Notes: generated from the letters alone by a model not told the origin. A stretch of 39,234 nucleotides of DNA from an uncultured Spirochaetaceae bacterium (GCA_964623005.1 CAZURL010000001.1:1-39234); one strand, 5' to 3'; counted from the first letter of the stretch, positions 1 to 39,234 are shown. Translations and numbers: made by a program.

Positions 1-749
1 ATCACATAGGATTTGAACCAGCCGTCACGAATCTCGCAGATCGTAGTCGGTGCGCTCATGGAGATCTCATCCAGCTTATCCTGACCGTACACAACCATAC
101 CACGTTTGATGCCAAGATTGATCAGAACCTGCGCCAGCGGTTCAACAAGATAATCATCATACACACCGAGAAGCTGCATGGATGGTGTGCCTGGATTCGT
201 AAGAGGACCGAGAATATTGAATACAGTACGGAAACCAAGTTCCTTGCGTATAGCCCCAACGTATTTCATAGATGTGTGATATTTCTGTGCAAAGAAGAAG
301 CACATACCGACCTCATTCAGTAGTTCAATACATCTTGCTGGACTCTGCTGGATGTTTACCCCAAGGGCTTCCAGACAATCTGCCGTTCCGCACTGGGAGG
401 ATGAGGCTCTGTTGCCGTGTTTTGCGACCTTCATACCGCCTGCCGCCGCTACAAGGGCTGAGGTGGTAGAAATATTAAAGCTGTGAGCGTTGTCACCGCC
501 AGTACCGACAATTTCAAAAAGTTCCATATTAGTCTCGACCTTGGTAGCATGCGCTCTCATCGCAGCCGCACAGCCGGCAATTTCGTCTGTCGTTTCGGCT
601 CTGGCGCTTTTGGTAGAGAGTGCGGCGAGAAAAGCGGCATTCTGTGTGGGTGTAGTTTCACCGCTCATAATTTCATTCATGACGGTATACGCCTCATCGT
701 AGGTGAGGTCTTCTTTATTTACGATCTTTACAATGGCTTCTTTAATCAT
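1..749 (-). CDS. trpD: anthranilate phosphoribosyltransferase, 3'-truncated by window edge
   Basis: Own translation of minus strand from ATG at 749: [48 protein letters not shown]...[53 protein letters not shown] (GTGGD and KHGNR TrpD motifs). Starts 4 nt after the trpG stop. Absent from the ORF track because it runs off the window. Confidence 0.9.
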
Positions 750-752
750 GGA

Positions 753-1325
753 TCATATCTCCTTTATAAAATTATATAGCATCTGCTTTCCATCCGGTGT
801 CATAATGGATTCGGGATGGAATTGTACACCGTAAATGGGATACTCTTTGTGCTGTACCGCCATTACCTCACCACCATCTGTGGTGAGTGCTGTTATTTTC
901 AATTCTTCGGGAATGGTATCGGCAGCGGCCGCAAGGGAATGATACCGTGCGACAGGTGCAACTTCGGGACAGCCCTTAAATAACGGGCAACCCGTGTCAA
1001 ATTTCACATTCGATTGTTTACCGTGCATTAGTTCCTTTGCATAGGTAATAGTTGCACCGAATGCCGCACAAATTGCCTGATGCCCCAGACAAACACCGAG
1101 AATGGGAATGTCTTTTCCGAGTGTTTTTGCGGCTTCAATTATAATTCCGGCATCTTCGGGTCTGCCTGGACCGGGTGAGAGAATAATACGAGCTGGGTTC
1201 AATTTCTTAATTCCCTCTATCGTCATTTCATCGTTACGTATGACCTTGATATCCGTATCGATCTCACCAATAAGCTGAAAAAGATTATAGGAAAAGCTGT
1301 CGTAGTTATCTATCAGAAGAATCAC
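753..1325 (-). CDS. trpG: anthranilate synthase component II (glutamine amidotransferase)
   Basis: 190-aa ORF with class-I GATase motifs (ILSPGPG, GVCLGHQ, GVQFHPES). 4-nt overlap with trpE. Sits in a trpE-G-D context. Confidence 0.92.
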   Translation of the reverse strand: MILLIDNYDSFSYNLFQLIGEIDTDIKVIRNDEMTIEGIKKLNPARIILSPGPGRPEDAGIIIEAAKTLGKDIPILGVCLGHQAICAAFGATITYAKELMHGKQSNVKFDTGCPLFKGCPEVAPVARYHSLAAAADTIPEELKITALTTDGGEVMAVQHKEYPIYGVQFHPESIMTPDGKQMLYNFIKEI

Positions 1326-2788
1326 AATTCTGCCTCCTGTGCAAGTTCTAATGCTTTAAGTGAAGATTTGGCTTTGTTCAGACATTCTTCAAATTCCTTC
1401 TCGGGTACAGAATCCGCCACAATTCCGGCTCCGCTTCTCACGAATACCTTCCCGTTCTTCTTATAGGCAATGCGGATGGCAATACAGGTATCCATATTCC
1501 CCGTGAAGTCGATATAGCCAATGGCACCGCCATAGATGCCACGCTTGTTGTTTTCAAGTTCCCCTATTAACTGGCAAGCTCTAATCTTCGGCGCACCGGA
1601 AAGCGTTCCAGCAGGTAATACCGCTTCAATGGCATCCAGTGCATCGTGATTTTCGCTGATTTCACCACGCACCGTAGAGCCGATGTGCATAACATGGGAG
1701 AAGCGTTCAATGGAATGGAGCTTTTCGACCTGTACAGTACCGAACTTGCTTATTTTTCCGAGATCATTTCGTCCTAAATCGACCAGCATATTGTGTTCGG
1801 CAAGTTCCTTTTCGTCAGCAAGCAGCTCGGCTTCAAGAGCTTTGTCTTCTTCCACAGTTTTGCCTCTCGGTCTTGTCCCTGCAAGCGGGAAAGTGTGCAG
1901 CACACCATTTTCCAGCTTTACCAGCGTTTCGGGAGATGCTCCTGTAACCTCTACGTCTGTTCCTGAAAAATAAAACATATACGGTGATGGATTGATTGTG
2001 CGAAGCACACGGTAGGTATTCAAGAGACTTCCCTCAAAAGGCGCACTTAGGCGGTTGGAAAGTACAATCTGGAAAATATCCCCCTCACGGATATGGTACT
2101 TTGCTTTTTCTACCATGCCGCAGAATTGCTCTTTGTCAAACAACGGCGTAACTTCTCCAAGTAGCTTGCCCCCCGGTTCATTCTTCTTTTCGCCGTGTCT
2201 CAAAAGCTCTACGAGCTGCTTCAATTCCATAACTGCTTTGTTGTAACCTGTTTCCGGCTCATCCAACGGCATATTCACAATGAGAATAATTTTCTGTCGG
2301 AGATGATCGAATGCGATAACTTTATCAAAGAGCATCAGGTCAACATCCTTAAATGCCTCGGTATCTTCTACATCACATTTAACGGTCGGCTCGCTGTAGG
2401 TGAGATAATCATAGGAGAAGTATCCGACAAGACCGCCTGTAAAGGAAGGGAGATAATCGAAACGGGGACTTATGTAATCTGTAAGGATCTGGCGGAGATA
2501 GTGGGACGGGTTATCCGTCTTAACCTTGAGGTTGCCGATCTTCATTTCGCCATCAATGCAAGTGATCTCCATTTTCGGGTCAAACCCAAGGAAAGTATAA
2601 CGTCCCCAAGTTTCATTTGCCTGAGCGGATTCCAGCATATAGCAATGAGTGGATACATTTTTCAGTATCTTCATCACTTCAATAGGGGTTGTGAAGTCGG
2701 AAAGGATTTCAAGGCTGACCGGCAATACGTTATAACGACCAGTTGCTGCGATTTCTTTGACTCGGGCAAAAGTTGGCTGAATTTTCAT
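1322..2788 (-). CDS. trpE: anthranilate synthase component I
   Basis: Chorismate-binding family motifs (LESA..., PSPYMFY, GAPKIRA, GIYGGAIGY). The track ORF extends to a TTG at 2803, but the ATG at 2788 (MKIQPTF) has a GGAGG 8 nt upstream. Confidence 0.93.
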   Translation of the reverse strand: MKIQPTFARVKEIAATGRYNVLPVSLEILSDFTTPIEVMKILKNVSTHCYMLESAQANETWGRYTFLGFDPKMEITCIDGEMKIGNLKVKTDNPSHYLRQILTDYISPRFDYLPSFTGGLVGYFSYDYLTYSEPTVKCDVEDTEAFKDVDLMLFDKVIAFDHLRQKIILIVNMPLDEPETGYNKAVMELKQLVELLRHGEKKNEPGGKLLGEVTPLFDKEQFCGMVEKAKYHIREGDIFQIVLSNRLSAPFEGSLLNTYRVLRTINPSPYMFYFSGTDVEVTGASPETLVKLENGVLHTFPLAGTRPRGKTVEEDKALEAELLADEKELAEHNMLVDLGRNDLGKISKFGTVQVEKLHSIERFSHVMHIGSTVRGEISENHDALDAIEAVLPAGTLSGAPKIRACQLIGELENNKRGIYGGAIGYIDFTGNMDTCIAIRIAYKKNGKVFVRSGAGIVADSVPEKEFEECLNKAKSSLKALELAQEAEL

Positions 2789-2822
2789 AATCAGTTCCTC
2801 CAAATAGGTAAAGTAAAGTGGG

Positions 2823-2891
2823 TCATTTATTAGGATGATTCAATTTCAATATTCGGCGCACAGTGCGCCACCAACGTTTTGTATGCAGCAT
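2823..2891 (-). CDS. candidate 22-codon upstream ORF MLHTKRWWRTVRRILKLNHPNK with tandem Trp codons
   Basis: Perfect AGGAGG (2899-2904, minus) 7 nt before the ATG. Two adjacent UGG codons. Ends 32 nt before the trpE ATG. No homology evidence is possible for so short a peptide. Confidence 0.3.
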   Translation of the reverse strand: MLHTKRWWRTVRRILKLNHPNK

Positions 2892-2904
2892 ATTGCAACC
2901 TCCT

Positions 2905-2950
2905 AAAACAAAGAAAAGACTCCTTTGAGCGTCTATCTCAGTCAAAGGAG
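2905..2950 (-). terminator. second intrinsic terminator-like hairpin in trp leader
   Basis: Minus strand: CTCCTTTGA-13 nt loop-TCAAAGGAG (9 perfect bp) followed by TCTTTTCTTTGTTTT. Confidence 0.5.
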
Positions 2951-2956
2951 CCTTAT

Positions 2957-2999
2957 AAAACAAAAACATCCTTGAAAGAGATATACACTCTATCAAGGA
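2957..2999 (-). terminator. T-box terminator hairpin
   Basis: Minus strand: TCCTTGATAGAG-TGTATAT-CTCTTTCAAGGA (12 bp, 1 mismatch) followed by TGTTTTTGTTTT. Its 5' arm CCTTGAT can instead pair with ATCAAGG of the T-box sequence, forming the antiterminator. Confidence 0.7.
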
Positions 3000-3252
3000 C
3001 GAATAAAAACACTTATCCGCGGTGCCACCTTGATTCATAGGAATGACCCTATGCACTTAGCAGGATACAAACATATCCCCAGCAAATGACGTCTGCCTAC
3101 AACGTCGCAGAATACTTTGTGAAATTCACATTTGACTGCGCCCTCAGCGGCCCATTTGACAACTTGTTTCTTACCTGACTCTCAGCACCACAGGCTCTCT
3201 GTAAAGGCATCATTGCCGTTATCTCCGCTTCAACGGTTTGAAGTATTAAATT
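2957..3252 (-). promoter_or_regulatory. T-box leader, predicted tRNA-Trp specific, controlling trpEGD
   Basis: T-box sequence AATCAAGGTGGCACCGCG at 3017-3035 (minus), versus consensus AAUNAGGGUGGNACCGCG. Stem I elements are CAGAGAG and GGTGCTGAGAG. Candidate specifier UGG (3152-3154) followed by a purine lies just before the closing helix GCGG/CCGC. The antiterminator bulge UGGC matches a G73 discriminator. Confidence 0.8.
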
Positions 3253-3258
3253 TTGTGT

Positions 3259-3288
3259 ATTGTATTTCAGTTTTACATACCTTATCAA
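3259..3288 (-). promoter_or_regulatory. sigma70-type promoter for trp leader
   Basis: Minus strand TTGATA-18 nt-TACAAT, positioned just upstream of Stem I. Confidence 0.45.
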
Positions 3289-3312
3289 TAGGTATGTGCG
3301 GATTGTTATAAT

Positions 3313-3660
3313 TTATTCACATTCTGCTATATAAAGGTTCTTATACTCTGTTACAGTCTTCAAATAGGTTTCCGGATCATCGTTCAAAATAAGATCGGCG
3401 TATTCAAGCGGTTCATTGTAGATCAGATAGTCAAGCTCCGACCTCTGATACATATTGTCGGCAACCTCTTTCTCAACAGCATCGTGTCAATCGCAATCAT
3501 GCTGTCATCGCTGAATTTCAGTTCCACACAAGCAATCCATGTTGAACTCATAAAAAATCAAAGGCGGCATATCCACCCTCTTAGGTTTCAATGCCTCCTT
3601 GATCGCTTGATAGGTGTCTTTCTTCTCCGCATCGACAAATCAAGCTCGTCCATATCCAAG
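3313..3660 (-). pseudogene. decayed ORF of unknown family (single frame interrupted by three TGA codons)
   Basis: Own translation: ...GYGRA*FVDAEKKDTYQAIKEALKPKRVDMPPLIFYEFNMDCLCGTEIQR*QHDCD*HDAVEKEVADNMYQRSELDYLIYNEPLEYADLILNDDPETYLKTVTEYKNLYIAECE*. Composition is protein-like, but there is no usable start codon. Confidence 0.25.
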
Positions 3661-3674
3661 TTTATTTCGATATG

Positions 3675-4832
3675 TTACTTTGCATTCAGTTTGGACAATA
3701 AACATACCGTCTCTATATGTGGAGAGCCAGGAAACATGTCTACAGGTTGTATGCCTATTATCCTGTATGGCAAAAATCGTCTTATATACCGTAAATCACG
3801 CTGTAGGGATTCAGGTGAACATGAGATATAAACAATTCTATCAGGGGCCATCCTTCCAGCTGCGGCAAGAAATTCCTCGGTTGCGCCGGATCGTGGAGGA
3901 TCCAAGAATAGTACATCACATTTTTCTTTCCGTTTTGCCGCTGCTTTCATATACTTTGAAGCATCTGCATTTACGAATGTGACGTTATCAAGATTATTCA
4001 TCCTTGCATTCTCCTCAGCATCTTTGACAGCTTCTGGATTTGATTCAATGCCGAGAACCGTTGAACCATATGTTGCAGCAATAAGGGCGATCGTTCCCGT
4101 GCCGCAGTACGCATCAATCACGATATCATCGGGACGAAGCATTGCCATATTCATTGCGATTTTATATAGCCGTTCCGCCATGTAAGGATTCACTTGATAG
4201 AAAGAGACAGGAGAAATCCGAAAATACAGACCGCACATCCTATCCGTGATATAAGGCTTGCCATAGATAAGGCGAACCTTGGGATTTTCAGGAATAACCA
4301 TGCTTGTCTTTTCATCATTCCTGATTGCAACGACACCTTTCACAAACGGATGCTTCTGATGGATAGCTGCGGCAAGATCGTTCTCGTGAGGAATCTTGTC
4401 AGTTGCTGTAATGAGCACTACAAGAGCCTCATTATTATGGGCGGCAACCCGTATAAGCACATGCCTTAGATTACCATAGCCCATGTCCTCATCATATGCG
4501 ATGATGCCATATCGATTTGAGAGAGAGCGTATGGTTTCAAGTATCTGCCCAACCCTCTCATCTTCAAGTGGACAGAAGCGAACAGGGATAAGTTTGTGGC
4601 TGCCTTTGCGATAGATACCAGTGACAAGTCGACCATCGACTGTGCCACAGACAGCTTGTGCCTTGCATCGATAGCCTGTGATTCTGTCGCTTTTGAGGAT
4701 AGGCGCGACCTTGCAAAAACGAGAGAGAAGCTTCTCTTCTGTGATGCGTTTATCCAAAAGCTCATCTGAGTATGGAATATTGGCATACGTACATCCACCA
4801 CAGCGGCCTGATAGAGAACAATGACGTCTCAT
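3675..4832 (-). CDS. 23S rRNA (uracil-5)-methyltransferase, RumA/RlmD/TrmA family, with Fe-S Cys cluster
   Basis: N-terminal CSLSGRCGGC plus a downstream Cys. SAM motif DAYCGTGT. C-terminal DPPRSG and ISCSP...VDMFP motifs typical of the family. Confidence 0.85.
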   Translation of the reverse strand: MRRHCSLSGRCGGCTYANIPYSDELLDKRITEEKLLSRFCKVAPILKSDRITGYRCKAQAVCGTVDGRLVTGIYRKGSHKLIPVRFCPLEDERVGQILETIRSLSNRYGIIAYDEDMGYGNLRHVLIRVAAHNNEALVVLITATDKIPHENDLAAAIHQKHPFVKGVVAIRNDEKTSMVIPENPKVRLIYGKPYITDRMCGLYFRISPVSFYQVNPYMAERLYKIAMNMAMLRPDDIVIDAYCGTGTIALIAATYGSTVLGIESNPEAVKDAEENARMNNLDNVTFVNADASKYMKAAAKRKEKCDVLFLDPPRSGATEEFLAAAGRMAPDRIVYISCSPESLQRDLRYIRRFLPYRIIGIQPVDMFPGSPHIETVCLLSKLNAK

Positions 4833-4921
4833 CAGGGCCTCGGTATGCAGACGTACTGTGAAGTCTTTTCAATTTTCATATGGGTGAATATATCAGAAAT
4901 GGAAGGAAAAAGAATAGCGAT

Positions 4922-4941
4922 ATGGCTGCCGAAGCAGCCAT
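4922..4941 (-). terminator. hairpin after nucleoside ABC operon
   Basis: ATGGCTGC-ttcg-GCAGCCAT (8 bp) 5 nt after the permease stop. T-rich sequence (ATCGCTATTCTTTTT) follows on the minus strand. Confidence 0.5.
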
Positions 4942-4946
4942 AATCG

Positions 4947-5894
4947 TCAGGTTCTCATCTCTCTGTTAAATGGCTTTCCAAGTGACGTAGGTGCTGTTGT
5001 CTGGTTTCTTGATGTAAATGAGAGAACGATGATTACAAGCACATACGGCAGCATAACAGCAAGCTCGTAAGGGAATGAGATACCCATCGACTGTATCTGC
5101 GTCTGGAAAGTCTGAGCGAATGTGAATAGAAGCGCTCCTCCCATGATCTGAAGCGGATGCCAATGTCCGAAATAGACAAGTGCAACTGCAATGAATCCAC
5201 GACCGGATATGAGAGTATCAGAGAACATTTTTGCCTGTGCAATCGAGAGATATGCTCCTGCAAGACCTGCAAGGGCGCCTCCAAGGAGAAGGGATTCATA
5301 CCTAACCCTAGAGACATTGATGCCCAAGGAATCTGCGGCTCTTGGGTTAGTCCCCACAGCCCTGATCTTGAGGCCCCACGGCGTCTTGAAAAGTATGTAC
5401 CATGCAATAGGAACGAAGATATATGCAAGATATGCCGCAACATTGTGGGAGAAGAAGATATCTCCCAAGAAAGGTATCTTCGAAAGCAGTGGGATATCTA
5501 CATCGGGGATGCCGGGAATGGACTGAGTACCGCCGACAAAATGCCTGAATAACGTTCCAGCAGTTCCGACTCCGAACATCTGGAAACCGATACCAGCAAT
5601 ACCCTGAGGCGCGCGGAATGTTACAGTCACAACGGCAAAGAACAAACCAAGGAGCGCACCAACGCCAGCAGCTGATACGAAACCAAGCAGATTGTACCAC
5701 TGTGAGACGCGCGCACCACCGCCGGCTGCAAAAGGAATCAACATCCCGATGAATGCCCCCATCGCCATGATACCTTCACAGCCAAGGTTGAATACACCGG
5801 CTCTCTGGTTGAACATCTCTCCAAGAGAAGCGAGAAGAAGCGCAACGGAGAACGGGATACACATAGAAAGCATATTAGTAAGTACTGTAAGCAT
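4947..5894 (-). CDS. BMP-family (nucleoside-type) ABC transporter permease
   Basis: Polytopic membrane protein resembling YufQ/NupQ-type permeases. The ATG at 5894 (MLTVLTNML) lies 1 nt after the upstream stop; the track ORF start at 5957 would overlap the upstream gene by 62 nt. Confidence 0.85.
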   Translation of the reverse strand: MLTVLTNMLSMCIPFSVALLLASLGEMFNQRAGVFNLGCEGIMAMGAFIGMLIPFAAGGGARVSQWYNLLGFVSAAGVGALLGLFFAVVTVTFRAPQGIAGIGFQMFGVGTAGTLFRHFVGGTQSIPGIPDVDIPLLSKIPFLGDIFFSHNVAAYLAYIFVPIAWYILFKTPWGLKIRAVGTNPRAADSLGINVSRVRYESLLLGGALAGLAGAYLSIAQAKMFSDTLISGRGFIAVALVYFGHWHPLQIMGGALLFTFAQTFQTQIQSMGISFPYELAVMLPYVLVIIVLSFTSRNQTTAPTSLGKPFNREMRT

Positions 5895-5895
5895 A

Positions 5896-6987
5896 TCAGG
5901 CCTCCTTCTTGCCAAGCTTTGAGATTCTTCGCCATACACGATCTTGGAAGTAAGCATTGGAAAGAACCATCTGAGCTGTGACTATAACGATGATTATCAC
6001 ACCCTGCATTACCTGCACGATATTCGCAGGAACTCCGACTCTCGATGGAGCAAGCGTCGCTCCATAGATCAAGAGTCCGAAGAAGAAGGATGCTGGTATG
6101 ATACCGAATGGGTGCAGTCCTCCGAAGAGCGCAACAACAACACCGGAGAATCCATAGTTGTTTGTAACGCCTTCAAGCGCTCTTCTGTGGACGCCTGCGA
6201 TCTCAATGCCGCCTGCAAGACCGGAGAATGCACCGGAGATAACCATTGCAAGCGTTACATAGAACGCAACATTTATTCCGCCATATTTTGCAGCACGAGC
6301 CTCAGCCCCAGATGCTCTCATGCGAAATCCTACCGTAGTTTTCCACATCAGGAAGAAAATCACAGCAGCAAGTACGATCGCGATTATGAGTCCATAATGA
6401 AGTCTGGTACCAGATAATCTTCCCAGCCATACATTCTCTGTCAGTCTCATCGACTGAGGTGTTCCAGCTGCGCCTAATCCCTGCTCTGCCGGATCAAGGA
6501 AGATTGTTCGAAGACAGAGCGAATAGATCTGAGCCGCAATGTAGTTGAGCATAACCGTCGACAAAAGTTCAGATACATTGAGCTTGGATTTCAGAATACC
6601 TGGAATAAAGCCCCAGAGACCACCGCCGATAACTGCCGCCAAAAGCGCAACAGGAAGGAGAATCGGACGCGAAAGCGATGGAAGTGCAAGAGCAACGCCT
6701 GTGAAAGAAAGGATGCCAATTGCCATCTGCCCTTCTGCCCCGATATTGATTATCCCTGATCGATAAGCAACCGTGATACCAAGCGCGATTATGCAAAGCG
6801 GTATTGCTCTGATAAGAACCTCGGTCAAATGAAGCTTATTGGTAAGAGGAACAATACAGATTGTATAGAAAGTTCTACCTACATCTGCGCCGATCATCCA
6901 GAGAATTATCGATGCAATCAGCACCGCAGCGATGGCTGCAATGAGAATGATCGCAGCTTTGAACGCAATTTTGAAAGTCTTTGTCAT
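5896..6987 (-). CDS. BMP-family (nucleoside-type) ABC transporter permease
   Basis: 363-aa polytopic membrane protein. ATGA overlap with the upstream ATPase gene. Confidence 0.88.
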   Translation of the reverse strand: MTKTFKIAFKAAIILIAAIAAVLIASIILWMIGADVGRTFYTICIVPLTNKLHLTEVLIRAIPLCIIALGITVAYRSGIINIGAEGQMAIGILSFTGVALALPSLSRPILLPVALLAAVIGGGLWGFIPGILKSKLNVSELLSTVMLNYIAAQIYSLCLRTIFLDPAEQGLGAAGTPQSMRLTENVWLGRLSGTRLHYGLIIAIVLAAVIFFLMWKTTVGFRMRASGAEARAAKYGGINVAFYVTLAMVISGAFSGLAGGIEIAGVHRRALEGVTNNYGFSGVVVALFGGLHPFGIIPASFFFGLLIYGATLAPSRVGVPANIVQVMQGVIIIVIVTAQMVLSNAYFQDRVWRRISKLGKKEA

Positions 6988-8504
6988 TCTTCCTTTACCC
7001 CCGCCATCAGCACTCCGAGTCTAGAGCGTGTCGCTTCATCATGGTTAAGAACCTTCATTATCGCTCCTTTATAGATGACTGCGATTCTGTCAGAGAGATT
7101 CATGATCTCATCAAGTTCTTCGGAGATCAGAAGAACGCCAATGCCTTCGCGTCTGATTGAAAGAAGCTGCTGATGTATGAACTCGACAGCTCCCAGATCG
7201 AGGCCTCTTGTTGGATAGACTGCAATAAGGAATTTTGGTTTTCGTTCAATCTCACGCGCAAGTATTACTTTCTGTATATTTCCGCCTGAGAGAGAGCCTG
7301 CGGCCGTGTTGATTCCTGGACAGCGAACATCGAAATCCTTTATGAGCTTTTCTGCACATTCATCAACCTTTTTTGCATTGATGATCGAGCAGGAAGAAAA
7401 TTCCGTTTCAGAGACATCTTTCAATATAATGTTCTCGCGGATTGAGAACGAAGGGACAATGCCTTCGGTATTTCTTTCTTCGGGGATGTATCCCATGCCC
7501 TCATCGATGACAGCGCGCGGCGAAAAATTCTGGATTTCCTTTCCAAAGAAGGAAATTGTACCGGATTCAACCTTCCTAAGACCATTGATCGCTTCCGCAA
7601 GCTCCCTCTGCCCATTGCCCGATACACCAGCAATACCGACAATCTCACCAGCCTTTATATCAAGAGAAAGATGGTTCAGCGCAGGGATCTTCCTATCGGA
7701 CATTACGACAAGATCCTTCATCGAGAGCACTACATTACCTGTCTCAACCTTCTCGTTATTAGTCGGAAGCGTTACGCTATGCCCTGTCATCATTGATGCA
7801 ATATCCTGAGAAGAATGCTCCTCGGTGTTTCCAGAGAAAACCACCTTACCATGCCTGAGAATAGAGACTTTGTTCGAAAGTGCCTTTACTTCCTGGAGCT
7901 TATGGGAGATGAAGATAATCGAAAGCTCGTTTGTCATCTTCTTCAGAAGATCGATAAGCTCGTCTGTCTCTTGTGGCGTAAGAGCGCTTGTAGGCTCGTC
8001 GAGAATCAAGAACTTAGCTCCCAGACACAGAGTCTTGACAAGTTCTACCCTCTGCTGCTCTCCGACTGAAAGCTGCCAGATATACGCTTCCGGATTTACC
8101 GCTAGCCCATATTTCTCCGAGATTTCAACTATCCGCTTCCGTACATCGGATAATGATAGCCTGAACGGTTTCCACGCTTGCTTATAGCCTAGGGCGATGT
8201 TCTCCGTTACTGTCATGTTCTGCACTAACATATAGTGCTGATGAACCATTCCCAGTCCTGCCTTGAACGCATCCTCAGGGCCACGGAAATTTACCTCATT
8301 GCCATTGATTACGATTCTCCCTTCGTCTGGCTGGTAAAGGCCCATGAGGATGTTCATCAGCGTTGTCTTTCCAGCGCCATTCTCCCCTACAAGGGCAAGA
8401 ACTTCGCCTTCCCCGACTGCAATAGAGATATCATCAGAAGCAAGAACGCCAGGAAAACGCTTTGTGATATGCTCCATTCTCAGTTCGGTGATCTTTTCTT
8501 CCAT
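6984..8504 (-). CDS. ABC transporter ATP-binding protein, duplicated ATPase domains
   Basis: Walker A GENGAGKTT, signature LSVGEQQR, Walker B LILDEPT. The second half has LSGGNIQK. This architecture is typical of sugar/nucleoside importers. Confidence 0.9.
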   Translation of the reverse strand: MEEKITELRMEHITKRFPGVLASDDISIAVGEGEVLALVGENGAGKTTLMNILMGLYQPDEGRIVINGNEVNFRGPEDAFKAGLGMVHQHYMLVQNMTVTENIALGYKQAWKPFRLSLSDVRKRIVEISEKYGLAVNPEAYIWQLSVGEQQRVELVKTLCLGAKFLILDEPTSALTPQETDELIDLLKKMTNELSIIFISHKLQEVKALSNKVSILRHGKVVFSGNTEEHSSQDIASMMTGHSVTLPTNNEKVETGNVVLSMKDLVVMSDRKIPALNHLSLDIKAGEIVGIAGVSGNGQRELAEAINGLRKVESGTISFFGKEIQNFSPRAVIDEGMGYIPEERNTEGIVPSFSIRENIILKDVSETEFSSCSIINAKKVDECAEKLIKDFDVRCPGINTAAGSLSGGNIQKVILAREIERKPKFLIAVYPTRGLDLGAVEFIHQQLLSIRREGIGVLLISEELDEIMNLSDRIAVIYKGAIMKVLNHDEATRSRLGVLMAGVKEE

Positions 8505-8520
8505 CAATCAAAACCGCCTA

Positions 8521-8550
8521 AAAAATATAGGCAGAGCGCATAGCCCTGCC
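8521..8550 (-). terminator. intra-operon hairpin after SBP gene (possible partial terminator)
   Basis: Minus strand GGCAG-11 nt-CTGCC followed by TATATTTTT, lying between the SBP stop and the ATPase start. Confidence 0.3.
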
Positions 8551-8564
8551 CAAGTCATCAAGAA

Positions 8565-9596
8565 TCAGAGAGTCGAATAATCGACGCTCGCCCAGTCAGA
8601 TAGAACGCCGGCAGAAGCTTTGAACGCTGCAATCTGTTCATCAACTTTTGCCCTAAGCTCATCAGAAACCCACGCTCCCTCAAGAGCTGGATTATATTCG
8701 AAAATGAATCCACCGTTATTGAAGTTCATCGGAATGCATTCGCCGCCCTTTACGCCAGACTCCAGCTTTTCGACAAGTTCAACAATAACAGCAGCATAGT
8801 TATAGGAAGATGCTGCGATACACTTAGCCTGACCTTCAACAGTCGTAAGCTGGGCAAGATCCTGTCCAAGCCACATTGCTGTCGGGCTTTCTGCTGTAGC
8901 TCTGAGGGCGCCGATTGCCTGCTGAGAGGATCCCGTCATGATATCAGCACCATTGGCAAGCTGAGACGTCGCAACTTCAGAAGCCTTTACATAATCAGAG
9001 AATGAACCAGTATGTGCAACGAGGATCTTGCAATCTGGGTTCACGGACTGCACACCAAGCACGAAGCCGCGGTTGTAGCGGGCTGAATCACCAGAATCAA
9101 CAGGGCCGACAAGACCTACGATATCAGTCTCTGTAAGTGTTCCTGCAATGATACCATTGATGTATCCCGTCTCCTCGGATTCCGGCATGTATGTAAATAC
9201 ATTCTCAGGCCCGATCTCAGAAGATGTTCCGAACGCAAACGATACATTTGGATATTCCTCAGCCATCTCAAGAATCGTGTTCTTATACTGAGCGCCATGA
9301 GCGATAATGAGGTCATATCCTTCGGCAACATACTGTCTGGCCATGGAACCTGCATCAACGACAGCCATCTTCTCGGAATAATTGTACTCAATCTTTCCAG
9401 GAAGCATCTCCATTGCCTGCATAATGCCATCATGCATAGCTTGACACCAGCCTTTATCATCGATTGTATTTTCAATGATAAGTGCTATCTTAATCGTGCC
9501 ATCGGAAGAACCGGATGAAGTACTCTCGCCAGATCCGGAGGCGAAAACCGACATGGCCATGATCATAACCATGAGGATGGTCAACAGTTTCTTCAT
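8565..9596 (-). CDS. BMP family (PnrA/Med-like) ABC substrate-binding protein
   Basis: Signal peptide MKKLLTILMVMIMAMSVFASGSG (no Cys) with AAGGAG upstream of the ATG at 9596. Body resembles basic-membrane-protein/purine-nucleoside receptor family proteins. Confidence 0.88.
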   Translation of the reverse strand: MKKLLTILMVMIMAMSVFASGSGESTSSGSSDGTIKIALIIENTIDDKGWCQAMHDGIMQAMEMLPGKIEYNYSEKMAVVDAGSMARQYVAEGYDLIIAHGAQYKNTILEMAEEYPNVSFAFGTSSEIGPENVFTYMPESEETGYINGIIAGTLTETDIVGLVGPVDSGDSARYNRGFVLGVQSVNPDCKILVAHTGSFSDYVKASEVATSQLANGADIMTGSSQQAIGALRATAESPTAMWLGQDLAQLTTVEGQAKCIAASSYNYAAVIVELVEKLESGVKGGECIPMNFNNGGFIFEYNPALEGAWVSDELRAKVDEQIAAFKASAGVLSDWASVDYSTL

Positions 9597-9624
9597 AAAA
9601 CTTCTCCTTATGTTTGACTCTTTA

Positions 9625-9653
9625 AGTATCAAGTAATGAATGTTCTTTGTCAA
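9625..9653 (-). promoter_or_regulatory. sigma70-type promoter of nucleoside ABC operon
   Basis: Minus strand TTGACA-17 nt-GATACT, about 30 nt upstream of the SBP ATG. Confidence 0.4.
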
Positions 9654-9823
9654 AGAAAATACAGAATGGATTTAGAAAAATAATCTTGATTTTTATTCGA
9701 AGTAATTATCTATCAATTCTAAAGTAGCTTTTCAATTATTACAAAATATATTCAATCATGCATTTCTTTTTTCCTTTATTCACAAAGATTTTTTCTGCTT
9801 TATAATCAGAAATGGAGGAATCG

Positions 9824-10216
9824 ATGAACGAAATACTTGAATTTCTGAAGAAAGCAGGAACCTATTATCTAGCGACCGATGAAAATGGCCAGCCTCGGGT
9901 AAGGCCATTCGGTACAATACATGAGTTTGAAAACCGCCTCTATATACAGACAGGAAAGAAAAAGGCTGTCTCAAAGCAGCTTCATAAGAATCCGAGGCTT
10001 GAGATCTGCGCATTTTTAGATGGTACTTGGCTAAGAATCGAAGCCAAAGCCGTTGAGGATGACCGAAGAGAAGCCCGGATTTCGATGCTTGAGGCATATC
10101 CAGAGCTTAAAAATATGTATGATGCTGATGACGGCAATACCGAAGTCTTCTATCTTGATGAAGGTATAGCTACGTTTTCTTCATTCACTGCACCGGAGAG
10201 AAAAGTAGAATTCTGA
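9824..10216 (+). CDS. pyridoxamine 5'-phosphate oxidase-fold (FMN-binding split-barrel) family protein
   Basis: MNEILEFLKKAGTYYLATDENGQPRVRPFG...LYIQTGKKK...EICAF pattern typical of small PNPOx-like proteins. GGAGGA lies 4 nt before the ATG at 9824; the track start at 9812 is an alternative. Confidence 0.75.
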   Translation: MNEILEFLKKAGTYYLATDENGQPRVRPFGTIHEFENRLYIQTGKKKAVSKQLHKNPRLEICAFLDGTWLRIEAKAVEDDRREARISMLEAYPELKNMYDADDGNTEVFYLDEGIATFSSFTAPERKVEF

Positions 10217-11481
10217 TGGATGTAAGGATAGAAAGTTTAAGTATCGATGGATTTAAAAACGTAAGGCACGGTTCATTCACGATGCCAGAGGCCCTTTATG
10301 GCAGATCCTCTTCTGATATCCTAGCAATCTTCGGACAGAACGGTTCTGGGAAAAGCACCGCAATCGAAGCGTTAGCTACTCTTTATTACATTCTCTCAGC
10401 ACGTGCGCTTTCAGGAAGGATCAGAGAACTTGTCAATGTTGATAAAACAGAAGCTGAACTTTCTATCTCATTCATTCTTGAAGGAAGAAAACACCTTCGG
10501 GTTCGCTATACAGTAAGAATCGGCGGCAGTGAATCGGTCTCTATTCTCTCAGAGCGGATCACAGTAGCAGAAAGCGGAGAACGCTCTTCAACCGTTTTCT
10601 GGGATGAAAAAGGAAGAATCTATGGCAAGCCTCGTCAATTGAAGAAAGAGGAAGCTGAGAGTGCGATTGCAGATGCAAAGAAGAAAAAGATCTCGGTGTT
10701 TTTCTCAAATAATTGCTTTACCCATTCTATTGATAATAAATTGGTAAAAAAAGCAATTGATGAAATAAGCGCTTATGCGAAGACTTCATTCATTGTCATC
10801 AACCCAAGAAATCGCAAATATGATAAAGATATCCTCCATATAAGCTATCTAAGGATGTCTGGCAGAAGGAAGATCAAGGGACGTCTTGATATCAATCTAG
10901 CCTCCCCTTTCAGTCTGAAACGGGAGGAAGAAGCGAATCTACTCGATACAATTGAAAATATAAATACGGTGCTTCTTACCTTGATTCCTGATATGAAAAT
11001 CAGTATTTCAAAGCTTGAAGATGGAAGCATAGAGCTTTTCTCGGACAAGAATGGCCTCCCGATACCACTTCGCTCTGAATCGGAGGGAATCATAAAACTT
11101 ATTTCCATTATCTCTGTTCTGATATTCGTCTACAACGAAAGAGGCTCTGCTCTTATTATCGATGAGCTTGATGCTTCAATCTACGAATACTTACTCGGAG
11201 AAATAATGGAAGTATTCAGAAATGGAGCTGCTGGACAGCTTATTTTCACAAGCCATAACCTTCGTATTCTTGAGATGATCGACAAGCGCTCCCTGATTTT
11301 CTCAACCAATAACCCCGATCAGAAGTATGTAAGGCTTCCTGATTCCATTCCTGATACCACGAACCTTCGGAACTACTATCTTCGAACTGTCTTGCTTGCT
11401 GATGATGAATCATCGCTCTCATCAGGAACAGATCCCCATGATATAGCAAGAGCGCTTAGAAAGGCGTGGCGCCATGAATAA
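10216..11481 (+). CDS. ABC/SMC-type P-loop ATPase (AAA_15/AAA_21-like; AriA/AbiLi/RloA-like)
   Basis: N-terminal IESLSIDGFKN...IFGQNGSGKST (Walker A, nt 10333-10359). Signature-like SESEG. Walker B LIIDELD (nt 11152-11172). H-loop FTSHN. No transmembrane partner gene. The start overlaps the PNPOx stop (TGATG). Confidence 0.85.
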   Translation: MDVRIESLSIDGFKNVRHGSFTMPEALYGRSSSDILAIFGQNGSGKSTAIEALATLYYILSARALSGRIRELVNVDKTEAELSISFILEGRKHLRVRYTVRIGGSESVSILSERITVAESGERSSTVFWDEKGRIYGKPRQLKKEEAESAIADAKKKKISVFFSNNCFTHSIDNKLVKKAIDEISAYAKTSFIVINPRNRKYDKDILHISYLRMSGRRKIKGRLDINLASPFSLKREEEANLLDTIENINTVLLTLIPDMKISISKLEDGSIELFSDKNGLPIPLRSESEGIIKLISIISVLIFVYNERGSALIIDELDASIYEYLLGEIMEVFRNGAAGQLIFTSHNLRILEMIDKRSLIFSTNNPDQKYVRLPDSIPDTTNLRNYYLRTVLLADDESSLSSGTDPHDIARALRKAWRHE

Positions 11482-12163
11482 GCTTGTGATTTTCATAACC
11501 GAAGGAAAAAGCGAAGAGAATGCTTTATATACGCTTATGCGAAGCTATTTTCGCCCAGATAAGGTCGTCTTCCATATTTATCATGGCGATCTGCTTATAA
11601 AGCGATATAGAAAAGGTGGAGTTGTATCAGAGATAAATGAAATTGTTGCGTATGAATGCAGAAAATATGGGTTGACTACGGATGATATCAAAAGGGTAAT
11701 ACATATTGCGGATACCGATGGCTTGTTCATTCCAGATACGGCAGTGAAATTTGATGAGAAGGCTCAAAAAGCAAAGTATACGGCAAATGCAATCTATACG
11801 AATAATCCCGATTCGATTCTACAGCGCAACAAAAGACGGCGTTTGAACATCAAGCAGCTAATAATCACAACAAAGATCCAAGATGGAATCCCTTATCATA
11901 TCTTTTATCTTTCAAGGAATATCGAACACGCGCTCTATGGGCTTGAAGGGCATGTGAATGATAATAGGAAAACAGATCTTGCATATAAATTCTCTGATCG
12001 ATTCGGTTATGATTGGAAAGCATTTATAAGCTATATTGAAACAGAAGAAATCACATTAGGAAACAATTTCGAAGAATCATGGAAACTAATAAAAAATGAT
12101 ACCGAAAGTTTGTGTAGACATAGCAATATTCTTTATTTATTCAATGAATCTTCTGAGATTTGA
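11474..12163 (+). CDS. Toprim-like putative nuclease partner (RloB/DUF4435-like)
   Basis: N-terminal VIFITEGKSEE (conserved Glu, nt 11501-11503), IHIADTDG (DxD, nt 11711-11719) and a distal LSRNIEHALYG motif. 8-nt overlap (ATGAATAA) with the ATPase gene. Family assigned by motif pattern only. Confidence 0.7.
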   Translation: MNKLVIFITEGKSEENALYTLMRSYFRPDKVVFHIYHGDLLIKRYRKGGVVSEINEIVAYECRKYGLTTDDIKRVIHIADTDGLFIPDTAVKFDEKAQKAKYTANAIYTNNPDSILQRNKRRRLNIKQLIITTKIQDGIPYHIFYLSRNIEHALYGLEGHVNDNRKTDLAYKFSDRFGYDWKAFISYIETEEITLGNNFEESWKLIKNDTESLCRHSNILYLFNESSEI

Positions 12164-12300
12164 TGTTAATTTAATATAATTTTACTATTTTAATCATAAA
12201 AGCCTCTTCCTTGAGAGAAAATAAAGTAAATATTTTATATAATTTTAAATTATTATTCTGATTTCAGTATTTTATATTAATTTTATAATTTAACTCGATT
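12164..12300. repeat. AT-rich tract with imperfect direct repeats
   Basis: TATTTTATATAATTTTAAATT (12231-12251), TATTTTATATTAATTTTATAATT (12268-12290) and a related TAATTTAATATAATTTTAC (12167-12185). Confidence 0.4.
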
Positions 12301-12305
12301 AGCTG

Positions 12306-12334
12306 TTTACAAAACAAATTCAAATGCGCATAAT
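12306..12334 (+). promoter_or_regulatory. promoter of tRNA-Val
   Basis: TTTACA-17 nt-CATAAT, ending 12 nt before the mature tRNA 5' end. Confidence 0.4.
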
Positions 12335-12346
12335 AGCAAAAGATTT

Positions 12347-12418
12347 GGGCGCGTAGCTCAGCGGGAGAGCATTACCTTCACACGGTAGGGGTCGTTGGTT
12401 CAATCCCAATCGCGCCCA
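12347..12418 (+). tRNA. tRNA-Val (anticodon CAC)
   Basis: Hand-folded cloverleaf: GGGCGCG/CGCGCCC acceptor, GCTC/GAGC D stem, anticodon loop TTCACAC, T loop TTCAATC, discriminator A. CCA is not encoded. Confidence 0.9.
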
Positions 12419-12422
12419 TTAG

Positions 12423-12450
12423 AGAGCGGTTATTGCCGCTCTTTTGTTTT
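12423..12450. terminator. intrinsic terminator between tRNA-Val and convergent oxidoreductase gene
   Basis: AGAGCGG-ttattg-CCGCTCT followed by TTTGTTTT. Confidence 0.6.
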
Positions 12451-12458
12451 AAGCGTTA

Positions 12459-13982
12459 TCAGCTGAAATAATCACCAATGAGTCGTAGAGCGGCTTCCGT
12501 TCCGTCAATCGCAGCAGAAACAATACCACCAGCATAGCCAGCTCCTTCACCAGCGGGATATAATCCCCTGCCCTGCTTCATTCCTTCATCTCGTATGATC
12601 CGGATTGGAGATGAGGTTCTTGTCTCAGGGGCAATAAGAACGGCATCGTGAGTTATGAATTTAGAGCGTGACATACGTCCAAATGCCTTTAATCCTTCCC
12701 TCAGCGACGAAGAAATAACCGGGGGAAGAACATCGTCGATACGAACACTTCTCAGTCCTGGATGATATGTTGTCCGAGGAAGATCAGAAGAGATTTTGTT
12801 ATCAATAAAGTCTGTCAGACGTTGTGCAGGGGCAACAAAGCGATCAGAAAAACATCGTCTCTCTATATCTTCGATATATCGAAGCATCGAGAATGGATCA
12901 TCGTTTGCCACTTCTTCTTTTCTGAGTTCAACAACAATGCCGCTGTTTGCAAAGACACCAGCTCTGCTATGTGGAGACATCCCATTTACAACCAGATGTC
13001 CTTCCTCGCTTGATGCAGGAACAACAGAACCTCCGGGACACATGCAGAATGAATATACCCCACGGCCATTGACCTGCGTGACAAATGAATACGTTGCAGG
13101 AGGGAGAAAAGGACTTCGCTTTCCCTCTGTATGATACTGCATCGAATCTATCAGTGCTTGCTTATGCTCAAGGCGTACACCAACAGCTGTGCTCTTTGCT
13201 TCGAGAATATATCCTGAATCAGAGAGAAAATAATAAACATCTTTTGCGCTATGTCCTGTAGCAAGAATTACAGGAGCGATGATTTCTTCCCCTGTAGAAA
13301 GTCTTACGCCAATAGTTGCAGATCCACTCTTAACCAGTCCCGTAACACGAGAAGAAAATCTAACTTCGCCGCCATGGGAGATGATCTCATTTCGCATAGA
13401 TTCAACGATACGGAGAAGCTTATCAGATCCAATATGTGGATGTGCTTCATAGAGAATGCTCTCATCAGCCCCGAACTGAACAAAGAGACGTAGGATTCTC
13501 CCTACGTCGCCACGTTTTGAGGAGCGCGTGTAAAGCTTTCCATCAGAGAATGTACCGGCACCACCCTCTCCGAATGCGAAGTTCGATTCCGGGTTCAAAA
13601 TGCCTTTCTGGGAAAGAAGCGCTGTATCACGAAGACGAGAATGAACGTCCTTTCCTCTTTCGAGGACAATCGGCGCGACTCCATTCTCAAGAAGCGTTAG
13701 AGCCGCAAATAATCCAGCAGGCCCCGAACCAACGACAATAGCTTTTCCTTTCAGCCCAGGTAAAAGTTCTATTTTCTTAAAAGAAGGAATCGTCTCATCA
13801 CCTGTATATAGTCTGACTTTAAGAGAATACATTACATTCGAGCGACGAGCATCGAGGCTTTTTCTGAGAATTGTCATCCCACTTATTTCTTTAAGACCAG
13901 CTTTTTTCATTGCAGAACGCTTTATCATTAAATTATCAGCTGCTTCTTCTGGTCTTATCGTGATGTCTACTTCACGGCTCAT
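12459..13982 (-). CDS. FAD-dependent oxidoreductase (COG2509-like)
   Basis: Dinucleotide-binding motif VVGSGPAGLFAA after an approximately 80-aa N-terminal domain. FGEGGAGTFSDGKL and a C-terminal PAGEGAGYAGGI are characteristic of this family. Confidence 0.85.
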   Translation of the reverse strand: MSREVDITIRPEEAADNLMIKRSAMKKAGLKEISGMTILRKSLDARRSNVMYSLKVRLYTGDETIPSFKKIELLPGLKGKAIVVGSGPAGLFAALTLLENGVAPIVLERGKDVHSRLRDTALLSQKGILNPESNFAFGEGGAGTFSDGKLYTRSSKRGDVGRILRLFVQFGADESILYEAHPHIGSDKLLRIVESMRNEIISHGGEVRFSSRVTGLVKSGSATIGVRLSTGEEIIAPVILATGHSAKDVYYFLSDSGYILEAKSTAVGVRLEHKQALIDSMQYHTEGKRSPFLPPATYSFVTQVNGRGVYSFCMCPGGSVVPASSEEGHLVVNGMSPHSRAGVFANSGIVVELRKEEVANDDPFSMLRYIEDIERRCFSDRFVAPAQRLTDFIDNKISSDLPRTTYHPGLRSVRIDDVLPPVISSSLREGLKAFGRMSRSKFITHDAVLIAPETRTSSPIRIIRDEGMKQGRGLYPAGEGAGYAGGIVSAAIDGTEAALRLIGDYFS

Positions 13983-14035
13983 GAGAATATTCTAAGGTCT
14001 GTTCAATTCTTATTGCAAGATTGTACAATCCAAGC

Positions 14036-15889
14036 GTGAATATTCTATCGATTGAGAATCTTGAGAAAACAGTAAAGGATGAACCGCTTTTCGAAGGGGT
14101 ATCTCTTGGCCTTGATGATGGCGAAAAAGTCGGCATTGTCGGAAAGAATGGAACGGGAAAGTCGACATTTCTCAAAACTGTCATTGGACTGATCCCTCCC
14201 GATGAAGGAAAGGTCTCTATACGTTCAGGCTATGATATCTCATACCTAGAGCAGATTGTGGAATATCCTGAGGGGACAACTGTCCATGACTATCTTTTTC
14301 TTGCTGATAGCAGAAAGATAAAAACGCTCCTTGATTACAGAAATGCATTGGAAACTGGAAATGAAAGCCTGTATCAAAAACTATATGAAATAATCGAGAA
14401 GGAAGGACTCTGGGATATCGAGCATAACTATGAAGCCATAATCGACAGTCTTGGAGAGAAGATAGCGCCAGAGCGGCTTATGCATAGCCTTTCCGGGGGA
14501 CAGCAGAAGAAGGTTGCACTGGCAAGAGCGCTTTCGCTTTCTCCTGATATTCTCTTTCTTGATGAACCTACAAACCATTTGGATATCAAATCAATCGAGT
14601 TTCTGGAAAACTGGATTAAGGAAACAAAAGCGTCTGTCATTATTGTCACTCATGACAGGCATATTCTAAACGAATGCTGCACTACAATCTGGGAGCTTGA
14701 TAAGAAACACTTCTACCGACATCCTGGTTCATTTTCATCTTACCTTGAACGGAGAGAAGAGAGGATACGAATGGGCGAAAAGGAGATGGCGCGATTAGAG
14801 ACAATACTGCGACGAGAGCATGAATGGCTTTTGCGTGGGCCAAAAGCTCGTACGGGGAAGGATAAAAACCGTAAAGACCGGATCAAGGAGATGGAAGGAA
14901 AGCTTGAAAAAGTCAGAGATGATAAGCAACAGGCTTTCGCATCAATCGATCGAAGACTCGGCAAGAAGATATTAGACGTTGATGGTATCTCGAAAGCCTA
15001 TGAGGGAAACCTGCTCTTCTCGAATTTTACCTTTTCATTTCAGAAAGGACAGAGAATCGGGCTTATCGGTGAAAATGGGGTTGGTAAGTCTACCCTCCTT
15101 GATATCCTCACAGGGTGCATAGAGCCAGATACTGGAACTATAGACAAAGGCGTTAACACCCACTTTGGATACTATGATCAGCTTGGACGGAATATCATCT
15201 CAGATAAAGGGATCCTTGAATATGCCGAGGATATAGGAAAGCGTGTCCTGCTATCAGATGGCGAAGATGTATCTGCATCAAGATTTCTTGAGCTATTTGG
15301 CTTTCCTGTATCAATGCAGCGTCTTGCTATATCAACATTATCTGGCGGTGAAAGACGAAGGCTTTACCTTATTACGCGTCTTTTATCGAATCCGAACTTC
15401 CTTGTCCTTGATGAGCCGACCAATGATCTTGATCTTGAGACGATGGAAAACCTTGAAAGCTATATCTCCTCTTTTAAGGGTACGGTATTGATTTCCTCTC
15501 ACGATAGGACATTCCTTGATCTTACTGTTGATATGCTTCTTGTCATCAAGGACAAAAAGATAACGCTATTTCCTGGTAATTATACGGATTGGAAGAAAGC
15601 AGAAGGTGACAAGATCATAAAGACCGAAGAGAAGAAGACAGTAGTTCCAAGACAGGTCAGAGAGAAGAAAGGACTGACTTTTAAGGAAAAGAAGGAGAAA
15701 GAATCGATTGAAGCGAGGATGGAAGAGCTTGAAAGCCTTATTTCAACGCTTGAAGAATCCTTCTCCGATCCGCATGAAACAGAGCTTGGTACGCTAAGAG
15801 AAAGAACAATAAGATACGAGAACTCGAAAAACGAACTGGAACAGATTTCTGATAGATGGCTTGAGCTTGCTGAAAAAGAAGAAAGCTGA
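14036..15889 (+). CDS. ABC-F family ATPase (Uup-like, C-terminal coiled coil)
   Basis: Two ABC domains (GKNGTGKST, LSGGQQKK, LFLDEPTNHLD; GENGVGKST, LSGGERRR, LVLDEPTNDLD) and a Lys/Glu-rich C-terminal tail. The GTG at 14036 gives the typical N-terminus (M)NILSIENL; the TTG at 14021 is an alternative. Confidence 0.88.
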   Translation: MNILSIENLEKTVKDEPLFEGVSLGLDDGEKVGIVGKNGTGKSTFLKTVIGLIPPDEGKVSIRSGYDISYLEQIVEYPEGTTVHDYLFLADSRKIKTLLDYRNALETGNESLYQKLYEIIEKEGLWDIEHNYEAIIDSLGEKIAPERLMHSLSGGQQKKVALARALSLSPDILFLDEPTNHLDIKSIEFLENWIKETKASVIIVTHDRHILNECCTTIWELDKKHFYRHPGSFSSYLERREERIRMGEKEMARLETILRREHEWLLRGPKARTGKDKNRKDRIKEMEGKLEKVRDDKQQAFASIDRRLGKKILDVDGISKAYEGNLLFSNFTFSFQKGQRIGLIGENGVGKSTLLDILTGCIEPDTGTIDKGVNTHFGYYDQLGRNIISDKGILEYAEDIGKRVLLSDGEDVSASRFLELFGFPVSMQRLAISTLSGGERRRLYLITRLLSNPNFLVLDEPTNDLDLETMENLESYISSFKGTVLISSHDRTFLDLTVDMLLVIKDKKITLFPGNYTDWKKAEGDKIIKTEEKKTVVPRQVREKKGLTFKEKKEKESIEARMEELESLISTLEESFSDPHETELGTLRERTIRYENSKNELEQISDRWLELAEKEES

Positions 15890-15977
15890 TGTTCGATATT
15901 TGAAAATCCAAAAGGAGAGATTATTCTCAGAACCTATTGAACAAATCAGTTAAAATCGGTATTTTCTTTTAGGAAAT

Positions 15978-16051
15978 GCGCCCTTAGCTCATCTGGATAG
16001 AGCAACTGCCTTCTAAGCAGTAGGTAAAAGGTTCGAGTCCTTTAGGGCGTA
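15978..16051 (+). tRNA. tRNA-Arg (anticodon TCT)
   Basis: Hand-folded cloverleaf: GCGCCCT/AGGGCGT acceptor (G1-U72 wobble), anticodon loop CTTCTAA, T loop TTCGAGT. Confidence 0.9.
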
Positions 16052-16055
16052 AAGG

Positions 16056-16083
16056 ATCCCAGGAAAGCTCTGGGATTTTTTTA
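16056..16083 (+). terminator. intrinsic terminator after tRNA-Arg
   Basis: ATCCCAG-gaaagct-CTGGGAT followed by TTTTTTT. Confidence 0.6.
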
Positions 16084-16208
16084 TTCTTTGCAACTGGAAT
16101 GATAATCATCACTGATAACGCCTTCAAGTTTTATAAACATATCAGACAGAGATCCAATTACAGCGTTTTCTATAGTACAATGAAAGACAGTGCCAAGGAG
16201 AATAGAAT

Positions 16209-17462
16209 ATGTTCAGCGATGAAGAGCTGATAGCATTTTGTCAGGATATTGTAAGAATTCCCAGCATGTCTGGAGAAGAAGAGAATGTTGCAAAGTATAT
16301 ACAGGAGAGGATGCTTTCGCTTGGATTCGATGAAGCGGAAATCGTTGAATACGGCAGCGTCCTTGGATGCATCCATGGAAAGAGAAAAGGCCTCAATATC
16401 CTGATGGATGGACATATCGATACTGTTCCTGTCATTGATCGCGATAAATGGGCGCATGACCCATTCTCTGCTGCGATCGAGGATGGAAGGATCTATGGCA
16501 GGGGTACTTCCGACATGAAGGGAAGCGATGCTGCGATGATTGCGGCTGCGGCGCGTTTCGCAGAAGAGACCAAGCATGACTTTGCTGGCAGCATCTATGT
16601 CTCATGCACCGTCCATGAGGAATGCTTTGAAGGAGTATCCTCTAGAGTCATCTCGTCCCTTGCGAAGCCTGACTTCGTAATCATCGGAGAGGCTACGTCC
16701 ACGACGGTAAAGATCGGGCAGAGAGGAAGAGCGGAAGTCATCGTAGAGACAGAGGGGGTAAGTTGTCATTCCTCGAATCCGGGAAAGGGAAAGAATGCGG
16801 TTTACCATATGATGACGGTCATCGATGAGATCCAGAAGATCGTTCCGAATGAGCATCCGATACTGGGCAAAGGGATTCTTGAGCTGACTGACATCAAGAG
16901 CTTCCCCTACCCTGGCGCCTCTGTTGTTCCATCGCTGTGCCGTGCAACTTTTGACAGAAGGACGCTTGTCGGAGAGGATGAGCAGGTGGTTCTTTCACAG
17001 ATCGAAGAGGCAATCGGGAGAGCGATGAGGAGGAACCCCGATATAAAAGCAAGGTGTTATATCGCAGAGGGAGAGGAAAAGTGCTGGACAGGAGAGACGA
17101 TCAGGGCAAAGCGCTATTTTCCAGCCTGGCTGACAGATGAGAATAATGAATTGGTGCAGAAAGCGCTTGCAGGGTTGAAGGAAGCTGGAATAGACGCTGC
17201 GATATCCCACTTCGATTTCTGCACAAACGGCAGTCACTTTGCCGGGGAGAAAGGCATTCCGTGCATTGGCTATGGCCCATCTCTTGAAGAGCTTGCCCAT
17301 GTCAGAGACGAGTACATTGAAACAGAGCAACTTATTAAAGCTGCAAAAGGTTTTCAATCCATGCTAAGAAAGCTGATGGTATACGATAATACACCCAGAA
17401 TCCTTAGCAATATAAAGCATATACAAAGCAAATTGATATCAAAACTATTTGAAAAGCAATGA
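16209..17462 (+). CDS. M20 family metallohydrolase (YgeY/ArgE/DapE-like)
   Basis: MDGHIDTV, GRGTSDMKG and HEE motifs. AAGGAGA RBS 8 nt upstream of the ATG. Confidence 0.85.
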   Translation: MFSDEELIAFCQDIVRIPSMSGEEENVAKYIQERMLSLGFDEAEIVEYGSVLGCIHGKRKGLNILMDGHIDTVPVIDRDKWAHDPFSAAIEDGRIYGRGTSDMKGSDAAMIAAAARFAEETKHDFAGSIYVSCTVHEECFEGVSSRVISSLAKPDFVIIGEATSTTVKIGQRGRAEVIVETEGVSCHSSNPGKGKNAVYHMMTVIDEIQKIVPNEHPILGKGILELTDIKSFPYPGASVVPSLCRATFDRRTLVGEDEQVVLSQIEEAIGRAMRRNPDIKARCYIAEGEEKCWTGETIRAKRYFPAWLTDENNELVQKALAGLKEAGIDAAISHFDFCTNGSHFAGEKGIPCIGYGPSLEELAHVRDEYIETEQLIKAAKGFQSMLRKLMVYDNTPRILSNIKHIQSKLISKLFEKQ

Positions 17463-17697
17463 TAACTATTAAATACATGTATCATTTAAAGAGAAATTTG
17501 CAATAACAAATTTTATGAAAGTCATTATTCTTTCCAGCCAATAGTGTTTCCAACAATGGCAGCGGTAATTCCATAACCTTCATAAGGCTCAAGACAAAGA
17601 TATGGCTTATGGGGTTCATAAAAACTTATCAAGGAATATTTCACTATACGATATTTCGCCAATTGACTAAGTTGCCATTAAATAAAAAGAATAGGAC

Positions 17698-18483
17698 ATG
17701 GAAAAGATAACTGATGTTCATGCTCATTATGATGAGGTTGCCTTTGATAATGATCGAAAAGAGATTCTGTCAAATCTTAACAGATCCGGCGTCAGCTTCA
17801 TAATCAATTCTGGATCCGACATTCCATCATCTGAACGATCTCTGAAACTTGCACATGATTTTGACTTCGTTTATGCCTCTGTCGGTGTTTTTCCTCTCTC
17901 TGCATATAATTTACCTTCCAATTGGTTGCAGACAATAAAAAGTCTTGCTTCTGATCCAAAAGTAGTTGCAATAGGAGAAATAGGACTCGATTACCACGAA
18001 CCAGATGCAGATAGAAACGCCCAGAAAAAGGTATTTCGCGACCAGCTGGATCTTGCCATAGATTTAAACATGCCGGTCGTGATACATGACAGAGATGCAG
18101 ATGAGGATGTCCTTGAGGAACTTAGCAAAAGAAAAGTAAAAGGGATGATTCATCGTTTCTTCAGTAAGGCAGAATACGGTAAAGCTTTTCTCGATATGGA
18201 AATATATCTGGGAATCGGGCCTGCGATAACATATAGCAATGCATCAGAATTAATCAAAACGGTTGAAATGATGGATTTATCAAAACTTCTTCTCGAAACC
18301 GATGCGCCTTTTCTGCCTTCGAAAAAACGCGAAGGCATGCGAGCTGACTCTTCTGACATAATCGATGTGGTCTCGACGATTTCTTCTGTAAAGGGAATTT
18401 CGGAAGAAATAGTTATTGATAACGCATACCAAAATGCCATTTCGCTCTTTGGAATCAAGAGCAAAGGGGGATTTTATGAGTAA
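17698..18483 (+). CDS. TatD family hydrolase
   Basis: DVHAHYDE start, GEIGLDY, VVIHDRDA and ETDAPFL motifs. Confidence 0.88.
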   Translation: MEKITDVHAHYDEVAFDNDRKEILSNLNRSGVSFIINSGSDIPSSERSLKLAHDFDFVYASVGVFPLSAYNLPSNWLQTIKSLASDPKVVAIGEIGLDYHEPDADRNAQKKVFRDQLDLAIDLNMPVVIHDRDADEDVLEELSKRKVKGMIHRFFSKAEYGKAFLDMEIYLGIGPAITYSNASELIKTVEMMDLSKLLLETDAPFLPSKKREGMRADSSDIIDVVSTISSVKGISEEIVIDNAYQNAISLFGIKSKGGFYE

Positions 18484-19810
18484 TTTTCTGGATCGTACTT
18501 TTCATCTGAAAGAACGTAATTCAACAGTCGCAACGGAACTCATCGGAGGAGCGACAACATTTGCTACTATGGCATATATCCTCGCATATATGACGTCTGC
18601 AATGTCGGCTGTTCCGGGGATAGACCTTACCGGAGTGCTTCTATGTACTGCATTCGTAACGGCTATTTCGACAATTGCGCTCGGATTGATTTCCAATACA
18701 CCGATTGTTCTTGCACCTGTCCTTGTAATTCCAAATCTTGTCGCAGCAATGGTTGCAGATGGAACAGCAACTTATGCAACAGCATTCGGTACTGTGGCAA
18801 TATCTGGAATAATTTTCCTCCTAATATCCGTTTTTAAACTCCGAACCCTATTTGCAGAATGCCTTCCTAAAAACATCAAAATCGGCATCGGTGGTGCAGT
18901 AGGTTTTCTAATAGCCCGAATTGGTCTCAACTCTTGTGGTCTTTTAACACCATCATTAAGCGGTTTTGCAGACCTTTCTATACCATCTGTAAAGCTTAGT
19001 GTTATCAGTCTTGTTATAGCGCTCTTTCTTTCTTATGTGCAATTTGATATCGGTGGTAGAAAATACAAGGTAAGAGGTGCTCTTCTAATTTCAATAATAA
19101 TCACGACGATTATTGGAATTCCAATGGGCGTAGTTACCCTTCCATCTTCACCGTTCACATCCGGAGCAATCACATCAATGGCTAATGTCGCTTTCCAAGT
19201 CGATATTCTTGGCGCTCTGCGTCTTCAATTTGTTCCATTTATTCTGATGCTTCTCATAAATGATTTCTTTGGAACGCTGGGAACTGGTTTGGCTATGGCT
19301 AACAAGGCTAATCTTCTTGATGAAAACGGGAACTTCCCTGCTTTCAGTAAAGTCTTTCTTGTAGATGCATCTGCAACAATATTCGGTTCGCTTTTCGGGA
19401 TAACGACTGTCAGTAGTTTTGCAGAGTCCGCTGCAGGTATTGAATCTGGTAGCAGAACAGGACTTTCCAATCTATCTACGGCATTTTTCTTCCTGCTTTG
19501 TATGTTCTTTGCCCCAGTATTCCTGATGATTCCAGGAGCAGCAACTGGTGCAGCTCTCGTTGTTGTCGGAATCTCTATGATTGAGACATTGAAGGATGTT
19601 GATTTTACGCCGGTAGAATTTCTTCCTGTTGCAGTAATGCTTCTTGTAACAGCGTATGCTTCCGATTACGTCGGAGGAATAGCGCTTGGAATGTTCACTT
19701 ACATCGTTATAAGTGTCATTAGAAGTATCCTGAAACGTGATGTATCGTTAATTCCTAGATGGCCAGCTTGGGCACTTGGAGTAATGATGGCGCTTTATTT
19801 TATCCTGTAA
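18476..19810 (+). CDS. NCS2 family purine permease (AzgA/PbuG-like)
   Basis: MSNFLDRTFHLKERNSTVATELIGGATTFATMAYI is the typical N-terminus and the protein is polytopic. AAGGGGG precedes the ATG at 18476. 8-nt overlap with tatD. Confidence 0.88.
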   Translation: MSNFLDRTFHLKERNSTVATELIGGATTFATMAYILAYMTSAMSAVPGIDLTGVLLCTAFVTAISTIALGLISNTPIVLAPVLVIPNLVAAMVADGTATYATAFGTVAISGIIFLLISVFKLRTLFAECLPKNIKIGIGGAVGFLIARIGLNSCGLLTPSLSGFADLSIPSVKLSVISLVIALFLSYVQFDIGGRKYKVRGALLISIIITTIIGIPMGVVTLPSSPFTSGAITSMANVAFQVDILGALRLQFVPFILMLLINDFFGTLGTGLAMANKANLLDENGNFPAFSKVFLVDASATIFGSLFGITTVSSFAESAAGIESGSRTGLSNLSTAFFFLLCMFFAPVFLMIPGAATGAALVVVGISMIETLKDVDFTPVEFLPVAVMLLVTAYASDYVGGIALGMFTYIVISVIRSILKRDVSLIPRWPAWALGVMMALYFIL

Positions 19811-20968
19811 TCAGGATAGCCTGTCCCGGACAAGATTTACAAGGTATTCAACCCCGTAACCCAAGGCGTCCTCATCCATCAGATAATTACTGTTATGGTG
19901 GGGGAATGAACAACCATTACTACCTGCTCCGAGTTCAATAAAGAATCCGGGGCAGTTCTTTTCTAAAGCGGAAAAATCTTCTCCCGGCATAAGTGGGTCA
20001 ATGTCCAGAACAGCATCTTTGCCAAAAGTTCTCTCAACGATATTGCGACTATTTTCCGTTAGGATCTTGTCATTTACGACGGATGCATAGCCAAGAGAGA
20101 AAACAACCTCTGCCTTCCCTCCGTGAGCCTCAGCAATCGATGATGATATCTTGTTGATTCTTTCAGGAAGAGATTTCCTTGTCTCATCACTGAATGTTCT
20201 TGTTGATCCTGTGAGTGTAACCGTATCTGGAATTATATTATAAGCTGAGCCTCCGTTTACCATGCATATTGAAAGCACAGCAGGTTCAACAGCCTTAATT
20301 GAGCGCGAGACGATTGTCTGCAAAGCCGTAATAACCTCTCCTGCTATAACAACAGGATCAACAACAGATTCAGGATATGCGGAATGTCCCCCCTTTCCAT
20401 GTATTGTTATATCAAAACGATCAGTGGCACTTGTAAGATATCCTTGGCGTATACCGAAGACGCCTGTTGGGAAAAGAGATGAAAGATGGAGTCCATAGAC
20501 CTCATCAACGCCTTTCATCACCCCAGCTTTCTCCATTTCCTCCGCTCCCCCGGGAGGCAGTTCCTCTGCATGCTGGAAGATAAAACGAACTTCACCAGCT
20601 AATCTGGATTGCTCTTGAGCTAAGATTTTCAGTGCTGCAAGTTGCATTGCAGTATGTCCGTCATGTCCACAAGCATGCATAATACCTTTGTTTTGAGACG
20701 AAAAAGAAAGTCCTGTCTTCTCTTCAATGGGAAGCGCATCAATATCTGCGCGGAGTGCAATGGTACGCCCTGGCTTAGCTCCAATTAATGTCGCAATTAG
20801 ACCAGTCTTACATGGACGTGTAATTTTTATTCCATCAATATCTTTTAAGACACTGAGGATAAAATCTGTAGTTTTATACTCTTCAAACGAGAGCTCTGGA
20901 TGCTTATGTATCTCCCTTCTCCAGTTGATGCACATAGGAAGAATTTCATTGACTTTATCTGAGAACAT
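19811..20968 (-). CDS. M20D amidohydrolase (N-acyl-amino-acid/hippurate hydrolase-like)
   Basis: WRREIHKHPELSFEE, MHACGHDGH and FQHAEE motifs. Confidence 0.88.
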   Translation of the reverse strand: MFSDKVNEILPMCINWRREIHKHPELSFEEYKTTDFILSVLKDIDGIKITRPCKTGLIATLIGAKPGRTIALRADIDALPIEEKTGLSFSSQNKGIMHACGHDGHTAMQLAALKILAQEQSRLAGEVRFIFQHAEELPPGGAEEMEKAGVMKGVDEVYGLHLSSLFPTGVFGIRQGYLTSATDRFDITIHGKGGHSAYPESVVDPVVIAGEVITALQTIVSRSIKAVEPAVLSICMVNGGSAYNIIPDTVTLTGSTRTFSDETRKSLPERINKISSSIAEAHGGKAEVVFSLGYASVVNDKILTENSRNIVERTFGKDAVLDIDPLMPGEDFSALEKNCPGFFIELGAGSNGCSFPHHNSNYLMDEDALGYGVEYLVNLVRDRLS

Positions 20969-21423
20969 AAATATTTCCTCAATTCATTTTATCCAATATC
21001 CTGACTTCTATTGGAGGAGAATAATGATAAAGCACATCTAATCAGAAACACTAGATAACTCTTTTTCTCAGACGTACTTCACTGCAAAAAGCTCCATTTC
21101 AATAATATCATATCGAAGCGTGATGTACATCTCTATCTAGGTCGTCCTGTAATGATTCTATGGGGGCGACGCCTTTGAATGTATGTTCTATTTTTCTGTT
21201 CCTGAGCAGTTTTATCAACCGCATCTCATTTTTGTACTCACAACGAAAATATCGCCATCATCATAGAATCTATTTTCAGTAATCTCATATTGATAAACCT
21301 TTATTTCTGCGTTTCTGTCTGATATCCATTAGACCCTACCTTGCGTTTTACACCATCGCAGATGAAAATCCCGCCGTTTCAATTTCATGGATAATAACTT
21401 TGATTGATTGTCGAATCTTAATG

Positions 21424-21456
21424 AAAAAATAGGTAACCCATTTAAGCGCTACCTAT
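21424..21456 (-). terminator. intrinsic terminator after tRNA-Leu
   Basis: Minus strand ATAGGTA-14 nt-TACCTAT followed by TTTTTT. Confidence 0.55.
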
Positions 21457-21487
21457 CATGTCTTTTATAAAGATAAAACTGTACTTA

Positions 21488-21571
21488 TGCGGTCGACTGG
21501 ACTTGAACCAGCATAGCCTCTCGACCACTAGCACCTCAAGCTAGCGTGTCTACCAATTCCACCACGACCGC
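21488..21571 (-). tRNA. tRNA-Leu (anticodon GAG), class II long variable arm
   Basis: Hand-folded: GCGGTCG/CGACCGC acceptor, anticodon loop TTGAGGT, 15-nt variable arm, T loop TTCAAGT. Confidence 0.9.
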
Positions 21572-21587
21572 GTATCGGCACTGTGAT

Positions 21588-21616
21588 AACCTACAACTTT
21601 TACTTTCTTTCGTCAA
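21588..21616 (-). promoter_or_regulatory. possible promoter of tRNA-Leu
   Basis: Minus strand TTGACG-17 nt-TAGGTT, ending 16 nt before the tRNA 5' end. The -10 element is weak. Confidence 0.3.
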
Positions 21617-21672
21617 CTGTTTAGAAAAATAAATTTTAAAAAGTTTTCAATTATCTACAGCGCAAAAAATTA

Positions 21673-22692
21673 CTAAAGCAGTGGTGAGTCATGCTCCTTT
21701 GCCTCTGCACGAGCCTCATCTGTCCATACCGAGGCTTGAACCTCTCCAATGTGTGCCTTATGAAGCAGGAACATGCAAAGCCTAGATTGACCGATCCCTC
21801 CCCCAATTGTCTCGGGGTATTCTCCGTTCAAAAGGCGTTTATGCCAATAAAGATCACGCCTTTCCATGCACCCTCTGATATCAAGCTGTCTGATCAGTGC
21901 ATTTGCATCAACACGGATACCCATGCTCGAAAGCTCCAGTGAATCCTGTCGCACTGTATCCCATACGATAATATCTCCATTAAGACCATTGTGGCGTGAA
22001 TCAGTCGGTGTTGACCAATCATCATAATCAGGAGCACGGCCAGAGTGTGGAGGATTGCCATAGCCTATTCCAATAAGGAAGATAGCGCCATAACGCCTTG
22101 CAAGTTCCTTTTCCCTCTCCTGAGATGAAAGCGATGGAAACTCTGCTGCAACATCTTCGGAATACACAAAAGTAATATCCTCCGGAAGCGTGTCGTGAAT
22201 CTTCGGAAAATCCTCTGAGATAAGAAAAGCTGTGCGTTTGATTGCTGAGTAAATTGTCCTAACCGTTGACTTGAGATATTCGATATTCCTCTCTTCTGGG
22301 CTTATCACCTTCTCCCAGTCCCATTGATCAACATAAATAGAGTGCACAGCATCGATATCATCATCTGGACGTAGCGCATTCATATCCGTATAGATACCTC
22401 TGCCATGTTCGATTTTATAATCGGCAAGAGCCATTCTCTTCCATTTTGCAAGGGACTGGATAATCTCCATATGCCTAGAATCAAGATTCTTCACGGTGAA
22501 TCTGACAGGATTCTCAACCCCGTTAAGATCATCGTTTATGCCGGAATCCGACGGAACAAACAAAGGCGACGTCACTCTTGAAAGACGCAGTGATCCAGAT
22601 AACTCCCTTTCGAATGTATCTTTTGCGGTTTTGATTGCCTTCTCGGTCTCTCGTTGTCCAAGTATTGGCTTATATCCTTCTGGGAAAAACAT
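21673..22692 (-). CDS. asnA: aspartate-ammonia ligase (asparagine synthetase A)
   Basis: 339 aa with the class-II aaRS-like AsnA pattern (RVTSPLF, SIYVDQWDWEKVI, GGGIGQSRLCMFLL). Confidence 0.92.
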   Translation of the reverse strand: MFFPEGYKPILGQRETEKAIKTAKDTFERELSGSLRLSRVTSPLFVPSDSGINDDLNGVENPVRFTVKNLDSRHMEIIQSLAKWKRMALADYKIEHGRGIYTDMNALRPDDDIDAVHSIYVDQWDWEKVISPEERNIEYLKSTVRTIYSAIKRTAFLISEDFPKIHDTLPEDITFVYSEDVAAEFPSLSSQEREKELARRYGAIFLIGIGYGNPPHSGRAPDYDDWSTPTDSRHNGLNGDIIVWDTVRQDSLELSSMGIRVDANALIRQLDIRGCMERRDLYWHKRLLNGEYPETIGGGIGQSRLCMFLLHKAHIGEVQASVWTDEARAEAKEHDSPLL

Positions 22693-22770
22693 ATACCCTC
22701 CAATTATTGACTCTTTTCATGATATCTGCTTACTTAATAGAGTTTCAACAAAAATCAGAAGGGAATTAAA

Positions 22771-23223
22771 ATGAAAGAATCGGGTTTCTTTGCTGAATTT
22801 CGAAAATTCATTTCACGCGGCAATGTAATGGACATGGCAGTAGGTATTGTCGTCGGTTCATCCTTCACGGCAATTGTCAATTCACTTGTAAATGACATCA
22901 TTATGCCTGTTGTTGGACTATTAACAGGCGGTATCGACTTCAAGCATTTTCGAATTGTACTGAAAGCAGAGACGGAAACTACGCCTGAAGTTGCAATCTA
23001 TTATGGCGTATTCATCAATGCTGTAATCAGTTTTCTTATTGTATCACTTGCAATATTCTGTTTTATCAAAGCCTTGAACAAACTTAAAGACAATGCTGAA
23101 AAAAGGAAGAAGGAAGAGGAAAAGGAAAAAGAAGCAGAAACAAAGATCGAAGAAGCAACGCCAGAACCCCCTTCAGAAGAAGTTGTGCTCCTTACAGAAA
23201 TCCGAGATCTTCTCAAAAAGTAA
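22771..23223 (+). CDS. mscL: large-conductance mechanosensitive channel
   Basis: [40 protein letters not shown] is the canonical MscL N-terminus. Two TM segments and a charged C-terminal tail. Confidence 0.92.
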
Positions 23224-23224
23224 G

Positions 23225-23250
23225 AGGGTGGAAATCCACCCTTATTCTTT
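23225..23250. terminator. hairpin between convergent mscL and DJ-1 genes
   Basis: AGGGTGG-aaat-CCACCCT followed by TATTCTTT. Overlaps the DJ-1 stop codon region. Confidence 0.55.
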
Positions 23251-23790
23251 ATAGTATATAGCTTTTCTTACTTTCTCGCTCTCATCCTTACCTTTAAGGA
23301 TCTCAACAATCTTGAGGCCAAGGTCAAAAGCCCATCCAGCGCTCTTTCCCGTAACTATGTTTCCATCAACTACAACGCCATCAGAGAGGAAATCAACAGT
23401 AGGAGCATATGATTCGCAGCCCGGAAAGCAGGTAGCATTCCGACCGTTGAGAAGACCAAGCTGAGCAAGAACCACTGCAGGAGACGCGCATATTGCGGCA
23501 ATGATTGCCTTTTCTGCATTCTGAACGATTATTTCATTCACCTTCCAAGACTGAGCAAGATTCACTGCACCTGGCATACCTCCCGGACAGAAGATACAGC
23601 ACCATTCATCATTGCTATTTACTTCATCAACAGTTACATCTGCCTCAACAATAACCCCATGGGACGATTTGATTTCCTTTGAGCCGACACCTGCAAGAAC
23701 AACATCGATTCCTGCTCTTTTCAATACATCAACCGGACAGATTGCCTCTGCTTCCTCAAAACCTTGAGCAAGGAAAACAAGCGCTTTCAT
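23242..23790 (-). CDS. DJ-1/PfpI family protein
   Basis: 182 aa. Nucleophile-elbow Cys in AAICASPAVVL and the typical GFEEAEA N-terminal motif. Confidence 0.88.
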   Translation of the reverse strand: MKALVFLAQGFEEAEAICPVDVLKRAGIDVVLAGVGSKEIKSSHGVIVEADVTVDEVNSNDEWCCIFCPGGMPGAVNLAQSWKVNEIIVQNAEKAIIAAICASPAVVLAQLGLLNGRNATCFPGCESYAPTVDFLSDGVVVDGNIVTGKSAGWAFDLGLKIVEILKGKDESEKVRKAIYYKE

Positions 23791-24872
23791 AAAACCTCCA
23801 TGTTTCCACCATTCCTTTTCGCTTCCCTTAAGAGGTCTGCTGCGTGGCGGACTATTCTATCTGTCTCTTCCCAGCCGATACAGCCATCGGTTATCGAGAC
23901 ACCATATTTAAGAGCAGACGGATCATCACCGATATTCTGAGATCCTTCAAAAAGATTGGACTCAAGCATGAAGCCCCTTATCGCCTTTTCTCCCCATCTG
24001 ATCTGGTCTACCACCGATCTTAGCACTCTCTTCTGACGCTTCCAGTCCTTGCAGCTGTTCTGATGGGAACAATCTATGACAATCCGAGGCTGAAGCCCTA
24101 GACTCTCCATGAAGTTCTTTGCAGTCTCAACATCATCTTCATAATAGTTCGGGCCATGCACACCGCCTCGCAGAATCAGATGGCAGCAGTCGTTTCCTGA
24201 TGAGCGGAAGACCGCAAGCTGGCCATTTCGCTCAACACCGATAAACGACGCAGGACTTGATGCGCTCTTCATTGCATTCACCGCTGCGGTTAAATCTCCG
24301 GATGTACTATTCTTGAATCCTACCGCAACGGAAAGACCGGAAGCTAGAGATCTATGTGTCTGGCTTTCTGTAGTACGCGCACCGATTGAAGACCATGACA
24401 TGAGCTCATCTATGTACTGCGGGACAATAGTATCAAGAACCTCACATCCGACAGGAAGCCCTAGTTCGTTGATATCGATCAAGAGTTTACGCGCAATTGA
24501 AAGGCCTTTTTCGATATCGCAGGATTCATCGAGATCCGGGTCTATGATAAGCCCCTTCCATCCAAGCGCTGTCCTAGGCTTCTCAAAATACGTTCGCATC
24601 ACGATGAAGAACATATCTGAAACATCATCTGCAAGATTCTTGAGTCTTGCCGCATATTCAAGCGCTGCTGCTGGATCATGGATGGAACATGGGCCGATAA
24701 CCGCAAGAAGTCTATCATCCTCACCTTTAAGGATACGGTTCACTGTTCTTCTATATTCTTTGATTGACTCTATATTCTTATCGCTTATCGGAAAGAGAGA
24801 CGCAAGCTCTGCCGGTGTCTTGAGTCTTTCAATTCTAGAAATCCGTACATCCTGAGTGGATTTATCAATCAT
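23787..24872 (-). CDS. aroG: 3-deoxy-7-phosphoheptulonate (DAHP) synthase, class I
   Basis: VIGPCSIHD, RTYFEKPRT..GWKGL, GARTTESQ.HR and IDCSH motifs. The ATG at 24872 has GGAGGA 4 nt upstream and overlaps the ligase stop by 8 nt. The isozyme (aroF/G/H) is not determinable. Confidence 0.9.
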   Translation of the reverse strand: MIDKSTQDVRISRIERLKTPAELASLFPISDKNIESIKEYRRTVNRILKGEDDRLLAVIGPCSIHDPAAALEYAARLKNLADDVSDMFFIVMRTYFEKPRTALGWKGLIIDPDLDESCDIEKGLSIARKLLIDINELGLPVGCEVLDTIVPQYIDELMSWSSIGARTTESQTHRSLASGLSVAVGFKNSTSGDLTAAVNAMKSASSPASFIGVERNGQLAVFRSSGNDCCHLILRGGVHGPNYYEDDVETAKNFMESLGLQPRIVIDCSHQNSCKDWKRQKRVLRSVVDQIRWGEKAIRGFMLESNLFEGSQNIGDDPSALKYGVSITDGCIGWEETDRIVRHAADLLREAKRNGGNMEVL

Positions 24873-26577
24873 CACTTCCTCCATCTTTGCTCTTATTTTC
24901 TCCACGTTTCTTCGGGTACAGAAAACGCTTGATCTTCTGCGTTGGCGTACGGTCAAAAGGTTCATCCTGTATCTGAACATCGGAGATTTTCGAAAATGCC
25001 GATAGCTGAGAGTTTACCTCTTTTCGGATTCTCTTGACATATCCCTCAGCCTCCTTCTTCGCATCCTTTATCGAAAGGCTCATCTTCTCAGCCATCATGT
25101 TGATATCCAGTTTGATGAGTGCGACAAGTCCACCATTCTCAGGAACGACAAGCGATTCCTCGACATAATCCCAGCTATTGATGATTGATTCAATCGACTC
25201 TGGATAGATATTCTCCCCACCCGGCCCGAGTATCATTGTCTTCACCCTTCCTCGGATAGAAAGCCTGTTCTTCTTCCCTATATACCCTAGATCGCCGGTA
25301 CGGAAATAACCATCGGCGGTAAAGGATTCCTTATTCAGTTCAGGATTTTCATAGTAGCCTTTCATGACATTAGGGCCTTTGATGGCAATCTCTCCAACAC
25401 CCTCTGCATTTTTATCAAGAAGAATAACATCATCATCAGATACGATTTCTCCCACATACCCAGGATGCTGTCTTGAATGCTTGGATCCGCAGCCGGCTAC
25501 AAGCGGACTTGTTTCCGTAAGGCCATAGCCAAGCGCATATGGAAATCTTGACTTATGCAAGAATCGTTCAACTTCACCATCAAGCGGCGCACCGCCTATA
25601 CCGAAGAATTTCAAACGATGTCCGAATGTCGTTTTCAGCTTCTTTCCGATTGTCATATATACAAACGGAGAGGTTATCGGATTTCTTAAAAGCTTAGCTA
25701 TCTTCGTATTTCCATTGAGTACAGGCGTCACTGCCGCCTTATAGACCTTCTCAATAAGAAGCGGAACGGTAAGCATTACATGCGGCCTTACTTCTGAGAG
25801 CGCTGGAAGTAGGACGGAAACAGCAGGCTGACGGCCAAGGAATGTAATTTCCAGTCCCATCATCATCGTGAGGATCTGCCCGATTGTAAACTCATAGACA
25901 TGGCTCATCGGAAGGATGGATAACACCTTCATCCCCGGTTTCAGCTTGATATACACATCGGTTGCATTATCTGCATTCCTTAAAATATTCATATGAGAAA
26001 GCACAACGCCCTTTGATGCGCCAGTAGTACCGGATGTAAAGATAATCGATGCAACATCAGCTTCATCTGGCTTTCTTTCCCGTATAGTTTTTGCATCGAT
26101 CTTGATGTTCTTCATCGAGTACCCGGGGGAAGAGGCAAAATCAGAACCATCTGGAATCTCTGGCACATGAACAAGGTCATCGAGACGGAACATCATAAGT
26201 CCAGCTGGCAGTGCTTTCTGATGCTGCTTTACATTCGCTGCAACGGCTTTTGAACCGCTATCCTTTAAAATCGAGAGAACATCACGTTCAGCAAAATCCG
26301 GAAGGATCGGAACGGCAATTGCGCCAATCAGCGTGATAGCCAGATACATCACCATCCACTGCGGAGAGCTTTCTCCAAGTATTGCTACACGATCGCCCTT
26401 TTCGATGCCACGTGCAATAAGATATGTCGCCACAGCTTTCGAATACCACATCAGCTGATTGTATGTCATATCATCCTCTTCACCGGCACGGAAAACCCTG
26501 TAGCATGTTCTCTTGCCATATCGAGAGGCTATTGCTTCCAGAAAGTCAGGAAAGGTATATCCCTTGACTGTCTTCAT
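24865..26577 (-). CDS. long-chain-fatty-acid-CoA ligase (AMP-forming, ANL family)
   Basis: AMP-binding motif IIFTSGTTGASKGV, GYGLTETS and FRTGDLG. The start at 26577 (MKTVKGY) avoids overlap with the upstream gene; the track start at 26655 is an alternative. Confidence 0.85.
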   Translation of the reverse strand: MKTVKGYTFPDFLEAIASRYGKRTCYRVFRAGEEDDMTYNQLMWYSKAVATYLIARGIEKGDRVAILGESSPQWMVMYLAITLIGAIAVPILPDFAERDVLSILKDSGSKAVAANVKQHQKALPAGLMMFRLDDLVHVPEIPDGSDFASSPGYSMKNIKIDAKTIRERKPDEADVASIIFTSGTTGASKGVVLSHMNILRNADNATDVYIKLKPGMKVLSILPMSHVYEFTIGQILTMMMGLEITFLGRQPAVSVLLPALSEVRPHVMLTVPLLIEKVYKAAVTPVLNGNTKIAKLLRNPITSPFVYMTIGKKLKTTFGHRLKFFGIGGAPLDGEVERFLHKSRFPYALGYGLTETSPLVAGCGSKHSRQHPGYVGEIVSDDDVILLDKNAEGVGEIAIKGPNVMKGYYENPELNKESFTADGYFRTGDLGYIGKKNRLSIRGRVKTMILGPGGENIYPESIESIINSWDYVEESLVVPENGGLVALIKLDINMMAEKMSLSIKDAKKEAEGYVKRIRKEVNSQLSAFSKISDVQIQDEPFDRTPTQKIKRFLYPKKRGENKSKDGGSDD

Positions 26578-26605
26578 CCTGAGTCTATCAGAACGTCTTA
26601 TACGC

Positions 26606-27421
26606 CTACATGCCTTGAACGTTATCTTCTCTTTCTTCCCATTCTTTCTCATCAATAAATCCTTCGAAAGTCTCTCCTCGTTCGCAGACCTTGCAGAAAA
26701 TGCCAGATCTTATACTTCCTTCTATCTCCTTACGAACCAATTCAGGTGTATTATTATTTTTGCTCAAATGGACAAAGTAGACGTTATCTCCGAGTCGTGC
26801 TGTACGTGATGCGAATTCGACAGCATCAGCATTTGAAAGATGCCCATACTTTCCACTGATTCTTCGCTTGAGAGACGCTGCATAATGTCCATTTTCAAGC
26901 ATATTTATATCGTAATTTGATTCAATGAACTCAACATCAGCATCTGCGGCCATCGTCTCAGCGCCCTCTGGAATGATGCCTGTATCTGTCATCAGGAAGA
27001 AACTCCGACCACGGACAGTTACAGAATAACCAGCGGAACCCGGGCTATCATGGAAGGTTCTGAATGGCGTGATAGTGAACTCACCTATACGGATAACATC
27101 GGAAAAGGCAAAAGTCTTCACCTCTTTCATCTCTATCCGCTGTTTCTCCATGACAACCTTGTTCTCCTCGTATGCGATATCAGACATATATGCAGGAATG
27201 TGATCCTTACGCTGGACAACGCCTAACCCTTTTGAATGATCCGGATGGAGATGCGTAATGAAGATAGCCTTCACGCTGTCCATGGTTATCTCATGCGCAC
27301 GAAGCACTCTCTCAAGCTTTGTATAGGTCACGCCAACATCAAAAAGGATCGTCTCCTCCCCTGTCGTTATTGCATAGCTGTTTCCGCAACTACCTGTAGT
27401 AACTGCAACATAGTGGATCAT
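26606..27421 (-). CDS. MBL-fold metallohydrolase (YycJ-like)
   Basis: ITHLHPDHSKG (HxHxDH) motif. ATGA overlap with the upstream gene. Confidence 0.85.
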   Translation of the reverse strand: MIHYVAVTTGSCGNSYAITTGEETILFDVGVTYTKLERVLRAHEITMDSVKAIFITHLHPDHSKGLGVVQRKDHIPAYMSDIAYEENKVVMEKQRIEMKEVKTFAFSDVIRIGEFTITPFRTFHDSPGSAGYSVTVRGRSFFLMTDTGIIPEGAETMAADADVEFIESNYDINMLENGHYAASLKRRISGKYGHLSNADAVEFASRTARLGDNVYFVHLSKNNNTPELVRKEIEGSIRSGIFCKVCERGETFEGFIDEKEWEEREDNVQGM

Positions 27422-27750
27422 ATCAATGCACCTGCCTTTTCTTCATTCCAACCGACAAAGGCTTTCTCTTTTTTCCTTATAATGGGAAGAACAAGTAATT
27501 CAGGATGCTCAATCAAAAGCTCACGTGCATCATATTCCATATATTCGTATCCGCCATTCTTGTATATCTTACCATTTTTATCTATGAGGGATTCATAATC
27601 ATCAACAGAAGAAAAGATGCTTTTCCACACCTTTGTCCCGAGTTCTGCCCTCTCTATCTCAACAAACTGATAGGGAATCCTCCGCTCTTTGAAATAGCGG
27701 ATTGCTTTATCAGTATCTCTGGATTTCCGACTTCCGATAATTTCGATCAT
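27418..27750 (-). CDS. ArsC/Spx/YffB-fold family protein lacking the N-terminal redox Cys
   Basis: From M30 of the track ORF: MIEIIGSRKSRDTDKAIRYFKERRIPYQFVEI... matches the family layout (xxYGxxxCxxxRKAxxxL), but SRKS replaces the Cys motif. No SD, so the start is uncertain. Confidence 0.65.
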   Translation of the reverse strand: MIEIIGSRKSRDTDKAIRYFKERRIPYQFVEIERAELGTKVWKSIFSSVDDYESLIDKNGKIYKNGGYEYMEYDARELLIEHPELLVLPIIRKKEKAFVGWNEEKAGALI

Positions 27751-27879
27751 AGTGCGATTTTTACGGAGAGAAGAAGCGCTGTCAATGGCGTAAAATGACC
27801 ATTTTAACGCTAAATGTACAGCAAATGGGAAAAACACATCATTTAGTGATTAGAATAATAGTTAATTCCCACTAAATCC

Positions 27880-27909
27880 TTGACCCCCTGCGCTCTACGG
27901 TGAGATAAT
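27880..27909 (+). promoter_or_regulatory. possible promoter of asnS
   Basis: TTGACC-18 nt-GATAAT, 23 nt before the ATG. GGAGGA RBS at 27922-27927. Confidence 0.35.
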
Positions 27910-27932
27910 CCCACATCATCTCTGGAGGAAAT

Positions 27933-29315
27933 ATGGAGAGAAGGATCAAGGAGATTCTTGCCTTAACGCCATCTGATGAGATAATCAAAGCAGAGGGCTG
28001 GGTAAGGACAAGAAGAGATAGCAAGAACGTCTCATTTGTTGAGATTAGCGATGGTTCATGCCTCAAAGGGTTACAGGTAGTTCTCGATAGATCGAAATTC
28101 AGCGATAACGAACTTGAGTCGGTGATGACAGGCGCATCTGTTGTTGTTACTGGAAAGATTGTAAGCTCGCAGGGAGGCTCACAGAGTGTTGAGCTTCAGG
28201 CCCAGTCGCTTGAAGTAATCGGAATATGTCCGCAGGATTACCCTTTGCAGAAAAAACGTCATACGGTAGAGTTTCTGAGAGAAAAGGCATATCTGAGACC
28301 ACGTACTAACCTATTTGGCGCAGTAACGAGAGTACGTAATACGATGGCATATGCTGTTCATTCATTCTTTCAGGAAAATGGCTTTGTATATGTAAATACG
28401 CCGCTGATCTCTGCATCTGACTGTGAAGGTGCCGGGGCACAGTTTCAGGTAACGACACTCAATCTTGAAGATGTGCCTAAGACAGAAGATGGCAAGGTCG
28501 ATTATTCCAAGGACTTTTTCGGGAAGATGGCTAATCTTACTGTTTCTGGACAGCTTGAAGGTGAGACATATGCACTTGCGATGAAGAATATCTACACATT
28601 CGGGCCTACTTTCCGCGCAGAAAATTCAAATACAGCTCGTCACCTTGCAGAGTTCTGGATGATTGAACCGGAAATGGCATTCTGTACCCTTGAAGGCGAT
28701 ATGGAAATTGCAGAGAAATTCCTCAAATACATTTTCAAGGCCGTTCTCGATAAAAATGCTGAGGATATGGAATTTTTCTCAAAGTTCGTCCTCGATGGGG
28801 TTGTTGAAACACTTGAGCATGTCATTGAAAGCCCGTTTGAGCACATGACATATACAGAGGCTGTTAAGATTCTTGAGAAACACAATGATATTTTCGAATT
28901 TCCTGTCAGCTGGGGCGTAGAGATTCAGAGTGAACACGAAAGATACCTTACAGAGAAGATTGCAAAGCGTCCTGTTATCGTTACGGATTATCCTAAGGAT
29001 ATCAAGGCATTCTACATGAAGATGAATGACGATGGAAAAACAGTCAGGGCAATGGACGTGCTTGCGCCTCGGCTTGGGGAGATCATCGGAGGTTCTGAAA
29101 GAGAGTATAGATACGATGTACTTCTTTCACGGATGAAAGAACTCGGTCTCGATCCAGATTCATATTGGTGGTATCTTGATCTGAGAAAGTATGGCACAGT
29201 GCCACACGCAGGATTCGGCCTTGGATTCGAGCGCGCTGTACAGTATGTCACAGGTGTTGCAAACATCCGCGATGTCATTCCATATCCAAGATATGTCAGG
29301 AGCTGCGAGTATTGA
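27933..29315 (+). CDS. asnS: asparagine-tRNA ligase
   Basis: 460 aa. N-terminal OB fold ([21 protein letters not shown]) and class IIb motifs ([37 protein letters not shown]). Confidence 0.93.
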
Positions 29316-29823
29316 TTCTATATAGATAGTAGAGCATAAGCTGTTCAGAGGAGACGAGACCGGTTTTGTTGAATATTGATTCTTTTATTCGTCTTACCTG
29401 TCTCTCGCTTTTGTTCATTCGCTGAGCAATCTCCTTATTGGACATGCCAAAACCTACCTCTTTCATCACACGCTCTTCCCGTTCAGTAAGGAAGGGCGTT
29501 TCTTTTTCTACCCTCACCTGTATCGACATCATAAGTTCTTTAATACTGAAACTTGGATCAAGTGCAACGATGAAGCTTTCCGGAAATAGTCGCTCAATCA
29601 GATAACAAAGCCGCTTTTCTGTGATAACGATCAAAACCGTATCGAGACCGTTGAAAGTTATTTCATCCGCTTCTTTCCTGATTTCATCAAAAGTCGGGAA
29701 AAAGAGTATAAGGGCAACCGGCGCGCCATAGTAAACATAGCTTGGCATAACACACACGGAGTATCCTCTGCTCTCAAGGATTTCTCTGGTTCTCTCATTT
29801 TCATTCCGCATCAAGACGTTCAT
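29296..29823 (-). CDS. LuxR/GerE-type HTH regulator with degenerate receiver-like N-terminal domain
   Basis: C-terminal [44 protein letters not shown] is a LuxR-family HTH. The N-terminal roughly 110 aa show an alpha/beta pattern with no recognisable phospho-acceptor signature. Confidence 0.75.
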
Positions 29824-29861
29824 GCTTATATATACGCCTCAAGGTAAGGAAAAATCCCAAT

Positions 29862-30386
29862 TCAGAGAAGAGAAAGCGCTTTATCGAAAGCAGCGGCAAA
29901 GGCCTGTATCGTATGCGCATCAAAGCGCTTTGATCTTGAATCGAAGAGTCCCATTTCACGGAAAACCATATTGTTGCGGCGCTCTGAAAGACGGAAATTG
30001 ATAGAATTTGAATCAAGCAGATCGCCCCTATCGTTGATAACAATCAAACCTTTTTCAATCAAACGTGCAGAGAGCGGTATATCATGAGTGATACAGAGTG
30101 CAGGTGCTTGTGCAATCTCAACGATTTTGTCATCAGCGCTATTTTCGCCGCTTTCGACGACAATCATCGATATATTCGAACCGATGCGTCTTGCCTCTTC
30201 GCGTGTCATTGTATCCCTGACACGGCTTCTTCGCTCTCTTTTATCCTCCGCAATTGCTTTCTCGACGTCAGAAAGAGATCGATCTGCGACAAAGAATGCA
30301 TAGTGCTCCTTCCCTATTACCCTGCGAAGGATTATCGTCCTTTGCCGCTCTGGAAGGGAGTCCGCATCGATATATATATTCGCCAT
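29862..30386 (-). CDS. YaiI/YqxD family protein (UPF0178/DUF188)
   Basis: MANIYIDADSLP start and VVESGENSADDKIVE...ITHDIPLA-like motifs typical of the family. Confidence 0.85.
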   Translation of the reverse strand: MANIYIDADSLPERQRTIILRRVIGKEHYAFFVADRSLSDVEKAIAEDKRERRSRVRDTMTREEARRIGSNISMIVVESGENSADDKIVEIAQAPALCITHDIPLSARLIEKGLIVINDRGDLLDSNSINFRLSERRNNMVFREMGLFDSRSKRFDAHTIQAFAAAFDKALSLL

Positions 30387-30463
30387 ATTGTCATTTTAAC
30401 AAAGTCAATATTCATTGGAAATACGCCTTTCCTTGTTTTAAAATGATATGAGGGAGGAAATCG

Positions 30464-32122
30464 ATGGATTATTCGACGCTTCAGTCGCTCAGGTATGCTT
30501 ATCAGCCAAAATTGCCGAAATTGTTACGTGCCGGCATAAAAAACATTGCCGTTGTCGAAGGTGCTGAAACTACATCCGCAGCCGATGAGGAAAGAATCAA
30601 AGAGCTTTTTCCAAGGACATTCGGGCAGAAGGAATTGAAATTCGAATCTGAAGGAAAGGCAATTAACCCAACACGTCAGGTTGTTGGCGTAATCCTTTCC
30701 GGTGGACAGGCGCCAGGTGGGCACAATGTAATTGCAGGTCTTTATGATGCTCTCAAAGAAGCAAATGAGGATAGTGTTCTTCTCGGCTTCAAAGGTGGCC
30801 CTAGCGGATTGATCGAAGACAATTACATCACGCTGACAGGCGATACGATCTCTAAGTACAGGAATACCGGTGGCTTTGACATGATCGGATCTGGTCGAAC
30901 CAAGCTTGAGACGGAAGAGCAGTTCATGATTGTAGGCGAAGTCGCTAAGAAACATGGAATGACTGCGATTGTCATTATCGGAGGCGATGATTCCAACACC
31001 AACGCTGCTGTCCTTGCAGAGTATTTTGCTGAACATGATATCAAATGTCAGGTAATTGGCTGTCCAAAGACAATCGATGGAGACCTGAAAAATGATGATA
31101 TCGAGGTCTCATTTGGTTTCGATACCGCAACAAAGACGTATTCGGAACTCATTGGGAATATCATGAGGGACGCAAACAGCGTTAAGAAGTATTGGCACTT
31201 CATAAAGCTGATGGGACGCTCTGCTTCTCATATCGCACTTGAATGCGCCCTTCAGACTCACCCGAATGTCTGTATGATATCCGAAGAGATTGAACGTGAT
31301 GGAGCAAACCTTAATACAATTGCAAATATTATTGCAGACAGTGTTGTTAAACGTGCTTCTCAGGGTTTGAACTTTGGCGTCGTAGTCATTCCAGAGGGAC
31401 TTATAGAATTTGTTCCGGAAGTAAAGAAGCTTATTGCCGAAATCAACGAGACACTTGCAAAGAGCGGCGATAAATTTGCACGGCTTCCCTCTTGGGATGA
31501 GAGACTTGGCTTTTTGACAGCCTCTCTTACCGTAGAGTCGATGAAGGTCTTCAACATGCTTCCTATGGATATCCAAGAAGAGTTATTGATGGATAGAGAT
31601 CCACATGGCAATGTTCAGGTTTCGAAGATAGAGACGGAGAAACTTCTTTCAAAGATCGTTGCAAGACGGCTTCAAGAGCTAAAACAGGAAGGGAAGTATA
31701 ATGGAAAGTTCAATCCGCTTCACCATTTCTTCGGATATGAAGGCAGAGCGGCTTTCCCGACAAATTTCGATGCCGATTACTGCTACTCACTTGGTTACAC
31801 CGCATGTCTTCTGATTCTCGCTGGATGCAACGGCTACATGTCTGTTGTCCGCAATCTCTCAAACGGCATTGACGATTGGAAAGTCGGCGGCATGCCCATT
31901 ACAAAGATGATGGATATCGAAAGACGAGGCGGAAAGGACAAGCCTGTTATAAAGAAAGCACTTGTCAACCTCGATGGGAAGCCTTTCATGGAATTCTCCA
32001 AAAATCGCGCAAAGTGGGCGGTGGAGACTTGTTTCCAGTATCCAGGCTCTATTCAGTACTTCGGGCCAGCAGAGCTATCTGATGTGACAACAATCACACT
32101 GCGGCTTGAACATGAAGAATAA
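30464..32122 (+). CDS. pfp: diphosphate-fructose-6-phosphate 1-phosphotransferase (long PPi-PFK)
   Basis: 552 aa. GVILSGGQAPGGHNV, IGGDDSNTNAA, PKTIDGDL and KLMGRSASH motifs of PPi-dependent PFK. GGGAGGA RBS. Confidence 0.92.
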   Translation: MDYSTLQSLRYAYQPKLPKLLRAGIKNIAVVEGAETTSAADEERIKELFPRTFGQKELKFESEGKAINPTRQVVGVILSGGQAPGGHNVIAGLYDALKEANEDSVLLGFKGGPSGLIEDNYITLTGDTISKYRNTGGFDMIGSGRTKLETEEQFMIVGEVAKKHGMTAIVIIGGDDSNTNAAVLAEYFAEHDIKCQVIGCPKTIDGDLKNDDIEVSFGFDTATKTYSELIGNIMRDANSVKKYWHFIKLMGRSASHIALECALQTHPNVCMISEEIERDGANLNTIANIIADSVVKRASQGLNFGVVVIPEGLIEFVPEVKKLIAEINETLAKSGDKFARLPSWDERLGFLTASLTVESMKVFNMLPMDIQEELLMDRDPHGNVQVSKIETEKLLSKIVARRLQELKQEGKYNGKFNPLHHFFGYEGRAAFPTNFDADYCYSLGYTACLLILAGCNGYMSVVRNLSNGIDDWKVGGMPITKMMDIERRGGKDKPVIKKALVNLDGKPFMEFSKNRAKWAVETCFQYPGSIQYFGPAELSDVTTITLRLEHEE

Positions 32123-32123
32123 G

Positions 32124-32143
32124 TGATGCCCGAAAGGGCATCA
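32124..32143. terminator. hairpin between convergent pfp and phosphodiesterase genes
   Basis: TGATGCCC-gaaa-GGGCATCA (8 bp, GNRA-type loop). Flanks are T/A-rich but contain no clean U tract. Confidence 0.5.
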
Positions 32144-32145
32144 TA

Positions 32146-33243
32146 TTATATAAGCGAACAACCATCGGCATCCATTTCGATGCCAAATGTTTTGAGAATC
32201 GTTGGTGCTATATCAACAAGAGAGCAAGTATCCTTTTTTAAAGCATAAGGGACATTGAAAGCGATAAAAGGAGGATATGGCCCTTCCTCACCTACATATC
32301 CATGCCCCGCAGGAGTTGGCGATAAGGAAAATGCATAACCCTCGTCAGCAACTGCAAAGAGAGAAAATGATTTCGGAAGATGTAAGCTTTCAAATTCACT
32401 CATTTCATATACTCTCTTCACGCCTTCAATTGCTTCTAGCTTTTGTTTCGCTTCAGCTTCGCTTATTCCATCAAGATATATCTCCGCAGTCATTCCTGTT
32501 GGATGAAGAATTATACGGCTGTCATCGCCGAAAACTATTCCCTTAATCTGCTTTCTATGCCCATGGTCTCCGACTATGAATATCTCATAATCATCCAGTA
32601 CCTCGAGAACTTTTTCCATCAGCTCTTCTATGAAAGAAAGTGCATAAGGAATATCTTTTGCTCTTGGACTCTTCATATGTTTCTGATGGTCAAGATATGA
32701 AAGATGAAGGAGCGCTAGATCCGGTCTTTGTTCTTTTATGATGGAGATAAAGACATTGGAAGCAAAAATATCCATACCAGGGGTTCGCATCCAATCAAGT
32801 TTTTCCTTATGGCGAAGATAATATTCATATCCTTTTTCAGAAGAAGCACTTTTAAATACCGGATCAGCATCATCACCTTCCCTCTTTGTCCAGATCTCAG
32901 GAACAAGGTAGTCTATATCAGCACCAGCTGTAACAGGAAAACATACTGATGCTGTTGAAAGTCCGTTCTCTTTTGCATAGTCCGTCAAAATCTTTGTTTT
33001 TATCGACTCCCTCCAGAACTGCCACTCAAAAGAAGGATGGGAAAGATTATCGATTATCTCGGTTTTCTCAGGATAAAAGCCCGATAGAATCGAGGCATGG
33101 CATGGATAGGTCTGAGCAGGCGTCACCGCCATACTCCTTATGACCTGTCCTTTTCTTAAAACCCGAGCTAAAGATGAAAAATGAGAGAATACATCCAAAT
33201 CCTCGATATCCAATGCATCGATAGATATAAGCGCAGCTTTCAT
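32146..33243 (-). CDS. alkaline-phosphatase-superfamily nucleotide pyrophosphatase/phosphodiesterase (NPP type)
   Basis: ISIDALD, TPAQTYPCHASILSGFYPEKT (Thr nucleophile context), YLDHQKH and VGDHGH metal-ligand motifs. The start overlaps the upstream stop (TAATG). Confidence 0.85.
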   Translation of the reverse strand: MKAALISIDALDIEDLDVFSHFSSLARVLRKGQVIRSMAVTPAQTYPCHASILSGFYPEKTEIIDNLSHPSFEWQFWRESIKTKILTDYAKENGLSTASVCFPVTAGADIDYLVPEIWTKREGDDADPVFKSASSEKGYEYYLRHKEKLDWMRTPGMDIFASNVFISIIKEQRPDLALLHLSYLDHQKHMKSPRAKDIPYALSFIEELMEKVLEVLDDYEIFIVGDHGHRKQIKGIVFGDDSRIILHPTGMTAEIYLDGISEAEAKQKLEAIEGVKRVYEMSEFESLHLPKSFSLFAVADEGYAFSLSPTPAGHGYVGEEGPYPPFIAFNVPYALKKDTCSLVDIAPTILKTFGIEMDADGCSLI

Positions 33244-33869
33244 TAAAACTGCCAGGAGTTGTACTCGAAAGGAGCGACCTCGGGCTTTCCGTCATCTTCC
33301 TTCTCGTTCTTGCAGTATTCAAGATACTTCTCATACACCTTTTTGATATCCTCTCCTTCGAGCTGGGGGATTACCTTGCTTGCTTCAGTCAGAAAATGTA
33401 TCTCATCTCTCCCCATTTCCCGTCCCTTTGCTGTATGAAGGTCGTAGGCATAATCAGGAACCTCTGCTACCCTTCCATGCGCAAAATCCTTGATCAGCAT
33501 ATTTTTCACATTGTCCGACGAGCGTTCCTTTTTCTGCCTGGTGAGATAGCGGATCGCATGGACAAAGAACATCGGTCTATCCCCATCCTGATACGGAAAT
33601 TCCTGCCGCATCTTATAAAGTGTATAGATAAGTTCCGGTGCATGGACATCTCCGAACCCGATATCCTCAACGCTTATCGCCAATAGCCTTCTCCACATTT
33701 TGTCCTCAAACTGTGGACTTGTGATATACATCTCATAGGCAGCGCAGAGCGCATTGTGCTCCAAGCCTCTTCTTATTGATTTCTGAAGCATGCTGATGAT
33801 TTCATCGCCAGCGATGCCATTTCTCGTAGTTACTTTTGCCCACGGATCATAGGACATAAACTCACTCAT
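33243..33869 (-). CDS. standalone RarA/MgsA C-terminal-domain-like protein, paralog B
   Basis: IISMLQKSIRRG...RRLLAISVEDIGFGDVHAP...HAIRYLTRQKKERSSD...VPDYAYDLHT parallels the E. coli RarA C-terminal region (ISAFHKSVRGS, RRCLAIASEDVGNADP, AIVYLACAPKSNA, VPVHLRNA). No P-loop. AAGGGG RBS. Confidence 0.8.
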   Translation of the reverse strand: MSEFMSYDPWAKVTTRNGIAGDEIISMLQKSIRRGLEHNALCAAYEMYITSPQFEDKMWRRLLAISVEDIGFGDVHAPELIYTLYKMRQEFPYQDGDRPMFFVHAIRYLTRQKKERSSDNVKNMLIKDFAHGRVAEVPDYAYDLHTAKGREMGRDEIHFLTEASKVIPQLEGEDIKKVYEKYLEYCKNEKEDDGKPEVAPFEYNSWQF

Positions 33870-33872
33870 TAC

Positions 33873-34697
33873 TCACCCCTTGATTCCCGAAGAAGAGACC
33901 CCTGCAACGAAGTACTTCTGCGTAAATATAAATAGAATTATTATTGGAATCGTCGCAACGGACGCACCTGCAAGCTGTACTGGGATATCAGCACCACCAC
34001 GACCTTGGAAGAACCTTATAGCGGGTGTTATAAGCTGATGATCGATTGAACTGATAAACAAATATGGATCGAGAAAGTTGTTCCATATATTAATGAAACT
34101 GAAAAGAACCACGGTTGCCAAAGCAGGACGTGAGAGTGGAATAAAGATTGATAGAAGAATCTTCGCATGTCCTAGCCCATCTATCTTTGCAGCCTCGCTC
34201 AGATCTTCGGGGACAGAGCGGAAGAACTCTGTAAGAAGCATGAGGTAGAAAACCTCGCTGATCTCCGGAAGTATTATGACCCACATACTATCGAGAAGAT
34301 GGATGTTTGAGAAATATAGATAGCGAGGAACCATTGTGGTCTCTCCGGGAATCATCAGCGTAGCCATCAGGAACGCCATTAAGAATCGGGAGCCTCTGAA
34401 TCGTATTCTGCTGAATGCATAGGCAGCTGGCAACGTGGCAATGAGACGAAGGATTATTGTTATGATCACCGTTTCAAAGGTATTTGAATACCAATCAACA
34501 AAATTCGCATGCCCAAGTATGGTTTTATAGTTACGGAGTATTGGGGTGAATGCTGCAAAGATTGGCTTATAAGTATCGCCCTGTGTCCTGAATGAGATAA
34601 TAACCATCATGGCAAAAGGAACGATCATCATCAGCCCCAGCGCCCACATAATGACTGTAAATGGAATATTACGCTTTTCTATAGGCTTTTCAGGCAT
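33873..34697 (-). CDS. CUT1 (sugar-type) ABC transporter permease, MalG-like
   Basis: 274 aa with 6 TM segments and the EAA loop EAAKIDGLGHAKILLSIFIPLSRPAL. Confidence 0.88.
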   Translation of the reverse strand: MPEKPIEKRNIPFTVIMWALGLMMIVPFAMMVIISFRTQGDTYKPIFAAFTPILRNYKTILGHANFVDWYSNTFETVIITIILRLIATLPAAYAFSRIRFRGSRFLMAFLMATLMIPGETTMVPRYLYFSNIHLLDSMWVIILPEISEVFYLMLLTEFFRSVPEDLSEAAKIDGLGHAKILLSIFIPLSRPALATVVLFSFINIWNNFLDPYLFISSIDHQLITPAIRFFQGRGGADIPVQLAGASVATIPIIILFIFTQKYFVAGVSSSGIKG

Positions 34698-35602
34698 TTG
34701 TCCCTCACTTTTGAAACTATTGCATTGATAAAGATGATAAGTATTGCGAAGAGTACGCCTTCTGCCGAAGCTACGGCATACTTACTATATGTAAAAGCAT
34801 CATCGTATATCTGAAGGGAGAGTACCCTTGATGATGTTCCTGGGCCGCCATTTGTCAGAGCAACGATTGTCGTATAATTCTTGAAGGAATTGATGATTGT
34901 TATTGTTAGCAACATAAAGAGCGCTGGTGCAATAATCGGAATCACGACATAACGAATCTTCTGCATCCTGCTCGCACCTTCAATTTCGGCAACCTCAAAT
35001 AAATCGGCAGGGACATCCTGAAGTGCTGCAAGAATCGTTATCACATTGAAGGCAAGTGCAGCCCATACGGCAATTACAGTCGCTGTAACAAGCGCAAGTC
35101 TTGGACTTGAAAACCATTGAGGCCCGGCAAAGCCAAATAAACGAAAGATTGCATTTACAGGGCCTTGCGTTGGATTGAGCATGTACTTGAACACAATACC
35201 GACAGCAATCATGTTCGTGACATAAGGAAGGTAAAACATCGTTCTTACTGCTGTGCGACCGTAAAACTTCTTATTGAAGAACATCGCAATCACAAAGCCG
35301 ATAAGCATAAGGAGAACAACATATATGAACGAGAATACAAGAGAATGGCCAAGAGATGTCCAGAATGTGGATGTACTCAGCACAGTCTTATAATTTGCAA
35401 GCCCAGCAAACGCCGTTGAAAGCCTTGACCGGAGAGAATTCCGCTGCCAGAAGCTCACCATGATGCCATAGATCATCGGATAGAGCTTAAAGAGAGCGAA
35501 CATCAGTATAAATGGCAGAACGAAGAGATATGCTGTCCTCTCGTCCCTCTTCTGCGATTTACTTAGTATAGATTTCTTCATTACTTTGAAAATGCGCCTC
35601 AT
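34679..35602 (-). CDS. CUT1 (sugar-type) ABC transporter permease, MalF-like
   Basis: EAA loop EVAEIEGASRMQKIRYVVIPIIAPAL. The start is uncertain (35602 or 35581) because the first ATG lies in the loop of a hairpin. Confidence 0.85.
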   Translation of the reverse strand: MRRIFKVMKKSILSKSQKRDERTAYLFVLPFILMFALFKLYPMIYGIMVSFWQRNSLRSRLSTAFAGLANYKTVLSTSTFWTSLGHSLVFSFIYVVLLMLIGFVIAMFFNKKFYGRTAVRTMFYLPYVTNMIAVGIVFKYMLNPTQGPVNAIFRLFGFAGPQWFSSPRLALVTATVIAVWAALAFNVITILAALQDVPADLFEVAEIEGASRMQKIRYVVIPIIAPALFMLLTITIINSFKNYTTIVALTNGGPGTSSRVLSLQIYDDAFTYSKYAVASAEGVLFAILIIFINAIVSKVRDKCLKSL

Positions 35603-35611
35603 CCGAGGCGC
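35588..35611 (-). terminator. intra-operon hairpin after SBP gene (possible partial terminator)
   Basis: Minus strand GCGCCTC-ggat-GAGGCGC followed by ATTTTC, 8 nt after the SBP stop. Confidence 0.35.
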
Positions 35612-35618
35612 CTAAGTT

Positions 35619-36920
35619 TTAAATAGAGCTTCTAATTGCCTCGTTGACACGCCTTGTTATATTATCCATCGCAACATCGAGCGACTGGAGATCAAGGAAG
35701 TACATCGTAAGCTCCTCATTAGCAATCCTATTGTATTCATCGGAAGCAACACCGATTATATCGGACTGAACAGCGCCCATGTCGTTATTAACGAGTGTTG
35801 AATAAAGATCATCAATCGTAATCTGACCATTCGAAGCCTCCGCAATAGCACCGAATGCAATCTGCCTGTCCTCTTCTGTCATTTCAGCATATGCAGGTAT
35901 ACCACCTTCGAAGCGCCACTGATTCTCAGCAAGCCAGATGACATACTCAAGCGCCTCTTCAACATGTTCTGCATTAACGTTGATTGAGTTATATGCTGCG
36001 CTTACGATATTGTTATTGTATCCAGGATTTGCTGGTGTGACGGCAATACCGTATCTCCAATTCCTAGGATAGTCTTCCTGACTATTAAGAAGTCTTGTGA
36101 ACCAGTTTCCCTGAGCAAACATAGCAAGACGATCACCAGCTATTGCATAATAATTCCACGATACATTCTCGTTATGAATCTCAGATACAGGCATCTGGCA
36201 ACCGATTACATTAGACAGCTCATAATACCATTCGATAGCTTCCCTGCGTGCAGGTGTATCGAAATTGCACATGCCATCTTCTGTATAGAGAGGATCTCCC
36301 ATCTGTACTGCACTGATAATATACCATGGGTTCTCTGCATTCATGAAAGAACCATAGATACCAGCACTGCTGTCTGTAAGCGCGATAGCTGTATTTTTAT
36401 AATCCTCCCATGTCCATGCGCCATCTGGATAAGGAATACCAGCGCGATCAAAAAGATCTTTATTGTAGAAGACGCAATATGCCTCAACCTTGAAAGGCAA
36501 AGAGTAATAATCGCCATCGTCCTCGATTGGAAGATTAACGCCATATTGCTTTTCCGCATCGATACCTTTAGCCTCAACAAGATCTCGAAGAGGCATAAAG
36601 AAACCTGCTTCAACTCTTGTCTGATAATACTTTGGTCCGAGAGAAGGAATAACATCGATTTTACTGCCTGCTGTCAGGTCGATATTGATCTTTGCATCAT
36701 GATCTGCATCATTTCCCGGTGTTGGCTGCACAACAACATGGATGCCAGTTTCTTCCTCGAAGGCTTTATTCATCTCGTTGTACCATACTTCGGTGGCATA
36801 AGATGCTCTACAGACAGTTGTGACAATCCTCTGATCCGAGACCGAGCTTTCACTGCCACCTCTAGCAAAGAGCAAGGTTGCAGCAAGAAGCATAAAAGAG
36901 AGGGTAAGAATCCTTTTCAT
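35619..36920 (-). CDS. CUT1 family extracellular solute-binding protein
   Basis: Signal peptide MKRILTLSFMLLAATLLFARGGS (no Cys). About 430 aa with family-1 SBP composition. AAGGAAG RBS. The ATG at 36920 lies 3 nt inside the upstream stop region. Confidence 0.88.
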   Translation of the reverse strand: MKRILTLSFMLLAATLLFARGGSESSVSDQRIVTTVCRASYATEVWYNEMNKAFEEETGIHVVVQPTPGNDADHDAKINIDLTAGSKIDVIPSLGPKYYQTRVEAGFFMPLRDLVEAKGIDAEKQYGVNLPIEDDGDYYSLPFKVEAYCVFYNKDLFDRAGIPYPDGAWTWEDYKNTAIALTDSSAGIYGSFMNAENPWYIISAVQMGDPLYTEDGMCNFDTPARREAIEWYYELSNVIGCQMPVSEIHNENVSWNYYAIAGDRLAMFAQGNWFTRLLNSQEDYPRNWRYGIAVTPANPGYNNNIVSAAYNSINVNAEHVEEALEYVIWLAENQWRFEGGIPAYAEMTEEDRQIAFGAIAEASNGQITIDDLYSTLVNNDMGAVQSDIIGVASDEYNRIANEELTMYFLDLQSLDVAMDNITRRVNEAIRSSI

Positions 36921-36922
36921 AT

Positions 36923-37498
36923 TCAATCTTCCTTCTTTTCTGATTCAAGTATCTTCAATATCCTTTCCCGGTAGGTCTTGTCGCGACCATCCCATTCGGG
37001 ATAAACCTTAGAGCCTTCAGCATAGAAGTCATTCTCATTTCTGCCCTCAAGCTGTCCTTGGAGGGTATGTTTGTCGATAGCATAATCAGGAATCTGTGGC
37101 CTCAAAGTCCCTTTCTTATACTCTTTCATGATCCAATTATACATTTCGTCGCTGGATCTATCTTTCTTGCTCTTACAGAGATAACGTACTGCATGGATTG
37201 CAAGAAGCCCTCTATCACCAGGCTGCTTTGTAACACGCCTCATTTGATCGAGCTCCCCGATAAGAATCGGTGCAAGTTCATTGGCAAACCCCACATCCTC
37301 TACGCTTATTGTGCGTAGGCGGAACCAAAGGTAGTCCTCCATATCCTCGCTTGTAATCATCATCTCATAAGCAAGCACGGCTGCATTCTCTTCATGGCCA
37401 CGCCTGATCTCTTTCTGTAATGCAGAAATTACAAGATCCGCTGCAAGTCCGCTTATCGTCTTGCACTTCTGCCATGGATCATAAGGATAATTTTCCAT
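36923..37498 (-). CDS. standalone RarA/MgsA C-terminal-domain-like protein, paralog A
   Basis: VISALQKEIRRG...FRLRTISVEDVGFANELAP...HAVRYLCKSKKDRSSD...IPDYAIDKHT. Roughly 35-45% identical to paralog B by eye. GGAGGA 3 nt before the ATG at 37498. Confidence 0.8.
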   Translation of the reverse strand: MENYPYDPWQKCKTISGLAADLVISALQKEIRRGHEENAAVLAYEMMITSEDMEDYLWFRLRTISVEDVGFANELAPILIGELDQMRRVTKQPGDRGLLAIHAVRYLCKSKKDRSSDEMYNWIMKEYKKGTLRPQIPDYAIDKHTLQGQLEGRNENDFYAEGSKVYPEWDGRDKTYRERILKILESEKKED

Positions 37499-37601
37499 GT
37501 TTCCTCCCAAAGCTCTTAAAATGTAGCATAGTAAATTGCTGAAAGCTTGTGTTTTTGGCCTTTAAACTTTAGGATTTGTATCATATTCACATATCTAGGT
37601 A

Positions 37602-38486
37602 ATGTTTTGGATGAAAGACCGAAGGGAAATTGTTCATACAGCAGGAGATGCTGATCAATGGTATTTCTCAAAACGGGTAAGCGATCTCTTTCCGTTTTCC
37701 AGCACGCTCTTCCGAGAGGGAGGCTATGGTCTTTATAGGCCTGGGTTCTGGGTTGAACGCCCAGCGATGAAAGGATTTTCAACGATAATCATATCATTTG
37801 CAGGGAAAGGCCACTTCAAGATGGAAGATGGCGAAGAGGCAATCCTTGATGAAGGGAGTATCTTTATCTCCTCTCCAAAAGGTCAATGGCATCGAGAAGA
37901 GACCATAGGCTCTGAGCCATGGGAACATGTATGGTTATCGTTCTTTGCGTCATCCTCGTTACTCCCTACAGAGAATTTTGACTGGAAAATACTAAAGACA
38001 TCGGAAACAAAGCTTTATAGGGAACTTACTCTTCGCATCATAAGGGAAGACCTGCATACAACAAGTGATAGCACCGCATCGATAGAACTATGCGAGTATC
38101 TTATACTATTGACACTAAGGCGAACACTCAGATCATCAGAGAGTGCAGCTGCAGGTCATGTTAAATCCCAATTTGAACAGCTATGGAATACTGTATCAGG
38201 ATCTCTCAATCAGGAATGGAATGTCGAGAGGTTATGCAGTGAGATGAACTATTCACGTTCCCAGCTTACAAGGCTTTGCAGGGGAATATATGGACAATCC
38301 CCCGGAGAGAAAATAAAAGCGATGAGAATGGAACATGCAAAACTGCTTCTTGCAAATACTCCAAAACCAATCATAGAGATTGCAGAAACAGTTGGCTACA
38401 CATCCCCATCCCTATTCTCTACTGCATTTTCAAATCATGTTGGAATGAGTCCGAGGGAATATAGAAAAGGAAGAAAGCTTATATAA
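37602..38486 (+). CDS. AraC family transcriptional regulator (cupin-like sensor + AraC HTH)
   Basis: C-terminal WNVERLCSEMNYSRSQLTRLCRGIYGQSP...IAETVGYTSPSLFSTAFSNHVGMSPREYR. Divergent from the ABC operon. Confidence 0.85.
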   Translation: MFWMKDRREIVHTAGDADQWYFSKRVSDLFPFSSTLFREGGYGLYRPGFWVERPAMKGFSTIIISFAGKGHFKMEDGEEAILDEGSIFISSPKGQWHREETIGSEPWEHVWLSFFASSSLLPTENFDWKILKTSETKLYRELTLRIIREDLHTTSDSTASIELCEYLILLTLRRTLRSSESAAAGHVKSQFEQLWNTVSGSLNQEWNVERLCSEMNYSRSQLTRLCRGIYGQSPGEKIKAMRMEHAKLLLANTPKPIIEIAETVGYTSPSLFSTAFSNHVGMSPREYRKGRKLI

Positions 38487-38772
38487 AGTGATGCCGTTTT
38501 TCTTTATCAGAGCTTTCACGATAGAAAACAGCCGTGAAACCCGTTACCGCAACAAGAAGCGAGGCAGTATGCTCAGAGAGCTTGGATGCAATATCCTTTG
38601 CCTCTTCCTTTGATGATTGAAAGCGGATCTTTACAAGCTCATGAGCCTCCAGCGCTTGATCAAGCGCGCTGACAACATTCTCCGTCAGACCGCTTTTCCC
38701 TACATAGACAATCGGTGAAAGCGAGGACGCAATAGAGCGAAGCGTCGCCCTCTCCTTACTCGTTACTGTCAT
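38479..38772 (-). CDS. yhbY: CRM-domain RNA-binding protein YhbY
   Basis: LTSKERATLRSIASSLSPIVYVGKSGLTENVVSALDQALEAHELVKIRF is the YhbY pattern. GGAGG 5 nt before the ATG at 38772. 17-nt overlap with the upstream ligase gene. Confidence 0.85.
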   Translation of the reverse strand: MTVTSKERATLRSIASSLSPIVYVGKSGLTENVVSALDQALEAHELVKIRFQSSKEEAKDIASKLSEHTASLLVAVTGFTAVFYRESSDKEKRHHFI

Positions 38773-39234
38773 CGCTTCCTCCAAATATCTTTATAACTTC
38801 GTTTTTCTTTATTTTCTTTGTGCTTGTCATAGGCAGAGGGTCATAAGTGACTGTGACTTTATCGATTCTCTTATACTGCTGAAGCGACCTATTGACCGTT
38901 TCAACGATTTCATTGATCTTCTTTTCCGCCTTCTCCTTGTCTCCGGAGACCTCTTTCATGAGGCTTTCGGAAGGAACTCCGATAAACTGAATACCTTCAA
39001 CGCGCCTATCCTTATCCTTGACATATCCGATAACACACACCTGCGAAAACTCAGAAAAAAGCTGGAACTCATCCTCGATCTCTTCAGGAAAGACATTCTT
39101 TCCGCCTTCAGTGACGATAACATTCTTAGCGCGTCCTGTGAGATACAGGTATCCATCTGCATCCTGATAGCCAACATCGCCTGTATTGAGCCAGCCATCA
39201 TCGCTTAGGACTTCCTTCGTGGCTTCCTCATTGT
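38756..39234 (-). CDS. AMP-forming acyl-CoA ligase (ANL family), 5'-truncated by window edge
   Basis: Own translation from the window edge: NEEATKEVLSDDGWLNTGDVGYQDADGYLYLTGRAKNVIVTEGGKNVFPEEIEDEF...TSTKKIKKNEV. This is the C-terminal subdomain with the conserved GWxxTGD and terminal Lys motifs. Confidence 0.85.
   Translation of the reverse strand, partial: NEEATKEVLSDDGWLNTGDVGYQDADGYLYLTGRAKNVIVTEGGKNVFPEEIEDEFQLFSEFSQVCVIGYVKDKDRRVEGIQFIGVPSESLMKEVSGDKEKAEKKINEIVETVNRSLQQYKRIDKVTVTYDPLPMTSTKKIKKNEVIKIFGGSDDSNE

Follow-up and report, generated by a model that had tools for sequence, protein, structure and literature searches.

Standalone relatives of the RarA C-terminal domain in a Spirochaetaceae solute-uptake operon and their recurrent linkage to transporters

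Why are two proteins that resemble the tail of a DNA-repair ATPase encoded in an operon for solute uptake? The question is raised by positions 32146-38486 of a 39,234-nucleotide stretch of DNA (the window) from an uncultured Spirochaetaceae bacterium of the gut, where the gene of an AraC-type regulator is divergent from a tightly coupled six-gene operon on the minus strand. The operon encodes, in this order, an MgsA_C-like protein (A), a CUT1 binding protein, two permeases, a second MgsA_C-like protein (B) and an NPP-type phosphodiesterase. Open reading frames and Pfam matches agree with the gene order and strands given in an initial annotation of the sequence.

Anatomy of an accessory uptake operon

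Protein A (36923..37498, minus strand; 191 aa; recognised by profile, homology and sequence) most likely starts at the ATG at 37498 and not at the TTG at 37510 chosen by the ORF caller; a GGGAGG lies 5 nt upstream of that ATG, and a homologue with 99% identity (P0271) likewise has 191 aa. Its TGA stop is followed after 2 nt by the ATG at 36920, most likely the start of the extracellular solute-binding protein (35619..36920, minus; SBP_bac_1 profile), which carries an N-terminal signal sequence. A 16-nt gap separates the latter from permease 1 (34679..35602, minus; 307 aa), which overlaps permease 2 (33873..34697, minus; 274 aa) by 19 nt; both permeases match BPD_transp_1. Three nucleotides further begins the gene of the all-helical protein B (33243..33869, minus; 208 aa; profile, fold and homology comparisons), which shares a TAATG overlap with that of the 365-aa phosphodiesterase (32146..33243, minus). 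The near-continuous translational coupling noticed at the outset can thus be read directly from these junctions. A hairpin terminator, TGATGCCC-TTTC-GGGCATCA followed by a T-rich tail (32124..32143, minus), lies directly 3' of the phosphodiesterase stop and also terminates the convergent PPi-phosphofructokinase gene. On the other side, a divergent control region (37499..37601), in which a promoter consensus scan found no significant match, leads to the regulator gene (37602..38486, plus; 294 aa). The regulator has the C-terminal double HTH of the AraC family (HTH_18, 82.1 bits for a cut-off of 33.6), and its N-terminal AraC_binding domain scores 19.2 bits for a cut-off of 21.1. The same divergent arrangement recurs in Sphaerochaetaceae-type loci.

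Together, the seven genes form a single accessory unit of 6.3 kb. About 10 of 25 same-genus genomes carry the cassette, against none of 16 genomes of other families, and in three cassette-less genomes (G001, G019 and G005) the same flanking genes enclose an empty site, PFK-YhbY-ligase. A 23-nt inverted repeat lies exactly at the island ends, its left arm at 32133..32155 and its right arm at 38477..38499, the latter covering the last codons of the AraC gene and, on the opposite strand, those of the YhbY-like gene. The idea that such repeats are conserved at the ends of a mobile cassette was rejected, as they are found in the window only and are absent from 13 other cassette-bearing loci.

The importer is of the CUT1 type (SBP_bac_1, 98.3 bits; BPD_transp_1, 66 and 44.6 bits), with no equivalog-level match to characterised CUT1 systems in NCBIfam. 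As the initial annotation had pointed out, its operon contains no ATPase gene, which is ordinary for CUT1 systems: those with a shared MsmK/MsiK-type ATPase (Ugp, Mal, Msm) also comprise one SBP_bac_1 and two BPD_transp_1 proteins, with the ATPase encoded elsewhere. Unlike in known CUT1 systems, the importer genes are flanked here by two MgsA_C-like genes. An MsmK-type ATPase gene on contig C62 (full-length match of 365 aa at 49% identity) presumably provides the missing component. The closest solved relatives of the binding protein bind sugars or oligosaccharides. The PDB series 7C0x, the top one, is one that we take to be the Thermus thermophilus U3G binder. CUT1 binding proteins can accommodate phosphodiester or dinucleotide ligands, as exemplified by the T. 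thermophilus U3G binder and UgpB (Chandravanshi et al. 2021, as cited in PMC12718374).

As for the phosphodiesterase, it matches PF01663 with 82.2 bits (cut-off 23), and its metal-ligand and nucleophile positions are intact with the spacing of the family (D9, T45, N66, D185, H189, D226, H227 and H314), in roles that we assume to be those of the Xanthomonas/bacterial NPP residues. PF01663, the full metal-ligand set and the Thr nucleophile are common to this protein, bacterial NPP (Xanthomonas NPP, 2GSN) and ENPP, from which it is very divergent (E about 4e-4 to ENPP1/ENPP4). Characterised NPPs are secreted or periplasmic. The window's protein lacks features of either, as it begins MKAALISID..., with the first metal-binding strand and without a signal sequence, and is therefore predicted to be cytoplasmic. 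In this location and in its translational coupling to an MgsA_C-like gene, it differs from bacterial NPP and ENPP.

A free-standing family related to the RarA tail

Proteins A and B are paralogues, as first proposed (48% identity over 188 aa, E 2e-56), and span only the C-terminal domain of RarA. They lack an ATPase module: no AAA+ or Walker match was found in Pfam or NCBIfam, and the AAA, AAA_assoc_2 and NCBIfam RarA models did not match either protein, so that neither qualifies as a RarA/MgsA AAA+ ATPase. What they do contain is the MgsA_C domain. Pfam MgsA_C (PF12002) scored 26.7 bits on both (E 5.9e-6, hmmscan) for a gathering threshold of 27 bits, and in a genome profile search with the same threshold B reached 26.8 bits (27.1 with neighbours in frame) and A 26.6; most of their close homologues carry a precomputed PF12002 match. 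Searching the PDB with phmmer retrieved 2r9g, 3bge and 3pvs, and hhalign aligned 117 columns with the RarA C-terminal domain (92.5%, E 4.9e-7), including the motifs that the initial annotation had listed as matching one for one. With the AF2 model (pLDDT 92.6) as query, the top 18 Foldseek matches were all RarA C-terminal fragments (E to 7.5e-7); nothing else was significant and no enzyme fold was matched. The profile and Foldseek checks proposed with that annotation therefore both yield significant similarity, and all four approaches agree in placing the resemblance to the RarA lid/C-terminal region in the C-terminal domain.

The proteins share the helical fold of the RarA/MgsA/Mgs1/WRNIP1 tail (PF12002; 3PVS, 2R9G, 3BGE, 3CTD, 8G28), and several motifs align between A/B and that tail, namely ISxLQKSIRRG with ISAFIKSLRGS, RRLLAISVEDIGFGD with RRMIILAAEDVGMAD, HAIRYLxxxKxxSS with HAAIYLSTCPKSNS, and EVPDYAxD with EVPNHLKD. 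Unlike RarA, A and B have neither the AAA+ ATPase nor the lid domain; identity to the tail is about 20-24%, and the invariant residues YDPW, AYEMYITS, GDR and DxHT are specific to them. A C-terminal extension, PFxYNxWQ[FY], is conserved in B-type proteins and absent from A. In RarA, the C-terminal domain is the tetramerisation domain (PMC6374455). A canonical RarA is encoded in the same genome (contig C7, 215 bits).

Two homology searches found 921 and 1607 homologues, and at E<=1e-30 the family comprises 127 clusters. Its members, of about 200 aa and 57-75% identical between phyla, occur in Spirochaetota, Bacillota, Chloroflexota, Lentisphaerota and others, common gut bacteria included. The family is thus widespread, strongly conserved and uncharacterised, and A and B are the best conserved proteins of their operon. 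We found no paper describing the family or its transporter linkage, and nothing relevant on nucleoside or PTS links. Public annotation mislabels its genes as replication proteins ('RarA', 'AAA family ATPase') or calls them 'hypothetical', so that its function, once found, would annotate thousands of 'hypothetical' or misnamed genes. What was known solely as the tail through which a universal DNA-repair ATPase oligomerises also occurs as a free-standing protein. Pairs of the A+B type exist in three phyla, and there are independent tandem pairs as well as A-A or other tandem fusions, which together hint at an oligomer. The AF2 model of one natural A-A fusion (L012) was uninformative as to a dimer interface (pLDDT 57, pTM 0.36). 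No recognisable partner domain was found in the longer family members; fusions to ABC_membrane and anticodon-binding domains among them look like fragmentary gene calls.

Genomic neighbours of the family

The family is constantly accompanied by a solute importer, and enzymes cleaving nucleosides or nucleotides recur beside it. Of 88 loci, 56 have a transporter gene no more than three genes away from the family gene, be it of the CUT1, Bmp-type ABC, lactose/cellobiose PTS or MFS class. Transporter genes account for 132 of 534 genes within that distance and for 23 of 368 at five genes or more (OR 4.9, p 5e-14), and the enrichment was repeated in 14 independent metagenome loci (OR 5.4, p 0.007). 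A linkage seen initially in one operon therefore recurs over phyla. NPP adjoins the family gene in 12 of the 88 loci. Regulator genes within three genes belong to the AraC (23), RpiR (9), LacI (6) and PRD (1) families; the family gene very often opens or closes its operon, next to the regulator gene.

In several phyla, the operons contain nucleoside hydrolase, purine nucleoside phosphorylase, deoxyribosyltransferase, ribokinase, SurE or NPP, in combinations such as DeoD-PNP+Bmp+DeoC+PfkB, IUNH+Amidohydro+NDT or, in Chloroflexota, PfkB-Amidohydro-IUNH-M20; ADP-ribosylglycohydrolase is also among the partners. A second cassette in the same-genus genome G007 combines SurE, a HAD phosphatase and three NPP paralogues with a binding protein whose best PDB matches include UgpB entries; the window's binding protein is only 24% identical to it and does not resemble UgpB. 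Nucleoside enzymes are enriched near the family (OR 3.7, p 7e-4) with enzyme families picked after seeing the data, and this was not repeated in the independent set, which is small (3/76 vs 2/81). We therefore regard them as a recurrent theme and not a universal one; nucleoside enzymes are missing from the surroundings of many PTS-type and Chloroflexota loci. Orthology between the window's transporter and those of other operon types, including nucleoside-enzyme operons, was not found (permeases 23-32% identical, binding proteins without a match), and the substrate cannot be transferred from these operons to the window. Nor is there any sign that the family displaces phosphopentomutase (DeoB) or ribose pyranase (RbsD): DeoB is missing from almost the whole genus with or without the cassette, the cassette is among the genes of the single genome encoding it, and RbsD co-occurs with the cassette in two genomes (G014 and G020).

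Possible roles of proteins A and B

The reading that we favour, with a probability of roughly one in two, is that A and B are cytoplasmic, oligomeric substrate handlers for importers of ribosyl- or phosphoester-containing nutrients and not replication factors. The AraC-type regulator would control the six-gene operon, and the importer, its binding protein and two permeases, would be energised in trans by the shared MsmK-type ATPase. A and B would assemble in the cytoplasm into an oligomer, probably a hetero-oligomer of the two, that may bind or convert the imported nutrient, or its common product, alongside the phosphodiesterase, and they would have no role in DNA replication. Counting against substrate handling are the resemblance of the window's binding protein to sugar binders, the fold without an enzyme match, the lack of a functional hint from the fusions, the uninformative A-A model, the non-repeated enrichment of nucleoside enzymes and the many loci devoid of them. 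Through the family, a step in the salvage of nucleosides, nucleotides or glycosides that has so far escaped notice could come to light, and knowing its function might tell what RarA/WRNIP1 tails recognise with their conserved motifs. It is tempting, if rather bold, to speculate that the conserved loop motifs of these tails and of the standalone family constitute a nucleoside/nucleotide binding or catalytic site. If so, A/B oligomers would represent a new kind of cytoplasmic protein, needed to use imported nutrients derived from nucleic acids, and the 'structural' RarA tail would gain a role in ligand recognition, for instance at DNA ends.

Alternatively, the MgsA_C-like proteins might be regulatory adaptors that sense the cytoplasmic substrate or the state of the transporter and modulate the importer or the transcription factor encoded next to them, without acting on the substrate themselves. 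The frequent location of the gene at an operon end beside a regulator gene, a helical protein-protein interaction domain without an enzyme match, and a very high conservation that could reflect a conserved protein partner are all consistent with this idea. Nevertheless, we consider it doubtful: the regulators come from four unrelated families and the transporters from four unrelated classes, so that one protein contacted directly in all cases is difficult to envisage, and some 15 invariant polar residues in loops look more like a ligand site. Less likely still is the Ugp-like scavenging evoked in the initial annotation, here taken to mean import of a glycerophosphodiester-like compound, its hydrolysis by the NPP, and the MgsA_C-like proteins as dispensable passengers. 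That analogy holds in part, given the NPP adjacency in 12 loci, the G007 cassette with its UgpB-like binding protein, SurE, HAD and three NPPs, and a window NPP that its sequence predicts to be cytoplasmic and catalytically intact. It fails for the transporter, which stays far below the equivalog cut-offs (UgpB 18.5 vs 411 bits, UgpA 96.2 vs 335, UgpE 74.5 vs 297), and for the hydrolase, as the operon's sole one is a PF01663 NPP and no GDPD-type UgpQ/GlpQ is present. In addition, the enzymes that recur over the family act on nucleosides or nucleotides, and A and B, best conserved in their operon and kept where NPP is absent, are not passengers.

A link to DNA metabolism would have A and B mimic the RarA oligomerisation domain and co-assemble with RarA or titrate it, coupling nucleoside supply to replication restart. 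The ancestry and motifs shared with the tetramerisation domain, the RarA gene in the same genome and the nucleoside-salvage contexts of family operons speak for it. It is nonetheless quite improbable given the low identity to that domain, the location of the genes in catabolic and transport operons under sugar-type regulators, in contrast with RarA as a DNA-repair gene, and a cassette that is accessory in the genus when RarA is nearly universal. Most far-fetched of all would be to see in the island a defence system, or the cargo of a mobile element, in which the NPP would be the counterpart of PglZ. Its weak PglZ match (E 0.005) and the discrete indel bounded by inverted repeats could be read that way, but PADLOC matched A, B and NPP to no defence-protein model, no transposase or integrase was found, the repeat is confined to the window, and the genes are those usual for solute uptake. 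The only sequencing runs found to contain the sequence are DNA runs from bird metagenomes.

A seven-gene cassette encoding two RarA tail homologues

The ORFs, strands and gene order of the island (32146-38486) agree with the initial annotation. A minus-strand operon encodes the MgsA_C-like protein A, a CUT1 binding protein (SBP; SBP_bac_1, 98 bits), two permeases (BPD_transp_1 each), the MgsA_C-like protein B and an NPP phosphodiesterase (PF01663 Phosphodiest, 82 bits), and a divergent plus-strand gene codes for an AraC-type regulator (HTH_18, 82 bits), according to Pfam. The tight coupling noticed earlier can be read from the DNA: the A-SBP junction is TGA, 2 nt, ATG, a 16-nt gap precedes permease 1, the two permease genes overlap by 19 nt, 3 nt separate permease 2 from B, and B and NPP overlap by TAATG, with a hairpin terminator 3' of the NPP stop. 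The start of A is most likely ATG 37498, preceded at 5 nt by the Shine-Dalgarno motif GGGAGG, which gives a 191-aa product. As an MsmK-type ATPase gene is present elsewhere in the same genome, the missing ATPase gene is ordinary for a CUT1 system. The 3' ends of the AraC gene and the convergent minus-strand YhbY-like gene share 8 nt (38479-38486), and no terminator lies between the two.

A and B are paralogues, as had been proposed, with 48% identity across 188 residues (E 2e-56). Each matches the Pfam MgsA_C model with E 5.9e-6 and 26.7 bits, the gathering score being 27 bits, and no NCBIfam model names either of them. Their proposed homology to the C-terminal domain of RarA is borne out by phmmer searches of the PDB, in which the only matches are RarA/MgsA C-terminal fragments and E. 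coli MgsA (best values, 9e-5 for B to 2r9g and 6e-4 for A to 3bge). A 61-sequence family profile aligns with the RarA C-terminal domains of this lineage over 117 columns (92.5% probability, E 4.9e-7) and superposes the very motifs on which the likeness had been based. The AlphaFold2 model of B is all-helical (pLDDT 92.6), and all 18 of its significant Foldseek matches in the PDB are RarA C-terminal fragments; clamp-loader collar domains come next, at insignificant values, and no enzyme fold was matched. Since a separate canonical RarA (215 bits) is encoded on another contig of the genome, A and B are additional homologues of what has been called the RarA tetramerisation domain (PMC6374455). 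Unlike RarA, they have neither ATPase nor lid and are thus standalone relatives of its tail. That they might be gene fragments was rejected, as the ~200-aa length is conserved family-wide. In this spirochaete lineage the canonical RarA has a length of 710-745 aa (contig C7 of the same genome, L085:694-2826; loci L091-L096), its usual ~440 aa being followed by a conserved C-terminal extension of ~270-300 aa.

Boundaries and distribution of the cassette

Standalone MgsA_C-like copies occur in about 10 of 25 same-genus genomes, and the 16 genomes compared from the other families of this class have none; almost every genome in the comparison has RarA itself. At the cassette-free site of three same-genus genomes, the PPi-phosphofructokinase gene is directly followed by the YhbY-like and acyl-CoA-ligase genes, which in the window flank 32146-38486 on opposite sides. 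The coordinates of the initial annotation thus mark the limits of one discrete seven-gene indel. Horizontal transfer is indicated by the family tree, where B proteins from spirochaetes are nested among Oscillospiraceae sequences.

A 23-nt inverted repeat (32133-32155 and 38477-38499, 20/23 complementary) lies exactly at both island ends. It scores above all 300 shuffles but is absent from 13 other cassette-bearing loci. Each arm comprises the last three codons of the terminal gene, NPP or AraC (CTT ATA TAA, '...L-I-stop'), and about 13 nt beyond (TGATGCC[C/G]TTT). Read on the opposite strand, the right arm supplies the final codons of the YhbY-like gene; the product of this gene ends in KRHHFI in the window versus KRIYKI in the orthologues at empty sites.

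Importers as recurrent partners of the family

Homologue searches returned 921 proteins with B and 1607 with A as query, which bear the names 'hypothetical', 'MgsA AAA+ ATPase C-terminal domain-containing', 'AAA family ATPase' or, where annotated automatically, 'RarA'. Clustering at 50% yielded 127 clusters with E<=1e-30, rising to 1467 with E<=1e-10; most are of ~200-aa proteins, and there are some tandem two-domain fusions. B-type proteins of Spirochaetota, Bacillota, Chloroflexota, Gemmatimonadota and Lentisphaerota share 57-75% identity. Two proteins, P0216 (626 aa) and P0228 (1049 aa), have an MgsA_C-like region split by an insertion and a long N-terminal region without a Pfam match. The family has roughly 3,400 representatives overall, with Niallia tiangongensis, Paenibacillus beijingensis, Clostridium paraputrificum, Bullifex porci and Sphaerochaeta among the carriers that can be cultured.

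We retrieved 88 loci and assigned labels to the ORFs in each. The Sphaerochaetaceae operon, A-SBP-perm-perm-B(-NPP) with divergent AraC, is paralleled in Oscillospiraceae by (MsmK)-perm-perm-SBP-MgsA_C(-AraC). Bacillaceae and Paenibacillaceae have CUT1-MgsA_C-IU nucleoside hydrolase-Amidohydro_1-(SGL)-nucleoside deoxyribosyltransferase, and Desulfitibacter and relatives LacI-MgsA_C-DeoD-type PNP-Bmp ABC system-DeoC-PfkB. The Lachnospiraceae operon is MgsA_C-MFS-NCS2 purine permease-FAD protein with divergent LacI. Clostridium, Erysipelotrichales and Paraclostridium harbour either MgsA_C-lactose/cellobiose-family EIIC with divergent RpiR or PRD regulator-EIIA-EIIB-EIIC-MgsA_C. Victivallales have ADP-ribosylglycohydrolase-MFS-MFS-MgsA_C-MgsA_C, and Chloroflexota (A type) PfkB-Amidohydro_1-IU nucleoside hydrolase-M20-MgsA_C. 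In Longibaculum muris (L080:9929-10540), a uracil-DNA-glycosylase-superfamily gene directly follows the MgsA_C-like/PTS EIIC pair.

The transporter linkage suggested by the window recurs in this set: among the 534 genes at most three positions from the MgsA_C-like anchor, 132 encode transporter components, compared with 23 of the 368 genes that lie at least five positions away in these loci (OR 4.9, p 5e-14). A transporter gene within three genes is present in 56 of the 88 loci. Nucleoside-type enzymes are also enriched near the anchor (36/534 versus 7/368; OR 3.7, p 7e-4). Because these label families were chosen after the data were seen, the test was fixed and re-run on metagenome loci, 14 of them independent once near-duplicates were removed. 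In this PTS-dominated set the transporter excess was repeated (13/76 versus 3/81, p 0.007), but the nucleoside-enzyme excess was not (3/76 versus 2/81). What robustly accompanies the family is therefore an importer, which can belong to any one of four classes. Nucleoside/nucleotide partners come up repeatedly, in several independent architectures and phyla, without being universal. Linkage to phosphodiesterases, likewise proposed, was found again, with NPP adjoining the MgsA_C-like gene in 12 of the 88 loci, Oscillospiraceae included. A limited literature search found no published description of the standalone family or its operon contexts. The pattern is well supported, and represents a known fold in a conserved functional setting for which that search gave no earlier description.

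The phosphoester link and a possible role for A and B

In a same-genus genome (G007; L097, G007:C81:4500-24400), the A-SBP-perm-perm-B cassette is followed by a second, tightly spaced one: DeoR-HAD phosphatase-SurE nucleotidase-ABC ATPase-perm-perm-SBP-third MgsA_C-like protein-three NPP. This third protein is very divergent (36-42% identity to A and B), and the tandem NPP paralogues share 45-49% identity. The best PDB matches of the second SBP are the 'sugar ABC transporter' series 7C0x, followed by UgpB entries. The 7C0x series is probably the Thermus dinucleotide (U3G) binder, reportedly described by Chandravanshi et al. in 2021. The existence of a CUT1 protein of this kind, close to UgpB, is confirmed by PMC12718374.

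The window SBP resembles sugar binders and is just 24% identical to that second SBP, and its transporter is orthologous to Sphaerochaetaceae-type loci only. The transporter matched no characterised NCBIfam equivalog; its scores with the Ugp, Mal and Glc models were in each case far under the cut-off. Of the Ugp-type layout proposed initially, the combination of a CUT1 importer with an intact NPP stands, but the importer belongs to the generic CUT1 type rather than to Ugp. With metal-ligand and nucleophile positions complete and no signal peptide, the NPP, a divergent member of its family, is expected to cleave a phosphodiester or pyrophosphate in the cytoplasm after import.

A and B might be adaptors specific to a transporter or a regulator. 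However, conservation is far higher in the small protein than in the transporters that accompany it, and this protein is found with transporters of four unrelated classes and regulators of four families. Some 15 of its polar residues, located in loops and at the ends of helices, are also invariant, among them D22, Q29, R33, E46, E68, D69, D97, K114, R116, D143, H145 and T146. These features argue for a soluble protein that would handle the imported compound, or a product common to such compounds, rather than for an adaptor.

An oligomer of MgsA_C-like proteins would be even-numbered. This fits the tetramerisation of the RarA domain, the co-occurrence of A and B types in Spirochaetota, Chloroflexota and Lentisphaerota, the independent tandem pairs (L050/L056 and L077) and the two-domain fusions, including A-A fusions. 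Two of the latter (L010:3804-4952 and L012:3791-4939) are 382-aa proteins at the A position, each domain being 71-76% identical to A. Our overall reading, to which we give roughly even odds (about 0.5), is that a cytoplasmic A/B hetero-oligomer would bind or convert a ribosyl- or phosphoester-containing nutrient, working with the NPP; we are much more confident of the anatomy, homology and transporter linkage than of this biochemical role. The C-terminal tail F-x-[YF]-[NDS]-x-W-Q is conserved in B-type and PTS-type proteins and absent from A-type ones, and it is tempting to speculate that it is a docking motif. The L010 contig is labelled Flexilinea (Chloroflexota), yet its B is 89% identical to that of the window; it may be mis-binned.
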